From positions 8,455 to 72,454 of the forward strand of contig CAVSGX010000004.1 of assembly GCA_963727715.1 (NCBI GenBank): DNA of 64,000 nucleotides. The letters run 5' to 3'. Positions 1 through 64,000 of this stretch are shown piece after piece. Numbering within the stretch: the first letter of the stretch is position 1; every line of letters begins with the position of its first letter. The DNA is from an uncultured bacterium (GTDB taxonomy: Bacteria; Patescibacteriota; Minisyncoccia; Phycocordibacterales; DATDWN01). The translations under genes were made by a program, and so were the position numbers. The notes below the pieces were generated by a model. That model was not told where the DNA came from and did no database searches. It saw only the letters and a list, made by a program, of their open reading frames with translations.

Positions 1-730
1 ATTGTTGGAGAATGTTGATGATGCTGTGGAGAAGAGACCGTTGAATCCGATGACTGTAGATGTGGAGTTGTAACCTGAATTAGAAGTGAATGGAAAGACT
101 TGACCTGACAGTGTTGAAGTGGAAATGGTTTGCACCAGTCCGTTTGATCCGAGGTAGTTAAATCCTTGTGAGAGATTGGAAAGGTAGAGATTGTTGGAGA
201 ATGTTGATGATGCTGTGGAGAAGAGACCGTTGAATCCGATGACTGTTGATGTGGAGTTGTAACCGGTGTTGACGGTGAATGGGAAAGCGAAAGATGATTT
301 GGAGTTGAGTATGGTTTGCAAATCATTTCCGTTCAGTGAGATTGTTCCGGCTAGGAGGTTAGTTGTGCTTGCTGTCAGGAAAGAAGAGTAAACAGTGGAT
401 GATGAGTAGTTAAAGTTCTGCAAGACTGTCCAGGTGTTGGTGTGATTTAGAGCAAGTCCCAAATCCGAAACTGAAGCTGAACCGTTGTATGATGTTCCTG
501 TCAAAGAAGTGTCGTGCGAGAGAGAGTAGAGACTTCCACCAAGTGAGACACCAGAGATGGTGGAGTTGGCTAGAGCGGAGTTAGGTAGATTCAAAGATGA
601 AGTGGCAATAGTCTGAACTAAACCATTTGAACCGAGGTAGCTAAAGCCTTGGGTAAGATTGGAGAGGTAGAGATTGTTGGAGAATGTTGATGATGCTGTG
701 GAGAAGAGACCGTTGAATCCGATGACGGTT
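1..730 (-). repeat. In-frame tandem DNA repeats inside the surface-protein gene (near-identical ~55-nt blocks at 1-55, 189-243, 671-725)
   Basis: The string 'attgttggagaatgttgatgatgctgtggagaagagaccgttgaatccgatgac' recurs three times. Confidence 0.7.
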
Positions 731-2655
731 GAGGTTGAGTTGTAACCGGTGTTGACGGTGAATGGGAATGAAAAATTTTGATAGTCCGTGCCAAGTATGG
801 CCGGAATAACTGAACCGTTGGCATTTGTTTTGAGCAGAGAAGAAGTGATGTTGGTGATGGCTAGGTTTGTGGTGGTGGAATTATTCGCTGACAAATTTGT
901 GATGAAAGCATTTGTTGTTGTGGAATTGTTGACCGACAAATTCACGCTAAACAAATTTGTTGTGGTCGCGGTTGTGCCGGAAGCGGTTTGAAAATTAAGA
1001 TTTTGCACAGTTGTGGAACCTGTCACCAAAAGATCAGCCAGTGTAGTTGACCCAGTCACAGCAAAATTACCGCCGATTGTCTGACCGCTGGTAACAAGAG
1101 AACCAACAGTTAAAGATCCACTAACATTTGCATTGCCAACAACATCAAGCGCGTCTTGCGGTGTGGTTGTGCCAATACCGACATTGCCACCAAATGTTGC
1201 TCCACCACTAAATGTTCCAGAACTGGCGGAAAGGGTTACGACCGACAAGGAATTCGTGTCAATGCTTATCATGTCCTTTATCGAACCCCCGTTTATCGTC
1301 GGCGTATTGATTTGTGTACCAGTCAGCTGATCAATCCGTTGGGTGCCAGCAATTTCATTGTAGATATTGTTTACACTGCCACCACTGCCAGTGGATAATT
1401 GGGCGAACTGAGATGTGATTTTGTTTTCTAGTTCTTGCAGGCGTAAATTTAATTCATCACTTGATATGCCAACCACTGTTGGCTGTGAAATTTTTTCAAT
1501 AATGGTTGTGACTACTTGCTTTGATTGATTCGTTGATTTGGCAAAATTATTTTTCAAAACAATTGGTGTTTGAGATATTTGAGCAATAAACGGAGATTTG
1601 TTTGGTATGACAATGGTTGTAATCTTTGAATTAAATAATTCGGCCAGTGGATTATATATGCCAGAATAGAAAAGATTATTAAAATAATCATAAACATACA
1701 CTCCGGTCCGATCTACCGAGGTAAGAGCTTTGTGTTGTGTGGTTGGAGAAAATACATTGGCGGTCAATTCCTCGGTGCCATTAACCACATTTTTTGTTTC
1801 TGTATTGACAAATGACAATGTGCCGACAGAATTGGAAACAAAAGAAAAAGTTTTAAAATAGGCTAGACTCAACTGACTGCCGGAAAAAGATAAGCTGTTG
1901 TCAACTAAACTTCTTTCAGTTTTAGAAAAACCGATTATGTTATTGACAACATAGAGAGGAGGATTTTTAACAAAAATTTTAGCCCCATCGGTTAACGCTG
2001 AGCTAGAGTTTATAATAAAATCTCCGGCAAAAATAAGATTTTTTGATAATTTGTCAGAGTAAAAATTTGTCAGACCATTTAGACTTCTGTACAAAATAAA
2101 AGGCGAATCTGAAATATCCTTTGAAATTTCCGGATAATTTGCCAATAGATTACTTGATGCTTTTGAAACAACTCTGGCTACAGAGTTAGATATCTTGGAT
2201 GCATCGGAAGCAAGATTTGCAATTTGATTTTTTGTGGAAAAAGCCCCAATTATCAAAACCAAAAACAAAAAAGCGGTGATGATTTTGTTTGAAAGATTTA
2301 GATTGTAGGAGAATATTCTATTGTGAGATCTCTTGACATATTTTGGTAATCCAGATTTCCCGAATGAAGGTAAAACGGGTATGCTGGGTAATTTCTCAAT
2401 TATTTTCTTTTGGTAAGATACCGCTTTCCTGGGTTTTTTGGGAAGAATTTGCAATTCGGACAAGGATTCTGCGCCAAAATTTTTATAATTGATGATAGAT
2501 TCCTTGTTCACATACCATGTGTGACCAATCTTCTTAGCATCAATTTTATCTGACCTGCAAAGTTGCCCAATGTAGTCACTTGTGTACGAAGTGATTAGGG
2601 CTGCATCTTTTGCAGAAATGTATTTTTTATTTTCAAAAAATAATTCAGAACTCAT
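1..2655 (-). CDS. Partial (C-terminus beyond window start) giant fibrous surface protein: N-terminal excisionase/MerR-like HTH (HTH_17-like) motif, one TM helix, then long Ser/Thr/Asn/Gly-rich tandem repeats (tail-fiber-like, 'GNVGIGTTTPQDALDV' motif)
   Basis: The frame is open on the minus strand from the ATG at 2655 to position 1, so the track (complete ORFs only) omits it. N-terminus 'YISAKDAALITSYTSDYIGQLCRSDKIDAKKIGHTWYV'. Hydrophobic segment 'IITAFLFLVLIIGAF'. The 38-aa unit 'FPFTVNTGYNSTSTVIGFNGLFSTASSTFSNNLYLSNL' repeats three times. Confidence 0.55.
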   Translation of the reverse strand, partial: MSSELFFENKKYISAKDAALITSYTSDYIGQLCRSDKIDAKKIGHTWYVNKESIINYKNFGAESLSELQILPKKPRKAVSYQKKIIEKLPSIPVLPSFGKSGLPKYVKRSHNRIFSYNLNLSNKIITAFLFLVLIIGAFSTKNQIANLASDASKISNSVARVVSKASSNLLANYPEISKDISDSPFILYRSLNGLTNFYSDKLSKNLIFAGDFIINSSSALTDGAKIFVKNPPLYVVNNIIGFSKTERSLVDNSLSFSGSQLSLAYFKTFSFVSNSVGTLSFVNTETKNVVNGTEELTANVFSPTTQHKALTSVDRTGVYVYDYFNNLFYSGIYNPLAELFNSKITTIVIPNKSPFIAQISQTPIVLKNNFAKSTNQSKQVVTTIIEKISQPTVVGISSDELNLRLQELENKITSQFAQLSTGSGGSVNNIYNEIAGTQRIDQLTGTQINTPTINGGSIKDMISIDTNSLSVVTLSASSGTFSGGATFGGNVGIGTTTPQDALDVVGNANVSGSLTVGSLVTSGQTIGGNFAVTGSTTLADLLVTGSTTVQNLNFQTASGTTATTTNLFSVNLSVNNSTTTNAFITNLSANNSTTTNLAITNITSSLLKTNANGSVIPAILGTDYQNFSFPFTVNTGYNSTSTVIGFNGLFSTASSTFSNNLYLSNLTQGFSYLGSNGLVQTIATSSLNLPNSALANSTISGVSLGGSLYSLSHDTSLTGTSYNGSASVSDLGLALNHTNTWTVLQNFNYSSSTVYSSFLTASTTNLLAGTISLNGNDLQTILNSKSSFAFPFTVNTGYNSTSTVIGFNGLFSTASSTFSNNLYLSNLSQGFNYLGSNGLVQTISTSTLSGQVFPFTSNSGYNSTSTVIGFNGLFSTASSTFSNN

Positions 2656-3173
2656 CCACTAAATTATACAATTTTTTATCATCCGAGAATACAAAAAACT
2701 GTGGATAAATAAAGATATATCGGATAATCTCGGCAAAACGAGTTTATCAATTTTTTTATCAAATTTTATCTAAAATTTTTCCAAATTTTAACCTATTTTA
2801 CGAACCGACAAAAAGAGCCCTTTGGATCAACCTAAAATGATATTCTCGGATCTTCTCGGCATTCTAAATGACCCAAACCTTGTCAAGTTTTAGTCAAAAT
2901 TCTAATAGATTTATCAAATAAAGACATTTTTGTGGTCAAAAACCCTATAAACACTTGTTGATATTTGCCAATTGATATATAATTAATATGTAAAGGTTAT
3001 TTTGAGATGAAAAATGTCTGAATTATTTTTCAATTAACAAATAAAAAACTTTAAAAATGTTTTTAATCTAATTTTTACAGAGTTGTTAGATAAGAACATT
3101 TGTATTCTTTCTTATTATTTAATATCATGTATAATATAGTTTAGTAAGGTTTATAAATGTTAACAAATAGAAT

Positions 3174-3419
3174 ATGGCTAATTTATATATTACAATTAAA
3201 CAAGCTTCAAAAATTTTAGGTGTGTCAGCTATTACTCTTCGCAATTGGGATAAAAACGGTAAACTCAAGGCCCACCGCCACCCAATGAACAACTATAGGG
3301 TCTATAAGATTGAGGATCTAGAGAAGGTTATACAGGAAATTGAGACTAATGCCGGTTTGCGTAAAAGCACTAAACAACAAATCCATAAACTTATTGTCAA
3401 ACACCTGGAAGAAGAATGA
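3174..3419 (+). CDS. Small excisionase/MerR-like HTH DNA-binding protein (HTH_17 family)
   Basis: 'IKQASKILGVSAITLRNWDKNGKLKAHR...YRVYKIEDLEKV' fits the HTH_17 pattern. It is divergent from the surface-protein gene. Confidence 0.6.
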   Translation: MANLYITIKQASKILGVSAITLRNWDKNGKLKAHRHPMNNYRVYKIEDLEKVIQEIETNAGLRKSTKQQIHKLIVKHLEEE

Positions 3420-3440
3420 TGAATAACTGAGCCAACACAT

Positions 3441-3476
3441 ACAAAAAATACCGCCTAGGCGGTATTTTTTGTTTTG
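3441..3476. terminator. Bidirectional rho-independent terminator between convergent genes
   Basis: Hairpin 'aataccgcctaggcggtatt' has an A-tract on one side and a T-tract on the other. It lies between the HTH gene end (3419) and the gatB end (3486). Confidence 0.6.
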
Positions 3477-3485
3477 TCATTTGTC

Positions 3486-4910
3486 TTACTTATTCAATAT
3501 TTCCAAGATGATCTTTTTCAAAATCTCCGGGTTAGCGCTACCTTTGCTTGCTTTCATCCCCTGCCCCACAAAAAACTGCAGAACCGATTCTTTACCGGAT
3601 TTATAATCGGCAACCACTTTTGGGTTTTCTAAAATTATTTCTTTTATTATTTTATTTAATTCTTCTGAATCATTTTTCTGAATTAAATTTTTCTCTTTGA
3701 CAATTTGTTCTGGCTTCCCACCAGATTCAAACATCATTTTCAAAATATCTTTGACCCCGCGAGAAGAAATATTTCCTTTCTTTTGCATTAAAATAAGTTG
3801 TTTAAAAGTAGTCGGAGTCACTTTACCGAAATCAAAATTACTTTCTCCAAAAGATTTTGAAAGACCCAATAAGTCGGATGTAATGTAGTTTGAAAAAGTT
3901 TGTAAAATATTTTTATCGGATATTCCTGTGGTTGCCTCTTCAAAAAACGTCGCTACTTTCGGGTTGTTGATGTAGACTTCCACATCTTCTTTTTTCAACC
4001 CTAAATCAGTCTCAAATCTTTTTCTTTTTTGCCATGGCAGTTCCGGCAATTCAGCTTTTAATTTTGCAATAGAAAATTCCGGTATTTCTGAAATGATTAA
4101 TTTTGGCAGATCCGGTTCCGGAAAATATCTGTAATCATGAGCAGATTCTTTTGATCGTTGGGAAAAAGTAATGCCTTTATTTTCATCAAAACCGCGAGTT
4201 TCTTGAACGACTTTTTCTCCCCTCTGAAGAAGAGATTTCTGTCTTTCAAATTCATATTCCACAGCCCGGCCTGCAGACCTAAAAGAGTTTATATTTTTAA
4301 CCTCTACTTTTGTGCCGAAAATATCAGAGTTTGAAATGGAAATATTTACTTCCACTCGCATTTCACCTTTTTCCATATTGGCGTCGGAAACTTGTAGGTA
4401 CTGTAGAAGCAATTGTAATTCTTGAGCAAACTTCATCACCTCTTCGGCTGAATGAATAACCGGTTCAGTTACCAGTTCTAGGAGTGGCACGCCGGCTCTG
4501 TTGTAGTCTACCAAACTGATATCCTTTGTATCGTGACTGGACCTGGCTGTATCTTCTTCAAGGTGGACGCGAGTCAACTTCACCCCGCATAGTCCCCCAC
4601 CGGAAACCAAAGGATATTTATACTGGCTGATTTGATAGCCTTTCGGTATATCCGGATAAAAATAATTCTTGCGATCAAACTCGGTAAAATCAGCCAAGTC
4701 GCTGCCGAGAGCTACGCCAACAAGCAAAACTTTTTTGACCGCCGATTTATTTATAACCGGCAAGGTGCCGGGATAACCCATACATATCGGACAAATATTT
4801 ATATTAGGTTCTTTCTCGTCCGGCACATTCAGACAACCACAAAACATCTTGGTTTTTGTCTTCAGTTCGGCGTGAATTTCCAGCCCAATAGTTATTTTGT
4901 AATCCTCCAT
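3486..4910 (-). CDS. gatB: Asp-tRNA(Asn)/Glu-tRNA(Gln) amidotransferase subunit B
   Basis: The N-terminus 'YKITIGLEIHAELKTKTKMFCGC' and the overall length are typical of GatB. Confidence 0.9.
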   Translation of the reverse strand: MEDYKITIGLEIHAELKTKTKMFCGCLNVPDEKEPNINICPICMGYPGTLPVINKSAVKKVLLVGVALGSDLADFTEFDRKNYFYPDIPKGYQISQYKYPLVSGGGLCGVKLTRVHLEEDTARSSHDTKDISLVDYNRAGVPLLELVTEPVIHSAEEVMKFAQELQLLLQYLQVSDANMEKGEMRVEVNISISNSDIFGTKVEVKNINSFRSAGRAVEYEFERQKSLLQRGEKVVQETRGFDENKGITFSQRSKESAHDYRYFPEPDLPKLIISEIPEFSIAKLKAELPELPWQKRKRFETDLGLKKEDVEVYINNPKVATFFEEATTGISDKNILQTFSNYITSDLLGLSKSFGESNFDFGKVTPTTFKQLILMQKKGNISSRGVKDILKMMFESGGKPEQIVKEKNLIQKNDSEELNKIIKEIILENPKVVADYKSGKESVLQFFVGQGMKASKGSANPEILKKIILEILNK

Positions 4911-4921
4911 ATGGAGTTATA

Positions 4922-5890
4922 TTACATTTTTTTCAAAATTTTTACCAGGTTTTCAGAAAGTTCTTTGACTGATTTATCGTCCAAAATAGAGACACCAAGA
5001 ACCGTCTTTTTTTGTTTTTCAAAAAGTTTCTGTCTAGCTTTAAGAGTCTTTTCGTCTATCAGATCTGTTTTGGTCAATAAAATGACCTCTGGTTTGTTCA
5101 AAAGCTCTTTATCATAAGCGTTTAATTCATCCTTTATCGTTTTATAAGCCGTTAAGGAGTCGTCAAATCCGCATGAAATGCAGTGTAGGAGCATCTTAGT
5201 GCGCGAAATATGTCTTAAAAACTTGTGGCCAAGCCCCTTTCCTTCCCCAGCACCTTCAATTAGACCCGGGATATCAGCAATAATATACCCATAAAGATTA
5301 CCGAGGTTTGGTGTGAGTGTGGTAAATTGATAACTGCCAACTTTGGCATTGGCATTTGTAATTGAATTGAGTAAACTGGACTTACCAGCATTTGGAAACC
5401 CTACTAAACCTATATCAACAATCATTTTTAACTCAATAAAGAATTGACCACTTTGACCATCTTTACCAAGGGTTCTTTCTTTAGGATTGATATTTTTTGA
5501 GCCCTTGAAATGAGCATTACCGTAACCACCATTGCCACCTTTCAAAAAGAATATTGGTTTTTCTGTCAACACCTCAATCTCGTCACCCATTTCGGTATTC
5601 TTTAAAACACTACCAAGCGGTAATTCCAGTATTAAATCATTCCCTGCCGCTCCATGCATACAATCACTTTTGCCGTTTTCACCATTTTCGGCCTTAAAAT
5701 CCTTTATGAAGCGATAGGCTGAGAGACGAGCAATATCTTGAACGCCCTTCAAATAAACATCACCGCCACGACCACCATCACCTCCACCCGGCCCGGCGTG
5801 ATCAATACCTTTGGTGTGCATCCAAGACACTACGCCGTCGCCACCGCGACCGGCAGATATATTAAGAGTTATCTCATCAATAAAAGCCAT
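4922..5890 (-). CDS. obg: GTPase Obg/CgtA
   Basis: Glycine-rich Obg fold 'GGRGGDGV...GGPGGGDGGRGGDV' and the G1 motif 'GFPNAGKSSLL'. Confidence 0.9.
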   Translation of the reverse strand: MAFIDEITLNISAGRGGDGVVSWMHTKGIDHAGPGGGDGGRGGDVYLKGVQDIARLSAYRFIKDFKAENGENGKSDCMHGAAGNDLILELPLGSVLKNTEMGDEIEVLTEKPIFFLKGGNGGYGNAHFKGSKNINPKERTLGKDGQSGQFFIELKMIVDIGLVGFPNAGKSSLLNSITNANAKVGSYQFTTLTPNLGNLYGYIIADIPGLIEGAGEGKGLGHKFLRHISRTKMLLHCISCGFDDSLTAYKTIKDELNAYDKELLNKPEVILLTKTDLIDEKTLKARQKLFEKQKKTVLGVSILDDKSVKELSENLVKILKKM

Positions 5891-5966
5891 GGAAACACTC
5901 TAACAGAAAAACAGACAAAAAGAAAACTCTTTTTAAGAGTTCATGGATTTTAAAAACGAAATAGAA

Positions 5967-6518
5967 TTAGTGACTGGTTTTTTTATCGTGTTTGTAATAA
6001 ATAAATTTCAGTGCAATTATATAAGCGAAAACAGTAAACGACATAAACGGTATGGTAATGTATGAATATTCCAAAACAAATACCTTGGCACAGGCGCTAC
6101 CTACCGCGGTGCAAGCGAAAAGCGAACCGCCAAAACCCCACTGGACAATTGATTGGTAGAGAGAAATAATCGCTCCGAGAATGGAGAGTGGTACAAGATA
6201 GTCAATTATCCCTTTATCTTTACGACGCATTGCCACAAAAAGTATGATGGCTTGAGGATACATAAAAATGCGTTGCCACCAGCAAAGATCACATGGCGGG
6301 AAGCCGATAATATTTGAATAAACTAAAGAGCCGACAACAGCAGATAACACAGCCCAAAAAAGAAGTTCCAAAATATATTTGTGAACGAAAGCCGAAAGAC
6401 GCACTCGTGTGCCGGCGTGAACAAGCATAGCGATCAAAACTCCGACAAAAATAATGTTTGAAAGTAAAGTTAAAAATCCGATAATCGGCGTGGCGTTTGT
6501 TTGGATAAATGTAATCAT
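5967..6518 (-). CDS. Disulfide bond formation protein B-like membrane oxidoreductase (DsbB/BdbC family)
   Basis: Multi-TM protein with 'PPCDLCWWQR' and a second Cys pair. Confidence 0.55.
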   Translation of the reverse strand: MITFIQTNATPIIGFLTLLSNIIFVGVLIAMLVHAGTRVRLSAFVHKYILELLFWAVLSAVVGSLVYSNIIGFPPCDLCWWQRIFMYPQAIILFVAMRRKDKGIIDYLVPLSILGAIISLYQSIVQWGFGGSLFACTAVGSACAKVFVLEYSYITIPFMSFTVFAYIIALKFIYYKHDKKTSH

Positions 6519-6522
6519 ATTT

Positions 6523-6900
6523 TTATTGTGGCAATGGACACCCTGTTTTTTGAGTAAGATCGGAAAGTTGTTCTACACCTGGTGTTGTGCTGGTTGAGTT
6601 TGGAAATTGCCAAGTTGGGTATTCAACAATTCCTTTGTCCTTGCAAGCTTGGGTCTGACTCTGACCATCTGGAGTAGAACATTCTACGTAAGGAAGCAGG
6701 TGTACAGATGAACCAAACATAGCTTTCTGTTCCTGACAGTGTGGACACCAGAAAGCACCGTAAAAAACCGCCCCACTGTTTTTAATACAAGTGGCAAAGC
6801 TGTCATATTTCCCAACCGTCACCCTCGGCGGAGCAACAATAATATAGACAACACCAACCAAAACAACCAAACCAATTAAAATATAAAGAATTTTTTTCAT
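6523..6900 (-). CDS. Membrane-anchored thioredoxin-fold protein (DsbA/BdbD-like thiol:disulfide oxidoreductase)
   Basis: N-terminal TM helix and a 'WCPHC' active-site motif. It is adjacent to the DsbB-like gene. Confidence 0.55.
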   Translation of the reverse strand: MKKILYILIGLVVLVGVVYIIVAPPRVTVGKYDSFATCIKNSGAVFYGAFWCPHCQEQKAMFGSSVHLLPYVECSTPDGQSQTQACKDKGIVEYPTWQFPNSTSTTPGVEQLSDLTQKTGCPLPQ

Positions 6901-6960
6901 ATAAATATATTATAATAACGTGCCATTTATAGTAGCACACCTAAAAATTATTTCCATTAT

Positions 6961-7599
6961 TTAAATGAGATTCCATTCTAAAATTAGACTGGTTTTTCTG
7001 CTGGACTCGGCTACCAAGTCTATTGAATCTACGGTGAACTTCTCCACACTAAGCATAAAAGATATTTTATCTATTATTTGGCCCATAGAGTTTTTCTTGT
7101 CCGGCAGAAAACCCAGAGTGATGTGGGGTTTGAAATCGGTTACATACGGATTGCCGTATTTTTTCAAACTTTCCACCTGCTTTTGATTAAGCTGAGAAAT
7201 TCTTTTTTCATAATCTGGATCAAGACGATCCCCTTTAAAAGGCTCTACGGCAGCCAAAATTTTCTTCTGCAACCTGTCCAAATCAGGATTGTTTTTTATT
7301 TCCACATATAAAAGCCCAAAAGAGAAAGATTTCATTTCGGAAATCTGACATTCAATTTTTGGCTGGCTAACTAAAATTTCGTCTAGAGCGATTTTGATTT
7401 TCTCCACATTGCCGGTCGGCACCGAAAGATCATAGAAATTAAGATGGGGTTTCAGATGGTCGGAGTAAGCCATGCCGGCCGACAGTTCACGAACTAGATA
7501 GTTGTTTATTTTCTTCAAATCAAAAAACAAAGCTGAATTTTCTTTAATCACAGCCGACACGCCAAGCCATTTGTAATTCGGGTCTATTTCATTTTTCAT
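6961..7599 (-). CDS. 2H phosphoesterase superfamily protein (LigT-like 2'-5' RNA ligase)
   Basis: 'KPHITLGF' is an H-x-T-x motif; the upstream 'HLKPHLNF' is a degenerate first motif. Confidence 0.4.
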   Translation of the reverse strand: MKNEIDPNYKWLGVSAVIKENSALFFDLKKINNYLVRELSAGMAYSDHLKPHLNFYDLSVPTGNVEKIKIALDEILVSQPKIECQISEMKSFSFGLLYVEIKNNPDLDRLQKKILAAVEPFKGDRLDPDYEKRISQLNQKQVESLKKYGNPYVTDFKPHITLGFLPDKKNSMGQIIDKISFMLSVEKFTVDSIDLVAESSRKTSLILEWNLI

Positions 7600-7605
7600 T
7601 TTGAA

Positions 7606-8277
7606 TCATTTTATGATTTCTATAATTTTATGACCTTTATGATAACCACCATTTTTGTCACCATCCAGTGTGTTGAAAATTTCAAACGGAGTCAAACCAA
7701 CAGACGGTTCTTCTTTTTTATTTTTATCGTCGTCGTGAAATAAAATTTCGTCAGACAATGGATATAATTTGTAGTCATATCTTGTTTTTTTAATTCTTAA
7801 TGTCTTTCCGTTATGAATCACAAAATAAATTGATCCGTTCTCTGTTCTGAAGACGTACAAAAATCTGTCCTTAACACCTATCAGCTTTTCAATGAATTTT
7901 TCGTATAACTTATGAGCATCTTCAAACATCTTGGCAGTTCCACTGAATTTATCCTCAATACGCTGTAAATCACTTTTAAAAACTTCAACCATTGACAACA
8001 ATTCCGATTCTTCCAAAAAATTTACTGCTTCAAATTTATTTCCTTCTTCAACTTCTTCCCAAAAATAATATGGCTCATCGGGCAGTTGGGAAGGCTCGTT
8101 AACATTATACTTTTCAAGAATTTTCCATCTGGAATCCCACCCCGGGCCAGGGCCTTTTTCCGGCGTGTGGTGCGAAAAAAACTGCCGTAAAGTATAGCCA
8201 CTAAAAACTTTGCGGTACTTTACACCATCAACAATTCTCTCCTCATTTCCTTGAATAAATTGTGGTTCTTTTTCCAT
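7606..8277 (-). CDS. Hypothetical protein (start uncertain; longest ORF reaches 8382 and overlaps the secA end)
   Basis: The frame is open. In-frame Met codons sit at 8290 and 8277, next to the secA stop at 8279. Confidence 0.4.
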   Translation of the reverse strand: MEKEPQFIQGNEERIVDGVKYRKVFSGYTLRQFFSHHTPEKGPGPGWDSRWKILEKYNVNEPSQLPDEPYYFWEEVEEGNKFEAVNFLEESELLSMVEVFKSDLQRIEDKFSGTAKMFEDAHKLYEKFIEKLIGVKDRFLYVFRTENGSIYFVIHNGKTLRIKKTRYDYKLYPLSDEILFHDDDKNKKEEPSVGLTPFEIFNTLDGDKNGGYHKGHKIIEIIK

Positions 8278-8278
8278 A

Positions 8279-10771
8279 TTATTCCCCATGGCAATGTTTG
8301 AACTTTTTACCGCTTCCGCACCAACACTTGTCATTCCTGCCAATTTTTTTACCATCCGGCGTGTTGCGACGAGTATCAACAACTTTGACCTCGCCCTGCC
8401 CCGCTAGAGTGCCGACCGGACCGCCGGCGTCTCGCGCTTCGGAAAGCTTGATTGGCTCCTCCAATCTAATCTGCTGTTGCCCGATTTGTGGAATGAGTTT
8501 GATAATTTCCAGCCCAATCGAAAACTCCATATCTTTGAAAAGTTTTAATCCTTCGCGTTTGTATTCCACCAACGGATCACGCTGGCCGTAAGCTCGCAGA
8601 TTAACCGAGGAGCGCATATAGTCCATCATCTCCAAGTGATCAATCCAGAACATATCAATGGTCGAGAGAATCAGTCGGCGGATATTTTGCAAGTATTCCG
8701 ATGATGCGCTTTCCAAAAGTTTTTCAACCGGCGCTCTTTCTTCATCGCTGACTGTCAGCAAAATTTCGGCCAGATAATTTTTGACTTCTTCATCTCCCCC
8801 GCGCAGAATGGCGTTGCGCCGAGCATACATTATTTTGCGCTGGAAATTCAAAACATCATCAAATTCCAAAATGTGTTTGCGGGCATCAAAGTTGAAACCT
8901 TCAATGCGTTCCTGGGCATTTTCCAAAGAGCGGGTAATCATTTTATTTTCAACTGGCTGATCATCACGAAGCCCCAGTTTGCTCAAAAGACCTTTAAAGT
9001 TTTCCCCGCCGAAAATTCGCATCAGATTGTCTTCTAGCGAAACGAAAAATTGCGTCTCGCCCGGATCGCCTTGGCGACCGCTACGGCCTCGCAGTTGGTT
9101 GTCTATGCGACGAGCATCGTGTCGTTCCGTGCCGAGCACAAAAAGCCCGCCAAGAGATTTGACCTTTTGATAATCCTGTTGGTTGCCCGGGTTGCCACCG
9201 AGTTTAACATCCACGCCTCGACCAGCCATGTTAGTGGCAATGGTTACTGCACTTGGTCTGCCAGCTTGAGCGATAATTTCTCCTTCTCGAGTGTGATTTT
9301 TGGCGTTCAAAATCTCATGGGGCACTCCTTCGGTCTTAAGATATTCGGAAAGTGTTTCGTTTTTTTCAATGGAAACCGTGCCGATCAGAACAGGCTGGCC
9401 GAGTTTGTGTCTTTCTTTGACTTCTTTGGCGATAGCCTTGAATTTACCAGCCTCTGTCTGAAAAATCAGATCATTTTTGTCTAATCGAATTGATTTTTGA
9501 TTTGTTGGAATAACTACCACTTCCAAACCGTAAACTTTGTAAAACTCCTCGCTGGATGTGACCGCTGTGCCGGTCATACCCGACAGTTTTTTGTAAAGTC
9601 TGAAATAATTTTGGAACGTTATTGAAGCGAAAGTTCGAGATTCCTTTTGGATTTTGACCCCTTCTTTGGCTTCAATGGCCTGATGCAGACCTTCCGACCA
9701 CCTTCGGCCGGGCTGAAGACGCCCGGTGAATTCATCCACGATAATCACTTCATTATCCTTGACCACGTATTCCTTGTCTTTGTGAAAAAGGGCTTCTGCC
9801 CGGACCGCCGTCTCCAAATGATGAACAAATTTGACTCCTTTTTCGGTGTAAATATTTTCTATCCCCAGAAGTTCCTCGGATCGGCTGATACCACTGTCGG
9901 TTAGAGAAATTGCTTTAAACTTCTCGTCCACTGTGTAATGCTCGTCTTTTTGGAGCTTGCTGGCGATTTGGGCAAAACGAATATAAAGCTCGTCGGAATC
10001 TCCAGCCGGCGCGGAAATAATAAGCGGAGTGCGGGCTTCATCAATCAAAATGGAATCAATTTCATCAACAATGGCATAATTAAACTCTCTTTGGCGCAAA
10101 CGAGCGACATCTTGTTCAATATTGTCTCGCAAATAATCAAAACCGAATTCATTATTGGTGCCGTAAGTGATATCGGCTTCATAGGCCTCGCGCCTAGTAG
10201 CTGGCCGCAAGAATTCGTTCACCACTTTGAAAGAACCAAGTTCATCGCGTTCTTTATCAAGCTCTCTGTGAGTCGGATCGTATAAAAATGATTCCTCATG
10301 GTTGATGACACCAACAGAAACACCAAGAAAATCATAAATTTGCCCCATCCACGTGGCATCTCTTTTAGACAAATAATCATTGACCGTGACAATGTGCACG
10401 CCGGCGCCGGATAAAGAATTAAGATAGGCCGGCAACGTGGCCACCAGCGTTTTTCCTTCACCAGTGCGCATCTCGGCTATGTTACCCTGATGCAAAACTA
10501 TGCCTCCCAAAAGCTGGACATCGAAATGTCTCTGTCCCAAAGTGCGCACAGAGGCCTCACGGACAACAGAAAAAGCTTCCGGCAAAATATCATCAAGAGA
10601 TTGGCCATCCTTAATTTTAGCCTTAAATTCTAGGGTTTTGGCCCGAAGAGCCTCGTCGGGTAGCGATTTAATCCCCGGCTCAAGCTGGTTGATTTTCTCC
10701 ACGACAGGCTTCAAATCTTTCAGCATTTTGCCCGATCTGTCACCCCCTAATTTATTCAAAAATGACAACAC
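8279..10771 (-). CDS. secA: Preprotein translocase ATPase SecA (GTG start)
   Basis: 'LGGIVLHQGNIAEMRTGEGKTLVATLPAYLN' and a C-terminal zinc finger 'CWCGSGKKFKHCHG'. Confidence 0.95.
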   Translation of the reverse strand: MLSFLNKLGGDRSGKMLKDLKPVVEKINQLEPGIKSLPDEALRAKTLEFKAKIKDGQSLDDILPEAFSVVREASVRTLGQRHFDVQLLGGIVLHQGNIAEMRTGEGKTLVATLPAYLNSLSGAGVHIVTVNDYLSKRDATWMGQIYDFLGVSVGVINHEESFLYDPTHRELDKERDELGSFKVVNEFLRPATRREAYEADITYGTNNEFGFDYLRDNIEQDVARLRQREFNYAIVDEIDSILIDEARTPLIISAPAGDSDELYIRFAQIASKLQKDEHYTVDEKFKAISLTDSGISRSEELLGIENIYTEKGVKFVHHLETAVRAEALFHKDKEYVVKDNEVIIVDEFTGRLQPGRRWSEGLHQAIEAKEGVKIQKESRTFASITFQNYFRLYKKLSGMTGTAVTSSEEFYKVYGLEVVVIPTNQKSIRLDKNDLIFQTEAGKFKAIAKEVKERHKLGQPVLIGTVSIEKNETLSEYLKTEGVPHEILNAKNHTREGEIIAQAGRPSAVTIATNMAGRGVDVKLGGNPGNQQDYQKVKSLGGLFVLGTERHDARRIDNQLRGRSGRQGDPGETQFFVSLEDNLMRIFGGENFKGLLSKLGLRDDQPVENKMITRSLENAQERIEGFNFDARKHILEFDDVLNFQRKIMYARRNAILRGGDEEVKNYLAEILLTVSDEERAPVEKLLESASSEYLQNIRRLILSTIDMFWIDHLEMMDYMRSSVNLRAYGQRDPLVEYKREGLKLFKDMEFSIGLEIIKLIPQIGQQQIRLEEPIKLSEARDAGGPVGTLAGQGEVKVVDTRRNTPDGKKIGRNDKCWCGSGKKFKHCHGE

Positions 10772-11351
10772 AACCGGTTAATGGTAACACAAAATTGATA
10801 CTTTCTCAAATTTTTAAATCACTAACAAAAATCCGCACCGGATTATCGGAGCGGGTTCTTGTAAGTAGGAAAGAAAAGAGCGATTATGCTCGTTTCTTCT
10901 TTGCAGCTTTTTTCTTCTTTGCCATAAAAGTGTATTTGAAACCAACCGGCTAGCCAATTGATTCCAGAAAAAAATTAATTTTTTTAAAGTTCGCAACGAA
11001 AATATTTTTTCGTTGTTCCGACCTGTCATAATTATAGTACAGAAAAAAATAAAAAAATATTTTTTTCAGACAAAAGTGTGGATAACTATTTTTCGAAAAA
11101 ATATTTGCAAAACAAATTTTCAAAAAGTATTTTCTAGAGCACGAATATTTTTCTGCTGAAAAATTTCTCTCGCTCGCCACTCAAGAAAACAATCGTCCTC
11201 GATGACGGGACTTCCGGCGAACTCCTCGCTTCGCTCGTCAAACACCGCCTTCACCCTCTCCCATCTCGTCGTTGTTTTCTAAGTGGCTCCGCAGTCTCCA
11301 AAAAACACTTTTTGAAAATTTTTTTTGTGACATATTCTTGTCTCAGCGGGA

Positions 11352-11388
11352 TTGGAAAAACAAAAAAACACCGCGTGGTGTTTTTTGT
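11352..11388 (-). terminator. Rho-independent terminator (minus strand)
   Basis: Hairpin 'AAAAAACACC-ACGC-GGTGTTTTTT' followed by 'TTTTTTTGTTTTT' on the minus strand. Confidence 0.5.
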
Positions 11389-11615
11389 CCCGCCGATGAG
11401 CGGCGGGCGGAGACGAACCTCCAACAAATGTCATTTTGTGAGTGTTATCCGCCTGCCACTCATCAGTAAGACAAATAAAGCATAGCAAATTGGCCAAAAT
11501 CAGGCAACCCACCAATTTACATAAACCACAAAGCCCGCCGTGAGGCGGGCTTTGTGTGACATTCGTTGAGAGGTTGTGCCTTATTGCCGAAGCAATCCTG
11601 CATTCCACTCACCCC
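11354..11615 (-). ncRNA. Candidate structured ncRNA of unknown class (GC-rich island with its own promoter and terminator)
   Basis: A minus-strand -10 'TATACT' (11619-11624) with a weak -35 'TTGCTT'. The transcript would start 'GGGGGUGAGUGG'. It has internal perfect hairpins (11531-11556, 11391-11409) and ends at a hairpin plus T-tract. No protein-like ORF is present. Confidence 0.25.
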
Positions 11616-11699
11616 CACAGTATACTACAATTCGACAAATAAAGCAAATCAGAAAAAGTTGTTTGTTTTAGCCGTTTTTCAGCATAGGATATCCACAGA

Positions 11700-13901
11700 T
11701 TATTGATTCTCTATCTGCTGAATGTATTGTTCCCCTTGTGTTTTGAAATCAGGTTGTTGAGTTATTATTTGGTTTATGAGGTCAATAGCCTTCTGTTTCT
11801 GTCCTATCTGCAAATAAGCTGAGGCCAAAGACAATTTGTATTGCAAGTTGGTTGGATCACTTTGCAAACGAGTGGACAAAATGGAAATGACATCTTGATA
11901 ATCATGGACTGCGGCATAAGTTTCCAAAAATCTGTTGTCGGAAATAATGACTTTCGGATCAATTTTTGATTCCATTTCTTTCAAAACATCCGGCTTTTTA
12001 TCATAAATCGCGCCAACAGCATAAATTATCTTTCCATCGGGAGAATCGGGGGCCAAATCGTAACCAGTCTGGAAAGCTTGAAAACCAGAATCATAATCCC
12101 CGGCCCCGATATAAGCCTGACCAAGAGCAAAGTATATGGAAGGTTTGTTTGGTGATTCAGCAGCAGCTCGTTTCAGATAAATCAGGGCTGTACTATATTG
12201 TCCGAAATTTCCGTAAAACTCGCCGGCAAAAAGCAAATAACGAGCATCATGCGGAGTGTTGGCAATTTTAATTTTAATCTGCTCCGCCCCAAGATTGTAG
12301 AATTGCTGTTTCAAATCGCTCGGCACTTGCTGGGAAGATTCAACTTGAGCAGAAAAAGAGACCATCTGTTCCAGAGCTTCGCTTGTGCCAAAAGAATTGT
12401 AACTGAAAACTTTTTTAAAATTCTGCAAATTGTTTGAGAGATCAGTAAGAGATTTTGGCGGAGTGATAGCCGAGATAAGAGTGACATTAGCCAAAATAGC
12501 TGGAACATTTATAAAATAGATTCCAGCCACGACCAAAATGGTGATAAGCGGAGCAAAAATATAGTTTTCACTGTCTTTGGAAAAAGTTTTGCTGTAAAAC
12601 TGGCCGGATGGTTTTTCATCGGCTGTGCTTCTGGTATGGACATAACCCAAAATAGAAAAGAACAAAATGTAACTTATGAGGTTGTCAAAGACGAAGAGAT
12701 TATGAAATACATAAGCGGCAATCATCCCGGTCAGAAGACTTTTTTCCGTCACAGACATCTTGCTCCCCCTTCTCCATATATAATAGAGTAGAGCGACATA
12801 CATTGAGGCATAAGCCAGAAAACCGACAATGCCTCCGGCTATGAGCCAATCCAAAACTATGTCGTGAGTGCGGTCAAACCACTGCTCCTGATTCCACATC
12901 CGCGTATCGTAATATTTGTTAAAGACAAAATTGAAACTTTCCTGCCCCCAGCCGAAAATCGGTCGTTCAATGACGCCTTTGACGGCCATAGGCCAAACAT
13001 AATAACGGCCCTGACTTTGAAGTTCCCCCAGACCCATTGAGGCAAAACGCGACAGAACCGGACTTTTCTGGACGAAAGAAACATTGCGAAGACTGATAAA
13101 ACTGACAATCAAAATGACAATGCCGATAAGCACGCCGTAAGCGGTTTTGCGCAAAGTTTTATTTTCTTTTTCTTTCCAAGCAACAATGATGGAAGCCAAA
13201 ACGAGACCGCCGATAAGGCCAAGAATCGCTCCCCTGGTGGCTGTGAAATACAGAATCCACGCTTCAAACAAAACCACCAAACCATAAATCCATTTTTGCC
13301 ATTTTTTGGTATCTTCTCGGAAGAAAAAATAAAGTGACAGGAAAATATTGAAAACCAGATAAATGGCCAGATAGGAAGCATTGCCAAGTGTGGCATCAAG
13401 TCTGACACCGCCTTGGTTGATTGTCAGCAAACCCAGAAGTTGCAAAGTCCCGTAAATAGACATCAGGACACTGGCCCCGATAGAGATGTTGAAAAATTGA
13501 TACCACCTTTTGGCGCTTTGAAAAACTCCGGTAGCCACAATGTAATAAAGAACAAGATGAAAAATCAAAACAAAACCTTCCATTCTTTCGTAGTTGCTCC
13601 ACAAACTTTTGTAAACATTGGCGGAAAGCAGATCGGCCACAAGCATTGCTCCGGCAAAAATAAGGATTGATTTGGTGATCCAGGACATTTTCGGTCGATA
13701 TTCGGGCGATATGACGCACAACATGGCATAAAGCCCGAACAAAATTTCAACTAAGATGCGAAAAACAAAACCTTTGCCGGAAATAAATGGGAAAAACATA
13801 TTGACTGGAACAAAAAAAGCGATGAACGGAACAAGAAACAGGCCGATTGTTGTGGCCCACAAAAGTGCGTTTTTGGTTTTCATATGGAAAGAGTATAGCA
13901 A
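11700..13901 (-). CDS. O-antigen ligase (WaaL/Wzy_C)-like polytopic membrane protein with C-terminal TPR repeats
   Basis: More than ten TM helices over the N-terminal ~440 aa, then TPR-like repeats ('ALGQAYIGAGDYDSGFQAF...'). Confidence 0.5.
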   Translation of the reverse strand: MLYSFHMKTKNALLWATTIGLFLVPFIAFFVPVNMFFPFISGKGFVFRILVEILFGLYAMLCVISPEYRPKMSWITKSILIFAGAMLVADLLSANVYKSLWSNYERMEGFVLIFHLVLYYIVATGVFQSAKRWYQFFNISIGASVLMSIYGTLQLLGLLTINQGGVRLDATLGNASYLAIYLVFNIFLSLYFFFREDTKKWQKWIYGLVVLFEAWILYFTATRGAILGLIGGLVLASIIVAWKEKENKTLRKTAYGVLIGIVILIVSFISLRNVSFVQKSPVLSRFASMGLGELQSQGRYYVWPMAVKGVIERPIFGWGQESFNFVFNKYYDTRMWNQEQWFDRTHDIVLDWLIAGGIVGFLAYASMYVALLYYIWRRGSKMSVTEKSLLTGMIAAYVFHNLFVFDNLISYILFFSILGYVHTRSTADEKPSGQFYSKTFSKDSENYIFAPLITILVVAGIYFINVPAILANVTLISAITPPKSLTDLSNNLQNFKKVFSYNSFGTSEALEQMVSFSAQVESSQQVPSDLKQQFYNLGAEQIKIKIANTPHDARYLLFAGEFYGNFGQYSTALIYLKRAAAESPNKPSIYFALGQAYIGAGDYDSGFQAFQTGYDLAPDSPDGKIIYAVGAIYDKKPDVLKEMESKIDPKVIISDNRFLETYAAVHDYQDVISILSTRLQSDPTNLQYKLSLASAYLQIGQKQKAIDLINQIITQQPDFKTQGEQYIQQIENQ

Positions 13902-13945
13902 ATAGATTTTCTAAGCGCTAGCAATAAGGCTTATAATAAAGTAAT

Positions 13946-15223
13946 ATGGAACCTATGAATAAATTGAAAGAGAAAGGAATCAGTTGGCTAAAGTGGTTGG
14001 AGAAATACACCAAAACCGATATGCTTTACCTGGCCAGAGGCGGTTTTTGGGGTCTAATAAGCCAAATAAGCCTCGTAATTATGACTTTTGGCCTAGCTAT
14101 AGCCTTTGCCCATCTAGTGCCAAAAGAGGTCTATGGTCAATATAAATACATTCTTTCCATCATCAGCTTACTTGGCACATTGACTTTGACCGGACTTGGC
14201 ACAGCCACATTGCAATCAATCAGCCGTGGCTATGAAGGGGCTCTTTCCTACGCTTTTTGGAAAAATATAAAATGGAGCGTATTATTTTTTCTCGGCGCCG
14301 GATTGATATCGGTTTACTATTTTATCCACGGCAATTTCACTTTGGCCGTCTCTATGCTCATTGCCGGATGTCTCTGGCCATTTTTTAACAGCACTAATTT
14401 TTATTCTTCCCTCCTGATAGCTAAAAAAGATTTTCGTCGGATAACTATTTATTTTGATATCATCGGCAACTTTGTTCCATATATTTGTTTATTCGTCACA
14501 ATGTTTTTGACCAAAAATCCTGTTTTCTTTGTGGCGGTTTATATTATCTCAAATACACTTATTGGTATCATATTATATAGACGTATCATTTCAATCTACA
14601 AACCGAACAACAAAGTTGACCCTGAGATGCTTACTTACAGCAAACATTTGAGTTTGATTGGAATATTGTCAGGTCTTTCCGATAATTTGGATCAGATACT
14701 GGTTTTCCATTATGTCGGCGCAGCCGAGCTGGCCGTCTACAATTTCGCCACGGCCATTCCGGACCAGATTAAAGGCCCGGTAAAAAATTTGGGTAATATG
14801 ATTTTCCCAAAATTCGCCGAGCGTGAAGACAAAGAGATAAAATCTGGGATGGGATTAAAAATGTTGATATTGCTGGCCGTTTGCCTCATTATGACTGTCG
14901 GGTATATTGCGTTGGCTCCGTATATATTCAAAATATTTTTCCCAAAATATCTTGATTCGGTTTTTTATTCGCAGATTTTCAGTCTTTCCTTGATTTCTTA
15001 CATAGCCATACCGGCGAACACATATCTAGTTGCCAAAAAAAAGATTCGAGAGCAATATATCACAAATGTCACAATGTCCATTTTTCAGATAATTATTCTT
15101 TTTGTGTCAGTGGTGGTTTGGGGGCTTATTGGTCTTGTAGTGGCCAGAGTGTTGGTCCGCACCCTTTCGGCCGTTATCAGCATTGTATTTTATAATGTTT
15201 CCATAAAAAGGGTTGGGACATAA
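13946..15223 (+). CDS. Polysaccharide biosynthesis protein / Wzx-type flippase-like membrane protein
   Basis: A 425-aa protein with ~12 TM segments at the head of a glycosyltransferase cluster. Confidence 0.5.
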   Translation: MEPMNKLKEKGISWLKWLEKYTKTDMLYLARGGFWGLISQISLVIMTFGLAIAFAHLVPKEVYGQYKYILSIISLLGTLTLTGLGTATLQSISRGYEGALSYAFWKNIKWSVLFFLGAGLISVYYFIHGNFTLAVSMLIAGCLWPFFNSTNFYSSLLIAKKDFRRITIYFDIIGNFVPYICLFVTMFLTKNPVFFVAVYIISNTLIGIILYRRIISIYKPNNKVDPEMLTYSKHLSLIGILSGLSDNLDQILVFHYVGAAELAVYNFATAIPDQIKGPVKNLGNMIFPKFAEREDKEIKSGMGLKMLILLAVCLIMTVGYIALAPYIFKIFFPKYLDSVFYSQIFSLSLISYIAIPANTYLVAKKKIREQYITNVTMSIFQIIILFVSVVVWGLIGLVVARVLVRTLSAVISIVFYNVSIKRVGT

Positions 15224-15229
15224 AACATT

Positions 15230-15841
15230 ATGATTAAAGCTGTTTTATTCGATCTTGACGGAGTATTGGTTAATATGCCAGATGGGCACTATGAAGCTCT
15301 TAATAAAGCCCTGTCTCTTTTTGGCGCACGCATAGAAAGGGAGGAACATGACAATCATTTCAACGGATTGCCGACAAGAAAAAAGTTGGAGTTGTTGGAA
15401 AGGGAAAAAAGATTACCACCAGGATTGTCTGAATTTATAAATTCAATCAAACAAAAATATACCAAAGAAATTATACCGAAATATTGCACTCCTGATTATT
15501 CAAAAATCATCATGCTTGAACATTTGAAAAGCAGAGATTTGAAACTTGCTTGTTGTTCAAATTCAATAAAAGAAACACTAAATTTAATGCTCCAGTCCGC
15601 CAATATTTTTGACTTCTTCGATTTGATTATGGGCAACGATGAGGTTGTAAATCCAAAACCCCATCCGGAAATATATTTGAGAGCCTTTGAAGAATTGAGA
15701 GTTAAACCGCTCGAATGCATAATTGTGGAAGACGCTCCTCATGGCATCGCCGCGGCAAAGGCCTCCGGAGCCCGGGTCATAGAAGTCCGCGGAGTTGAAG
15801 ATGTGAACTTCTCTTTATTTGAGGGTATAATTTTTGATTAA
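15230..15841 (+). CDS. HAD-superfamily hydrolase
   Basis: 'VLFDLDGVLV' motif I; 'CCSNS' and 'GNDEV' downstream motifs. Confidence 0.7.
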   Translation: MIKAVLFDLDGVLVNMPDGHYEALNKALSLFGARIEREEHDNHFNGLPTRKKLELLEREKRLPPGLSEFINSIKQKYTKEIIPKYCTPDYSKIIMLEHLKSRDLKLACCSNSIKETLNLMLQSANIFDFFDLIMGNDEVVNPKPHPEIYLRAFEELRVKPLECIIVEDAPHGIAAAKASGARVIEVRGVEDVNFSLFEGIIFD

Positions 15842-16162
15842 ATGAAAATACAACGTTTGGAAAATTTCACTAAAGGATGGGTTGTCGGAGACTTTGACCC
15901 GTCAATCATCAAAACCAAAGATTTTGAGTTCATGGTTCGTTATTACAAAACTGGAGATACCGAGGCAAAACATGTCCATAAAATAGCTGAGGAAATTACT
16001 GTCATCGTTTCCGGAAAATTCAGAATGAATGATAAAATTGTCACGGCTGGAGATGCTGTTCATTTGATGCCTGGCGAAGCCACTGATTTTGAATGCATAG
16101 AAGACGGCTCAAACGCGGTTGTAAAAATCCCCTCGGTTCTAGGAGATAAATATATTGTTTAA
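15842..16162 (+). CDS. Cupin-domain protein (sugar-nucleotide modifying/WxcM-like small barrel)
   Basis: 106 aa with a 'GDTEAKHVHKIAEEITVIVSG...GDAVHLMPGEA' cupin pattern. Confidence 0.4.
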   Translation: MKIQRLENFTKGWVVGDFDPSIIKTKDFEFMVRYYKTGDTEAKHVHKIAEEITVIVSGKFRMNDKIVTAGDAVHLMPGEATDFECIEDGSNAVVKIPSVLGDKYIV

Positions 16163-17002
16163 ATCTTTAACCAAATCGGGCCAATCTGTGCACACAGCAT
16201 CTGGTTTCAGATTGATTATTTCTTTTAATCGTTTGATTAAAATTTCCTTACTGCTGGCGTCTTGATGAGCTTCCCCCCCTAAAAGTCCAGGGGATGTGGC
16301 ATGAAGTTCTGGAGTAACCAGGGCGATTTTTATGTTATTTTTTCTTAACAAATCAAATGTCTGCTTTTCATAAAAAGTTTTTTCTCCTCCACCAAGCAGA
16401 GATTTATCCCATTCATCCAACCAAACCCAGTCGAACAAATTTTTATTTTTTATGGCTTCGTCCAAGGTTATGAGTGTTTTGCCCACCACTTGAGAATAAC
16501 GCTCAATATCGTAAACATGCGATACCGACGGAGCAAGATGAGTTTTTGGATTTTTTCTTTTCATGTAAGAGGCTGTTTTGACTGTAGCATCAAAAATAAT
16601 TAAACAGTCTAAATCAATTTTTTGAAGTTCGTGGGAAAGAAGATCCAAATATTCCGGGTTTTGCCAAAGATATTTCAAATGAAGAGCGGAAATTCGCGAC
16701 TCAAAAGACATTAATAAATTAAAAATTTTTGGTATTGTCATCAAGTGACAACCGGAAAAATCCATATTGAGAATTTCTTCGGCTGTTACTTCACTAATCA
16801 ATCTTTCATCTCTACCTTGAGTTATGCGTTTAAGATTTGAATCGTGAATAACAACCATTTGACGGTCTTTTGTAAATTGCAGATCAAATTCCAAGCCAAA
16901 TCCCCTACTAAGCTGATCGGTAAAGGCCTCTCTTGAACTTTCCGCGAAATAATGGTCGCGACCGCAGTCTATCCCACGATGGGTGATTATTTGCATATGC
17001 AA
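16139..17002 (-). CDS. Glycerophosphodiester phosphodiesterase family protein
   Basis: 'IITHRG...GLEFDLQFTKDRQMVVIHD' (GDPD H-R-G, E-x-D and H-D motifs). Confidence 0.55.
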   Translation of the reverse strand: MHMQIITHRGIDCGRDHYFAESSREAFTDQLSRGFGLEFDLQFTKDRQMVVIHDSNLKRITQGRDERLISEVTAEEILNMDFSGCHLMTIPKIFNLLMSFESRISALHLKYLWQNPEYLDLLSHELQKIDLDCLIIFDATVKTASYMKRKNPKTHLAPSVSHVYDIERYSQVVGKTLITLDEAIKNKNLFDWVWLDEWDKSLLGGGEKTFYEKQTFDLLRKNNIKIALVTPELHATSPGLLGGEAHQDASSKEILIKRLKEIINLKPDAVCTDWPDLVKDLNNIFIS

Positions 17003-17067
17003 ATAATATCACTTTAAAAATCACTTTAAAAATGCTAGGATTGCATATAACAAACTAATAAAAATCT

Positions 17068-17889
17068 ATGAAAAATAAAGGCAAAAAACAAGGAAATTTG
17101 TCAGCCAAAAAAATGACAAAAAGTGTTAAAGAAAAGGAAAAAACACTCAATATCGTCATCCCCATGGCCGGTAAGGGCTCGCGCTTTATAGAGGCCGGGT
17201 ATACTTTTCCTAAACCGCTTATATCCATAAAAAATAAAACTATGATTGAGGTGGTTATAAAAAACCTCAAACCAAAAATCAAACACCGTTTCATTTTCAT
17301 AGCCCAAAAAGAACACTGCGAAAAATACGATATATACAATGTCTTGAAAAAAACAACGGACAACAATTTTGAATTGATTCAAATAAATGGGGTGACCGAG
17401 GGCGCGGCATGCACAGTTTTATTGTCATCACAATACATAAACAACGACGACGATTTGCTTATCGCTAACTCAGATCAATATATAGACACAGACATAAACG
17501 ATTTTATAAAAAAATCCAGAAATCTGAAAATGGATGGAACGATTATGACCTTCGAAGCCAGCCATCCGAAGTGGAGTTACGCCAGAACGGATAATCTTGG
17601 TAGAATAATCGAGGTAGCCGAAAAAAAAGTCATTTCGCCCAATGCCACCGTGGGCATATATTATTTTTCAAAAGGTTCCAATTTCGTAAAAGCGGCATAG
17701 TCCATGATCCAAAAAAATATACGTCACAACAATGAATTCTATGTTTGTCCGGTATATAACGAGATGATTTTAATGGGGAAAAATTCTTATGTTTATAAAA
17801 TAGAACCGGAAGATATGCATGGGCTTGGCACACCGGAAGATCTTAACCTTTTTATGAAAAAACTGGACGAGGGAAAAGTTAAAATTTAA
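17068..17889 (+). pseudogene. Sugar-phosphate nucleotidyltransferase interrupted by a single in-frame TAG at 17698-17700 (two ORFs 17068..17700 and 17704..17889 in the same frame)
   Basis: 'NIVIPMAGKGSRF' NTP-transferase motif. The downstream ORF 'MIQKN...GLGTPEDL' continues in frame 1 and completes the typical C-terminus. Confidence 0.45.
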
Positions 17890-17904
17890 CCATTAATCCT
17901 AAAC

Positions 17905-18729
17905 ATGACCAAACTATATTACAATTTCAAAAAAATGTGCATTTTGGTATTTAAATGGACAGGTTTGAGTGTATTGCTCCGCTATATTTCCGATGTTTAT
18001 GAGGTGAAATGCAACGCCCCCAAAGCAAACTTTGATGAACTAAAGAAAGGGTGGTCAATAATAGTCATAACCGATGGACACAATAAAGATTGTCTTGATA
18101 AATTAATACAGACGGCCGGTTTAGAATTGAAGGATTCTCCTTATGAGATAATAATAGTTGGCCCGCCGAATTTAGATATAAATTCATACAAAAATTATAA
18201 TGTTATACATTTCCCTTACAGAGAATTGTTGCTGTGGGGAGTGCCCGGTTTTATAAGCAGAAAAAAGAATGCCGGGGCAAAATTGGCCAAATATGACAAA
18301 TTGGCGGTAAGTCATGATTATGTATCTTTTTTGCCGGGTTGGAAAAAAGGATTTGATCAGTTTGGAGATTTTACAGTCGGCACAAATATTGTTTTGAATC
18401 AAAATGGAAAAAGGCATAGAGATTGGATAACATTTGACTACCCCGGTATCGGACAAGCGATGATACCATATGATAAATCCTGCAACAAATATCAATATCT
18501 CAACGGAACATATTTTGTGGTCAAAAGAAATTTTTTTCTGGAAAATCCGATTGATGAAAAACATAGATGGGGTGAAGGAGAAGATGTCTGGTGGTCAATG
18601 AAAATCAGAGAGAAGACAAATTTTTCAATGAATACACTTAGTTCCGTGATATATTCAAAACTGAAACCAAACCCTTCTGAACGTTGGCAAAGAAATTCAG
18701 AAAAATTAAAATTGGAATTGGAGAAATAA
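17905..18729 (+). CDS. Hypothetical protein in glycan locus (possible glycosyltransferase-like)
   Basis: The frame is open for 274 aa in the glycan-locus context. No firm motif. Confidence 0.35.
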   Translation: MTKLYYNFKKMCILVFKWTGLSVLLRYISDVYEVKCNAPKANFDELKKGWSIIVITDGHNKDCLDKLIQTAGLELKDSPYEIIIVGPPNLDINSYKNYNVIHFPYRELLLWGVPGFISRKKNAGAKLAKYDKLAVSHDYVSFLPGWKKGFDQFGDFTVGTNIVLNQNGKRHRDWITFDYPGIGQAMIPYDKSCNKYQYLNGTYFVVKRNFFLENPIDEKHRWGEGEDVWWSMKIREKTNFSMNTLSSVIYSKLKPNPSERWQRNSEKLKLELEK

Positions 18730-18746
18730 TTGATAAAAATATTCAA

Positions 18747-19535
18747 ATGATTCATAAATTATTAAAAAGAATTAAAGGTATCAAGAGAACTCAAAAAATT
18801 TTTGGAAGACTTTTCAGATTTTCTTTGGCCGGGATGAATTATGGCAACGGCGATAACTTTACAGAAAGCGGAGAAATAAATACACTCAATTACATAAAAA
18901 ATAAAATCAAAAATGGAGAAAGGGCGGTAATTTTTGATGTGGGCGCAAATATAGGAAATTATTCATATCTCCTATCGGAAATGTTTGGCCCAGAATCAAT
19001 AGTCCATTCATTTGAACCATCAATAAAGACATTTGGGGTGTTCAAAGAAAATACAAAAAAGAAGGCGAATATTTTACCAAACAACTTTGGCATGAGTGAC
19101 TCAAAAAAAGAAGAGTTACTTTATACAAACGCTGAAGGCTCTGGAATAGCTTCCATGTACAAGAGAAACTTGGTTCACTTCGGAATAGTCTTGGATAAAA
19201 ATGAGAAAATAAAACTATCCACTGTGGATGATTATTGCGAAGAAAACAAAATCAAAAAAATAAACTTTCTTAAAATAGATGTGGAAAGGCATGAATTAAG
19301 TGTTCTTAAGGGTGCAGAAAAAATGATAGCTGGCGGAAAAATAGATTTCATACAGTTTGAATTTGGGGGTTGTAATATAGACTCCAGAACTTATTTTCAG
19401 GATTTTTTCTACAAATTAAAAGATAATTTCCGCATATACAGGATACTAAAAGATGGCCTCTTTGAAATACCTAGATACGACGAAACTTTGGAGATTTTCG
19501 TTACGACAAATTATTTAGCTGAAAAAATAAAATAA
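18747..19535 (+). CDS. FkbM-family methyltransferase
   Basis: 'VIFDVGANIGNYS' FkbM motif. The start was moved to an internal Met to avoid overlap. Confidence 0.7.
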   Translation: MIHKLLKRIKGIKRTQKIFGRLFRFSLAGMNYGNGDNFTESGEINTLNYIKNKIKNGERAVIFDVGANIGNYSYLLSEMFGPESIVHSFEPSIKTFGVFKENTKKKANILPNNFGMSDSKKEELLYTNAEGSGIASMYKRNLVHFGIVLDKNEKIKLSTVDDYCEENKIKKINFLKIDVERHELSVLKGAEKMIAGGKIDFIQFEFGGCNIDSRTYFQDFFYKLKDNFRIYRILKDGLFEIPRYDETLEIFVTTNYLAEKIK

Positions 19536-19538
19536 TCT

Positions 19539-20435
19539 ATGTCTCTAAAAAATGTAATAATCACTGAACTATCCGGTGGTTTAGGTAACCAGCTCTTTCA
19601 ATACTCTGCCGGAAAATCTTTGGCTAAAAAACTTGGCGTTCCTCTGATTTTAGATCTGGGAAATTACAAAGACAGTAAAAGGCCTTATGCTCTAGATATA
19701 TTTGATATCAATCCAAGAATCGCCACAATAGAAGAAATAGAACAAGCCAAAAGGGGAGAAATTTTCAGAAAAATAGCTCATAAAATTTCAGCGAGATTGG
19801 AAAATCCAGTTTCTTATATACTCTTATTGATAACCGGTTTTTATGTTTTTAAAGAGCCATATTCCCATTTTTATCCAGATTTTTTCAGATTGCCGAAAAA
19901 TTCTTTACTGCGCGGTAACTGGCAAAGTCAAAAATATTTTGAAAACATTATCGATGATTTACGTAATGAGCTTGTCTTTCGTTCCGATATAAAAGAAAAA
20001 TGTTTAGAAATGTTATCCCAAATATCTTCTATAAATTCCGTATCAATCCATGTAAGGCGAGAAGACTATTTGGACAAGCCCGAGAAATATCCTGTTTGCT
20101 CAATTGAATATTACAAAGAAGCAGTAAAAATTCTAGAGCAAAAAATATCTGAGCCGGTGTATTTTATTTTCTCCGATGACACAAAATGGTTTAAAGGAAA
20201 TATGGGTTTTATAAAAAATGCTATTTTCATATCTGATAAAACATACAGGGATTGCGATGAATTTTTTCTAATGAGCCTTTGCAAACACAATATTATTGCC
20301 AACTCATCATTTTCCTGGTGGGCGGCTAAACTCGGCAAAAACCGGGATAAACTGGTAATCGCACCTAAGATGTGGTTTGGTGGCCATATCAAAGACACTA
20401 TGGATATTGTACCGAGCTCGTGGATTAAAATATAA
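19539..20435 (+). CDS. GT11-family alpha-1,2-fucosyltransferase-like glycosyltransferase
   Basis: 'GGLGNQLFQYSAG' is the GT11 hallmark motif. Confidence 0.7.
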   Translation: MSLKNVIITELSGGLGNQLFQYSAGKSLAKKLGVPLILDLGNYKDSKRPYALDIFDINPRIATIEEIEQAKRGEIFRKIAHKISARLENPVSYILLLITGFYVFKEPYSHFYPDFFRLPKNSLLRGNWQSQKYFENIIDDLRNELVFRSDIKEKCLEMLSQISSINSVSIHVRREDYLDKPEKYPVCSIEYYKEAVKILEQKISEPVYFIFSDDTKWFKGNMGFIKNAIFISDKTYRDCDEFFLMSLCKHNIIANSSFSWWAAKLGKNRDKLVIAPKMWFGGHIKDTMDIVPSSWIKI

Positions 20436-20438
20436 ATC

Positions 20439-21455
20439 ATGAAATCACAGCCGAAAGTTACAGTTTTCATTTCCCTCTTTAACGCCGAGAAATATATCGG
20501 TATGACCATTGACAGTGTTTTGGTTCAAACTTTTTCTGATTTTCAGATTTTGATTGTGGATGACTGTTCAAAAGATAAAAGTGTGGAAGTGGTCAGGTCG
20601 TATAAAGACCCAAGAATCCGTCTAATCGTCAACGATAAAAACATCGGGTTATTGAAAAGCCGAAACATGGGGCTGGAAGAAGCAAAAACTGAATACGTAG
20701 CTATTATTGACTCGGACGACATTATGTACCCGACGCGTCTGGAAAAACAAGTTTCTTTTCTGGATTCACACCAAGATTTCTCCATGGTCGGGACGTGGAC
20801 AGAAATAATTGATTCCAATGGCAAAAAAACCGGTGTGGAGTGGAAAGACCCGATCCCGCCGGAAAAAATTCCCATGGTTCTATTATTTCATAATTGTTTC
20901 GCTCATTCGTCTGTTATGATAAGAATGAACGCGCTTCAAGGAGAAAGATACCAGACCGATGTGGTAGAAGACCGTGATTTGTGGATTCGACTGTCCAAAA
21001 AATCAAAAATCTGGAATATTCCAAAGATACTGACACAATATCGGGTTCACCAAACAAACAGAACGGTTGGTGTTATGGGAAAAGTGTCCTTCACAACCGA
21101 TAAAATTATCAGAAGAGAATTGAATTATTTGAATATAGATCCAACCGACGAGGAACTGGTGATACACAAAATAAGCTACGCATACAATAATGCCAATATA
21201 AAAGAATTTATAAAAAAGCGCCAAGACTGGCTTTTAAAACTGTTGGAAAAAAATACTCAAACCCATTACTTTCAGCAAAAAACATTTGAGGAAGTTTTGA
21301 AGGAAAGGTGGCTCATTAGTTGTAGCGCCAACGCGCAAGTTGGATTTTGGGTCTGGAAAACTTTTTGGAAATCTAGTTTGAGCAACAGGGCTTTATTTGC
21401 TCAACCAAAACAAGTGATAAAATTTTTTATTAAATGCTTGTTAAAGATTAGATGA
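20439..21455 (+). CDS. GT2 glycosyltransferase
   Basis: 'VTVFISLFNAEKYIGMTIDSVLVQT...LIVDDCSKD' and a DxD motif 'IIDSDD'. Confidence 0.75.
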   Translation: MKSQPKVTVFISLFNAEKYIGMTIDSVLVQTFSDFQILIVDDCSKDKSVEVVRSYKDPRIRLIVNDKNIGLLKSRNMGLEEAKTEYVAIIDSDDIMYPTRLEKQVSFLDSHQDFSMVGTWTEIIDSNGKKTGVEWKDPIPPEKIPMVLLFHNCFAHSSVMIRMNALQGERYQTDVVEDRDLWIRLSKKSKIWNIPKILTQYRVHQTNRTVGVMGKVSFTTDKIIRRELNYLNIDPTDEELVIHKISYAYNNANIKEFIKKRQDWLLKLLEKNTQTHYFQQKTFEEVLKERWLISCSANAQVGFWVWKTFWKSSLSNRALFAQPKQVIKFFIKCLLKIR

Positions 21456-23169
21456 TTTTATAAATATAGATTCCTTTTGAAAAATACAGGATTTTATATG
21501 TTTTTGGTATGACCCAGTTTGGATTTTTGTTACTGTCCCAAACCAAATAATCCACTCTATAAGTTTTGATGATTTTGGCAAAATCAATTTTTTGCATTTG
21601 GACAGCGTCCGCCAAAACTTTGATGACTTGTTCTTGAGGAACCAAAGGACTATTATCCTGTGGCAATCCGAGAATTCTGCGAATCTTGTTTTTGCTTTGG
21701 TTGTGACCGTATTCGTCCGTGTAGTAACCGCCAAAAATCATTCTCTGATTTTGGACAATATGGGCCGGTGTAAAATTGTCAAAATAATGGTTGATAATAA
21801 ATCTCTCTTCTACTTCCCTGCCAGACATAAAAAACAATATTCCATAACCAGAATAATAAACATTTTGCGAAGTGTAGATGGGCAAAAAGAATCCGATATC
21901 ATCGTTGGTGTAAACCACCTCGTCCGGTTTGGCATTTTTAGATAGCCAATCAAATACCCCGGCATAATTTTGAGTGTAAATATCGTAAGAAGAATATGTC
22001 ATTTCAACTTTTATCATATTTGCCACACTGTATACAGACATAACACAAATCAAAAACATCATGATGTAAAAAAATATTTTCTTGAATTTCGACGACAATA
22101 TATTTTGCCATGAATAGATTACGTACGCACCGACAAAAACAAAGGTATACAAATTGCCCAAGAGATAATGGCTGGAAAATTCAAGATTCTTCCCTGTCAA
22201 TAAATGTTGATTGATAACTATGACCGCAGACAAAACAGCCGAGAAAAGAAAAATGGATAATTCACTGACAACAATTTTTTCCTTTTTGTAAGAATATAAA
22301 AACAGACAAATGATAATGACAGCCAAACCAACGCTCAAAAAACCGGACGGAAAGTGGGTGGCGATCATCCCAAGACGGCGGAGAGATTCATTGTAAACGG
22401 AAAGATTACTGCTTTGCCAGACAGAAACAAAATACGGTATGCCTATGACAAAAGCCCCCAAACATACGACAAGATATGTTTTATATGACATATCTTTTAC
22501 TTTCAGAACAAAAACCAGAACTAAAAAGACAGCAAACAAAACCACAAAAAATGTCCAGAAATACGGATAGAGATGAAATAAAAGACCAAACGAAAGAGCT
22601 GACAGAACAGCATACATTTTTTCTTTCTTTTTTATATAAAGCAGAAGAAATAGAAAAGTTAAGAGCCAGAAAACAAAATTGAAAGCCGGCGACGGCAGGC
22701 GCAAAAAAGTATTGGCTGAAAGAATAACATTGGCAAAAAACATACCCAAAATAGACCAGCTTTTTGAACCGGTTAAAACATATAAAATGACATACGATAG
22801 AACTGCAAGCAGAGCCGTCAAAATCCCCGTCCAAATAATAAACCCGACCGGCACGGAAAGACCGAGCCAGCCGATTGGTTTAGCCAAAATGTAATCAGGC
22901 AACCAAAATTGCATGGGGGAACCGTCTTTATGTTCGTAGATATACGGATTGGCTAAGTTTGGGTGACCGTCCAAAACATCACGGGCCCGAGCTTCATAAT
23001 ATATTTCGTCGTCAGTCACACCGTGATATATTCCCTGAAAATTCGGAGAATTTTTAGCGCCCATATATTGCGGAACGGAAGAAGCAACGCCTATCAAAAC
23101 GGCTAACAAAAGAATAACCCAATTATTCAACAAAAATTTAAATATTTTTTTCATCTTGTTTTTTGGCAA
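21448..23169 (-). CDS. Large polytopic membrane protein (possible glycan polymerase/transferase)
   Basis: 573 aa, multi-TM, in the glycan locus. Confidence 0.35.
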   Translation of the reverse strand: MPKNKMKKIFKFLLNNWVILLLAVLIGVASSVPQYMGAKNSPNFQGIYHGVTDDEIYYEARARDVLDGHPNLANPYIYEHKDGSPMQFWLPDYILAKPIGWLGLSVPVGFIIWTGILTALLAVLSYVILYVLTGSKSWSILGMFFANVILSANTFLRLPSPAFNFVFWLLTFLFLLLYIKKKEKMYAVLSALSFGLLFHLYPYFWTFFVVLFAVFLVLVFVLKVKDMSYKTYLVVCLGAFVIGIPYFVSVWQSSNLSVYNESLRRLGMIATHFPSGFLSVGLAVIIICLFLYSYKKEKIVVSELSIFLFSAVLSAVIVINQHLLTGKNLEFSSHYLLGNLYTFVFVGAYVIYSWQNILSSKFKKIFFYIMMFLICVMSVYSVANMIKVEMTYSSYDIYTQNYAGVFDWLSKNAKPDEVVYTNDDIGFFLPIYTSQNVYYSGYGILFFMSGREVEERFIINHYFDNFTPAHIVQNQRMIFGGYYTDEYGHNQSKNKIRRILGLPQDNSPLVPQEQVIKVLADAVQMQKIDFAKIIKTYRVDYLVWDSNKNPNWVIPKTYKILYFSKGIYIYKII

Positions 23170-24022
23170 TTAACAAAAAATTATCTTTTAGATTAATGGG
23201 AATGGACAACTTCGGATATTTTTTTGCAAAAAAATTGGCCAGATAATTCCACAGTGAAATTTTTTGCCATTTATGCAATGTTTTGAAAATGTAAGAGAAT
23301 GTGAATTTTTTGGAAACCGAACCGGTGTATAAAATTTCAAAACCGTTTTTGCCGAGGTACTCCGACAAATTTTGCGGACTGAAATAAAACAAGTGCTCCG
23401 GCGGGACGACTAGGTGCCACCGAGTTTTCATTATCTTTGAAAGCAAACTTTGGCCATTTGGCGTATTGATGACTAGCAGGCCACCGGATTTAAGAGTGAG
23501 ACGAGCCTCAAGCATTTCCCTAAATGGATTAGTCATATGTTCCAAAACATCAAACATAGTGACAACGTCAAAAAAATTCTCCGGTTTTTGGTTTGACAAA
23601 ATATCACCGACGGAAATATTCAAACCCTTTTTTCTGCCTATATTAGCGGCAAAAGCCGATATTTCCACACCAGAAACAGCAAAACCGCGCGATTTGGCAA
23701 TGGACATAAAAAAACCGGTGGCAGCGCCGATATCCAAAAGATTACCATTTTTTTTGCCAAATTTTTCGCATAAACCAAGATATTTCTCAAATGTAGGAAT
23801 CATCGGTTCTTTGTCCGAGTCATAATTAACGTAGCCGAAACCATCTTCGGCCCCGGAAAAATAATCCTCATTGTAAAGGGAAAATGAATTTGGAATCGGA
23901 TAGACAAAAATCAACTTGCAATGATCGCATCTGTATAAATCAAAATTATTCTTCCTCCCCCATTTTGAAGAAACAACACTCCCACAGAGAGGACATTTTA
24001 TTTTTTGAATCTTATTTTCCAT
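23138..24022 (-). CDS. Class I SAM-dependent methyltransferase with N-terminal zinc ribbon
   Basis: 'CPLCGS...CDHC' and 'LLDIGAATGFF' motif I. Confidence 0.65.
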   Translation of the reverse strand: MENKIQKIKCPLCGSVVSSKWGRKNNFDLYRCDHCKLIFVYPIPNSFSLYNEDYFSGAEDGFGYVNYDSDKEPMIPTFEKYLGLCEKFGKKNGNLLDIGAATGFFMSIAKSRGFAVSGVEISAFAANIGRKKGLNISVGDILSNQKPENFFDVVTMFDVLEHMTNPFREMLEARLTLKSGGLLVINTPNGQSLLSKIMKTRWHLVVPPEHLFYFSPQNLSEYLGKNGFEILYTGSVSKKFTFSYIFKTLHKWQKISLWNYLANFFAKKYPKLSIPINLKDNFLLIAKKQDEKNI

Positions 24023-24702
24023 GGAGCTATTATACCTTCGCCAATAATATGATTTGATATTTTTGATTCGCCCCCGATTCGACTGCCGAAGATGATTGGT
24101 AATTCTTTGAATTTGGCTCCATTTTTCCGAAGCAGATTTTTAAATTCCATTTGAAAAGCGTATCCTGAAGAATCAATATCTTGCAAGTCAACCTTTTTCA
24201 GCACAGACATATCAATCATATAGAAACCGGCGGTTAAATCTCTGACTGGTATGCCGGTAATAATCCTGGCGTAAAGATTGCCAAAATACGACAGGGCTTT
24301 GCGCCAAGTTTCCCAGCCAATGGTATCACCGCCAGGGACATAGCGCGAACCGATGACAACCGAAAAACCTTTGTCAATCAATTTTTCCATTTCTTTCAAA
24401 TATTTCGGATGATGCGACATATCAGCATCCATCATGGCCACAATCTCCGGATCATATTTTTCAAAAATATGATTGAACGCGCCAATGTAAGCTTTACCAA
24501 GACCCTCTTTGCTTTTTCTAACCAAGAGGTGCACTTTGTTGTTTGTCAGTTTTAGATGTTTGACAATATCAGCTGTGCCGTCAGGTGAATTATCATCAAC
24601 TACCAGAATATGAGAGTGAGGGATACGCAAATTTATTTCATCAATGATTTTGACGATAGTGTCTTTTTCGTTATAAGTTGGAATGATGATAAGAAGCTTC
24701 AT
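23998..24702 (-). CDS. GT2 polyprenyl-phosphate glycosyltransferase (Dpm1/ArnC-like)
   Basis: 'LLIIIPTYNEKDTI...LVVDDNSPDGT'. Confidence 0.7.
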   Translation of the reverse strand: MKLLIIIPTYNEKDTIVKIIDEINLRIPHSHILVVDDNSPDGTADIVKHLKLTNNKVHLLVRKSKEGLGKAYIGAFNHIFEKYDPEIVAMMDADMSHHPKYLKEMEKLIDKGFSVVIGSRYVPGGDTIGWETWRKALSYFGNLYARIITGIPVRDLTAGFYMIDMSVLKKVDLQDIDSSGYAFQMEFKNLLRKNGAKFKELPIIFGSRIGGESKISNHIIGEGIIAPWKIRFKK

Positions 24703-25823
24703 TTTGTTATGAATGAAATAATATTTTCTGCACGTTTCCCCCATGTATATTTTGATATCACATCCTCGTAAGCTTTCTGGCTTATTTTTTTTGCAACATC
24801 AGGATTTTCTTTCAAAAAAACAATCTTTTCGGCAAGAGCTTTCGGATCGTTCGGCGGAATAAGGATGGCATTTACTCCATCTGTAAGCACCTCTCGTATT
24901 GAAGGCAAATTTGTCGTTACAATCGGTTTGCCACTGGCCATATACTCAAAAATCTTCAGTGGTGACATAAAATAAGCATAATGTTCAATATTTGGAAACG
25001 GAGCGACCAAAACATCACAGAGCGACATATAGCTCGGGATTTCAGTGTGAGAAACTTTACCGACAAAAATAGCTCTGCCAGACAAACCCAAATGTTTAGT
25101 CATATTGGTATAATATTCTATATCGTCCTTCTCCCCACCAACAATCAATAGTTTAAAATTATTATTCAAGTATTTCAAAGCCAGTAAGCAATCAGATAAA
25201 CCTTTCTCTTTGCCCATTGTTTTCAGAGTGCCAATATACCCGAAAATAAAATCACTTTGTTCAATATTTTCAATTTTTTTAGCGGTAACATTTTTTCTAA
25301 AATTTTCCATATCAACTCCATCCGGAGCGATAAGTATTTTCTCTTTTTCAATTCCAAACTTTACCAATCTGTCTTTTATAAAAGAAGTCAAAACTATAAT
25401 TTTTGAAGAAAGATTGAAAAATATTTTCTGGGAGAATGACATTTTTTTCGGAAAAGAGTGTCTTTCCAAAACCACATTTGGGAAAAAAATTGCCGAGTAA
25501 GTGTCGCGAGAATACAAAATATCAAAATGATTCATCCAGACAAAAACTCTGGCCGACAGATAAAATGAGATGAACCTAAGCCAATATAAAACTATGCTTT
25601 GATTTCCCGGTATAATATCCAGACACCAAACTTTTTTGACAACAAAAGTTTTAGCCATGCCGTAGTGATCAAAAGGATCCACTCCCTGCAAAATTTTCCT
25701 TTTCGGCACAACCAAAATCACCTCTTCCCCTTTTTGAGCAAAGGCTTTGCACATACTCATAATCTGGATAGAATGCGCCCAATCGTCCGGAATATTAGCG
25801 TTGACTACATAAGCCAATTTCAT
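24699..25823 (-). CDS. GT4 glycosyltransferase
   Basis: C-terminal 'FPNIEHYAYFMSPLKIFEYMASGKPIVTT' is a glycos_transf_1 pattern. Confidence 0.6.
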   Translation of the reverse strand: MKLAYVVNANIPDDWAHSIQIMSMCKAFAQKGEEVILVVPKRKILQGVDPFDHYGMAKTFVVKKVWCLDIIPGNQSIVLYWLRFISFYLSARVFVWMNHFDILYSRDTYSAIFFPNVVLERHSFPKKMSFSQKIFFNLSSKIIVLTSFIKDRLVKFGIEKEKILIAPDGVDMENFRKNVTAKKIENIEQSDFIFGYIGTLKTMGKEKGLSDCLLALKYLNNNFKLLIVGGEKDDIEYYTNMTKHLGLSGRAIFVGKVSHTEIPSYMSLCDVLVAPFPNIEHYAYFMSPLKIFEYMASGKPIVTTNLPSIREVLTDGVNAILIPPNDPKALAEKIVFLKENPDVAKKISQKAYEDVISKYTWGKRAENIISFITK

Positions 25824-26822
25824 TTATATGTGTTTTAGAAATTGCTGGGTATGGGCCATCGGATTTTTGTATTTTTCCAAGTCCGCCTCAACCATCATCT
25901 TAACCAGTTCCTTGAAAGATACTTTTGGTTTCCAGCCAAGTATTGTTTTTATTTTTGTCGGATCACCGAGAAGATAGTTGACATCAACAGGTCTGTAAAA
26001 TTGTTTATCAACTTTGACATAATTTTTGTAATCAAGACCGACGGTAGAAAACGCTTCTTGGCAAAATTCCCTGACGGAATGACTCTCTCCAGTTGCTACC
26101 ACATAATCATCCGGTTTGTTGTGTTGAAGCATCATCCACATGGCCTCGACATAATCCCCGGCAAAACCCCAGTCTCTTTTGGCATCCAAGTTGCCCAGGA
26201 AAATTTCTTTGTTATAACCCATTTTTATTCTGGCCACACCATCGGTAATTTTTTTGGTCACAAATTCTATCCCGCGTATTGGCGATTCGTGATTGAAAAG
26301 TATACCCGAGCAGGTGAACATGTTGTACCCATCCCTGTAATTTTTGTTGACCCAATGCCCATAAAGTTTGGCGACAGCATATGGACTAGCTGGCTCAAAA
26401 GGTGTTTTTTCACTTTGCGGATGCGGAGCATTGCCAAACATTTCCGAGGTTGATGCCTGATAGAATTTTATTTTTGGATTCACTATGCGTATTGAATCCA
26501 AAATTCTGGTAACACCGAGCCCGGATATTTCACCGGTTGTAATGGCTTGTTCAAAAGAGACCCCAACAAAACTTTGGGAGGCCAGATTGTATATTTCATC
26601 TGGTTCAGATTCTTTGATGGCATTTATAATGGATGTTTGATCCAGAAGATCGAACGGCAACAGTTTTATATCCTTTTTTACATCCAAATAATGCAAGCGC
26701 CAAAAATTCCTAGTGCTTGATCTTTTATACCCACCAAAGACTTCATACCCTTTGCTGACTAAAAACTTGGCCAAATACGGGCCATCTTGACCTGTGATGC
26801 CTGTGATAAGTGCTCTTTTCAT
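25824..26822 (-). CDS. gmd: GDP-mannose 4,6-dehydratase
   Basis: 'KRALITGITGQDGPYLAKFLVSKGYEVFG' and the overall length match the GMD family. Confidence 0.9.
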   Translation of the reverse strand: MKRALITGITGQDGPYLAKFLVSKGYEVFGGYKRSSTRNFWRLHYLDVKKDIKLLPFDLLDQTSIINAIKESEPDEIYNLASQSFVGVSFEQAITTGEISGLGVTRILDSIRIVNPKIKFYQASTSEMFGNAPHPQSEKTPFEPASPYAVAKLYGHWVNKNYRDGYNMFTCSGILFNHESPIRGIEFVTKKITDGVARIKMGYNKEIFLGNLDAKRDWGFAGDYVEAMWMMLQHNKPDDYVVATGESHSVREFCQEAFSTVGLDYKNYVKVDKQFYRPVDVNYLLGDPTKIKTILGWKPKVSFKELVKMMVEADLEKYKNPMAHTQQFLKHI

Positions 26823-26835
26823 AAAAAATAAATGA

Positions 26836-27975
26836 TTATTTCCTTTTAAAAATATTCTTTAAATTTTCCGCTATATATTTAATATCTTTGTCCAAAAGTT
26901 TTGAACTACTCGGTAAGGTCAAACCTTTTTTATGCAACATTTCGGCTACCGGAAATTTTTTACCTCTGGCAAATTCAGGATAAGCCTTTTGACTACTGAT
27001 GGTAGGAAAGAGAGGTCTTGTATCAATTCCTTTATCAGATAACAATTTTCTGATCTCATCTACACTACCATCAATTAATATATTGAAAAACCAGAAAGAT
27101 GGTACGGTACCAGAAGGAATAGGTTGAAAAGAAATCTCTGGAATACCTTTTAACAAACTTTTATACAAATGATCGTGCTCTTTTCTTTTTTTTATAAAAG
27201 CACCAATCCTTTCCAGCTGAGCAAGCCCTACTGCAGCCTGGATATTTGTCAGTCGATAATTATAACCTACAACTTCATTCAAATAGACTCCTGGTTGATT
27301 CATACCATGATGTTTTAACACCCTCATTTTTTCATACAATTTTTCGTCATTCATGAGACACATACCACCCTCTCCAGTCGTAATAATTTTATTTCCAAAA
27401 AAAGAAAAACAACTAACATCACCAAAACTTCCGACCATTTTGTTTTTGTATTTAGCACCATGAGCTTCTGCGGCATCCTCAATAAGAAATATTTTGTTTT
27501 TTTTACACCATTTTTCTATGTAGTCGTAATTGCAAGGCACACCATATATGTCGACAGATATAACGGCTTTGGTTTTTGAAGTTTTTAACTTATCAAGCTG
27601 ATTTTCATCAAGAGTCCAGTCATCTATTTTTGAGTCGATAAAAACAGGGGTGGCGCCAACATGCCTAACAACCGCTGCAGTGGAAACAAAAGTAAAAGTC
27701 GGAACTATCACTTCATCGCCTTTACCTACTCCTAAACCCAAGAGGGCCAGATGAAGGGCTGTAGTCCCATTACTGGTCGCCAGAGCATATTTTCTATTAC
27801 AAAAAGACGCAAAATCTTTTTTGAACTTATCTAAATACTTTCCGCTTGAAGAAACCCTCCCCTCGACCAAAACTGCATCTCTAAGATATTTCATTTCATT
27901 ACCACTCAAATCTGGCTCTGCAACTGGTATTTTTTTTATTTTTAAGCTCATGTGATTAGAATAGTATAGACCCAA
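26836..27975 (-). CDS. DegT/DnrJ/EryC1/StrS PLP-dependent sugar aminotransferase (plausibly GDP-perosamine synthase given the adjacent gmd)
   Basis: A 379-aa protein of the PLP-dependent DegT/DnrJ/EryC1/StrS aminotransferase family, adjacent to gmd. Confidence 0.75.
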   Translation of the reverse strand: MGLYYSNHMSLKIKKIPVAEPDLSGNEMKYLRDAVLVEGRVSSSGKYLDKFKKDFASFCNRKYALATSNGTTALHLALLGLGVGKGDEVIVPTFTFVSTAAVVRHVGATPVFIDSKIDDWTLDENQLDKLKTSKTKAVISVDIYGVPCNYDYIEKWCKKNKIFLIEDAAEAHGAKYKNKMVGSFGDVSCFSFFGNKIITTGEGGMCLMNDEKLYEKMRVLKHHGMNQPGVYLNEVVGYNYRLTNIQAAVGLAQLERIGAFIKKRKEHDHLYKSLLKGIPEISFQPIPSGTVPSFWFFNILIDGSVDEIRKLLSDKGIDTRPLFPTISSQKAYPEFARGKKFPVAEMLHKKGLTLPSSSKLLDKDIKYIAENLKNIFKRK

Positions 27976-28017
27976 AAGGGTTTAAAATATACCCTTGACA
28001 TTTTACACAAAAAATTA

Positions 28018-28653
28018 TTATTTTTTAATTTCAAGTACGAGAGAAAGCCCACGAATTCCAAAAAATCTCTGAATCTTTGACACAGTGCTCGGAGTAATGT
28101 CCATAACCCTCATTATTTTCCCCAGACCAGGAAAACATCTAAAATCTTCACAGACTAGAATATTTTTAAACCCAGCATCGTAGGCAACCATACTCAGACT
28201 CTTTTTTGTAAACGGGTGTTTGTGTGTATAATCATCCCAAAATGCACGATTTAACATATAAGGACAGTTTGGTGTCAAAATTATTGCTTTGCCTTCAAAC
28301 TTCAAAATCCTATTAACCTCTTTAAAAAAAAGTAATGGATCGGAAAGATGTTCCACCACATGTTTAATATATATTCCTTCATATGCTTCATCTTTGAGGA
28401 TAGACATTGGCTTCCCCGGTTCAATTTTATCAACATTAAATCCCCTGCTCCTGGCAATAGCAATACTATCATCATCAATATCGACTCCAGATATTTGATT
28501 TGGGGCCAGAGCTATAAAATTACCGGTCGCACAACCAATATCTAGAATTTGACCTTTTGTGTCTTTAAACCAGCGATTAAAATATAGACGATCAAACCAT
28601 AATTCTTCTTGTGAATACTTAGGTCTGTATTCTTTATCTGAAAAGTAGCTCAT
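28018..28653 (-). CDS. Class I SAM-dependent methyltransferase
   Basis: 'ILDIGCATGNF' motif I. Confidence 0.6.
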   Translation of the reverse strand: MSYFSDKEYRPKYSQEELWFDRLYFNRWFKDTKGQILDIGCATGNFIALAPNQISGVDIDDDSIAIARSRGFNVDKIEPGKPMSILKDEAYEGIYIKHVVEHLSDPLLFFKEVNRILKFEGKAIILTPNCPYMLNRAFWDDYTHKHPFTKKSLSMVAYDAGFKNILVCEDFRCFPGLGKIMRVMDITPSTVSKIQRFFGIRGLSLVLEIKK

Positions 28654-28655
28654 TT

Positions 28656-29939
28656 TTATTTTGTGACACTTAGTAATAAAGAAAACAACTCGACAGATGT
28701 TTTTTTTATATCAAACAAATCTTTTGCTTTTTTCGAGTTAAGTTCTCTGTAGTGTTTCTTTTGGTCTTCTGAAATTAAACTCATCTTGTATATAACATCG
28801 GCAAGCGCTTGTTTGTCTCCGGTCTTGACCAAAATACCATTGACATTATTTTCGACTGCCTCCTTTATACCACCGGTATCATAAGCAACCACCGGAAGGC
28901 CTACAGCCATAGCCTCTTTCATCGCCATACCCATACATTCACGTGGAGTTATCGATGGAAAACAAAAACAGTCGACAGCAGAATATAATTCAGCCAAATC
29001 TTGTTCTGAAAGAGCTTGAAAAATTTTTAGGTTTTCATCCGGAAAACCTATTTCTTCTGCCCTAGCTTTAAGTTCCAAAATATCCCCCATCCCACACAAT
29101 ACAACAGCCATAGAGTTTCGTACATTCACATCAAGTTTAAGTAAAGATTCAAATAACTGGTCGTGACCTTTTCTCATCTTAAGTGCTCCCACAGCCATAA
29201 TTAAATATTTATCTATCGGAAGATTAAATTTTATTCTTGCCTCTTTCTGATTTGAAAGCATCCTGCCATAAAAAACATCAAAACTTATTCCACTATATAC
29301 GACATGAATTTTTGAATGATCGTCTAAATATTTTTTAGGACCAATCGCACAGTGTTCGCTTGCCGGAACAACCATGTCAACTTGGTCTAAAATGTATTTC
29401 CATAGCTTTTCATATCTTGGCGCAATATTTATTCCATCGGCTTTTGCTTTAAATTGAATCTCTGCATAATTTTCAAAAACAATCGGTAATTTGTTATTTT
29501 TTGCTACCATGACCGCAACAAGAGTCTGCAAACTACCCGTTTCACTTACAATAATATTTGGTTTAATTTTTTTAATAGCATTATCAATAACAACCCCCCT
29601 TCCGGCACAATACAAAAAATATGTTAGATCAAAATTCGGAAATAATTTTACTTGTTTAGAAAATAGCCTTGCATATAAAACGGGACTGTTTAAAAAATTG
29701 CTCAGAATAAATAGTATTTTATCCATTCCATCCGGCTTTTTCTTGAAATCATATATACGACCAACACCAGAATCCAAATCATTTTCACCACCATGATAAT
29801 GGTGGGCATGCAAATATACTTCAGCATCAGCTTTTTTCCATTCTCGTGCATGTAATAAACACCTCTTCATAATTCCTCCGTACGGTGGAGGAATACATTC
29901 GCCATTGTCACCGGTAATTATAATTCTTAATTTATTCAT
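28656..29939 (-). CDS. GT4 glycosyltransferase
   Basis: 'GLPVVAYDTGGIKEAVENNVNGILV'. Confidence 0.6.
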   Translation of the reverse strand: MNKLRIIITGDNGECIPPPYGGIMKRCLLHAREWKKADAEVYLHAHHYHGGENDLDSGVGRIYDFKKKPDGMDKILFILSNFLNSPVLYARLFSKQVKLFPNFDLTYFLYCAGRGVVIDNAIKKIKPNIIVSETGSLQTLVAVMVAKNNKLPIVFENYAEIQFKAKADGINIAPRYEKLWKYILDQVDMVVPASEHCAIGPKKYLDDHSKIHVVYSGISFDVFYGRMLSNQKEARIKFNLPIDKYLIMAVGALKMRKGHDQLFESLLKLDVNVRNSMAVVLCGMGDILELKARAEEIGFPDENLKIFQALSEQDLAELYSAVDCFCFPSITPRECMGMAMKEAMAVGLPVVAYDTGGIKEAVENNVNGILVKTGDKQALADVIYKMSLISEDQKKHYRELNSKKAKDLFDIKKTSVELFSLLLSVTK

Positions 29940-29962
29940 ATGGATAATTCTACATTAAACAT

Positions 29963-31651
29963 CTATTTGTGCACATCCGGAGCGTGACTGCAGTCATACA
30001 CCTTGGCCGAGATGTAATGGTCGGTTTGGTTGTAGATTATTTTGCAGGAGTCCAGATATTTGCGGTAGACGCTGTTTGGATCAATGCGCGGAATATTTAT
30101 TTCCAAATAAATCTCTTTGTACTGATTAAGGGTAGCGATTTTTTCGTTTATGTCAAAAGCCGGATCGGTGTAAAGTCTTTTTCTGTATTTGCCTATCTGT
30201 TGTATTTCATATCCGCCATTGTCATTGTAAACCGTTACGTATTTTATGTCCGGGTCGTTTTTAATGAATCCCACGGCACCAGAAAGAAGTTTCGGCGCCG
30301 AGCCGTAAAGACCACCGAACAAATATTCCTCGGCGAAAAGTCCGTTGTAGACAAGCCCAAGAGGAATGAGTAAAAGCAAAGCCATGCGACGCAGATGTGG
30401 TTTCCAAATAGCCACGACAACCAAGACCAGAGAAAAAATCCAAGACAAACCCATAAACAAAAAAGAAATATAAAATCCAAGAGGTCCGGAACCACCGGAG
30501 AACGGGTAAAGAAAATTCCATTTGAAACTTAGAATGCGACCAATCCAGGCCGTCTTCGGATAAAGCGACGGCACACTGTGAGGCAATGTTGCCAAGAACA
30601 AAAACACCAAAGCAACAAAAGTTCCAAGAAGAAGATATTCCGTGTCTCTTTTTTCTCTTGATCTAAAACAAGAAACCAAAACAACAGCTGATAAGACACA
30701 TAGCGGAATTATTATAAACTGCATATATCTGTCCAAAGCGCCGAGAGAAAAATCAAAAAGAATCGTGTAAAAAATTATACCGAACAAAATGTAAAACAGA
30801 AACGGTCTGACTTTTTTGACAAGATGTTTGTCGAGAAGAAAAGGAACCAAAACCAAAAACGGAGAAGAATACAGGAGGGCTTTGAAAACTTGGATGCCTG
30901 TCTGCAACCAATTTCTGTGAATGTTGGCAAAATGCATCCAGTATTCAAAGGATGTTTTCAGATTGAAAAAAGAAAAGAAATATTGAGAAACAAATAAAAG
31001 TAGCCAGAGCAAAACAACACCGCCGAAAATAAAACCAGCGTATCGAGCCATATCTTTTTTAGTCAGAAAATTTTTCTTCTGCCAGAGGAAATCGGCCAGA
31101 AGCGCGCAGATAGCCAGAGCAAAACTGACTTTGACGAAAAAACCCATAATGCACGAGAGAGCGAGCACGGCGACCCAAACCATTTTTCTTTTGCCAAAAC
31201 TTTGCCAGATTTTGTCGTATGAAATGAGAGCAATCAGAAAAAAGAACGGCATTATTGCCCCGTCGGTGTCCACCATAAGAGAAGCCAGAATGGAAAAATA
31301 AGACAGAACAAAAATGACCGAGCCGACAGTCGCTGTTTTTTTATCAAACCTTTGCCTCAAAAAATAATACAGGAGGAGCAAATTCATCACACCGAAAAAT
31401 AACGGCACGAAACGAAAATGAACATCGAAGCCGACAATCTCGCCGGCCACGCGATATATAAACTCCGAAAGTGGCGGGTGAGGAATATCTGTCCCGAGAG
31501 CAGTGGCCGGGTTGGCTATTTGTGGCCACTTGTACTCATCCTGATGGAGAGGTGAAGAAACCCCAGGCAGACGCAGGGCCAAGAAAGCCAAAACCAAAAT
31601 CCCGACAACAACCCACTCGTTTTTTCTAAAAAATTGTTCTATTTTTCCCAT
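29963..31651 (-). CDS. Polytopic membrane glycosyltransferase-like protein (ArnT/PMT GT39/GT83-like)
   Basis: 562 aa with more than 10 TM helices and an N-terminal 'LRLPGVSSPLHQDE' loop. Confidence 0.4.
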   Translation of the reverse strand: MGKIEQFFRKNEWVVVGILVLAFLALRLPGVSSPLHQDEYKWPQIANPATALGTDIPHPPLSEFIYRVAGEIVGFDVHFRFVPLFFGVMNLLLLYYFLRQRFDKKTATVGSVIFVLSYFSILASLMVDTDGAIMPFFFLIALISYDKIWQSFGKRKMVWVAVLALSCIMGFFVKVSFALAICALLADFLWQKKNFLTKKDMARYAGFIFGGVVLLWLLLFVSQYFFSFFNLKTSFEYWMHFANIHRNWLQTGIQVFKALLYSSPFLVLVPFLLDKHLVKKVRPFLFYILFGIIFYTILFDFSLGALDRYMQFIIIPLCVLSAVVLVSCFRSREKRDTEYLLLGTFVALVFLFLATLPHSVPSLYPKTAWIGRILSFKWNFLYPFSGGSGPLGFYISFLFMGLSWIFSLVLVVVAIWKPHLRRMALLLLIPLGLVYNGLFAEEYLFGGLYGSAPKLLSGAVGFIKNDPDIKYVTVYNDNGGYEIQQIGKYRKRLYTDPAFDINEKIATLNQYKEIYLEINIPRIDPNSVYRKYLDSCKIIYNQTDHYISAKVYDCSHAPDVHK

Positions 31652-31655
31652 ATTT

Positions 31656-32300
31656 CTATTTTTGTGCTACGAAAAGCATTTGGCCGGCGAAAGGTTTTAG
31701 TGGAGAGTGGATGTAAGCGCGGACAATGAAGGGCAGAAGAAAATCCGGGATGAGTGGAGAATTGGATCGCATAGAAAAAGGTAGAAAGCGTGGCATGGCG
31801 AGTAAGATATCGAAACTGTTTGAAATCAAAAAACTTTTAAGCGAAGCATCGCTCCAGATTTTCTTGTGAGTTGGATCGTCAAAATATTTTTTGGCCGACA
31901 GGCGGTAATTCGGTTGCATCAAAATAAGAATTCCTCTGGGTTTCAGTACACGCATTATCTCGGTGGTCGTCTTCTGGATCTCTTCGTCAGTGAAATGTTC
32001 CAAAAGATTGCTGGCAAAAACAACATCGGTCGACCGGCTTTTGATTAGAGATAGATTCCAAGCTGGAAATTTTATTTTTTTGACATCTTCTCCGGCAAAT
32101 TTGTCGATCTCCGTAGAAATATCAACCGCATATTTTTCTTCGGCCGAAGTATTGTTTATAAAATCGCAGTAGCCGGCGCCTAAGTCAACGACCACTTTTT
32201 TGTCACACAGAAAAGGTCGCAAAAATCGGACAATTTCTTTCCAGACGATCGTCCGTCTTTTGTCAAAAGTATATCGCGATGTGTAATATGGGTCTGTCAT
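31656..32300 (-). CDS. Class I SAM-dependent methyltransferase
   Basis: 'VVDLGAGYCDF' motif I. Confidence 0.55.
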   Translation of the reverse strand: MTDPYYTSRYTFDKRRTIVWKEIVRFLRPFLCDKKVVVDLGAGYCDFINNTSAEEKYAVDISTEIDKFAGEDVKKIKFPAWNLSLIKSRSTDVVFASNLLEHFTDEEIQKTTTEIMRVLKPRGILILMQPNYRLSAKKYFDDPTHKKIWSDASLKSFLISNSFDILLAMPRFLPFSMRSNSPLIPDFLLPFIVRAYIHSPLKPFAGQMLFVAQK

Positions 32301-33010
32301 AGCGTTTTGAATCGATATTTAACAATCATCGGTAACATTTTAAAACCAAGTTTTGTGGCGCGCCAAATACTGCCGGTGTAGCCGGAGAGACCGACACGCG
32401 GTTTGTACATTATCGGAATTTCAATAACCATTTTTTCTTTCCTGACGAGCCAGATCATAAGTTCCGGAGAAAATTTCCCGTCGCCGTCGGAATATTTGAA
32501 ATATTTTTTTATGTCTTCCAGTGAAGCGCGGTTTAGAAGTTTGTATGTGCAACCGACATCGGTCAGAGTCGGACCGTTGTGCAAAACTTCCAAAACTTTT
32601 GCCACAGCCCAGTTGCCCAGACGCACCGGAAAAGGCATAAAAGCGCCGGACCAAATAGCTGCCCGAGAAGTGCGTGTGCCGAAAACCACCGGGAAATTAT
32701 CGCTGTACAAAAGAAACTTGGCAATATCAGCCGGCTCAAATGTCCCATCCGCCTCAACCATAACAGTCAAATCCCCTGTCGATTCCATAAGCCCGCGCAT
32801 CAAGGCATAACCATAGCCCTGCTTTTTTTCTACCACCAATCTAGCCTTTGTTTTGGCCACTTCTTCTTTAGTTTTACCCAAAGCATTATTATCCACCACG
32901 ATAATTTCATCAACAAAACCAGTGGCAAAAAAACCGTTTATAACAAATTTGATTGTTTTGTCCTCGTTGTACGTTGGTATGATAACCGTTACTTTTTTTG
33001 ATTTATACAT
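32297..33010 (-). CDS. GT2 glycosyltransferase (Dpm1-like)
   Basis: 'VTVIIPTYNEDKTI...IIVVDNN'. Confidence 0.7.
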   Translation of the reverse strand: MYKSKKVTVIIPTYNEDKTIKFVINGFFATGFVDEIIVVDNNALGKTKEEVAKTKARLVVEKKQGYGYALMRGLMESTGDLTVMVEADGTFEPADIAKFLLYSDNFPVVFGTRTSRAAIWSGAFMPFPVRLGNWAVAKVLEVLHNGPTLTDVGCTYKLLNRASLEDIKKYFKYSDGDGKFSPELMIWLVRKEKMVIEIPIMYKPRVGLSGYTGSIWRATKLGFKMLPMIVKYRFKTL

Positions 33011-34023
33011 AAAAACAAATTGTCCATTAAAGTCTTTAGACTTTGGGACAAGACTGCTTTCTCAGCCAGATTACCATACTCCAAATATTGATCTTGGTCA
33101 AAGGAGAGCAAATTTAGAGCTCCTTTCAAAATATCTTCCTTGTTGTTTGAAACACATGACGACGGTGGCAATATTTTTTTGAATGATTGATTAGTAATTA
33201 AAACCAAAAGGCCACAAGCCAAAGCTTCAATGACGGTCTTGTCAAAACTGCCGGTGTCAGTGAAATTTAAAAAAATTTGATATCCTTGATAAACTCGCGG
33301 AGTATTTTCAAAAGAAACTCCTGGGGAGAGAAATACTTGTGACCGAAGTTTTTTCTCCGAGACAAGACTTTTCAAATTCTCAAAATATCTCTTATCTTTT
33401 GGAAGGACATCACCAACTATGGAAAGTCTTGGTTGAAGACCTTTATCAACCAAGTTGGAAATGAGATTTATGCCGGTTTCAATGTTTTTTATTTTGGCTA
33501 TGCGACCAAGCATCAAAAAAGAACATGGTTTGGTTGTGACACCAGTTTTCTTGAACATATCGGTATCAATACCGGCTGGCATTATTTTAGTCTTCTTAAA
33601 ACGAGCGGTGTAAGAACTCTCGGATGTGGCAAAGACGGTGTCTGAAAACCAGACGGCGAGGCCAGTCAGAAAATTGCCGTAGCGGTGATTGCGCCAGAAG
33701 AAAATTTTCTTGCCGAGCGATTTCCAAATCAATCCGCCTAAAAGAATGTACTCCTGATTCATATGGACAAAGACCAAGTCATATTCCTTGTGGTATTTCC
33801 AAATATATGAAAAAAATCTGGCCAAATATTTCATTTTGGAAACGCCATCTTCTTTGCCCAGAGAATAAACGGAAATATTTTTCGGCAAATCATATTCTCC
33901 TTTGGACAAACAAATAACAACAATCTTGTCGCATCTTTTGGCCATCTCCAAAAGCCAACCGTGAAAAAAACCAAGAGTTTTGTCTTTTTTATCAACCGTC
34001 TGTGTGATGACAAGCAATTTCAT
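32989..34023 (-). CDS. GT4 glycosyltransferase
   Basis: Size and the 'TDTGSFDKTVIEALACGLLVL' C-terminal GT-B pattern. Confidence 0.55.
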   Translation of the reverse strand: MKLLVITQTVDKKDKTLGFFHGWLLEMAKRCDKIVVICLSKGEYDLPKNISVYSLGKEDGVSKMKYLARFFSYIWKYHKEYDLVFVHMNQEYILLGGLIWKSLGKKIFFWRNHRYGNFLTGLAVWFSDTVFATSESSYTARFKKTKIMPAGIDTDMFKKTGVTTKPCSFLMLGRIAKIKNIETGINLISNLVDKGLQPRLSIVGDVLPKDKRYFENLKSLVSEKKLRSQVFLSPGVSFENTPRVYQGYQIFLNFTDTGSFDKTVIEALACGLLVLITNQSFKKILPPSSCVSNNKEDILKGALNLLSFDQDQYLEYGNLAEKAVLSQSLKTLMDNLFLCINQKK

Positions 34024-34457
34024 AATTTGAATTCTGTTTCAATTTTAATGTTATTGTCTTCTTCGCGTATTTTGAAGACAAAATGTTTTGATAAGAAAAA
34101 AGTGCAACAAGCCGTGACTATACCGGCGGTTATTTGGCCGGCCAGAGCGTAGAATTTGAAATATTCAACGGAGACATACAAAACAAAAGTATTGATCAAA
34201 AGACCTAATAAAGAGGTTAGTAAATATTTTCCGATCTGATGATGAAATCTGTCCATCGAATGATCACGAAATGTCCAGAATTTTTGCAAAATCAGACTGA
34301 TCAAAAAAGCTACTGTGAAAGCTACAACCGAGGAGGTAATATAGTAAACGTGGTAGATATGATGCAACAAAAAAAATAAAGACAGGTTGACCGCCGCGCT
34401 GGTGCCACCGGAGATAATATATCTGATCAACAAATGTTTAGTTAAATATTTAATCAT
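34020..34457 (-). CDS. GtrA-family membrane protein
   Basis: 145 aa with four TM helices and 'IISGGTSAAVNLSLFFLL'. Confidence 0.65.
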   Translation of the reverse strand: MIKYLTKHLLIRYIISGGTSAAVNLSLFFLLHHIYHVYYITSSVVAFTVAFLISLILQKFWTFRDHSMDRFHHQIGKYLLTSLLGLLINTFVLYVSVEYFKFYALAGQITAGIVTACCTFFLSKHFVFKIREEDNNIKIETEFKL

Positions 34458-35626
34458 TTTGAATTAATTCCCGGGTTGTCGTGAGTCGCTTCTTTCAAGA
34501 GAGCTGTGTACGATTCGACATATTCCTCTCTTGTGCCGATTCTGGATTCAATATCTTCCAAAAGGACCTGGGCCATCATATAACGCAAGGAGTTGTTACC
34601 AATCAATGTTTTTATACCTTCGGATATGCAAGCTATGTCGCCAACCGGACAGATGTAGGAATTTTTGAGATGAACTAAAATCTCGCCGGAAACACCAACA
34701 TCGGTAGACAAAACCGGCAAGTGAGCCAAGCCGGCTTCAATCAACGACATTCCGTATCCTTCGTATTCGGAAACGGACAAGAACATATTGGCTGATTTCA
34801 TTAGAGAAAAAATATCTTCCCGGAAACCCAGAAGAACGACTTTGTCAGAGAGTCCGAGTTTTTCAATTTTTTTCAAAAGTTTTTGGCGAAAAGGACCGTC
34901 GCCGGCGATAACAAGTCCGGCGTGAGGATAACTTTTGACCACATCAAAAAAAGCCGAGAGCGCGTCACTAAAACATTTTTCTTCGGTCAAACGACCGGCC
35001 GAGAGGATTATAAACTTGAATTGCGGAAACATTTTTTTCAGATCAGAATTTTCGTTTTTAGGATTTTGTGAAATGATAGATTCAACATCAATGCGTATGG
35101 GCAATATGCGGGCCGGATGTTTTAATTTTATCCCAGCTTCTTTTAAAGATTCGGCAATGCGCAAGGAAACAACCCTGACAAAATCAGCTCGAGGAATTAA
35201 AAATCTCGCTGTAAAAACCCTGAGACTTTGAAGAAAAGAATTTTTAAAATATGGGCTTAGAAAATCAGTATGTATTTGCAAATGGAGCGATAGGCGGAAA
35301 TATCTGGCCAGACGCCAACCGACAAACCCGCACTCAAAAGGATCTTGGCAGGTGATGACGGAATCCCCGCGGACAAATTTGTTTTCTTTTATTATTTTTT
35401 TGCCAAGTGAAATGGCATCAAAAATAAAAAACCAGCGCGAAGAAGAGTTGGTGGAATAAACAATTACATTTTCACTTATTGCGGTTTTCATCAGATTCTG
35501 TTTTTTTGTGGAAAAAACTATGATATGGAGAGAGTCCATCAATTTTCCATAATCCAAAGTACGCATAGCCACGGCGCTATTTTTTTCAAATAATTTTCTG
35601 TCTGTGCCTATGGATAAAACTTTCAT
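34454..35626 (-). CDS. GT4 glycosyltransferase
   Basis: 'SEYEGYGMSLIEAGLAHLPVLSTDVG'. Confidence 0.6.
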   Translation of the reverse strand: MKVLSIGTDRKLFEKNSAVAMRTLDYGKLMDSLHIIVFSTKKQNLMKTAISENVIVYSTNSSSRWFFIFDAISLGKKIIKENKFVRGDSVITCQDPFECGFVGWRLARYFRLSLHLQIHTDFLSPYFKNSFLQSLRVFTARFLIPRADFVRVVSLRIAESLKEAGIKLKHPARILPIRIDVESIISQNPKNENSDLKKMFPQFKFIILSAGRLTEEKCFSDALSAFFDVVKSYPHAGLVIAGDGPFRQKLLKKIEKLGLSDKVVLLGFREDIFSLMKSANMFLSVSEYEGYGMSLIEAGLAHLPVLSTDVGVSGEILVHLKNSYICPVGDIACISEGIKTLIGNNSLRYMMAQVLLEDIESRIGTREEYVESYTALLKEATHDNPGINSK

Positions 35627-36645
35627 ATTTGCGAGTAAATATCTACGAATTGTTGGGCGATTTCATCCCAAGAATGACCGTGGGAACTCAAGAGAATATT
35701 TCTTTTATAATTTTGATATATTTCCGGCTCAAGTAAAATCTCCACATTACGGACCAAATCATCAACCGAAAAAGGATTGGTAAATACTACCATACCTTTC
35801 AGTTTTTCAAACATACCATTATCGGAAGTCAAAATGACTGGCAAATCAAAACGAATGGCATCACAAACCAAATTCGGGCTAACTTCCGAAAAAGAATTGA
35901 TAATAATGGCGTAAGATTTGGAAATTTTTTCCAAAAGAACTTCGTGGGAAACTTGATTTGTGTCCAAGATCAGATCTGGATGTTTCTGTTTGATTCTGCG
36001 GAAAGCTTCCGCCAATCTTTTTTTATTTTTTATAACAATGTCGCGAGACGGAGATAGAAATATTTTCTGCTCGATATTCTGGGCGACGGGCATTTCCGGC
36101 ATAGGAAAAAAATTCTCTATAATTTTTGTTTTGTTTAAATTCAAGTTGTACGACTCTTTCATAATATTTCTTTGCCATTCGGTACTGAAAATAACCATGT
36201 CAGCCGAGTGTAAAACAAACTTGGTGGTATTGAAAATAATCTTCTCTTTCAAAGAAAACTCGCGAGGAGTTTGATAGAAATGTGAAAGTAAAATTTCTTT
36301 TTTGGTTCTCTCAACAAAAGATTCCCATAAAAAATCTCCACCCACTCTTAAAACCATTTTTTTGCCAAGCAATTTGCTAAAAATGAGTGTCGGTAAACCA
36401 ACACTAAAAGAGTCCAGAGCAATGATATAGTCGGCAAAAAGAGCATCAAAAAATAGTTTGACAAAATAAAAAAAATGGCGAACTCCTGTGGGAAATTTTT
36501 TCAATTCACCATAAGTGACAACCGAGACATTATATTTTTGGATTAAAAATGAATTAAAAAGCTCCTTGGCATATCCCGCCGGACCGCCTATTTCCGGAGG
36601 GTAAATACCTGTTGCTATGACAATATTTTCCGGTATTTTGTTCAT
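35623..36645 (-). CDS. Glycosyltransferase (GT-B, GT4-like)
   Basis: Size, glycan-locus context and 'GIYPPEIGGPAGY' N-terminal GT-B motif. Confidence 0.5.
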   Translation of the reverse strand: MNKIPENIVIATGIYPPEIGGPAGYAKELFNSFLIQKYNVSVVTYGELKKFPTGVRHFFYFVKLFFDALFADYIIALDSFSVGLPTLIFSKLLGKKMVLRVGGDFLWESFVERTKKEILLSHFYQTPREFSLKEKIIFNTTKFVLHSADMVIFSTEWQRNIMKESYNLNLNKTKIIENFFPMPEMPVAQNIEQKIFLSPSRDIVIKNKKRLAEAFRRIKQKHPDLILDTNQVSHEVLLEKISKSYAIIINSFSEVSPNLVCDAIRFDLPVILTSDNGMFEKLKGMVVFTNPFSVDDLVRNVEILLEPEIYQNYKRNILLSSHGHSWDEIAQQFVDIYSQI

Positions 36646-36654
36646 ATCCCATAA

Positions 36655-38508
36655 TCAATGCTGTTCAGGTTTATTTTTATCAATTGTGTCGTCCACATTA
36701 AGCACTTTACGCAAAACCTCTTCCGGCACTTCTTTCCCCGACGCTGGCGCGGCTGGGGTTTGGACGATTTCTTTTTTAATTCCGGGTTTTATTTCCGTTT
36801 TTATTTCCGGTTTATTCATAACTTGAGACAGAGCATTTTTCAAACTGGAAATATTTTCCACTGTCGGATTTTTTTTATTTTCACTTGAATTCAGAGTAGA
36901 TAATGAAGCTGTTTGCGCAGTTGGAGGATTCTTATTTGAATCTACTGGTTTTCTCTGCGAAAAAGATTTGTTGCGCAAATCTTCGGTGGCTTTTATAAAA
37001 GCCAACTTATTAGGATCAGGGGTTGCAATTGTTGGAGTATTGTTCTGGTTGTTATATTTCTCTTTCTCACTGAAAGGCTTGTTAAAAATCGGACGATTGT
37101 CGACGCTTCGCTGAGGAGATGCCGGCGCAGATAAGGGCATAGGCGAAAAGCTGGAACGTCCTGTTCCTATATTTCCGTCGCCTTGCCCACCACCAGCCAT
37201 TTTGTCTCTTTGGGCCGATGTCCCCTCTTCATGCCATTTTTTTATTTCTGCCTCGACTTCGCCCCGTGGTCGGGTAAACTGTTTCCACGAGCTTTCCATA
37301 ACTTCTTTTTTGAATGAGACATCCGGCCTAGTAATCGGTGGCATAGTGACAGCTGAAAACGGCGCTGAAGAAACTTCATCGATCATCAATTTCAAATAAA
37401 TTTGGTATTTGCCAAGATTGACCAAATCTTCGGCGGTGAAAGTTGGAGCGAATTCTTTTTCCAAAACTTCAGCATCAAAAGCGCCGACTCGAAATGTGAC
37501 CATGGTGCCAACGTTGCCGAAAACGGCGTCGCGCACTTCCTCTTCCATTTGCTCAATGTACTGATGTGTGATGTTTAAACCTAATTTGTACTTGCGGGCT
37601 TCGGACAAAATGTCGGCAAAAGATTTGTTGGCGAAAGATTGAAACTCGTCCACATACAAATAAAAATTCGGCAGTTTGGCTAATTGCTCTTTGTTTTTGT
37701 CCGCTCGAGACATGGCCGCCAAGTATATTTTTGTGATAAGCATTGAACCAATGAGGTTGGCATTGCCCTCACCAACAAGCCCTTTGGACAAGTTGATGAG
37801 CAATATCTTTTTCTCATCCATAAAATCGCGAATGTCAAAAGATGATTTCGGCTGGCCGATTAAATTTCGGACAAGCGGGTTTGATGTGAATTGTCCGACT
37901 TTGTTTTGAATAGCCGGTGTGGCTTCGGCTGCGTATTTGTCGGTGTATTTGGCAAATTCCTCCGTCCAAAAAGTTTTGACCGATGGATCTTTGATGTTCT
38001 CCACCACTTTTTTGCGATACTCTTTGTCAGCTAACATTCGATTAACACCAAGAAGTGTGGCACCCGGATATTCCAAGAGCGCCAAAAGAGTGTTGTTTAA
38101 AATGTAAGCCATGCGAGCTGACCAAGCATCCACCCAGATTTTCTCAAACGTGGACATGAGGCCGTTGACCACCAGATGTCTTTTGTCCACACCAATATCT
38201 TCCAAGACATTGAAAGAAACTGGATGTTCCAAATCAAATGGCGCGAAATAAAGCACATCTTTGATGCGATTTTCCGGGATGTAATCCAGCAGTTTTTCGG
38301 CCATTGAACCGTGCGGATCTATGACGGCGATACCGTTGCCATTTTGAATATCCTGGATGGCCATATTTTCCAAAAGATTGGACTTGCCAACGCCGGTTTT
38401 GCCGATAACATAAACATGACGCAAGCGATCGCTTTCTTTGATACCAAAACGGATTTTTTTGTTGCGAGCGTCCGTTTCGGCAAAATATGTGATGGGGTTT
38501 GGGTCCAT
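36655..38508 (-). CDS. Type IV secretion/conjugation coupling-protein-like ATPase (VirD4/TraG/TraD-like, TrwB-type ATPase domain) with low-complexity C-terminal tail
   Basis: Walker A 'VIGKTGVGKSNLL', 'VIDPHG', and 'YLYVDEFQSF'. Confidence 0.6.
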   Translation of the reverse strand: MDPNPITYFAETDARNKKIRFGIKESDRLRHVYVIGKTGVGKSNLLENMAIQDIQNGNGIAVIDPHGSMAEKLLDYIPENRIKDVLYFAPFDLEHPVSFNVLEDIGVDKRHLVVNGLMSTFEKIWVDAWSARMAYILNNTLLALLEYPGATLLGVNRMLADKEYRKKVVENIKDPSVKTFWTEEFAKYTDKYAAEATPAIQNKVGQFTSNPLVRNLIGQPKSSFDIRDFMDEKKILLINLSKGLVGEGNANLIGSMLITKIYLAAMSRADKNKEQLAKLPNFYLYVDEFQSFANKSFADILSEARKYKLGLNITHQYIEQMEEEVRDAVFGNVGTMVTFRVGAFDAEVLEKEFAPTFTAEDLVNLGKYQIYLKLMIDEVSSAPFSAVTMPPITRPDVSFKKEVMESSWKQFTRPRGEVEAEIKKWHEEGTSAQRDKMAGGGQGDGNIGTGRSSFSPMPLSAPASPQRSVDNRPIFNKPFSEKEKYNNQNNTPTIATPDPNKLAFIKATEDLRNKSFSQRKPVDSNKNPPTAQTASLSTLNSSENKKNPTVENISSLKNALSQVMNKPEIKTEIKPGIKKEIVQTPAAPASGKEVPEEVLRKVLNVDDTIDKNKPEQH

Positions 38509-38660
38509 AATCGTTTATTATTATATCACAGATGATTAAAATCCAAACCACTAAAAGCTCGCCTGATTTTGCTCCGCAAAATCAGAAAGTAAAGAAAAAT
38601 TCAAAATTCAAAAACAAAAGAAAAAACAAATCGACAAGAGACAAGCTACCTTTTTGGAAA

Positions 38661-39650
38661 TCACAAGAACGAGCGGGAGAGGCGACCACCCAGAGGCGGA
38701 TGGGAACTGGACGGAGCATCGGCACGGACACCGAGCCGGGAACCGGCGGGGTTCCAATAGGCGCAGACGACACGAAAGGAAGATGGGGCGGTTTTGTCAG
38801 GGTTTGGCACTTTAGACCCGGGCAAAGCGGTCCAGTAGTATAGACCATCTTTCTCGTTTTTGGTGTCTATGTGCTTGCCTGTTTGTTCAAAGATTTTTCT
38901 TTGCAGGATGAGATAATCGGACAGAGTTAGAGATTGGTTCGGAGGCAAGGAGAGAAAGGTTTCAATCTTTTTGTTCAGAGTTTGTTTAAGCTCTGATTGT
39001 TGCCAGAGTTCTTGACTGTGGACTAGAACGATTCTTCTTTTTTTGTCTTCTATTACTCCTTCAAACCCGCCACCCGAGTTGAAATTGCTTCCGGTGTATG
39101 TTTCGTTGTATCCTTCCGACATTTTAGCGTTTAGGTCTGTCAGGTTTGGCAGAGTTTCCGGAATGAGCAGGATTGTGTCAAAACCGTGTTTTTCTATTTC
39201 TTCTCTGATTTGGTCAATGTTTCTTTCCCAGATGTTTTTCATCGTCTCGGAGAAGTCTTTCGGTCTGTCTATGGAGTGGGTTGTGTAAAAGGAAGTAAAG
39301 TATTCTATTTCTTTTTCAATATCTATGGTTATGGTTTCTTTCTTTTCTTCAGTGGTTGTTTTGCCGGTTTTTTCGTCTTTTGTCTCTTCGATATGTTTGT
39401 ATTCCACTTCTAGAGTTGTTGAGGATTTGCCTTCTATCTTTCTTTTGAGAGAACGGCATTGGGAGAGTGTTTCTTTGATTTTCAGGCTTAGTTCTTTCTG
39501 TTTCTCTGTATCTCCGCTCTCAATGGCTTTTAGGAGTTTATCTTTCATTTCTTCGGCCTGAGAGAGCAGGCCTTCCATTACGGTCAAGTCGGCCAGAGCT
39601 TGTTCTTTGGTTGGTGGAGAGTTTGGGATTTTGGGAGATTCGTGGGACAT
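38661..39650 (-). CDS. DGR target protein 1 (C-type-lectin-fold-like C-terminus carrying VR1)
   Basis: C-terminus 'GFRVVCAYWNPAGSRLGVRADAPSSSHPPLGGRLSRSFL'. About 97% nucleotide identity to the gene at 40671..41660, except in the variable repeat. Confidence 0.8.
   Translation of the reverse strand: MSHESPKIPNSPPTKEQALADLTVMEGLLSQAEEMKDKLLKAIESGDTEKQKELSLKIKETLSQCRSLKRKIEGKSSTTLEVEYKHIEETKDEKTGKTTTEEKKETITIDIEKEIEYFTSFYTTHSIDRPKDFSETMKNIWERNIDQIREEIEKHGFDTILLIPETLPNLTDLNAKMSEGYNETYTGSNFNSGGGFEGVIEDKKRRIVLVHSQELWQQSELKQTLNKKIETFLSLPPNQSLTLSDYLILQRKIFEQTGKHIDTKNEKDGLYYWTALPGSKVPNPDKTAPSSFRVVCAYWNPAGSRLGVRADAPSSSHPPLGGRLSRSFL
38673..38771 (-). repeat. DGR variable repeat VR1
   Basis: It aligns to the template repeat at 43071-43177. 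All but one difference fall at template-repeat adenines (coding sense). Confidence 0.8.
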
Positions 39651-39666
39651 AATGGATGGATGATAA

Positions 39667-40347
39667 TCAGTCTAATTTTATTAATTTCTTTGTCAGAACA
39701 GGAATTTCTTTTTGAAAAAAAGTTTTGACCGAATTCCAATCAGCGTCAAAAAAGATGACCGGCTCTGGATCGCTTTCGGCATCGTCAAAATAAACCATAC
39801 TTTTCAAGATATGGTGATAGTCGTGAGCCACAGACGGATACTGTCCCGGCAATCGTCTGATAATATTTTCCAGCGGTTCCACATTTTTGGCGCACCAGTA
39901 CAAATCAAAGAAATCTCTTTTTCTGCCTCTTTGCGAGCTGGCGATTATTTTCATCACGGCCACATCCGTTTTATTCAAAATTTTGACAAAACCGTATTCC
40001 AAAAATTTTTGTTTTGGAATAAAAAACGGATAAGCGATAAAACTGATTTTGGTGTCATACAATACGCCATATAAAGTGTTTGGTTCATCAATATCCGTGC
40101 TCCAATTTTCATTGCTTGCAAAACGAGATAACAGTTTCTTTGTTATAAAACTTTTTTCTGTGGTAAAAAAATCCAAATCAACAGATTTGCGATTGCCGGC
40201 CTGCAAAGCTAAGGCGGTGCCACCGGCCAGATACCAGCCTGATTCACTCAGCCATTCTTGGGTTGATAAAAAATCCAGAGCTGTTTTGGTTGATTTGGGT
40301 AAACATGAAAAGTTGATGATATTTAATTTTGAAGTGTCAGTGTCCAT
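39667..40347 (-). CDS. Nucleotidyltransferase AbiEii/AbiGii toxin-family protein
   Basis: 'WYLAGGTALALQAGNRKSVDLDFF'. Confidence 0.7.
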   Translation of the reverse strand: MDTDTSKLNIINFSCLPKSTKTALDFLSTQEWLSESGWYLAGGTALALQAGNRKSVDLDFFTTEKSFITKKLLSRFASNENWSTDIDEPNTLYGVLYDTKISFIAYPFFIPKQKFLEYGFVKILNKTDVAVMKIIASSQRGRKRDFFDLYWCAKNVEPLENIIRRLPGQYPSVAHDYHHILKSMVYFDDAESDPEPVIFFDADWNSVKTFFQKEIPVLTKKLIKLD

Positions 40348-40547
40348 AATGCTTTTGTTCTTGGTCTCAAAGACCGTGATGCAGAAACAACTTTTCTCAA
40401 CAATGCCTTGTCATAAAAATTCCAAAGCCAGCGAACCTCATTATCCCTGCCAAAATCTAAAATTCTCTCAATTATATATTGAGCGTTTTTTTCAGTGTCA
40501 ATTCTGCTGACATCGGTGTCCCAAAACAAAGATTGTCTAAATGGCAT
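40323..40547 (-). CDS. Small conserved partner protein of the AbiEii-like nucleotidyltransferase (putative antitoxin-like)
   Basis: Overlaps the AbiEii start by 25 nt. 'LFWDTDVSRIDTEKNAQYIIERILDFG...WLWNFY...SRSLRPRT' pattern. Confidence 0.45.
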   Translation of the reverse strand: MPFRQSLFWDTDVSRIDTEKNAQYIIERILDFGRDNEVRWLWNFYDKALLRKVVSASRSLRPRTKALWTLTLQN

Positions 40548-40670
40548 ACCTTCATTATATCAAATTTTGAGACAATATTCAACAAAAATCAAAATGCAAA
40601 AATAAAAAATTCAAAATTCAAAAACAAAAGAAAAAACAAATCGACAAGAGACAAGCTACCTTTTTGGAAA

Positions 40671-41660
40671 TCACAAGAACGAGCGGGAGAGGCGACCACC
40701 CAGAGGCGGATTGGAAATGGACGGATCATTGGCAACGACATTGAGCTGGGAACCGTCGGGGTACCAATGGGCGCAGACGACACGAAAGGAAGATGGGGCG
40801 GTTTTGTCAGGGTTTGGCACTTTAGACCCGGGCAAAGCGGTCCAGTAGTATAGACCATCTTTCTCGTTTTTGGTGTCTATGTGCTTGCCTGTTTGTTCAA
40901 AGATTTTTCTTTGCAGGATGAGATAATCGGACAGAGTTAGAGATTGGTTCGGAGGCAAGGAGAGAAAGGTTTCAATCTTTTTGTTCAGAGTTTGTTTAAG
41001 CTCTGATTGTTGCCAGAGTTCTTGACTGTGGACTAGAACGATTCTTCTTTTTTTGTCTTCTATTACTCCTTCAAACCCGCCACCCGAGTTGAAATTGCTT
41101 CCGGTGTATGTTTCGTTGTATCCTTCCGACATTTTAGCGTTTAGGTCTGTCAGGTTTGGCAGAGTTTCCGGAATGAGCAGGATTGTGTCAAAACCGTGTT
41201 TTTCTATTTCTTCTCTGATTTGGTCAATGTTTCTTTCCCAGATGTTTTTCATCGTCTCGGAGAAGTCTTTCGGTCTGTCTATGGAGTGGGTTGTGTAAAA
41301 GGAAGTAAAGTATTCTATTTCTTTTTCAATATCTATGGTTATGGTTTCTTTCTTTTCTTCAGTGGTTGTTTTGCCGGTTTTTTCGTCTTTTGTCTCTTCG
41401 ATATGTTTGTATTCCACTTCTAGAGTTGTTGAGGATTTGCCTTCTATCTTTCTTTTGAGAGAACGGCATTGGGAGAGTGTTTCTTTGATTTTCAGGCTTA
41501 GTTCTTTCTGTTTCTCTGTATCTCCGCTCTCAATGGCTTTTAGGAGTTTATCTTTCATTTCTTCGGCCTGAGAGAGCAGGCCTTCCATTACGGTCAAGTC
41601 GGCCAGAGCTTGTTCTTTGGTTGGTGGAGAGTTTGGGATTTTGGGAGATTCGTGGGACAT
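40671..41660 (-). CDS. DGR target protein 2 (tandem paralog of target 1, carrying VR2)
   Basis: The 329-aa protein is identical to target 1 until the C-terminal ~30 aa ('VVCAHWYPDGSQLNVVANDPSISNPPLGGRLSRSFL'). Confidence 0.8.
   Translation of the reverse strand: MSHESPKIPNSPPTKEQALADLTVMEGLLSQAEEMKDKLLKAIESGDTEKQKELSLKIKETLSQCRSLKRKIEGKSSTTLEVEYKHIEETKDEKTGKTTTEEKKETITIDIEKEIEYFTSFYTTHSIDRPKDFSETMKNIWERNIDQIREEIEKHGFDTILLIPETLPNLTDLNAKMSEGYNETYTGSNFNSGGGFEGVIEDKKRRIVLVHSQELWQQSELKQTLNKKIETFLSLPPNQSLTLSDYLILQRKIFEQTGKHIDTKNEKDGLYYWTALPGSKVPNPDKTAPSSFRVVCAHWYPDGSQLNVVANDPSISNPPLGGRLSRSFL
40683..40781 (-). repeat. DGR variable repeat VR2
   Basis: All but one difference from the template repeat fall at template-repeat adenines. 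Confidence 0.8.
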
Positions 41661-41672
41661 GGAAGTATTCTA

Positions 41673-42700
41673 TCATGTTATAACAATATCATTCAATATT
41701 GAAGTCAGTTTGTTTTTTAATCCAAATGAATCGCAGTGTTTCAGTAAAGCAAAATAAGACTGAAAATTATTCTTGTTCATTCTTTCAAAAATTTTTTGCT
41801 TGGTTTTATCTCTCAATAAAAGACAATCTGGCAAAGTCAGAGATCCTAGAAAATCTACTCCCCATTTTAATTTTCTGATTGAGATTTTATCATCCGGGAT
41901 TTGCAGAAACAGTTTTGCCATAAATTTTTTAATTTCAACCAAACAAAACCCCAATCTTTTTTTATTTTTATTTACCAAAATAAAATCGTCGTTGTATCTT
42001 ATATAAAATCTGGCGTTTAATTTTTTCTTCACAAAATGGTCAAAATCGTTCAAATAAATGTTGGCGAAAATCTGGCTGGTGATGTTGCCGAGCGGGATGC
42101 TTTTGTCAGAGCCATGAAGCGAGCAAAAACTTTCTACTATTTTCCCCACTTCCAAAAAAATATTTTCATTTTTCACTTTTCTTTTGATAAATTTCAGCAG
42201 TAGGCGGTGGTTGACACTTTCAAAGTATTTTTTGACATCGCATTTTAAAATAAAAACATCCCCATTTTTTCTTTTCGCCAATCCATTGAAATATTGGAGA
42301 GTTTTGACGGCTTTATGCGTTCCTTTTCCGTCTCTGGATGAATAACGGCTTTATGCGTTCCTTTTCCGTCTCTGGATGAATATGAGTCGGCAATAAATGC
42401 CGGCTCAAATAGATTTTTCAAATAATCGGATATTATTTGATGAATAATTCTATCTTTAACTTCAGCTTTGTGAATATTTCTTTTCTTGTTGTCAGTAACA
42501 ATAAAATGCGAATACCCGCCATGGCGGTAAGTTTTGTTTTTCAGATCTCTGTGCAAATCAAAAATATTGTCTTCCAAATGTCTTTCAAAAATCATTACAT
42601 CCATCTTGGAGGACTTTCCCCGCCGAAATTTCCGCCAAGCTGAAAATATATTATCAAGACTGAATAATTCGTTATAATTTTTATGGAACAAGACGCTCAT
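41673..42700 (-). pseudogene. DGR reverse transcriptase, frameshifted by a 38-bp tandem duplication (split into ORFs 42245..43024 and 41673..42281)
   Basis: 'RNIHKAEVKDRIIHQ', 'FIADSYSSRDGKGTHKAV', 'ILKCDVKKYFESVNH', the DGR-specific 'IPLGNITSQIFANIYL', and 'YIRYNDDFILV'. Deleting one 38-nt copy restores a single frame ('...HKAVKTLQYFNGLAKRKNGDVFILKCDV...'). Confidence 0.8.
42307..42382. repeat. Perfect 2 x 38-bp tandem duplication inside the RT gene
   Basis: 'acggctttatgcgttccttttccgtctctggatgaata' appears twice in tandem. Confidence 0.85.
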
Positions 42701-43057
42701 AAAATTGAAAAATTGGAAATGCCTATTATGGCCAAACTCTTTATCATTTACGAACTGACGCACAAGCTTATTTTCAAATTGCCGAAATTTGAAAGATACA
42801 CTTTGGGTGAAAAAATTGAAAATATCATCTTGGAAACGATTGAAATAATTGTCATCGCCAATGGGACGAACAAATACGAAAAAGAAAAATATTTGCTCAA
42901 AGCCAATGCCAAAGTGGAAATGCTTAAGTTGCTTTTTCGCATCGTTTTGAACTGCCAAATCATTGATTTCAAAAAATATTTGGAGGCGGAAGGGTTGCTT
43001 CAAGAAATCGGCAAAATGGCGCAAGGTTGGATAAAATACACCAGAAACGCAAAATAG
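42683..43057 (+). CDS. avd: Avd-like accessory variability determinant (four-helix-bundle / 23S-rRNA-IVS protein family)
   Basis: 'KLPKFERYTLGEKIENI...KANAKVEMLKLLFRIVLN...LQEIGKMAQGWIKY'. It sits on the opposite strand to the RT and the targets. Confidence 0.7.
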   Translation: MEQDAHKIEKLEMPIMAKLFIIYELTHKLIFKLPKFERYTLGEKIENIILETIEIIVIANGTNKYEKEKYLLKANAKVEMLKLLFRIVLNCQIIDFKKYLEAEGLLQEIGKMAQGWIKYTRNAK

Positions 43058-43070
43058 CTTTTGTATAAAG

Positions 43071-43177
43071 CAAGAACGGCGGGAGAGGCGACAACCCAGA
43101 TTCGGATTGGAATTGGACGGATCATTGGCATTGACATTGAGCTGGGAATTGTCGGGGTTCCAATTGGCGCAGACGAC
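43071..43177 (-). repeat. DGR template repeat (TR), non-coding, coding-sense on the minus strand
   Basis: It carries AAT/AAC at every position that varies in VR1-3, and lies directly next to avd and the RT. Homology to each variable repeat begins across the region matching the target stop codon. Confidence 0.8.
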
Positions 43178-43484
43178 TGCGGTCGCCCCTCGATTAGCTT
43201 TGCGTCGTCATTTCCGTTTGGAAACAAGACTCTATTTATTAGGGGCTACTTCCCCCTGACGCAAAACTGCTGTTCTTGTGTTTTATTTCCACAAATCAAC
43301 GACTATTTGGTTTCTAAAATTCAGAAACCATCTTTCGCCGTCAATTAGCGCTTCGGCAAACCAACTCATCACTGATGGCTTACGAGCCGAAGCGGGCGAT
43401 TTTTGCTTCGCAAAAATAAAAAATTCAAAATTCAAAAACAAAAGAAAAAACAAATCGACAAGAGACAAGCTACCTTTTTGGAAA

Positions 43485-45512
43485 TCACAAGAACGAGCGG
43501 GAGAGGCGACAACCCAGATTCGGATAGGAATAGGACGGATCATCGGCACCGACAACGAGCTGGGAATAGCCGGGGTCCCAATGGGCGCAGACGACGCGGA
43601 AACCGCCGGATGGATTTTTGACTGTTGAGCCGGGTAGCCATGTCCAACCGTCTTCATCCAAATGTTTGCCTGTTTGTTCAAAATATTGCTTTTGATACAA
43701 CAAATAATCTGTCAGAGACATTTTTTCACCTTGCGATATAAACTCCTCGGCTTTTTTATTCAGAGTTTTCTTCAGTTCCGAATGGTCTTTCAGATTTTGA
43801 GCGCTGTTTTTATGAATCAAAACGATTCTTCTTTTTTTGTCTTCTATTACTCCTTCAAACCCGCCACCCGAGTCGAAATTGCTTCCGGTGTATGTTTCGT
43901 TGTATCCTTCTGACATTTTTTTATGTATATCGGTTATGGTCAATCCTCCGGGCACAAGCAAAATCTCATCAAAACCATATTTTTCTACTTCTTGTTTTAT
44001 CTCGTCATAATTGTTCACCCATATATCCGCCATTTCTTCCGCAAATGATTCCGTCAATTCAATTTCGTGAGCTTTATAAAAAAGAAGAGAATCCTCAAGT
44101 TTTTTGTCAAAATTTATTTCTATTTTCTCTTTCTTTTCTTTGCCTTTCTCGTCCACGATTTTGTGTTCGGCAGAAACCACCGGTTCAAACGAACTGCCGG
44201 TCAATTCTCTTCTTTTACTTCTGAAAAATTTCTCCAAATCGGCTATTTCATTTTCAATCTTCTCTATCCCGTCCGCCGGACTTTCGGTTTTACCACCTTC
44301 AGGAATTGCCTCAGCAGACGCTTCTTTTTCTTCTTCGTTATTTTTCTTTTTTCTTTTCGTTCCTTTGCGTTTGGAATCTTTGGTTTCTATTTTGACTTCA
44401 ACCAATCGGATGATTTCTTCCAATTTTGTTCTGTCTTCGGCGCTTTCCAGTCTGTTGACATAATAATATTTCAGGGCTTTTTGAAAAGTTTCGCTGATGT
44501 CGCCATTGTAAAAACGCAAAACAAAATTTCTGACCCGCCTCGGCTCTTCGCGGTCGTCATAGGTGAAAACTTGTGGTTGATCTTCGGCGATTTGCCTGTT
44601 TTTCAAAAGTTCTTTGGCGGTTTTGTGAAATTCCTTGTATTTTTCCAAAATTTCGGCAATGCCTGGAATTTCCGAAAGTTGTTCCTGCGTCAAACCACCG
44701 GCGCCGGATAAAAACATATCATCAGGCAATTCGGCGGTTTTCTTTTCCAAACCGTTCTCTAAACCAAACAATGCACCAGTCGCTTGCTTAAAGGTCTCTT
44801 CCGGTAATTCATTTGGCATTTTTTTATAAACCCATCTGCGAAGCTGAGCTGGATCAAGTGGCTTTCTATCCAAATAACCGGCTCCCGGAGGATTCATAAA
44901 AGCGATGATTTTGGTTTTTTGTTTAGAAACTTTAACTGTTTCCGAAGCGTCTTCTGACAAAATGACATCGCTATCACGCTCCAGAGAATCCAAAACTTCA
45001 TGCAAACGAATCAAAATGTTCGGCGCCGATGAGTTGAATTCGTCCAAAACAATAATTTTGACTTTACCGTCTTCCTGTCGTAAACCGCTAGTTACTTTTC
45101 CGTCGGCGAAAATGTATTCCGGGTCTTCCGCATTATTTTTACGAGGATTTGGTATATATCGGCCCATCAAATCCTCCACATCCGTGGCACCGTTTAAGTT
45201 TATGTAATGAACTTCGTAGCCGAGCTCACTGGCCATTTTTCGCACCGTGGTGGTCTTACCAAAAGATGTTCCGCTTTCCACGGCAATAGGGTCGCCCATG
45301 GAAAACGACACGGCGATGTCACGTTGCAGTGGCAGAGCCACTTCGGTATCATTGGTGTAGTCCTTGTAATTTTCTCTTCTTGGCACAAATTGGCCATTTC
45401 TGTTTTTAGCTTTTTCCAGAGTAACACCCATATAAGAAACACTCCCGTCAGTTTCCATTATCGGCTCCAGTTTTGCTTCCGGATTGTTAAATTGTCCTTC
45501 TGGTGTTTTCAT
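43485..45512 (-). CDS. DGR target protein 3: MoxR-like AAA+ ATPase N-terminal domain fused to the shared C-terminal lectin-like domain with VR3
   Basis: 'ESGTSFGKTTTVRKMASELGYEVHYINL' (Walker A) and 'IIVLDEFNSS' (Walker B). The C-terminal 150 aa are homologous to targets 1 and 2 ('GFRVVCAHWDPGYSQLVVGADDPSYSYPNLGCRLSRSFL'). Confidence 0.8.
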   Translation of the reverse strand: MKTPEGQFNNPEAKLEPIMETDGSVSYMGVTLEKAKNRNGQFVPRRENYKDYTNDTEVALPLQRDIAVSFSMGDPIAVESGTSFGKTTTVRKMASELGYEVHYINLNGATDVEDLMGRYIPNPRKNNAEDPEYIFADGKVTSGLRQEDGKVKIIVLDEFNSSAPNILIRLHEVLDSLERDSDVILSEDASETVKVSKQKTKIIAFMNPPGAGYLDRKPLDPAQLRRWVYKKMPNELPEETFKQATGALFGLENGLEKKTAELPDDMFLSGAGGLTQEQLSEIPGIAEILEKYKEFHKTAKELLKNRQIAEDQPQVFTYDDREEPRRVRNFVLRFYNGDISETFQKALKYYYVNRLESAEDRTKLEEIIRLVEVKIETKDSKRKGTKRKKKNNEEEKEASAEAIPEGGKTESPADGIEKIENEIADLEKFFRSKRRELTGSSFEPVVSAEHKIVDEKGKEKKEKIEINFDKKLEDSLLFYKAHEIELTESFAEEMADIWVNNYDEIKQEVEKYGFDEILLVPGGLTITDIHKKMSEGYNETYTGSNFDSGGGFEGVIEDKKRRIVLIHKNSAQNLKDHSELKKTLNKKAEEFISQGEKMSLTDYLLYQKQYFEQTGKHLDEDGWTWLPGSTVKNPSGGFRVVCAHWDPGYSQLVVGADDPSYSYPNLGCRLSRSFL
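43497..43595 (-). repeat. DGR variable repeat VR3
   Basis: Every difference from the template repeat falls at a template-repeat adenine. Confidence 0.8.
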
Positions 45513-45515
45513 ATT

Positions 45516-45917
45516 TTATGAACGATAAACCGGCCCAACTTTGTCTATAATTTCAAAACTTCTTTCTTTCAATTTCGCCAAAACGCTTTCCGTAGCGACC
45601 AAAACCAAAACCTGACTTTGATAATCAGGTGAAAAAACTTTTGATTCATTTTTTTCTTTATCAAAAATCTCAACTTGACCTGTCGGATACTGCGCGACAA
45701 AATCATATAAGTCCTTCGGTAGATTTTCGTCCAAAACCAGATACATTTTTTGAAAACCAAAAAAATCAAAAACATTTTTTGATGTTTGAAATCCACTATC
45801 TTCAAAAAACTTGATAAAACCACCCATCTCGCTTTCATCCCGCGCCAAAACAAGTCCGACATCTTTTTGTCCTTTCAAGATATCCAGAAACTCATGCAGA
45901 CCTTCGTTTTTGTTCAT
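45516..45917 (-). CDS. Hypothetical protein
   Basis: 133-aa ORF between the vWA gene and the AAA-fused target gene. Confidence 0.4.
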   Translation of the reverse strand: MNKNEGLHEFLDILKGQKDVGLVLARDESEMGGFIKFFEDSGFQTSKNVFDFFGFQKMYLVLDENLPKDLYDFVAQYPTGQVEIFDKEKNESKVFSPDYQSQVLVLVATESVLAKLKERSFEIIDKVGPVYRS

Positions 45918-45956
45918 AGTTGTATTCTAACACTAACCGGAAAATTATCAAATTTT

Positions 45957-48242
45957 TCAACCAACAACTTCTTTCTCAAGTATTTCTGATATATCTTTTA
46001 TTATTTTGTCCACTTTTATATTATCGGATTTTAGCGGGTAATAAATAAGCTTTACACCGCCGGCTTTTTCGATTTTGCCTTTAATTTTTTGAAAATCATA
46101 TTTTGAGCCGGGATGTTTAGTGGATTCAGCTGGTCTGTCATCCGAAAAAACAATCATTATTTTGTTGTCTGTTTTTTGTTTTGCAAGTCTTGCCGAAGCG
46201 GTTTCCATAGCCCAACCAATGTCGGTTTCATTATGCTCATTTCCGCAATTTTTGCAACAACTATCTTCAACCTCTTTAAACATTCCTCCCATGTGTTCCC
46301 TGATTTTTTTTGACATTGGCTCTCCAAATTTTTGATACTCGTATATATCATCATTAAAACCGTTAATTTCAACGTTCAATCCTAGTTTGTTTAATGCTTC
46401 AGCCAGCACAACTTTTGCTTTGAAATCTTCTTCAATTTTTTTACGCATAGAACCAGATAAATCGTTTAGAATGGAAATTGAATATTCTTTTTCATCTGGT
46501 TTTTCTCTTTTTTGCCAAGCGTTGCTTTCTATTGGCGAAATGCGTCTGGCTTTTTCCTGAATCCTTGTTTTTATATCAATTCTTTTGCCTATTCTAAAGC
46601 CCTTTTTCCATCTTGTGGTTTGGGTGTCAACAAATATCTGTCTTAGTTTATTTTCCAATTCATCAATCAGCGACGAAACTTCTCGTCGGTGCTTTTCATA
46701 AATATTTTCGTCTTTATTGACTTCTCTTTTTAATCTTTCTTTGTATATTCTCAATCCTTCCAAATCAAGAGGTTCTTTTCTTAAAGTTCCGGTTCTGACC
46801 GGAGCGCCGCCTTGATTTTGATTGTTTATTTCAACCCCTGGCAAATTTTCCGGCGGTTCTGGATTTTTTCTTTCTGCTTTTTCCTCCGGATTTTCAGTCA
46901 ATTTGCCTTCCATTTCTTCGTTTAGTTTGTCTTCAAATTCCTTCAGCGCTTTTTCGGCTCTGTCGGCCAGCTCTTTTTTCACATCTTCCGGAAGCGAGTC
47001 GACATAATCCCTTATTTTTTGTTTTATTTCGTCGGAAAGGTCGTTCAGGTTTATTGTCCTCGCACCGATATCGTCTAGCGTCTGTGGTTGTTCATTGCCG
47101 GTGTTGTCTTCGTGTGGAGTCGGCTTGTTTGTGATTTTATCTTCTCCCTGCCCACCTGTTGACATTGGTTTGATTTTTTCTTTCTCTTTTTTTGCTTCAT
47201 CAATAGCTTTGTCAATAGCATTTTCCAACGTTTTCTTTTCTTCTTCGGTTAATTTGTCTTCCAAATCTTTTGGCAGTTTTGATTTTTTTTCATTTTTTTT
47301 ATCTTCACTTTCTCCTTCCTGATTTCCGTTATCTTTTTGTCCATCACCACCTTCCTTCCCATTTTCTCTTTCTTGCTCTTTTTTCATTTCTTCCATCATC
47401 TTTTTCATCACATCTTTCAACACTTCTTCCATTTTCTCATCCTCTTTATCTGCTTCAACCAGTTTTTTAAATTCTGGCCAAATTTCTTCCAGATTTATTT
47501 CATACGACACTTTGGCGTATTCTTTTATTTTTTCTTCACTTTCATCCGCTTCCTCTCGCGACGGATATCGCCACCAAGAATCCTGAGCTGATTTCAGTGT
47601 GGCTAAAACAACAGCTTTGACTTCTTCGGGCAAATCTTCCGAAATTTCAAAATTCTGTCCCTGTTTTTCACGAAACCATTGTCTAATATATTCATACCCC
47701 GCTTGCACAAAACGCGGTTGGAAACCCAGTTTTTCGGTAGCTTCTTTCTTTTCTTTTTCTCTTTTGGCAAAAAAATCATCCCAAGCAAATTTTATATTTT
47801 CATCGTATTTCGGATAACTCTCGGAAACAAAGTTGTCGTTTCTGGGATCTTCAATGAAATTCATCATAGCTGAAAAGCCCGGTTGTCGCCATGTTTCAAT
47901 CGGAATAAAATCTGTTCTGGAAACTCGTCTATGTCCTCCTTCGTGACAAATTAAATATCTCAATAATTCAATTGGCTCCGTCAGCAGAGTTTTCGGGTCA
48001 ACTCTGATGACATTTTTTTGAAAATCCCAATGCCAGCCAGCGCCTGGTTGGTTTAGTTCTATCGGCATCTCAAAATCTTTGCCAATAAAATAAGCCAGAG
48101 ATGACAAAATATTTTTCTTGCGCAGAATTTCTTTTTGTTCTTCTTCGTTAAATCGCTTCAAGATTTCCTCTTCTGGATTTTGCCGGAGAGAATCGTAGGT
48201 TTGTTCGTTTTGATTGAATTTTGGTCCTTCCATAATTTGCAA
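45957..48242 (-). CDS. vWA-domain protein with N-terminal HExxH metallopeptidase-like motif and long acidic coiled-coil linker (MoxR partner)
   Basis: MIDAS motif 'ILNDLSGSM' in a C-terminal vWA fold. 'LICHEGGHRR' and an E/K-rich low-complexity middle. Confidence 0.6.
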   Translation of the reverse strand: MQIMEGPKFNQNEQTYDSLRQNPEEEILKRFNEEEQKEILRKKNILSSLAYFIGKDFEMPIELNQPGAGWHWDFQKNVIRVDPKTLLTEPIELLRYLICHEGGHRRVSRTDFIPIETWRQPGFSAMMNFIEDPRNDNFVSESYPKYDENIKFAWDDFFAKREKEKKEATEKLGFQPRFVQAGYEYIRQWFREKQGQNFEISEDLPEEVKAVVLATLKSAQDSWWRYPSREEADESEEKIKEYAKVSYEINLEEIWPEFKKLVEADKEDEKMEEVLKDVMKKMMEEMKKEQERENGKEGGDGQKDNGNQEGESEDKKNEKKSKLPKDLEDKLTEEEKKTLENAIDKAIDEAKKEKEKIKPMSTGGQGEDKITNKPTPHEDNTGNEQPQTLDDIGARTINLNDLSDEIKQKIRDYVDSLPEDVKKELADRAEKALKEFEDKLNEEMEGKLTENPEEKAERKNPEPPENLPGVEINNQNQGGAPVRTGTLRKEPLDLEGLRIYKERLKREVNKDENIYEKHRREVSSLIDELENKLRQIFVDTQTTRWKKGFRIGKRIDIKTRIQEKARRISPIESNAWQKREKPDEKEYSISILNDLSGSMRKKIEEDFKAKVVLAEALNKLGLNVEINGFNDDIYEYQKFGEPMSKKIREHMGGMFKEVEDSCCKNCGNEHNETDIGWAMETASARLAKQKTDNKIMIVFSDDRPAESTKHPGSKYDFQKIKGKIEKAGGVKLIYYPLKSDNIKVDKIIKDISEILEKEVVG

Positions 48243-48263
48243 GATTATAGCAAATTTTTGGAA

Positions 48264-49526
48264 TTATTTCGCTTCAAGGGCCCCGGCGGTGTATTTATTG
48301 GACGCTGACCAAAGAAGCCACGAGGAAAGGCCCGAGTCGTTCACTGCTTTGATCTCAGCCGAAACTTCGGTCGGACCGTAATCCATAGTTAAACCGAAAT
48401 CTTGTAACCAAGGGCGCAACTTCTCGGCTGTGCTGGCAAAATCACTGGTGGAACTGGCTAGATTTTTTTCACGAGCAACGGCTGATTGCATAGCGTAAGA
48501 AACGATTTGATACGGATACTGTTCCGGATTTTTGAAACCGTCAAAGTTTTTAGAGTAATGGGATGGATAAACCATAGGCGAGACATAATCAAAATACGGC
48601 AAGGCATTGATTAAAACCTGCCCGATACCCATATCGTCATTGGCTGTCGTGGTTTCCCCGAAAAGATCGGCTGAAATTTTCAGAGCCGACGCTTTGGTCG
48701 GCTCCCCGACCTTCGATTTTGCAATCAAAGCGTCGGGGACGCCATCTTTTTGTGGCGTGCCGTCATTTTCGGCCAGACGGTCGCGCAAATAGCTGAAAAA
48801 ATTTTTCAAAATTTCAGTTTTCGGGGTGCTCGTGCTGAACGGATAGGAAATGTCTTGCATATTTCCATCGGATGGAAAACGAATATAATCAAAATTAACC
48901 TCATCAAAACCAATGGCTCGCGCTTGTCTGGCCAGCGAAACAATGTAATCCCAATACTCTGGCGCGCCCGGATCAATCCAAGAAATACCTTTGTTATCTT
49001 TCCAAACAGCCGTACCAGCTAAATTTTTGACAGCTAGGTCAGGACGAACTTTAACGAAGTAAGCGTCTTGAAAAACAGCAATGCGGGCAATGGCGTAGAT
49101 GCCGTTTTGGTGGAGCTCCGCCACAAAATTTTGCATATCCGGCACGCGATCATCCTCGGAACCGTAAGCTTTCAATTTTGGATCGCTGATCGGAAAAAAT
49201 ATTTTGCCGGAATAATCCTTGATATCAATAACCAAAGTATTGAGTTCAGTATCGTCAATCAACTTAACCAACGGCTCTCGCAAACTTTTGTCCGAAGCTG
49301 TCCAGCTAGTCATATAAATTCCCTTGACCGGATCCGGTGTCGGCACATATGACGGCAGAAAAATTTTAGCTGGCGCTTGGACAACTGAAGTGGAGGAAGT
49401 GGTGACGCCAATAGAATTAAAAACAAAATGTCGGCTAAAAATCTGCGGAAGATAAAAACAAAAAACAACCAAAAAAAGGACGACACAAAATATGATTACC
49501 TGCCTGTGTCGCGATAAAAAGTTCAT
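48264..49526 (-). CDS. Putative TIM-barrel glycoside-hydrolase-like protein (DUF4015/GHL family) with N-terminal TM anchor
   Basis: 'GIYMTSWTASDKS...LNTLVIDIKDYSGKIFF...WIDPGAPEYWDY'. It contains an intragenic copy of the twin-hairpin repeat. Confidence 0.45.
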   Translation of the reverse strand: MNFLSRHRQVIIFCVVLFLVVFCFYLPQIFSRHFVFNSIGVTTSSTSVVQAPAKIFLPSYVPTPDPVKGIYMTSWTASDKSLREPLVKLIDDTELNTLVIDIKDYSGKIFFPISDPKLKAYGSEDDRVPDMQNFVAELHQNGIYAIARIAVFQDAYFVKVRPDLAVKNLAGTAVWKDNKGISWIDPGAPEYWDYIVSLARQARAIGFDEVNFDYIRFPSDGNMQDISYPFSTSTPKTEILKNFFSYLRDRLAENDGTPQKDGVPDALIAKSKVGEPTKASALKISADLFGETTTANDDMGIGQVLINALPYFDYVSPMVYPSHYSKNFDGFKNPEQYPYQIVSYAMQSAVAREKNLASSTSDFASTAEKLRPWLQDFGLTMDYGPTEVSAEIKAVNDSGLSSWLLWSASNKYTAGALEAK

Positions 49527-49543
49527 ATTATTTTCAAAAAATT

Positions 49544-49849
49544 TTAGAGTTGTTTGTCCTGGTTAGAAATTTCAGTGATCGTTTCAACTGTATCAGGTTT
49601 CGGTTCGGGTTTAGGTAAAATCTCCTCTCTCATCTCCGGTGCGCTTTCGCTCCAAATTGGAGTGATTTTTTCTCGGCGACGGCGAGGAATATTGTGACGG
49701 GGCAGAGAAAATTTAACCGAGAGTAAAATCAAACAGAGGCCGGAGATAACAGCCAAAAAAGTTCGGCCGGATGACGGCAAACCGAAAAAAGGAATGAGAA
49801 AAATAAATATCCCCAGAAAAAATGTTTTGTTGTTTTTTATCATATACAA
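49544..49849 (-). CDS. Small membrane protein, hypothetical
   Basis: Two hydrophobic helices and an Arg-rich loop. Confidence 0.35.
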   Translation of the reverse strand: MYMIKNNKTFFLGIFIFLIPFFGLPSSGRTFLAVISGLCLILLSVKFSLPRHNIPRRRREKITPIWSESAPEMREEILPKPEPKPDTVETITEISNQDKQL

Positions 49850-49971
49850 ATCTTAATATAAAAATGTGAAAATGAAAAGCTGATAGATATAAAAAGAAAG
49901 GCCCGGCGCTTGCGCACCAGGCCAGGATTCTTCGGGTCCCAACCGCCTCTCGTGAGAGAGGAAAGAACGAA

Positions 49972-50763
49972 CTAGACCGCGGCCGGCTCCTCAACTTCGG
50001 CGTCGTCGCCCGTCCAGCCGGCTCTCTCCAGGGCCGTTGCCATGATGGCAGTGCCATTGGGACCCGCTGGGTAACTCGCGTCTTCCTGGGCGACCGCCCC
50101 CGGCGAAGTGAATTTGCTGTCCGGGAATGGCTTCTTGTGACCGCCGCCACGTTGGTTGCTGGACGAATTCGGCAGGTGGTATTTGCCCTTGTTGTGAACG
50201 CTGTCCACCAGGCCCCACAGACTGTCGTCCGATTCCATCCGGTCGGCGTAAGCCAACTTGAGGAAACCGGCGATGTTCTTGAATTCATCTTCGCCGGCGC
50301 CGAGACCGAGAAGAGCGGCCAGAAGTCCCTGAACGGCGTAGAAGAAGTCTTCCGTGTCGCCGTGCGCCTTGGTCCATTCCGGCGCCTGCCAGGTCGGTTT
50401 CGCGAAGTCGTCCGAGAGTAGTCGATGGAGATAGATATCTCCGATTTCCTGGCGGTCGGTCAGCCTGATGAACTCCGGAATCGCCCCGACCCACAAACGG
50501 TTCGGGAACTTCGTGACGAATCTCACGGCAGCATCGACGCCCGCCGGGCACTCGATGGCCGCGAAGATCGTCTCAGTGCTCGTCATCACATCGGCCAACC
50601 TGACTGTGCCGGCGACGAGCCGGTCAAGGATAGAAACAGCCTCGACCGAGCGCCTCTCCCGATGTCGGAGGCTAGTAGCCTCCAAGGTCTCCTTGACAGC
50701 TTCATTTGGAGGCGGCATGACAGTGGCAGCCGCCTTAATCCTGCGGAGCAAATTCAATCCCAT
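49972..50763 (-). CDS. Hypothetical protein in a conspicuously high-GC island (likely horizontally acquired)
   Basis: The 263-aa ORF has roughly twice the local GC and an Ala/Arg/Gly/Pro-rich composition unlike its neighbours. Confidence 0.5.
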   Translation of the reverse strand: MGLNLLRRIKAAATVMPPPNEAVKETLEATSLRHRERRSVEAVSILDRLVAGTVRLADVMTSTETIFAAIECPAGVDAAVRFVTKFPNRLWVGAIPEFIRLTDRQEIGDIYLHRLLSDDFAKPTWQAPEWTKAHGDTEDFFYAVQGLLAALLGLGAGEDEFKNIAGFLKLAYADRMESDDSLWGLVDSVHNKGKYHLPNSSSNQRGGGHKKPFPDSKFTSPGAVAQEDASYPAGPNGTAIMATALERAGWTGDDAEVEEPAAV

Positions 50764-50937
50764 AAAAACCTCTTCTCCTCCATTTAGCCTAGGAGGTCGG
50801 CATTTTTCGAGGATCGTGCCTTTGGTTTAAACCTCCAGCATTCCGCAGATAAGTATACACCTTTTAATAATTTTGTCAAGCACATTTTTGGCCATATTTT
50901 AAGCCACTTTTTTAAGCATAAAAAATTACCTATTTAT

Positions 50938-50978
50938 TTTTCCAAAAAAAATCCTGTGGCGTGTGGCCAGCAGGATTA
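50938..50978 (-). terminator. Rho-independent terminator (minus strand) after ORF 50986..51513
   Basis: Hairpin 'AATCCTG...CAGGATT' followed by T8 on the minus strand. Confidence 0.5.
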
Positions 50979-50985
50979 TCAAGAA

Positions 50986-51513
50986 CTATTGCTTTTTATA
51001 CAACTTTTCCTTCACATGACTGTAGACTTCATCGCTCAATCGAAACTCTCCCATAAGATACGAGGCGATTTCCTTGGCGAATCTGACCATGGCCGGCCGC
51101 TCGAGATCCCAATCTGTGAAGGTGTGACAATTTGGATTTCTCTTACCGTCAGCGTCAAGAGTAACATCAACGAATGCTACATTTCTACAGAGAGAAAAAA
51201 TGAAATCGGTGCCGTAGAAATAATCCATCGGCGTACCGAAGGCAGTCAAAAGCCTGAGATGACGACGCAGTCTTTTTGGCAAATGCTGTTTGACTTCGAC
51301 AAACACTTGCCAGAAGAAAGCGTTGTTTTCTTTCAAAGCATTCTGATCGGCATTGCGAGCTAGGACTAAATTAATTGTCTCCACCATAGCGGTGGGGAAA
51401 TCAAAACGTTGGCTGTCTGGCCCATATGCCACCCAGCCGGTATCTACGGAAGAAAAACCCCCACAAAACCTTTCAAAATCATATCCGGTTCGAAATGACT
51501 GTCTCGTTTGCAC
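50986..51513 (-). CDS. Hypothetical protein
   Basis: 175-aa ORF followed by a terminator. Intermediate GC. Confidence 0.45.
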   Translation of the reverse strand: MQTRQSFRTGYDFERFCGGFSSVDTGWVAYGPDSQRFDFPTAMVETINLVLARNADQNALKENNAFFWQVFVEVKQHLPKRLRRHLRLLTAFGTPMDYFYGTDFIFSLCRNVAFVDVTLDADGKRNPNCHTFTDWDLERPAMVRFAKEIASYLMGEFRLSDEVYSHVKEKLYKKQ

Positions 51514-51558
51514 ATTTGGACTCCTCTGCTACTATATAAGCATAAAGCAAAAATAAAG

Positions 51559-52596
51559 TCAACTGATTTGCAAGTTTGGCAAAAGTTCCCTGTCTCGCTC
51601 CGTTTCTTCAATAATTTTTGCCATATCTGCCACTACTTCCAAGGGGTACTTGCCAACGGCCGTTTCTTCGGAGAGCATGACTGCTTCAGCGCCATCCAAA
51701 ACGGCATTGGCCACATCAGAAACTTCGGCCCGAGTCGGTCTTTCGTTTTCCACCATTGATTCCATCATTTGAGTGGCGATGATTGTCGGTTTACTGACCT
51801 CGTTGCATTTTCCGGTGATCATTTTTTGAACGAACGGCACTTTTTCAAAAGGAATCTCCACGGCCAAGTCTCCGCGAGCCACCATTATGGAGTCCGAAGC
51901 GGAAATAATTTCGTCTATGTTCTCCACAGCTTGTGGTGTTTCTATTTTGGCGATGATTTTAGCTTGGCACCCGCGCTCTTCTAGAATTTTCCGTAATCCT
52001 AAAATATCCGAAGCTCTGCGAACAAAAGATACGGCCACAAAATCAACTTTGTTTTTTATACCGAACTCCAAACTGGCCAAATCTTTTTCGGTCAGAGCAT
52101 TAACCGAAAGTTCCGAGCCAGGCAGGTTGAGCCCCTTTCTGCTTTTGACTTCCCCGCCGATTAAAACTTTGCAGACGACATCATTGTCTTTGATTCCCGA
52201 GACTTCCAATTTTATTCTGCCATCGTCAATATAAATAAAATCGCCCGGAGAAACTTCTTTCGGCAAGAATGGGTAATTGACCGAAACACGGTTTTGGTCG
52301 CCTTGGCACTGGTCCGTGGTCAGAGTAAACATTTTTCCTTCTTTCAAACAAACAGTGTCGGATCCGAAATTGCCGATGCGGATTTTTGGCCCGGGCAAAT
52401 CCTGAATGACCCCGGCGACAATGCCGGTGTTTTTTACAGCTGTTTGAATATTGTCAAAGCGTTTTTGTTGCTCATCTATATCGGCTTGAGAAAAGTTGAG
52501 ACGAAAAATATTAGCTCCAGCTTTGAGCAATTCTTCAAGCATCTCCACATCTCTGGTTGATGGACCAATGGTGACAATAATTTTAGTTTTTCTCAT
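51559..52596 (-). CDS. pyk: Pyruvate kinase (compact form; start at internal Met of the longer ORF)
   Basis: '[36 protein letters not shown]'. Confidence 0.85.
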
Positions 52597-52672
52597 TACA
52601 AATATAATACAGGAAAACGGGAAGAAAGAGAAATGGAAATAATCTGTTTTACACAAAACAAAAGCCAGTTGT

Positions 52673-53281
52673 TTAGAGCAACTGGCAAATTTTTGGGGTT
52701 CTTTGTTTTTGCGTCATTCGGTACGCATCGACAATAAAACCCAAAGAAATTATTTGTTGAACGAAAAGCCATGGGTAGTTTTCTATATACATCAGCCACC
52801 CACAAGCAACGTGCATAAGAACATACCAGAGATATCCGCCAGACCGCTCTTTGGCAAGCATGTATGTGCCTATAAGAAAACCTGACACAAGCCCAACCTC
52901 CAGCCATTGATTAACAGTTTTGAGCCCACCGAAATCATATAGACTGTAAGTGAACCCAAGTGCAATGCAAATGACAGCAAGGTGATCAAGCCAACGTGGT
53001 GGTTTTTTAGTTATGCCACGAATAGCAATCACTAAACCCAGCACCATTGCTGGAGCTCCACTTGTTTCTACTGAAGCGGCGATCCAGTTTCGCTCCTTCA
53101 CAAAAATAATCACCCATGGAGGTAAACCAATAAGATACACTGCCCATGAGGCGATTTTCCAATTCCGCTTTTTCCCTATATCACCCCGATTGTGGGCATG
53201 TTCCGAAAATGAGAAAAAAATCTTATTGAGAAGATAAAATATCCCCCCAAGGTACTGTAACAGCAAAACACCCCTAGCCAC
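52673..53281 (-). CDS. Multi-TM membrane protein, PnuC-like nicotinamide riboside transporter family (tentative)
   Basis: Seven or eight TM segments with Trp-rich loops. Confidence 0.35.
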
Positions 53282-54296
53282 CTTTGAAGTAGGACAGTTA
53301 GAATTAATGCATTAGTCGAAAATTAATTTTAATTGTCATATGAAAAACAAATATCATCATTTGTCTTTTGAAGAGAGGTTTTGTATTGAAAAGATGTATT
53401 GCGCCGGTTCGGCCATTCGCAAAATTGCCGAATTTCTCGGTCGGAGTGTCAACACTGTGAGCAGAGAAATACAAAAACACAGTGTTAATGGGGTGTATGA
53501 AGCGGAAAAAGCCAAGCAGAAAGTTTCAATGAAAAGATGGCGAGCCAAACAGCAGTGTCTGAAAGTGGCGCTTGACCCGTTTCTCTGTCGATTCGTGGTG
53601 GAACGATTAACCAAGCCGTATCATTGGTCGCCGAAGCAGATTAGCGGGTATCTTGAATGTGAAATGGGTATCATCTGCTCGGCCAAAGCCATATACAAAT
53701 TTGCCGAGTCGAGAGGTCTAAACCACCTGCTTTTTTGGGGTTGGAACAATCACAAGGGTGGGAGAAAACGAAATCATTGGAAGCACATTCAGGATGGCAG
53801 GAAGTATATTGATGTCAGACCGGAGAGAAAAGGTCTAGGACACATTGAGCTCGATTTCATCGTTTCCAAAGACAGTTCGTGGGTACTTTTGGTTGCTGTG
53901 GATTGGCAAGCCAAAAGAACATGGGTCAGGAAACTGCCCAACAGAAAACGCGACACTATTCGTGCCGCGCTTTCCCGTCTGTTCCATGGTGTTGAATTGA
54001 AGAGCATCACCACAGACAACGATATTGCATTCACCTGTTGGAAAGAGTTGGAAACTCTCCTGCAAGTGCCAATCTATTTTACACATCCATACCATTCTTG
54101 GGAAAAAGGTCTGGTGGAAAACACCAACAGATGGATCAGATGTTTTGTGCCTAAACGAAGAGATATTGAGTCAGTCACTGAGGAAGAATTGCAAGAAATA
54201 CATTCCTTCCTAAACAACCGACCGAGAGAAGTGATTGGCTTCCGCGCGCCAATGAGTTATTATTCAAACATTAGTTCTGTCCTACTTGAGGGGTAA
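53281..54296 (+). mobile_element. IS30-family insertion sequence
   Basis: Terminal inverted repeats of ~17 bp ('AAGTAGGACAG', at 53287-53297 and inverted at 54277-54287) flank a single transposase ORF. Confidence 0.7.
53340..54296 (+). CDS. IS30-family DDE transposase
   Basis: N-terminal HTH 'IRKIAEFLGRSVNTVSREI' and 'HSWEKGLVENTNRWIRCFVPKRRDI'. Confidence 0.85.
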   Translation: MKNKYHHLSFEERFCIEKMYCAGSAIRKIAEFLGRSVNTVSREIQKHSVNGVYEAEKAKQKVSMKRWRAKQQCLKVALDPFLCRFVVERLTKPYHWSPKQISGYLECEMGIICSAKAIYKFAESRGLNHLLFWGWNNHKGGRKRNHWKHIQDGRKYIDVRPERKGLGHIELDFIVSKDSSWVLLVAVDWQAKRTWVRKLPNRKRDTIRAALSRLFHGVELKSITTDNDIAFTCWKELETLLQVPIYFTHPYHSWEKGLVENTNRWIRCFVPKRRDIESVTEEELQEIHSFLNNRPREVIGFRAPMSYYSNISSVLLEG

Positions 54297-54353
54297 TTGG
54301 AGGACACACCTCCATTAAATAAAATATCACAATAAAATAATAAAGTCAAATTG

Positions 54354-54427
54354 TGCGCGTGCCAGGACTCGAACCTGGGACCTCGTCATTATCAGTGACG
54401 TGCTCTAGCCACCTGAGCTACACGCGC
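54354..54427 (-). tRNA. tRNA-Ile (anticodon GAT), no encoded CCA
   Basis: Minus-strand 'GCGCGTGTAGCTCAGGTGGCTAGAGCACGTCACTGATAATGACGAGGTCCCAGGTTCGAGTCCTGGCACGCGCA' forms a cloverleaf with anticodon loop CUGAUAA. Confidence 0.9.
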
Positions 54428-54496
54428 GTATTTCAGAAAAATATAACAAAAAAAACGTTTTTAAGCAAACAAAAAAGGTCAGAGGGGACAAGCCCT

Positions 54497-54721
54497 CTAA
54501 CCCCGAGAATAAGGATGATTTTCCTTTTTCAAAATCTTGTATTCTAAAAAACCATAACCAAAAAGCAAAATGAGACAAACAATGAAAAAGATAAGCGACC
54601 GAAGTGGCTCCTTGGGATCGATGGGTTCCAATTTGTTTGGGAATCCTATACAAACCACAACACAAATCGCCACCGCTAGTAAAATCGGTATTCTGATTTT
54701 TTTTAGTGTACTAAGACTCAT
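54497..54721 (-). CDS. Small 2-TM membrane protein encoded in the 16S-tRNA-Ile spacer (74 aa from ATG at 54721)
   Basis: 'GGAGGT' lies 7 nt upstream of the ATG. Upstream are -35 'TTGACT' and an extended -10 'TGATATAGT'. It is on the same strand as the rRNA. Confidence 0.4.
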   Translation of the reverse strand: MSLSTLKKIRIPILLAVAICVVVCIGFPNKLEPIDPKEPLRSLIFFIVCLILLFGYGFLEYKILKKENHPYSRG

Positions 54722-55170
54722 AGGTGAACCTCCACATAGAACTATATCATACTTTGTCCACAAAAGTCAAGTATAAATTTTTATACGAAAAAACCACTTT
54801 GTTTAGCGGTTTTTTCGAGCTATAAGCCGACGCTTCGGTCGGCTCCCCGACCGCAACGTCGGGGTTGTCCTTTATTTTGTTCCGTTCACCCGAGTCTTTC
54901 CTCGGTGTCAAACTGTTTTAGGACGCACAGTCATCGTCCATTGTCTGCTCAATTGAGGCAGGCAATATCGACTCAATCGTTCGACACATTCTAGGAACGC
55001 GCCGGACTTCTCGATCAGAGACCGAGAGTTTTTCAAATTGAATTATTCCACGACCAGCTTCCGCTAGCCGTGCCTTGTTACGACTTAGTCTTTGTCATTG
55101 AGCTTACCTTGGTGCCGCAAAAACGACGCTTCGGGTATTCCCAACTCCCCTGACTTGACGGGCGGATTTC

Positions 55171-55864
55171 GATAACTTTCGTTTCAGGTTCCCTGAAGTT
55201 TTTAACTTCACCATATCGCTTCCCGTTATTCACGACTTTGGACGTAGCGAGCGGATTTCCCGCACTACGCGAGTTCGATAGTTTCTAGAACTAACGATTT
55301 TGTCCTTCATTTTGTTTTTCAACAAAACTACTACGACGCAGCTGACTTCCAGCACTAATTTTTGGAGTCAAGATTTTCACTTGACAAACACATTTTTTTC
55401 TTATTATTTCATAGGAGGTACTTCGTATGCACATATTTGAGGTTTTTGTATGTGTTGTTTTGGCAATCATGTTTCTTCCTTTGCCAATTTTCTTTTTGCG
55501 TTTTATTGCTTGTATAATAACTGATGCTGATTAAATCTAATCAGTTATTAGTCGACTTGAGTGATTTTGTCAAATCACTCTTTTCTTTTTCCAAAAATTA
55601 GTGCTGGATCTCCCAGGGTCATTTATATTTCTGTTCCAAACATCCGAATCGAGATTTTCGATAAGATTTATCGTGTGCTTCCTTCTGACTCACCGCAGAA
55701 GTCGCACATCTCTTTTTTTTGATTCGGCTGCTCTTTGCTACTAGGATCCTTCAGTCCAGTCATTGCTGATTGTGGACCTACCCGTTCGCTATTTTCACAC
55801 TCCTGTGAAAAGTTGGATTTGAACCAACTAGATATATAAACTGCCTGGCGCATTTTATTCTGAG
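55171..55864 (-). other. ~0.7-kb insertion (putative intron) in 16S after 'CTTGTAC' (E. coli ~1395), no homing endonuclease ORF
   Basis: The exon breaks after CTTGTAC and resumes at '...ATCCGCCCGTCAAGTCAGGGGAG'. Confidence 0.6.
55351..55605 (+). mobile_element. IR-flanked mini-element copy A (terminal IR 'AGCACTAATTTTTGGA') carrying an SD-led 35-aa hydrophobic ORF (55427..55534) and a terminator, antisense to the 16S
   Basis: Terminal inverted repeats at 55351-55372 and 55585-55605. 'ATAGGAGGTACTTCGT-ATG'. ORF 'MHIFEVFVCVVLAIMFLPLPIFFLRFIACIITDAD'. Hairpin plus 'TTTTCTTTTT'. Confidence 0.55.
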
Positions 55865-56099
55865 TACAAGACTTGAGAACGTATTCACCGCGGTATGTCT
55901 GACCCGCGATTACTAGCAATTCCAACTTCATGGGGTCGAGTTTCAGCCCCCAATCTGAACTGGGGCGACTTTTCTAAGGATTGGCTCAGGGTTACCCCGT
56001 CGCAACCTGTTGTAGTCGCCATTGTATTATGTGTGTAGCCCAAGGTATCAAAGGGACATGCTGATCTGGCGTCATCCTCGCCTTCCTCCCAGCTCCAGT

Positions 56100-56215
56100 T
56101 GCGCAAGATGAACGAACTCGGTTAAGACCGAATACGGACATCGATGTTTGCACAGAGAGACATCTACTTATGATGTTCTTGTGCAACTGGAGCTGGGCAG
56201 TCTCGCCTGATACTT
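56100..56215 (-). other. rRNA expansion segment: ~100-nt extra hairpin between 16S positions ~1114 and ~1173
   Basis: Perfect 21-nt inverted repeat 'ccagctccagttgcgcaaga...tcttgtgcaactggagctggg' inserted between conserved blocks. Confidence 0.6.
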
Positions 56216-56425
56216 ATAACAGACAACGAGGGTTGCGTTCGTTACCCCACTTAAGGGAACAATTCAAATCACGAACTGACGACGACCATGCATCACCTGC
56301 CTAACTGTCCTTGTGGGACCGCAAACGTTTCTGCTTGCATTCAGTTAGGTTTCAAACCTTGGTAAGATTCTTCGTTTATCATCGAATTAAACCACATAAT
56401 CCACTGCTTGTGCAAGTCCCCGTCT

Positions 56426-56457
<32 letters not shown>

Positions 56458-56641
56458 ACCCAGGCGCTTGACTTAACGCGTTAGCTACGCCACGCAGAGG
56501 GTCGATACTCCGCATAGCTAGTCAAGATCGTTTAGGGCGTGGACTACTGGGGTCTTAATGTTACTTCAAAATTTTGGGAAATTTTGAGGCACAACATTTC
56601 TGTTGTACTCTGCATGTTGCCATGCAGTTCGGACTATATCT

Positions 56642-57403
56642 TTATCTGTATGTATTCCACTTAGCTTTTTTCTTTTCATATTCTGCTATTATGACAGATT
56701 CTGAAAAATTACTAAGAGAAACCATTTCAGATATCCAGCGTTCTTGAAATTGAGAGTTTTTATATAGAAGAATTGCTTTGGATAACATGCTCGATACTGG
56801 TATGTATGGCAGTATGATACGCAAGAATTTTTTTAATTCTTCTTGTGACCTAATCCATAACCGCCAGTATTGTTCTTGCTTCCCATCTTGCTTACGCCCG
56901 ACGGGGGCAACAATGGCACGAACATCCCAAACAACTTTAAGATAGCGAGCTAGCATTTCGACTGATTGTTTTGAAAAACCATCAGTACAAAACACACCTT
57001 TTCTGGCGCCGTAACCAATAAGCGAACCGTCATCACACCACCAAACGGCGAGTGATAACGCTGTCATTTGATTAAGCCACCTACGCTCTATAAGCAATTT
57101 ATTTTGTTTGTGAGTTAAATGATGAAGTTCTGTAAGAGATGAAGTTCGCCTACTGGCAAATCTCCATTTTTTGTTCTTACTGTATCCATCAGGTTCCTGC
57201 ACAAACACACTGCTATCTCCTGCTATCTCTTTGAGAGCTTGCGCTTTCCATAAGAGATAATCTTTCTGCATTTCCGAATGACGAATTTGTAAATTCGCAT
57301 TGAAATAATTTTTTTGGATTTTTAGCGAGCCGTCTCCAAGGATTGAACCGAAGATAATAGCTTTCGCTTCATCCGACAAAGGCACATATTTCGTATCATG
57401 CAT
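56642..57403 (-). CDS. LAGLIDADG homing endonuclease (intron-encoded)
   Basis: 'GSILGDGSL' is a LAGLIDADG motif. It is on the same strand as the rRNA and inside the insertion. Confidence 0.8.
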   Translation of the reverse strand: MHDTKYVPLSDEAKAIIFGSILGDGSLKIQKNYFNANLQIRHSEMQKDYLLWKAQALKEIAGDSSVFVQEPDGYSKNKKWRFASRRTSSLTELHHLTHKQNKLLIERRWLNQMTALSLAVWWCDDGSLIGYGARKGVFCTDGFSKQSVEMLARYLKVVWDVRAIVAPVGRKQDGKQEQYWRLWIRSQEELKKFLRIILPYIPVSSMLSKAILLYKNSQFQERWISEMVSLSNFSESVIIAEYEKKKAKWNTYR

Positions 57404-57480
57404 ATAATTTTAAGTTAATTGCACGACGACAGAATAGCACCAACTATCTTACTCAATTTCATAGTCTCTACGGGGTTTCT

Positions 57481-57712
57481 AGCACTAATTTTTGGAGTCA
57501 AGCTTTGACTTGACAAGATTCATTTTATGATTTAACATCAATTCCAGGAGATTAACTCGATGGAATTTATTATGATATTGATCTGTTTAGGAGTTTTTTG
57601 TTTGATCACAGATATGATGATAACTGTTGCTATTGATATCTGTGAATGGATCGATCATTACCTGCACCGGCTTTTATAGCGGTGCAGTTTTCTTTTTCCA
57701 AAAATTAGTGCT
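57481..57712 (+). mobile_element. IR-flanked mini-element copy B carrying an SD-led 39-aa hydrophobic ORF (57560..57679) and a terminator, antisense to the 16S
   Basis: Same termini as copy A (57481-57502 and 57692-57712). 'CCAGGAGATTAACTCG-ATG'. ORF 'MEFIMILICLGVFCLITDMMITVAIDICEWIDHYLHRLL'. The stop codon sits in a terminator hairpin followed by 'TTTTCTTTTT'. Confidence 0.55.
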
Positions 57713-58971
57713 AGAAACTTCCCTCGGGGTTGTCCATACGAAATCAGTAAATTTCATATTGTATGGAGTTTCCCCGATATAGCTAGATTACAATTCTATG
57801 TCACCATAGAAAAGAGACACCTTCGTCCTATATTTTATTAGCGGGACTGGATTATCTAATCCCATTCGCTACCCACGCTTTCGTGTTTCAGTGTCAGGAG
57901 TGGCCCAATGTGCTGCCTTCGCTTTCGGTGTTCCCCATGATATCAACGGATTTCACCCCTACTCCATGAGTTCCACACATCCCTGCCATCCTCTAGTCGT
58001 GCCGTTTCGCTCGCACTTCCGGGGTTAAGCCCCGGGTTTTAACAAGCGACTAACACAACCACCTACACACCCTTTACGCCCAATAATTCCGGATAACGCT
58101 CGGGGCACTCGTATTACCGCTGCTGCTGGCACGAGTTTAGCAACCCCTTATTCTTGAGGTACTATCAATAAACTTTCTCCCTCACAAAAGATGTTTACGA
58201 CCCAGAGGGTCTTCATCCATCACGCGGCGTCGCTCGATCAGGCTTTCGCCCATTGTCGAATATTCTCGGCTGCTGCCACCCGTAGGTGTATGGACCGTCT
58301 CTCAGTTCCATCGGTGGGGGCCAAGCTCTCACTCCCCCTACGCGTCATAGCCTTGGTAGGCCGTTACCCTACCAACTAGCTGATACGACGCAGACTTTTC
58401 CTTTAGCGATAAATCTTTCCTCCGAAGAGAATATCAAGTATTACCTAATCTTTCGACTAGCTATTCCTGACTAAAGGGTAAATCTCTGCGCATTATTACC
58501 TCGTTCGCCACTGTCCTTGCGGACCGTTTGACTTGCATGCCTTATCCACGCCGCCAGCGTTCATCCTGAGCTAGGATCAAACTCTTAATAAAGATTTATT
58601 AAGATCTATCTTTTAAGAACGGAACAAAATAAAGGAAAATACTTTTGGTATCGCGATTATTTTATTTTTCTTTGATGAACACTGATTGTGTTTTTGGTTG
58701 ATTGTTATTGATGTTGTGAATTTTGCTGAATTCACTTTCCGGAATTATTTTAAAAGAATATTTTGCATCCGACTGTTTTTGACAAAACAGCCGAACTGTA
58801 AAACTTGCACGTTTTACATTCTCTAAATAAAGCCGACGTTTTCAGTCGGCTCCCCGACCTAATGCGTCGGGGTTCATTTTGATTGTCAACGAACTATCCA
58901 GTAAAGAAAATGCCTTTTGAGGCACCTAGATAGTATAGCCACGCCAAAGAAAAAGTCAAGTCAATCAGCGG

Positions 58972-59307
58972 TCAATTTTGCAAAAAAGAAACCTGGGAGG
59001 ATGACCCAGGTTTTGTTTGCCTTTTCCCTTGTTCTTTCAGCAAAGGCTTAATCTTTTTAGGAACTTCTTTTATTTTATTTTTTGCTTTTCTTACATCTTT
59101 TATATCTCCTTTATTCTGCAAACAACCAGAATAAAAATAAAAGAGATTGTCTTCAATGAGCAACGTCTGAGAAATTATTCCATCAAAATTTCCTTTGGCC
59201 ATGGCCTTTTCAAGATCAGCGATCGACTGTTTCAAATTGTGATTGCTTTGACAAAAACAAAAAATAGAAAAGGCAAAAAACAGAACAATGAGTTTTGTTA
59301 GCTTCAT
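58972..59307 (-). CDS. Small secreted/lipoprotein-like hypothetical protein
   Basis: N-terminal signal-like 'MKLTKLIVLFFAFSIFCFC' and a Lys-rich C-terminus. Confidence 0.4.
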   Translation of the reverse strand: MKLTKLIVLFFAFSIFCFCQSNHNLKQSIADLEKAMAKGNFDGIISQTLLIEDNLFYFYSGCLQNKGDIKDVRKAKNKIKEVPKKIKPLLKEQGKRQTKPGSSSQVSFLQN

Positions 59308-59364
59308 CGTTCGATCTCCACCAATAATATTACACCAAAACAGATTTTTGTAAAGTTGAGAAAA

Positions 59365-60267
59365 TTACTTCTTTTGCAATTTTTCCAATGTCACTAGAAG
59401 TGGCGAGGCAATGAAAATTGACGAGTATGTGCCGGCGATGATGCCGATGATGAGGGTCAGAGCGAAATCGCGAGTGGTTTGTCCGCCGATGAGGTACAAC
59501 GCCAGAAGAGCCAGAAAAATTGTCAGAGATGTGTTGATGGAACGACCAAATGTTTCGGAAACGGATTTGCCGACAGTTTCGGTGAATGTCTCTTTGGTTT
59601 TTGTTGTTTGATTGACGCGCAGATGTTCGCGGACACGATCAAAAACGACGATGGTGTCGTGAACCGAATAACCGAGAATGGCCAGAAGTGCCGTGACAAA
59701 AAGCAAGTCAATTTCTCCACCGTGAAAATGGGTGTAAGCCACATAAAATCCAGCCGGCAAGAGCACGTCGTGAGCCAAGGCGACGATAGTGGCAAAACCG
59801 TATTTCCACGATGAGACCGGGTAGGAAACCTTGCGGAAAGCAAAAGTGATGAACAGAACGATACAGATGATGACCATCAAAATGGCGTACATGGCTTTGC
59901 TTTTCATTTCATTGCCGACAGACGGGCCTATTGTGTTGGAGAGTTGTTCTACAGCAGGATTGTTTTGATCAACAGTGAAAGCCGAAAGAACCGCGGTGTT
60001 TTCAGGTTGCGACAGCTCGCGCGATTTTAAAATAAAACTATCCGCGCCGGATGGTGTTAAAACATATTCACCGAGATTTAATTTATCCAAATTAGCTTTG
60101 ACGGGAGCCAGTTCTGGTCGTGCCGACTGATAGTTAACTTCAGTGATTGATCCTCCTTTGAAATCAATGCCAAGATTAAAACCGAAAGCGAAAAAAGAAC
60201 AAATCGCGGCCAGAACCAGAATAGCTGACAAAGTGAAAAATATTTTTCTGTGGTTTACGATAAACAT
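59365..60267 (-). CDS. secF: Protein translocase subunit SecF
   Basis: 'LGIDFKGGSITEV' and six TM helices; adjacent to secD. Confidence 0.85.
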   Translation of the reverse strand: MFIVNHRKIFFTLSAILVLAAICSFFAFGFNLGIDFKGGSITEVNYQSARPELAPVKANLDKLNLGEYVLTPSGADSFILKSRELSQPENTAVLSAFTVDQNNPAVEQLSNTIGPSVGNEMKSKAMYAILMVIICIVLFITFAFRKVSYPVSSWKYGFATIVALAHDVLLPAGFYVAYTHFHGGEIDLLFVTALLAILGYSVHDTIVVFDRVREHLRVNQTTKTKETFTETVGKSVSETFGRSINTSLTIFLALLALYLIGGQTTRDFALTLIIGIIAGTYSSIFIASPLLVTLEKLQKK

Positions 60268-60275
60268 AAAGGTTT

Positions 60276-61619
60276 TTAAAAATGAAGACCGTTGCTAAAA
60301 AGAAATTTCTTAAATCGACTTTGGGTTTTCGGCGCGATGGCGAAAAGGAATGTGCGCGAAACAGAAATAGCGGTGAACATTGAGACGAGCACACCAAGAC
60401 CGAGTGTCAGAGCGAAACCTTTGATGGCGCTTGTGCCGAGCCAGAAAAGAACGACAGCCGTGATGATTGAGGAAATGTTCGAGTCGCGGATGGAAAGCCA
60501 GGCTCGAGTGAATCCTTCGTGCAAAGCTTCGTAAATGGTTTTACCTCTTTTCAATTCTTCTTTCATTCTTTCAAAAATCAAAATGTTGGCGTCCACAGCC
60601 ATACCGATGGACAGAATAAACCCGGCGATGCCGGCCGCGGAAAGCGTCACCGGAATCAATTTGAAAACAGAGAGAGACAAAACAATGTACATTGAAAGTG
60701 AAATGGAAGCCAAAAGTCCCGGCAAGCGATACCAAAGGATTAGGAAAATAACGATGAGCAGAAAGCCGATAGCCCCGGCTTTAACACCTTGCGTCTTGGC
60801 ATCCTGGCCGAGCGACGCGCCGATGGTTTGGTTTGAAACCAGAGTGATCGGTACAGGCAGAGCGCCGTAATTTAGATTTTGCACCAGCGATTTGGCATCT
60901 GCGGCAGTAAATTTACCGGAAATGACCGCCTGTCCATTTGTAATGGCATCTTGAATGACCGGGGCGGAAATAATTTGACCATCCAGTACAATGGCTAAAA
61001 TTTCACCTTTGTGCTGCGTGGTGATTTTAGAAAATAGAGTGGTGCCTTGATCATTGAAATTTAGAGCGACAAGCGGTTGGCCGGCAATCTGCCCACTACC
61101 GGTAGTGGTAAACTGCAAAGAAGCGTTGCTCAAATATTGCCCAGTCAACCCGGTTGATTCATAGACTTGATCAAGTGTCGCTGTCTTGAGTTGATCGGCT
61201 GTAAAGTTTTTGGCCTCTGGCCGTTGTAACATAAATTCAAGTTGCGGAGTTTGGCCGATCATGGCGATGGCCTGATCGATTCTTGTCACGCCCGGCAAGT
61301 CCACGATCAAACGATAATCTTTTTGTCCGGAAACCAATCCAGCTTCTTCTGTTTGCACCACCGGCTCCGAGACGCCAAAAATGTTTACTCGTCTTTCAAT
61401 GACAGAGCGTAGAGAATCCATAGCTGCCGAAATATCTCCGCCAATAACTTTGGAAACATCGGCACGGTATGTCAGCTCGGTTCCACCGTTTAGGTCCAGA
61501 CCAAGCTTGAATGCATATTGCTGAAAATGTCCGCCGACTTTTTGCGATTGGTAAACAAAGTAGCCGAGAAAGACAAGGACAACTAGTAAAAGCAGTGACA
61601 GAAATCTATGTTTGGTCAT
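60276..61619 (-). CDS. secD: Protein translocase subunit SecD
   Basis: 'KLGLDLNGGTELTY', a periplasmic domain and C-terminal TM helices. Confidence 0.85.
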   Translation of the reverse strand: MTKHRFLSLLLLVVLVFLGYFVYQSQKVGGHFQQYAFKLGLDLNGGTELTYRADVSKVIGGDISAAMDSLRSVIERRVNIFGVSEPVVQTEEAGLVSGQKDYRLIVDLPGVTRIDQAIAMIGQTPQLEFMLQRPEAKNFTADQLKTATLDQVYESTGLTGQYLSNASLQFTTTGSGQIAGQPLVALNFNDQGTTLFSKITTQHKGEILAIVLDGQIISAPVIQDAITNGQAVISGKFTAADAKSLVQNLNYGALPVPITLVSNQTIGASLGQDAKTQGVKAGAIGFLLIVIFLILWYRLPGLLASISLSMYIVLSLSVFKLIPVTLSAAGIAGFILSIGMAVDANILIFERMKEELKRGKTIYEALHEGFTRAWLSIRDSNISSIITAVVLFWLGTSAIKGFALTLGLGVLVSMFTAISVSRTFLFAIAPKTQSRFKKFLFSNGLHF

Positions 61620-61672
61620 ATGGCGTATAGTATAGCGATTTCGGAAGAAAAGACAAGTGAAGATTTCGAGGG

Positions 61673-61843
61673 CACAAATCCGACTGGCATAATAAATTTT
61701 TGGAGATGTAAACTTTTCCAGCGAAAAGTTTACTCGGTCCTCGGCTCGGATTTGTCAAGAGCCTTCGCTTTGCTCAGGTCATTGACAAAACCAGCTCCTC
61801 GCCTGCGTATGCTCCAAAAATTTATTATGCCAGTCGGATTTGT
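61673..61843. repeat. Perfect ~32-bp inverted repeat pair (61674-61705 / 61812-61843) enclosing ~105 nt with an internal hairpin, in the secD upstream region
   Basis: 'acaaatccgactggcataataaatttttggag' and its exact reverse complement. Internal hairpin 'gtaaacttttccagcgaaaagtttac'. Confidence 0.6.
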
Positions 61844-61928
61844 TCAGTGATGATTTCCCACTTTGCTTTTCTTCCAAAATCTAGTGGGAATGGAAAAAAG
61901 AAAAGCGCCGGTTGCCCGGACACTTTAT

Positions 61929-62231
61929 TTACTGTTGATGATGCCTATTGTGAGACCATTCCCAAACCGCCATGGTGGCGGGCAAGACAGAGAGTGGACC
62001 CAAAAGAAATGAGAGCAGGAGTGATGTTATTTTATAATCCATCATCCAATACTCTCTACCTGTTGGGTAGTTTCCCGCTTTCCTGTCAGCAAAAAACATA
62101 ATACCCCAACTCAACAGAGCCAAAGAAAACAAAACAGAGAGCTTTGTAAAAACATACTTATGATTAATACCAAACACAAACATGTAATTCAAAAACCCTA
62201 AATAGAACCAAAGGATTGCCTTTGTGAGCAT
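61929..62231 (-). CDS. Small multi-TM membrane protein, hypothetical
   Basis: 100 aa with three hydrophobic helices. Confidence 0.35.
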   Translation of the reverse strand: MLTKAILWFYLGFLNYMFVFGINHKYVFTKLSVLFSLALLSWGIMFFADRKAGNYPTGREYWMMDYKITSLLLSFLLGPLSVLPATMAVWEWSHNRHHQQ

Positions 62232-62272
62232 AGAGTCTCCGTTTTATAGGTTATCATTAAAACAAAATTTTG

Positions 62273-63622
62273 TCAAACTCCCCTTCTTGAAACAAGTTCA
62301 CGAATGGTTTTCAAAGCGATTTTGATATCCAACCAGAATGAGCGATTTTTGATGTAGAAAAGATCGTAGGAAAGTTTGGTTTTGGTTTGAATATAATCGG
62401 TGGCAAATTTCGGCGGAGTTTTTTGATAGAGTTGAGCCCAACCGGAAAGCCCCGGCTTGATCAAATGACGAACATTGTAGAAACTGATTTCTTTTTCGTA
62501 GAGTTCCACTAGCTTCGGCAATTCCGGACGCGGGCCGATAAGTGAAATGTCCCCGCGCAAAACGTTCCAGAGTTGGGGCAGTTCATCAATACGCGAGGCG
62601 CGCAGAAATTTCCCAACATGAGTGATTTTTTGCTCCCTGCCGACGCGTCCGTCTCCGGAGTCATCCACGGACATTGTGCGAAATTTTAAAATGCTCACGG
62701 TGTGGTTGTTCTGGCCGACTCGCTCTTGGCGAATGAAAATTTTCCCACCATCATCAAGTTTTATGAGGAACCAAACAAACAGATACAAAACAAGAGAGAT
62801 GACGCCAAGGAAAAAAGAAATAACAACATCCATAATTCTTTTCAAAAAATCGTAAGTAAACTTCGGCGAGACGGAAATATTTTCCAGAAACCAACTGTAT
62901 GTGACGAGTGAAAGTGGGATGCGGTCAAAAATATCTTCGTAGATGCGATGCGAATCAATAAAGCTCACTTTAGAAAAAATCAGATTATAAAGATGGGGCA
63001 AAAGCGGACCGACCCCGCGGTGAGAAAAATCCACCGCCACTATTTTTATGTTGTTCTCGTAAATCGGAGTGATGACTTCGTTTTGGATATCAATGCCGGA
63101 AATATCCGAAACATCCAAAGAAGAAATAAAATTTATGCCATAGCGACTGTTGCCGTTAACTTCTTCCAGAAGTTCTTTCATTTCCTCGCCAGAACCGATG
63201 AGAAGAGCCGGCTCGCGTGTTCTGACGCCCAGAAGTCCGACGCCGTACGTCCTCCACAAGACGCTCAAAACAAAAGAAATAATGAGGTAGATGAAAAGAA
63301 TTGTCTTCGGGGTGATGCCGAAAAACGGAATGATGTAGAAAAAGACAATGGCAAAAATACTGTTGACCACTTGAGCACTCCAAATGATACTCGGCAACTT
63401 GCCTTTCAGAATTAAAGTGTGTTTTTCATAAAGACCGGCGATAAAATAAATCAAAAACCAGATGACAAAAAGAAAAGAGAAAGGCACGAGGTGCGTTTGA
63501 AACCTTTGCCAAGACGGCACTTCGCCAAAACGAATATAAAGGGAAAGCCAAAGAGAAAAGGCAAAGAAAAAGATGTCGCCTAAAAATAGAATTATGGCTT
63601 CTTTTTTACCGAGGCTTTTCAT
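62273..63622 (-). CDS. Polyprenyl-phosphate glycosylphosphotransferase (WbaP/EpsL-type bacterial sugar transferase)
   Basis: C-terminal 'RIDELPQLWNVLRGDISLIGPRPELP' and N-terminal TM helices. Confidence 0.8.
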   Translation of the reverse strand: MKSLGKKEAIILFLGDIFFFAFSLWLSLYIRFGEVPSWQRFQTHLVPFSFLFVIWFLIYFIAGLYEKHTLILKGKLPSIIWSAQVVNSIFAIVFFYIIPFFGITPKTILFIYLIISFVLSVLWRTYGVGLLGVRTREPALLIGSGEEMKELLEEVNGNSRYGINFISSLDVSDISGIDIQNEVITPIYENNIKIVAVDFSHRGVGPLLPHLYNLIFSKVSFIDSHRIYEDIFDRIPLSLVTYSWFLENISVSPKFTYDFLKRIMDVVISFFLGVISLVLYLFVWFLIKLDDGGKIFIRQERVGQNNHTVSILKFRTMSVDDSGDGRVGREQKITHVGKFLRASRIDELPQLWNVLRGDISLIGPRPELPKLVELYEKEISFYNVRHLIKPGLSGWAQLYQKTPPKFATDYIQTKTKLSYDLFYIKNRSFWLDIKIALKTIRELVSRRGV

Positions 63623-63658
63623 AGATTATTGACGTATTTTATGCTAAAATCCTGAAAT

Positions 63659-64000
63659 ATGCAAGGGAACGAACAAAAAATCAAGCCAAGAATAAAAGTG
63701 ATGTTCTGTATCACAAAAGGCAAACCGTTTGGCGGCGCTCAAAAATATGTATTCGATTTGGCGGTGAATCTGCCGAAAAATAATTTTGATGTTTCGGTCG
63801 TTCACGGTTTTGGCGATATTTTGGCTACAAAACTTTCGGAATATTCCGTGCCGACTTTTTATATCAAAGATATGGGCCGGGACATAAATTTTTTGAAAGA
63901 TATAAAATCTTTTTTTGATCTACTTTTGATTTTCAGAAAAAATAAACCGGATATCGTTCATCTGAACAGTTCAAAAATCGGTGGCATCGGAGCTTTGGCC
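63659..64000 (+). CDS. GT4 glycosyltransferase, 5' partial (runs off window end)
   Basis: N-terminal GT-B pattern 'VMFCITKGKPFGGAQKYVFDLAVNL...DIVHLNSSKIGG'. Confidence 0.55.
   Translation, partial: MQGNEQKIKPRIKVMFCITKGKPFGGAQKYVFDLAVNLPKNNFDVSVVHGFGDILATKLSEYSVPTFYIKDMGRDINFLKDIKSFFDLLLIFRKNKPDIVHLNSSKIGGIGALA

Follow-up and report, generated by a model that had tools for sequence, protein, structure and literature searches.

A 64-kb stretch of DNA from a Parcubacterium, referred to as a whole as the window, contains between its 16S rRNA gene and tRNA-Ile an open reading frame of 74 codons (ORF74), preceded by promoter-like and Shine-Dalgarno (SD)-like sequences. The locus raises the question of whether such a small frame is a genuine gene, whether it belongs to an rRNA operon, as an earlier note on this DNA had it, and what purpose an SD motif may serve in this organism.

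Predicted organization of the locus

The features of the locus are gathered in Table 1. With the last 16S helix (h45) and the tail ending at about 55036, the spacer to tRNA-Ile measures around 610 nt, close to the 600 nt previously given. The promoter boxes, the GGAGG(T) motif, the ATG and the ORF with two transmembrane (TM) segments were all found on the minus strand as the earlier note described them. The distance of 7 nt to the ATG (54721-54719) applies to GGAGG, that of GGAGGT being 6 nt, which is a trivial difference of counting.

Table 1. Features of the interval between the 16S rRNA gene and tRNA-Ile, in window coordinates.
Feature	Position	Strand	Remarks
Last (3') exon of the 16S gene	55036..55165	-	CCGCCCGUCAAG..., helix 45 intact with GGAA loop, then tail GGAAUAAUUCAAUU
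16S 3' trailer, conserved	54868..55035	-	70-92% identity over many loci
REP-like double hairpin	54826..54864	-	CCCCGAC..GTCGGGGAGCCGAC..GTCGGC; inserted in the trailer, specific to the window
Intrinsic terminator of the 16S transcription unit, predicted	54786..54817	-	A6-CCGCU...AGUGG-U6; hairpin conserved in relatives
ORF74 promoter, predicted	54741..54770	-	-35 TTGACT (54770-54765), 18-nt spacer, extended -10 TGATATAGT (54749-54741)
SD-like GGAGGT	54728..54733	-	GGAGG at 54733-54729; 7 nt past the -10 box
ORF74, 74-aa membrane-protein ORF	54497..54721	-	MSLSTLKKIRIPILL...; stop TAG inside the 5' arm of the terminator
Intrinsic terminator of ORF74, predicted	54471..54504	-	12-bp G+C-rich stem, then U6
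tRNA-Ile promoter, putative	54440..54468	-	TTGCTT, 17 nt, TGtTATATT; from conservation and coordinates
tRNA-Ile (GAT)	54353..54427	-	
IS30-type transposase gene	53340..54296	+	HTH_38 and rve domains; inserted just downstream of tRNA-Ile

The distal block of the trailer, GAACGGAACAAAATAAAGGA (54887-54868), is complementary to TCCTTTATTTTGTTCCGTTC in the 16S leader (58636-58617), and this complementarity identifies the two blocks as the predicted arms of the pre-16S processing stem. The REP-like double hairpin has a second copy in the 16S leader (58872-58832), and was also found in a relative (L016; related loci are designated by L numbers). The predicted 16S terminator (fold energy of -16.6 kcal/mol, z = -5.6) directly precedes the ORF74 promoter. 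The latter scores 10 out of 12 against the consensus, with a -10 box TATAGT (54746-54741) preceded by TG, and is similar to the 16S promoter at 58959-58932. Four promoter-like sites were detected in the ORF74 region for 1.6 expected. From the position of the promoter, GGAGGT is predicted to lie at or near the 5' end of the ORF74 mRNA. The initiation region is predicted to be free of structure (-4.8 kcal/mol, z = 0.57), and the terminator at the end of the ORF has a fold energy of -19.0 kcal/mol (z = -4.3). Farther downstream, a block TTTGTTTGCYTAAAA...TTTTTTGWTAT is kept in relatives at the putative tRNA-Ile promoter, which falls under the -35 threshold of the promoter scan.

The 64-kb window is devoid of LSU (23S) rRNA, and in the syntenic relative L002 the 16S gene is located about 9 kb downstream of a 23S-5S pair. 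Two insertions split the 16S gene of the window, one of them a group I intron that contains a LAGLIDADG ORF, and this gene is unlinked from 23S. With a promoter and a terminator of its own, both predicted, and a separate promoter for tRNA-Ile, ORF74 appears to form its own transcription unit. The view of a protein gene lodged within an rRNA operon spacer could not be upheld: 16S and 23S are not linked, predicted terminators flank the ORF, and ORF74 and tRNA-Ile have separate predicted promoters. A co-transcribed gene of the rRNA internal spacer, defined by 16S-23S linkage and by the absence of an intervening terminator or promoter, was rejected on both counts, the second by prediction.

Mobile DNA is present near the slot occupied by ORF74, namely the IS30 element, homing-endonuclease introns and miniature elements with terminal inverted repeats (TIRs). 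The two TIR-flanked mini-elements lie in the 16S introns, on the strand opposite to ORF74, and each carries an SD-led small hydrophobic ORF. The likeness to ORF74 that had been pointed out is one of theme and not of kinship, as no sequence or repeat relationship was found between the intron elements and the ORF74 cassette, nor any similar TIR around ORF74. In relatives, a pyruvate kinase gene follows tRNA-Ile, almost at once in L068 and L077, and about 60-180 bp later in L002.

Coding potential and predicted product of ORF74

ORF74 comprises two hydrophobic stretches, with Kyte-Doolittle maxima over 19 residues of 2.7 and 2.3. AlphaFold2 yielded two helices (residues 3-26 and 39-67) with a mean pLDDT of 71. 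The net charges are +3 for the N-terminus, 0 for the loop and +2 for the C-terminus, and the product is predicted from these features to be a helical-hairpin membrane protein with both termini in the cytoplasm (N-in/C-in). Its expected tryptic peptides include LEPIDPK, ENHPYSR and IPILLAVAICVVVCIGFPNK.

The codon score of the ORF74 frame is the best of its six frames and exceeds that of 99.3% of the out-of-frame windows in real genes; at 0.08, it is lower than that of all 75-codon windows of core genes (minimum 0.094). The GC3 of 35%, versus 41% for the host, does not mark ORF74 as compositionally foreign. Combinations of a strong SD, a start codon and an ORF of at least 25 aa are only 13 on both strands of the 64-kb window, and ORF74 is the sole small one among them with two hydrophobic helices. 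Since this arrangement is rare in the window and the same design is found at the same position in relatives, the combination of promoter, SD motif and ORF74 is considered to be beyond chance.

Searches for homologues recovered essentially ORF74 itself. It was the only match in a word-indexed search of 5.8 billion proteins, and an exhaustive search with HMMER, over 1.84 billion representatives, added only P0122, a 2159-aa tandem-repeat protein that was judged spurious, since its score accumulates over 23 weak matches to repeats. No match was obtained with tblastn against 125 related loci, or with phmmer against 12,653 six-frame ORFs of related loci; overall, ORF74 is without sequence homologue in 183 related loci, and without relative in IMG/VR and the GenBank phages. 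Foldseek against the PDB returned generic helical hairpins only (best E = 1.8). Pfam, PHROGs and NCBIfam gave just sub-threshold matches to TM segments (DUF5325, CrgA), and no family recurs among 19 proteins encoded at this position in the window and its relatives. A profile of these 19 proteins retrieved essentially its own members and two further orphans, including one encoded by an Adlerbacteria genome. The match to DUF5325, a family of small two-TM proteins of Firmicutes, is weak and local (E 0.0014, 18.9 bits); it covers one TM helix over 21 residues and remains under the gathering score of 25 bits, and the other 18 slot proteins do not match the family.

The slot in relatives

The position downstream of the 16S gene is a recurrent site for genes of this design. 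Among 21 non-redundant sites with promoter, GGAGG and ATG downstream of the 16S gene of relatives, 19 open ORFs of 67-115 codons; the ORFs of the remaining two have 6-7 codons, and at least one of these runs off the end of the available sequence. Every one of these 19 slot ORFs encodes one hydrophobic segment or more, with two in 16 of them. The spacing is about 7 nt from the -10 box to the SD motif and 5-10 nt from the latter to the ATG nearly throughout (about 12 nt in L077). In named GTDB genomes (Taylorbacteria, Zambryskibacteria, Paceibacterota), an SD-led TM ORF precedes tRNA-Ile at 23 of 48 loci. When 30 slot proteins are pooled, the mean net charge is +1.4 for the N-terminus, -0.8 for the loop and +3.6 for the C-terminus, the pattern of an N-in/C-in topology.

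A positional class was defined on this basis: 16S trailer and terminator; TTGACx, 17 or 18 nt, (TG)TAnnnT; GGAGG some 7 nt beyond the -10 box; ATG after a further 5-10 nt; an ORF of 60-115 aa with one or two TM segments and a basic C-terminal tail; a G+C-rich terminator; then the tRNA-Ile promoter and tRNA-Ile, in Parcubacteria without anti-SD. All the elements are present in the window, and the same ones were found in 18 further non-redundant loci.

The slot content varies. Homology between the window and its relatives ends after the SD motif and restarts at the T-run of the terminator. A tandem pair of cassettes was found at some loci (L019, L010, L008, L104). The slot of L149 encodes a Hydrolase_2 protein (E 3e-12) and those of L130, L148, L172 and L183 lysozyme-like proteins. 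Short spacers without cassette occur in L049, L052, L078, L137 and L142. ORF74 is not conserved among relatives at the level of sequence, which the earlier note had set down as grounds for rejecting the gene; the architecture is conserved, the frame being replaced by other intact ORFs instead of broken. The same design stands in the same place in relatives, and ORF74 is very likely to be a true protein-coding gene that has its own promoter, an SD-like motif at canonical spacing and a product with two TM segments, much as had been proposed.

An SD motif without anti-SD

The host is a Parcubacterium with a 16S tail that lacks CCUCC: GGAAUAAUUCAAUU stands in place of GGAUCACCUCCUUA, and the anti-SD is missing. 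No site resembling GGATCACCTCCTT, with up to three mismatches, was found nearby on the 16S strand. CCUCC is absent from the 16S exons of the 64-kb window, outside of which a second 16S gene is conceivable. The lone CCUCC on the rRNA strand lies inside an intron, where it is the complement of the SD that belongs to a mini-element. A CCUCC partner was also sought in the trailer, the cassette terminators and the rest of the 16S gene, with nothing consistent.

SD motifs precede 8% of 457 genes, for a background of 8%, and 51 out of 755 genes in a second set. GGAGG is not a general trait of leadered mRNAs, as it was found in 1 of 25 leadered long genes. The possibility of a new SD evolved to match the altered 16S tail was rejected, since k-mers complementary to the real tail are not enriched upstream of starts (104 versus 86 for 6-mers, 19 versus 22-30 for 7-mers). 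Many genes of the host look leaderless, with a TATAAT-before-ATG signature.

Of what characterizes classical SD initiation, ORF74 displays the spacing of the motif; the anti-SD in the 16S rRNA and the genome-wide use of SDs are lacking. Because CCUCC is absent from the 16S tail and exons, and the other genes are without SDs, the GGAGG of ORF74 cannot act as a classical SD, the role that had been attributed to it. Efficient translation of ORF74 is not assured either, as GGAGG has no partner in the 16S rRNA of the window.

Proposed explanation and alternatives

In our assessment, ORF74 is probably a real monocistronic accessory gene, an exchangeable cassette for a small envelope protein in a conserved slot between 16S and tRNA-Ile. 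The slot would extend from the terminator of the unlinked, intron-bearing 16S gene to the separate promoter of tRNA-Ile. A near-consensus promoter of the sigma-70 type would start transcription at or next to GGAGG, so that some 12 nt of leader would precede the ATG, and transcription would end at the strong intrinsic terminator. Translation would begin on this short unstructured leader without classical SD-anti-SD pairing. The basic N-terminus and basic C-terminal tail of the protein would be cytoplasmic, with a short loop rich in Pro, Asp and Glu outside. In this clade of anti-SD-less Parcubacteria, the contents of the slot appear interchangeable: mostly unrelated two-TM proteins of 67-115 aa, sometimes secreted peptidoglycan hydrolases, sometimes nothing. 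Cassettes may be gained, lost or swapped by recombination across the conserved flanks (the 16S gene with its trailer, and tRNA-Ile), a mode of exchange that we infer from the pattern of conserved flanks and variable core. Action of the slot protein at the cell envelope, for example in interactions with hosts or phages, or together with wall hydrolases in the manner of a holin, is a guess from its topology and from the slot contents of other genomes.

The composition of the cassettes raises the possibility of a horizontally acquired passenger, in which GGAGG would be the relic of an SD-using donor and the ORF would be little or not translated, without selected function. The GC3 of the cassettes exceeds that of their hosts by 25 points on average (n = 29), reaching 72% versus 29% in L125, 72% versus 25% in L074 and 74% versus 25% in L156, which suggests a foreign origin of the cassettes in most relatives; the GC3 of ORF74 does not point this way. 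The atypical codon usage of ORF74, the background frequency of SD motifs elsewhere in the genomes and the vicinity of the IS30 element, homing-endonuclease introns and TIR mini-elements are also in line with a passenger. We nevertheless hold it to be unlikely. Like ORF74, the cassettes of the nearest relatives L002, L077 and L068 are host-like in GC, yet they keep GGAGG at the canonical spacing. A relic of 5 nt should decay fast if unselected, whereas motif and ORF are intact in 19 of 21 loci. Finally, the slot proteins of L002, L019 and L077 are distant homologues (E 1e-13 and 2e-4) that have greatly diverged while all retaining the motif, an intact ORF and the TM topology, and this speaks for selection acting in the host.

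Somewhat less probable still is a product that damages membranes, either a pore former like class II holins that works with wall hydrolases, or an addiction module like type I toxins. The size, the two TM segments, the predicted N-in/C-in topology and the charged C-terminal tail fit class II holins, the slot encodes secreted peptidoglycan hydrolases in other genomes, and the TIR mini-elements of the 16S introns bear two more SD-led small hydrophobic ORFs. However, no hydrolase gene lies beside ORF74, and a hydrolase and a small TM gene were never found together in the inspected loci. ORF74 has a single Met start instead of a dual-start motif, and no relatives in phages, viral contigs or PHROGs. 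A near-consensus, apparently constitutive promoter would be odd for a lethal protein, no antisense promoter-like site faces ORF74, and 74 aa with two TM segments exceed typical type I toxins.

It is very unlikely that ORF74 is a chance open frame and that the functional product is a non-coding RNA or a transcribed leader of tRNA-Ile. Hydrophobic ORFs arise easily from T-rich DNA, ORF74 has no homologues and a low codon score, and L005 has a promoter, AGGAG and a terminator with no ORF in the predicted transcript of about 100 nt. A random frame, however, would be open over at least 67 codons in about 1-4% of cases by our own estimate, compared with 19 of 21 sites, and the positive-inside pattern of charges is consistent over 30 proteins. 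The SD-to-ATG spacing is canonical, and a strong terminator parts ORF74 from tRNA-Ile, which has its own conserved promoter. No Rfam family was found above threshold in the ORF74 region.

Co-transcription of ORF74 as a protein gene in the 16S-tRNA-Ile-23S spacer of an rRNA operon would agree with the adjacency of 16S and tRNA-Ile, as in the ancestral operon order, but is the most improbable reading, given that 16S is not linked to 23S, as known for Patescibacteria (bioRxiv 10.1101/705046), and that strong terminators on both sides and separate promoters are predicted.

Significance of the slot

Taken alone, ORF74 is one more orphan small membrane protein; it is the surrounding pattern that is new, as far as our searches reach. 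A conserved slot is filled across a Parcubacteria clade with interchangeable, self-contained cassettes, often foreign in composition, that encode tiny envelope proteins or wall hydrolases. The slot proteins may contribute to the host-dependent lifestyle of these organisms, and the 16S and tRNA flanks, which are universally conserved, could be recombination handles for gene exchange among divergent lineages. The cassettes are essentially the sole genes that keep a textbook SD motif where the 16S rRNA has lost the anti-SD, which raises the question of what, if anything, reads GGAGG after this loss. It may be speculated, with a low degree of confidence, that in Parcubacteria without anti-SD, where initiation is otherwise leaderless or SD-free, small envelope-protein genes keep a 5'-terminal, canonically spaced GGAGG since it is still read by something other than the 16S 3' tail, and that the slot is a landing pad for exchange with GC-richer SD users. 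Candidate readers are another ribosomal or RNA-binding component, a GGA-binding regulator, or the ribosomes of an SD-using host or donor.

Comparison with known systems

Class II holins, such as S of phage 21, are small proteins with two TM helices, an N-in/C-in topology and a charged C-terminal tail. ORF74 shares by prediction these two TM segments, the topology and the charged C-terminus, and falls in the 60-100 aa range, but differs by the lack of adjacent endolysin, dual-start motif, phage context and similarity in sequence or profile; its neighbours are the 16S gene, tRNA-Ile and the IS30 element. Type I toxins are very small peptides (<60 aa) with a single TM segment and an overlapping gene for an antisense RNA. 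ORF74, in contrast, has 74 aa and two TM segments, and the strand antisense to it shows no promoter-like site.

Integron gene cassettes and tRNA-adjacent islets are exchangeable, mostly ORFan small genes at a fixed position, which often encode membrane or secreted proteins and are often foreign in composition. The slot resembles them as a fixed site for exchangeable ORFan small genes, sometimes in tandem. It departs from integrons in that each cassette has its own promoter and intrinsic terminator, the hairpins being followed by U-runs in the manner of terminators; no integrase was found among the window ORFs near the slot, and no attC-type sites were seen by inspection.

In SD-poor lineages, special genes retain a strong SD, for instance rpsU in Flavobacteriia/Bacteroidota, the ribosomes of which still have an anti-SD, albeit sequestered. 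The window is similar in that a small number of genes bear a strong SD where the genome at large makes no use of SDs. Unlike that of Bacteroidota, its 16S gene has no anti-SD, so that the regulatory logic of Bacteroidota is not directly applicable.

Unlinked rRNA genes are known in Patescibacteria/CPR (Brewer et al., bioRxiv 10.1101/705046). The 16S gene of the window, apart from 23S-5S and interrupted by introns, conforms to the unlinked or intron-bearing 16S genes of CPR, whereas that work describes neither a conserved slot for genes from the 16S terminator to tRNA-Ile nor SD-led cassettes for small membrane proteins. A 16S rRNA without anti-SD has been reported for one subgroup of the Parcubacteria (Tsurumaki et al. 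2022, RNA 28:1041, PMC9297842). The window matches these organisms by a 16S rRNA without CCUCC(U) and by SD motifs at background frequency, and adds to what was reported there a TATAAT-before-ATG signature and a class of genes that keep a canonically spaced GGAGG.

ORF74 as a predicted separate transcription unit

On the rRNA (minus) strand, each element that the earlier note had claimed, namely a promoter, a Shine-Dalgarno motif (SD), an ATG and a 74-aa ORF with two transmembrane (TM) segments (ORF74), was located between the 16S rRNA gene and tRNA-Ile, confirming the observation. In a promoter scan, the promoter matched the consensus at 10/12 positions, with an extended -10. The leader of about 12 nt starts at or near GGAGG and is unstructured (-4.8 kcal/mol, z = 0.57). 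Hydrophobicity in ORF74 is strong over two 19-mers (Kyte-Doolittle 2.7 and 2.3), and its AlphaFold2 model consists of helices 3-26 and 39-67 (mean pLDDT 71). As read from the sequence, the unit thus comprises an independent promoter, a two-helix membrane protein and an intrinsic terminator. Expression would be driven by a strong rRNA-like promoter, resembling that of 16S at 58959-58932.

The codon score of ORF74 (0.08) is atypical, core genes scoring 0.31 +/- 0.08 and the IS30, LAGLIDADG and other accessory genes 0.16-0.17. It is nevertheless the highest of the six frames and exceeds 99.3% of out-of-frame windows. The GC3 of 35%, versus 41% for the host, is not G+C-rich.

Features of the region between the 16S rRNA gene and tRNA-Ile, and other elements of the window
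Feature	Position	Strand	Remarks
Small signal-peptide protein gene	58972-59307	-	between SecF and 16S promoter
16S rRNA gene, bacterial	58592 to ~55036	-	split by two insertions
Group I intron with LAGLIDADG ORF	~57761-56669	-	16S insertion
Miniature element, 232 bp	57481-57712	+	ORF 57560-57679
Second 16S insertion, ~690 nt	55860-55166	-	after E. coli position ~1390
Miniature element, 255 bp	55351-55605	+	ORF 55427-55534
16S 3' tail GGAAUAAUUCAAUU	55050-55036	-	follows intact helix 45
REP-like double hairpin, CCCCGAC..GTCGGGGAGCCGAC..GTCGGC	54864-54826 (trailer)	-	second copy 58872-58832 (16S leader)
16S terminator, conserved A6-hairpin-U6	54817-54786	-	-16.6 kcal/mol, z = -5.6
-35 TTGACT	54770-54765	-	ORF74 promoter
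Extended -10 TGATATAGT	54749-54741	-	18-nt spacer after -35
GGAGG	54733-54729	-	7 nt 5' of ORF74 ATG
ORF74, 74 codons	54721 (ATG) to 54497	-	ORF calling
ORF74 intrinsic terminator	54504-54471	-	-19.0 kcal/mol; stem includes ORF74 stop codon
Putative tRNA-Ile promoter, TTGCTT-17 nt-TGtTATATT	54468-54440	-	block TTTGTTTGCYTAAAA-N-TTTTTTGWTATWT kept in relatives
tRNA-Ile(GAT)	54427-54353	-	downstream of ORF74
Inverted repeat GGAGGACACACCTCC	54301-54315		3' end of IS30-type transposase gene
IS30-type transposase gene	53340-54296	+	
202-aa membrane-protein gene	52673-53281	-	
263-aa ORF	49972-50763	-	
330-aa ORFs	38661-39650, 40671-41660	-	~2 kb apart

After the 16S trailer come the REP-like hairpin, the 16S terminator, the ORF74 promoter, GGAGG, ORF74, a second terminator and the tRNA-Ile promoter block. 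The trailer is 70-92% identical over many related loci. Its block GAACGGAACAAAATAAAGGA (54887-54868) exactly complements TCCTTTATTTTGTTCCGTTC (58636-58617), just 5' of 16S, and their pairing is predicted to form the usual pre-16S processing stem. The closest relatives lack the REP-like double hairpin in their trailer; it does occur in another related locus, L016.

No 23S gene lies within the 64-kb window. In L002, a syntenic locus with 91% identity in SecD and 83% in SecF, 23S-5S comes first; SecD-SecF follow about 9 kb further on, then a small gene, 16S, a small ORF, tRNA-Ile and pyruvate kinase. Unlinked rRNA genes have previously been reported in Patescibacteria (bioRxiv 10.1101/705046). 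With its own promoter, flanking terminators, a separate tRNA promoter and no 23S, ORF74 is an autonomous unit between two others. The interpretation in the earlier note is therefore correct in part: the reading as a gene inside an rRNA operon, in which it saw the unusual aspect, does not hold; what stands out instead is a recurrent SD-bearing cassette design.

ORF74 is an orphan of a recurrent design

In a search of 5.8 billion proteins, ORF74 matched only itself; exhaustive HMMER searching across 1.84 billion representatives gave the self-match and one repeat protein, rejected as spurious. Neither tblastn nor phmmer found a match in the related loci. None was found in viral collections or among curated families, and the model matched no known fold. 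By these comparisons ORF74 is an orphan. The homologous ORFs sought in the 16S-tRNA-Ile spacers of relatives are thus missing, the same design being present there with other ORFs.

At least 120 loci came from a metagenome scan with helix 45 plus the tail sequence, and scanning GTDB for the processing-stem motif gave 59 named genomes. Many share one layout: trailer and terminator, TTGACTTTT...(TG)TAnnnT, about 7 nt, GGAGG, 5-10 nt and ATG. The ATG opens an ORF of 60-115 aa, after which come a terminator rich in G+C, the promoter block of the tRNA and tRNA-Ile itself. For an unbiased count, sites were chosen by promoter, SD and start codon only. ORFs of 67-115 codons were present at 19 of the 21 non-redundant sites, all 19 with at least one TM segment and 16 with two; the other two sites have 6-7 codons only, at least one being cut by the sequence end. 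As a random frame of such composition is open that long about 1-4% of the time by our estimate, the ORFs in this slot are coding genes.

In 30 slot proteins, the mean charges of N-terminus, loop and C-terminus are +1.4, -0.8 and +3.6, with K+R densities of 0.25, 0.08 and 0.23. This distribution points to an N-in/C-in hairpin whose outer loop is short, acidic and Pro/Gly-rich and whose cytoplasmic tail is basic. The charges of ORF74 (+3, 0, +2) match the pattern; its product would likewise insert N-in/C-in and may work at the envelope. Five small sub-families are detectable by sequence (L002-L019-L077; L125-L135-L157-L067; L150-L153; L151-L174; L023-L104), and sequence comparison places ORF74 in none of them.

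The slot content varies and is probably exchanged

The locus L005 (SecF 84% identical) has a promoter, AGGAG and a terminator, yet no ORF; several genomes have short, empty spacers instead of a cassette, and some loci have tandem pairs. One slot (L149) encodes a secreted Hydrolase_2 cell-wall hydrolase (E 3e-12), and the proteins of four others (L130, L148, L172, L183) are lysozyme-like, with Destabilase/SLT matches below threshold. These hydrolases replace the small two-TM protein or sit downstream of another small ORF.

Homology of the window to its closest relatives extends through promoter and SD, breaks off, and restarts at the terminator T-run. At this level of divergence the identity is 91% for SecD and 68% for pyruvate kinase, and several other small accessory proteins have no detectable counterpart. 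Cassettes are compositionally alien in most loci: averaged over n = 29, their GC3 lies 25 points above that of the host's long genes, reaching 70-83% against 25-45% in, for example, L125, L008, L074, L136 and L156 (72% versus 29% in L125, 74% versus 25% in L156). The block of high G+C in these loci extends from SD to terminator, and in L125 its limits coincide exactly with the two. Cassettes may have been gained, lost and replaced by recombination between conserved flanks, the original donors probably being G+C-richer and SD-using.

An SD motif in a lineage without anti-SD

By its SecF homologues, the window belongs to Parcubacteria (Paceibacteria/Minisyncoccia), close to Zambryskibacteria and Taylorbacteria. 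The anti-SD is missing in about half of Parcubacteria (Tsurumaki et al., PMC9297842). No CCUCC occurs in any 16S exon of the window and no GGATCACCTCCTT-like site on the rRNA strand. Variants of the tail, including GAUUAUUUCAAUUUGA, occur in Taylorbacteria, Zambryskibacteria and Paceibacterota loci, and every readable tail among the 59 GTDB genomes lacks the anti-SD.

Almost none of the ~55 long ORFs of the window has an SD-like motif. In related loci, GGAG/GAGG precedes 8% of 457 genes, as in the control region, and words complementary to the actual 16S tail are not enriched. The strongest enrichment among upstream words is that of TATAAT; located 5-9 nt ahead of the ATG, it suggests that many mRNAs are leaderless. 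An SD accompanies only one of the 25 long genes in which a promoter and a short leader could be recognised. Given the missing anti-SD and the background SD frequency, the motif of ORF74 is anomalous in its own genome. It could be a relic of the donor, but GGAGG persists at canonical spacing even where the cassette resembles its host in composition, and within sub-families whose members retain about 30% identity.

The small gene for a signal-peptide protein that lies between SecF and the 16S promoter (also at L002 10960-11418 and L005 1752-2369) has the same layout of promoter, about 7 nt, GGAG(G) and ATG, and is as unconserved among relatives as ORF74; SD-led small envelope-protein genes thus lie on both sides of 16S. 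The only other long ORF of the window with a strong SD (GGAGG...GAGG) encodes 263 aa without Pfam match, within a patch of 58-62% G+C (~50000-50800) in a 40% G+C genome; the patch is probably foreign DNA.

Other elements in the window

The second 16S insertion has a weak group II D1-D4-like match and no endonuclease ORF; its equivalent in L005 (4256-5100) carries a LAGLIDADG_1 ORF. Two miniature elements, antisense to 16S, lie inside the two insertions, with a further occurrence in L106 (3442-3760). The two elements of the window end in terminal inverted repeats of 16 bp without a mismatch, AGCACTAATTTTTGGA ... TCCAAAAATTAGTGCT (4 matches versus 0.21 expected). In each, a TTGACA promoter-like site is accompanied by AGGAG(G) at 8-9 nt from an ATG, a single-TM ORF of 35 or 39 aa and a hairpin. 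Transcription of the rRNA strand gives RNA antisense to their SDs, an arrangement resembling type I toxins.

The transposase and 202-aa membrane-protein genes lie between tRNA-Ile and pyruvate kinase, which nearly adjoin in L068 and L077 and are separated by a short gap in L002. Internal stretches are identical between the two 330-aa ORFs, which look recently duplicated in tandem.

Discussion

ORF74 encodes a small orphan membrane protein and lies in a hypervariable islet. The wall hydrolases in the slot, the holin-like architecture, hypervariability and foreign composition point to envelope, host- or phage-interaction functions. No description was found, in the literature that could be searched, of a conserved slot for cassettes between 16S and tRNA-Ile, or of genes that as a class retain the SD in anti-SD-less bacteria. 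With holins and toxins ORF74 shares the topology but no other defining feature. 16S introns in the CPR, unlinked rRNA genes and anti-SD loss in part of Parcubacteria were already known. The unusual aspect here is a cassette design that recurs, is exchangeable and bears an SD, in a lineage where SD-anti-SD initiation has otherwise been given up.
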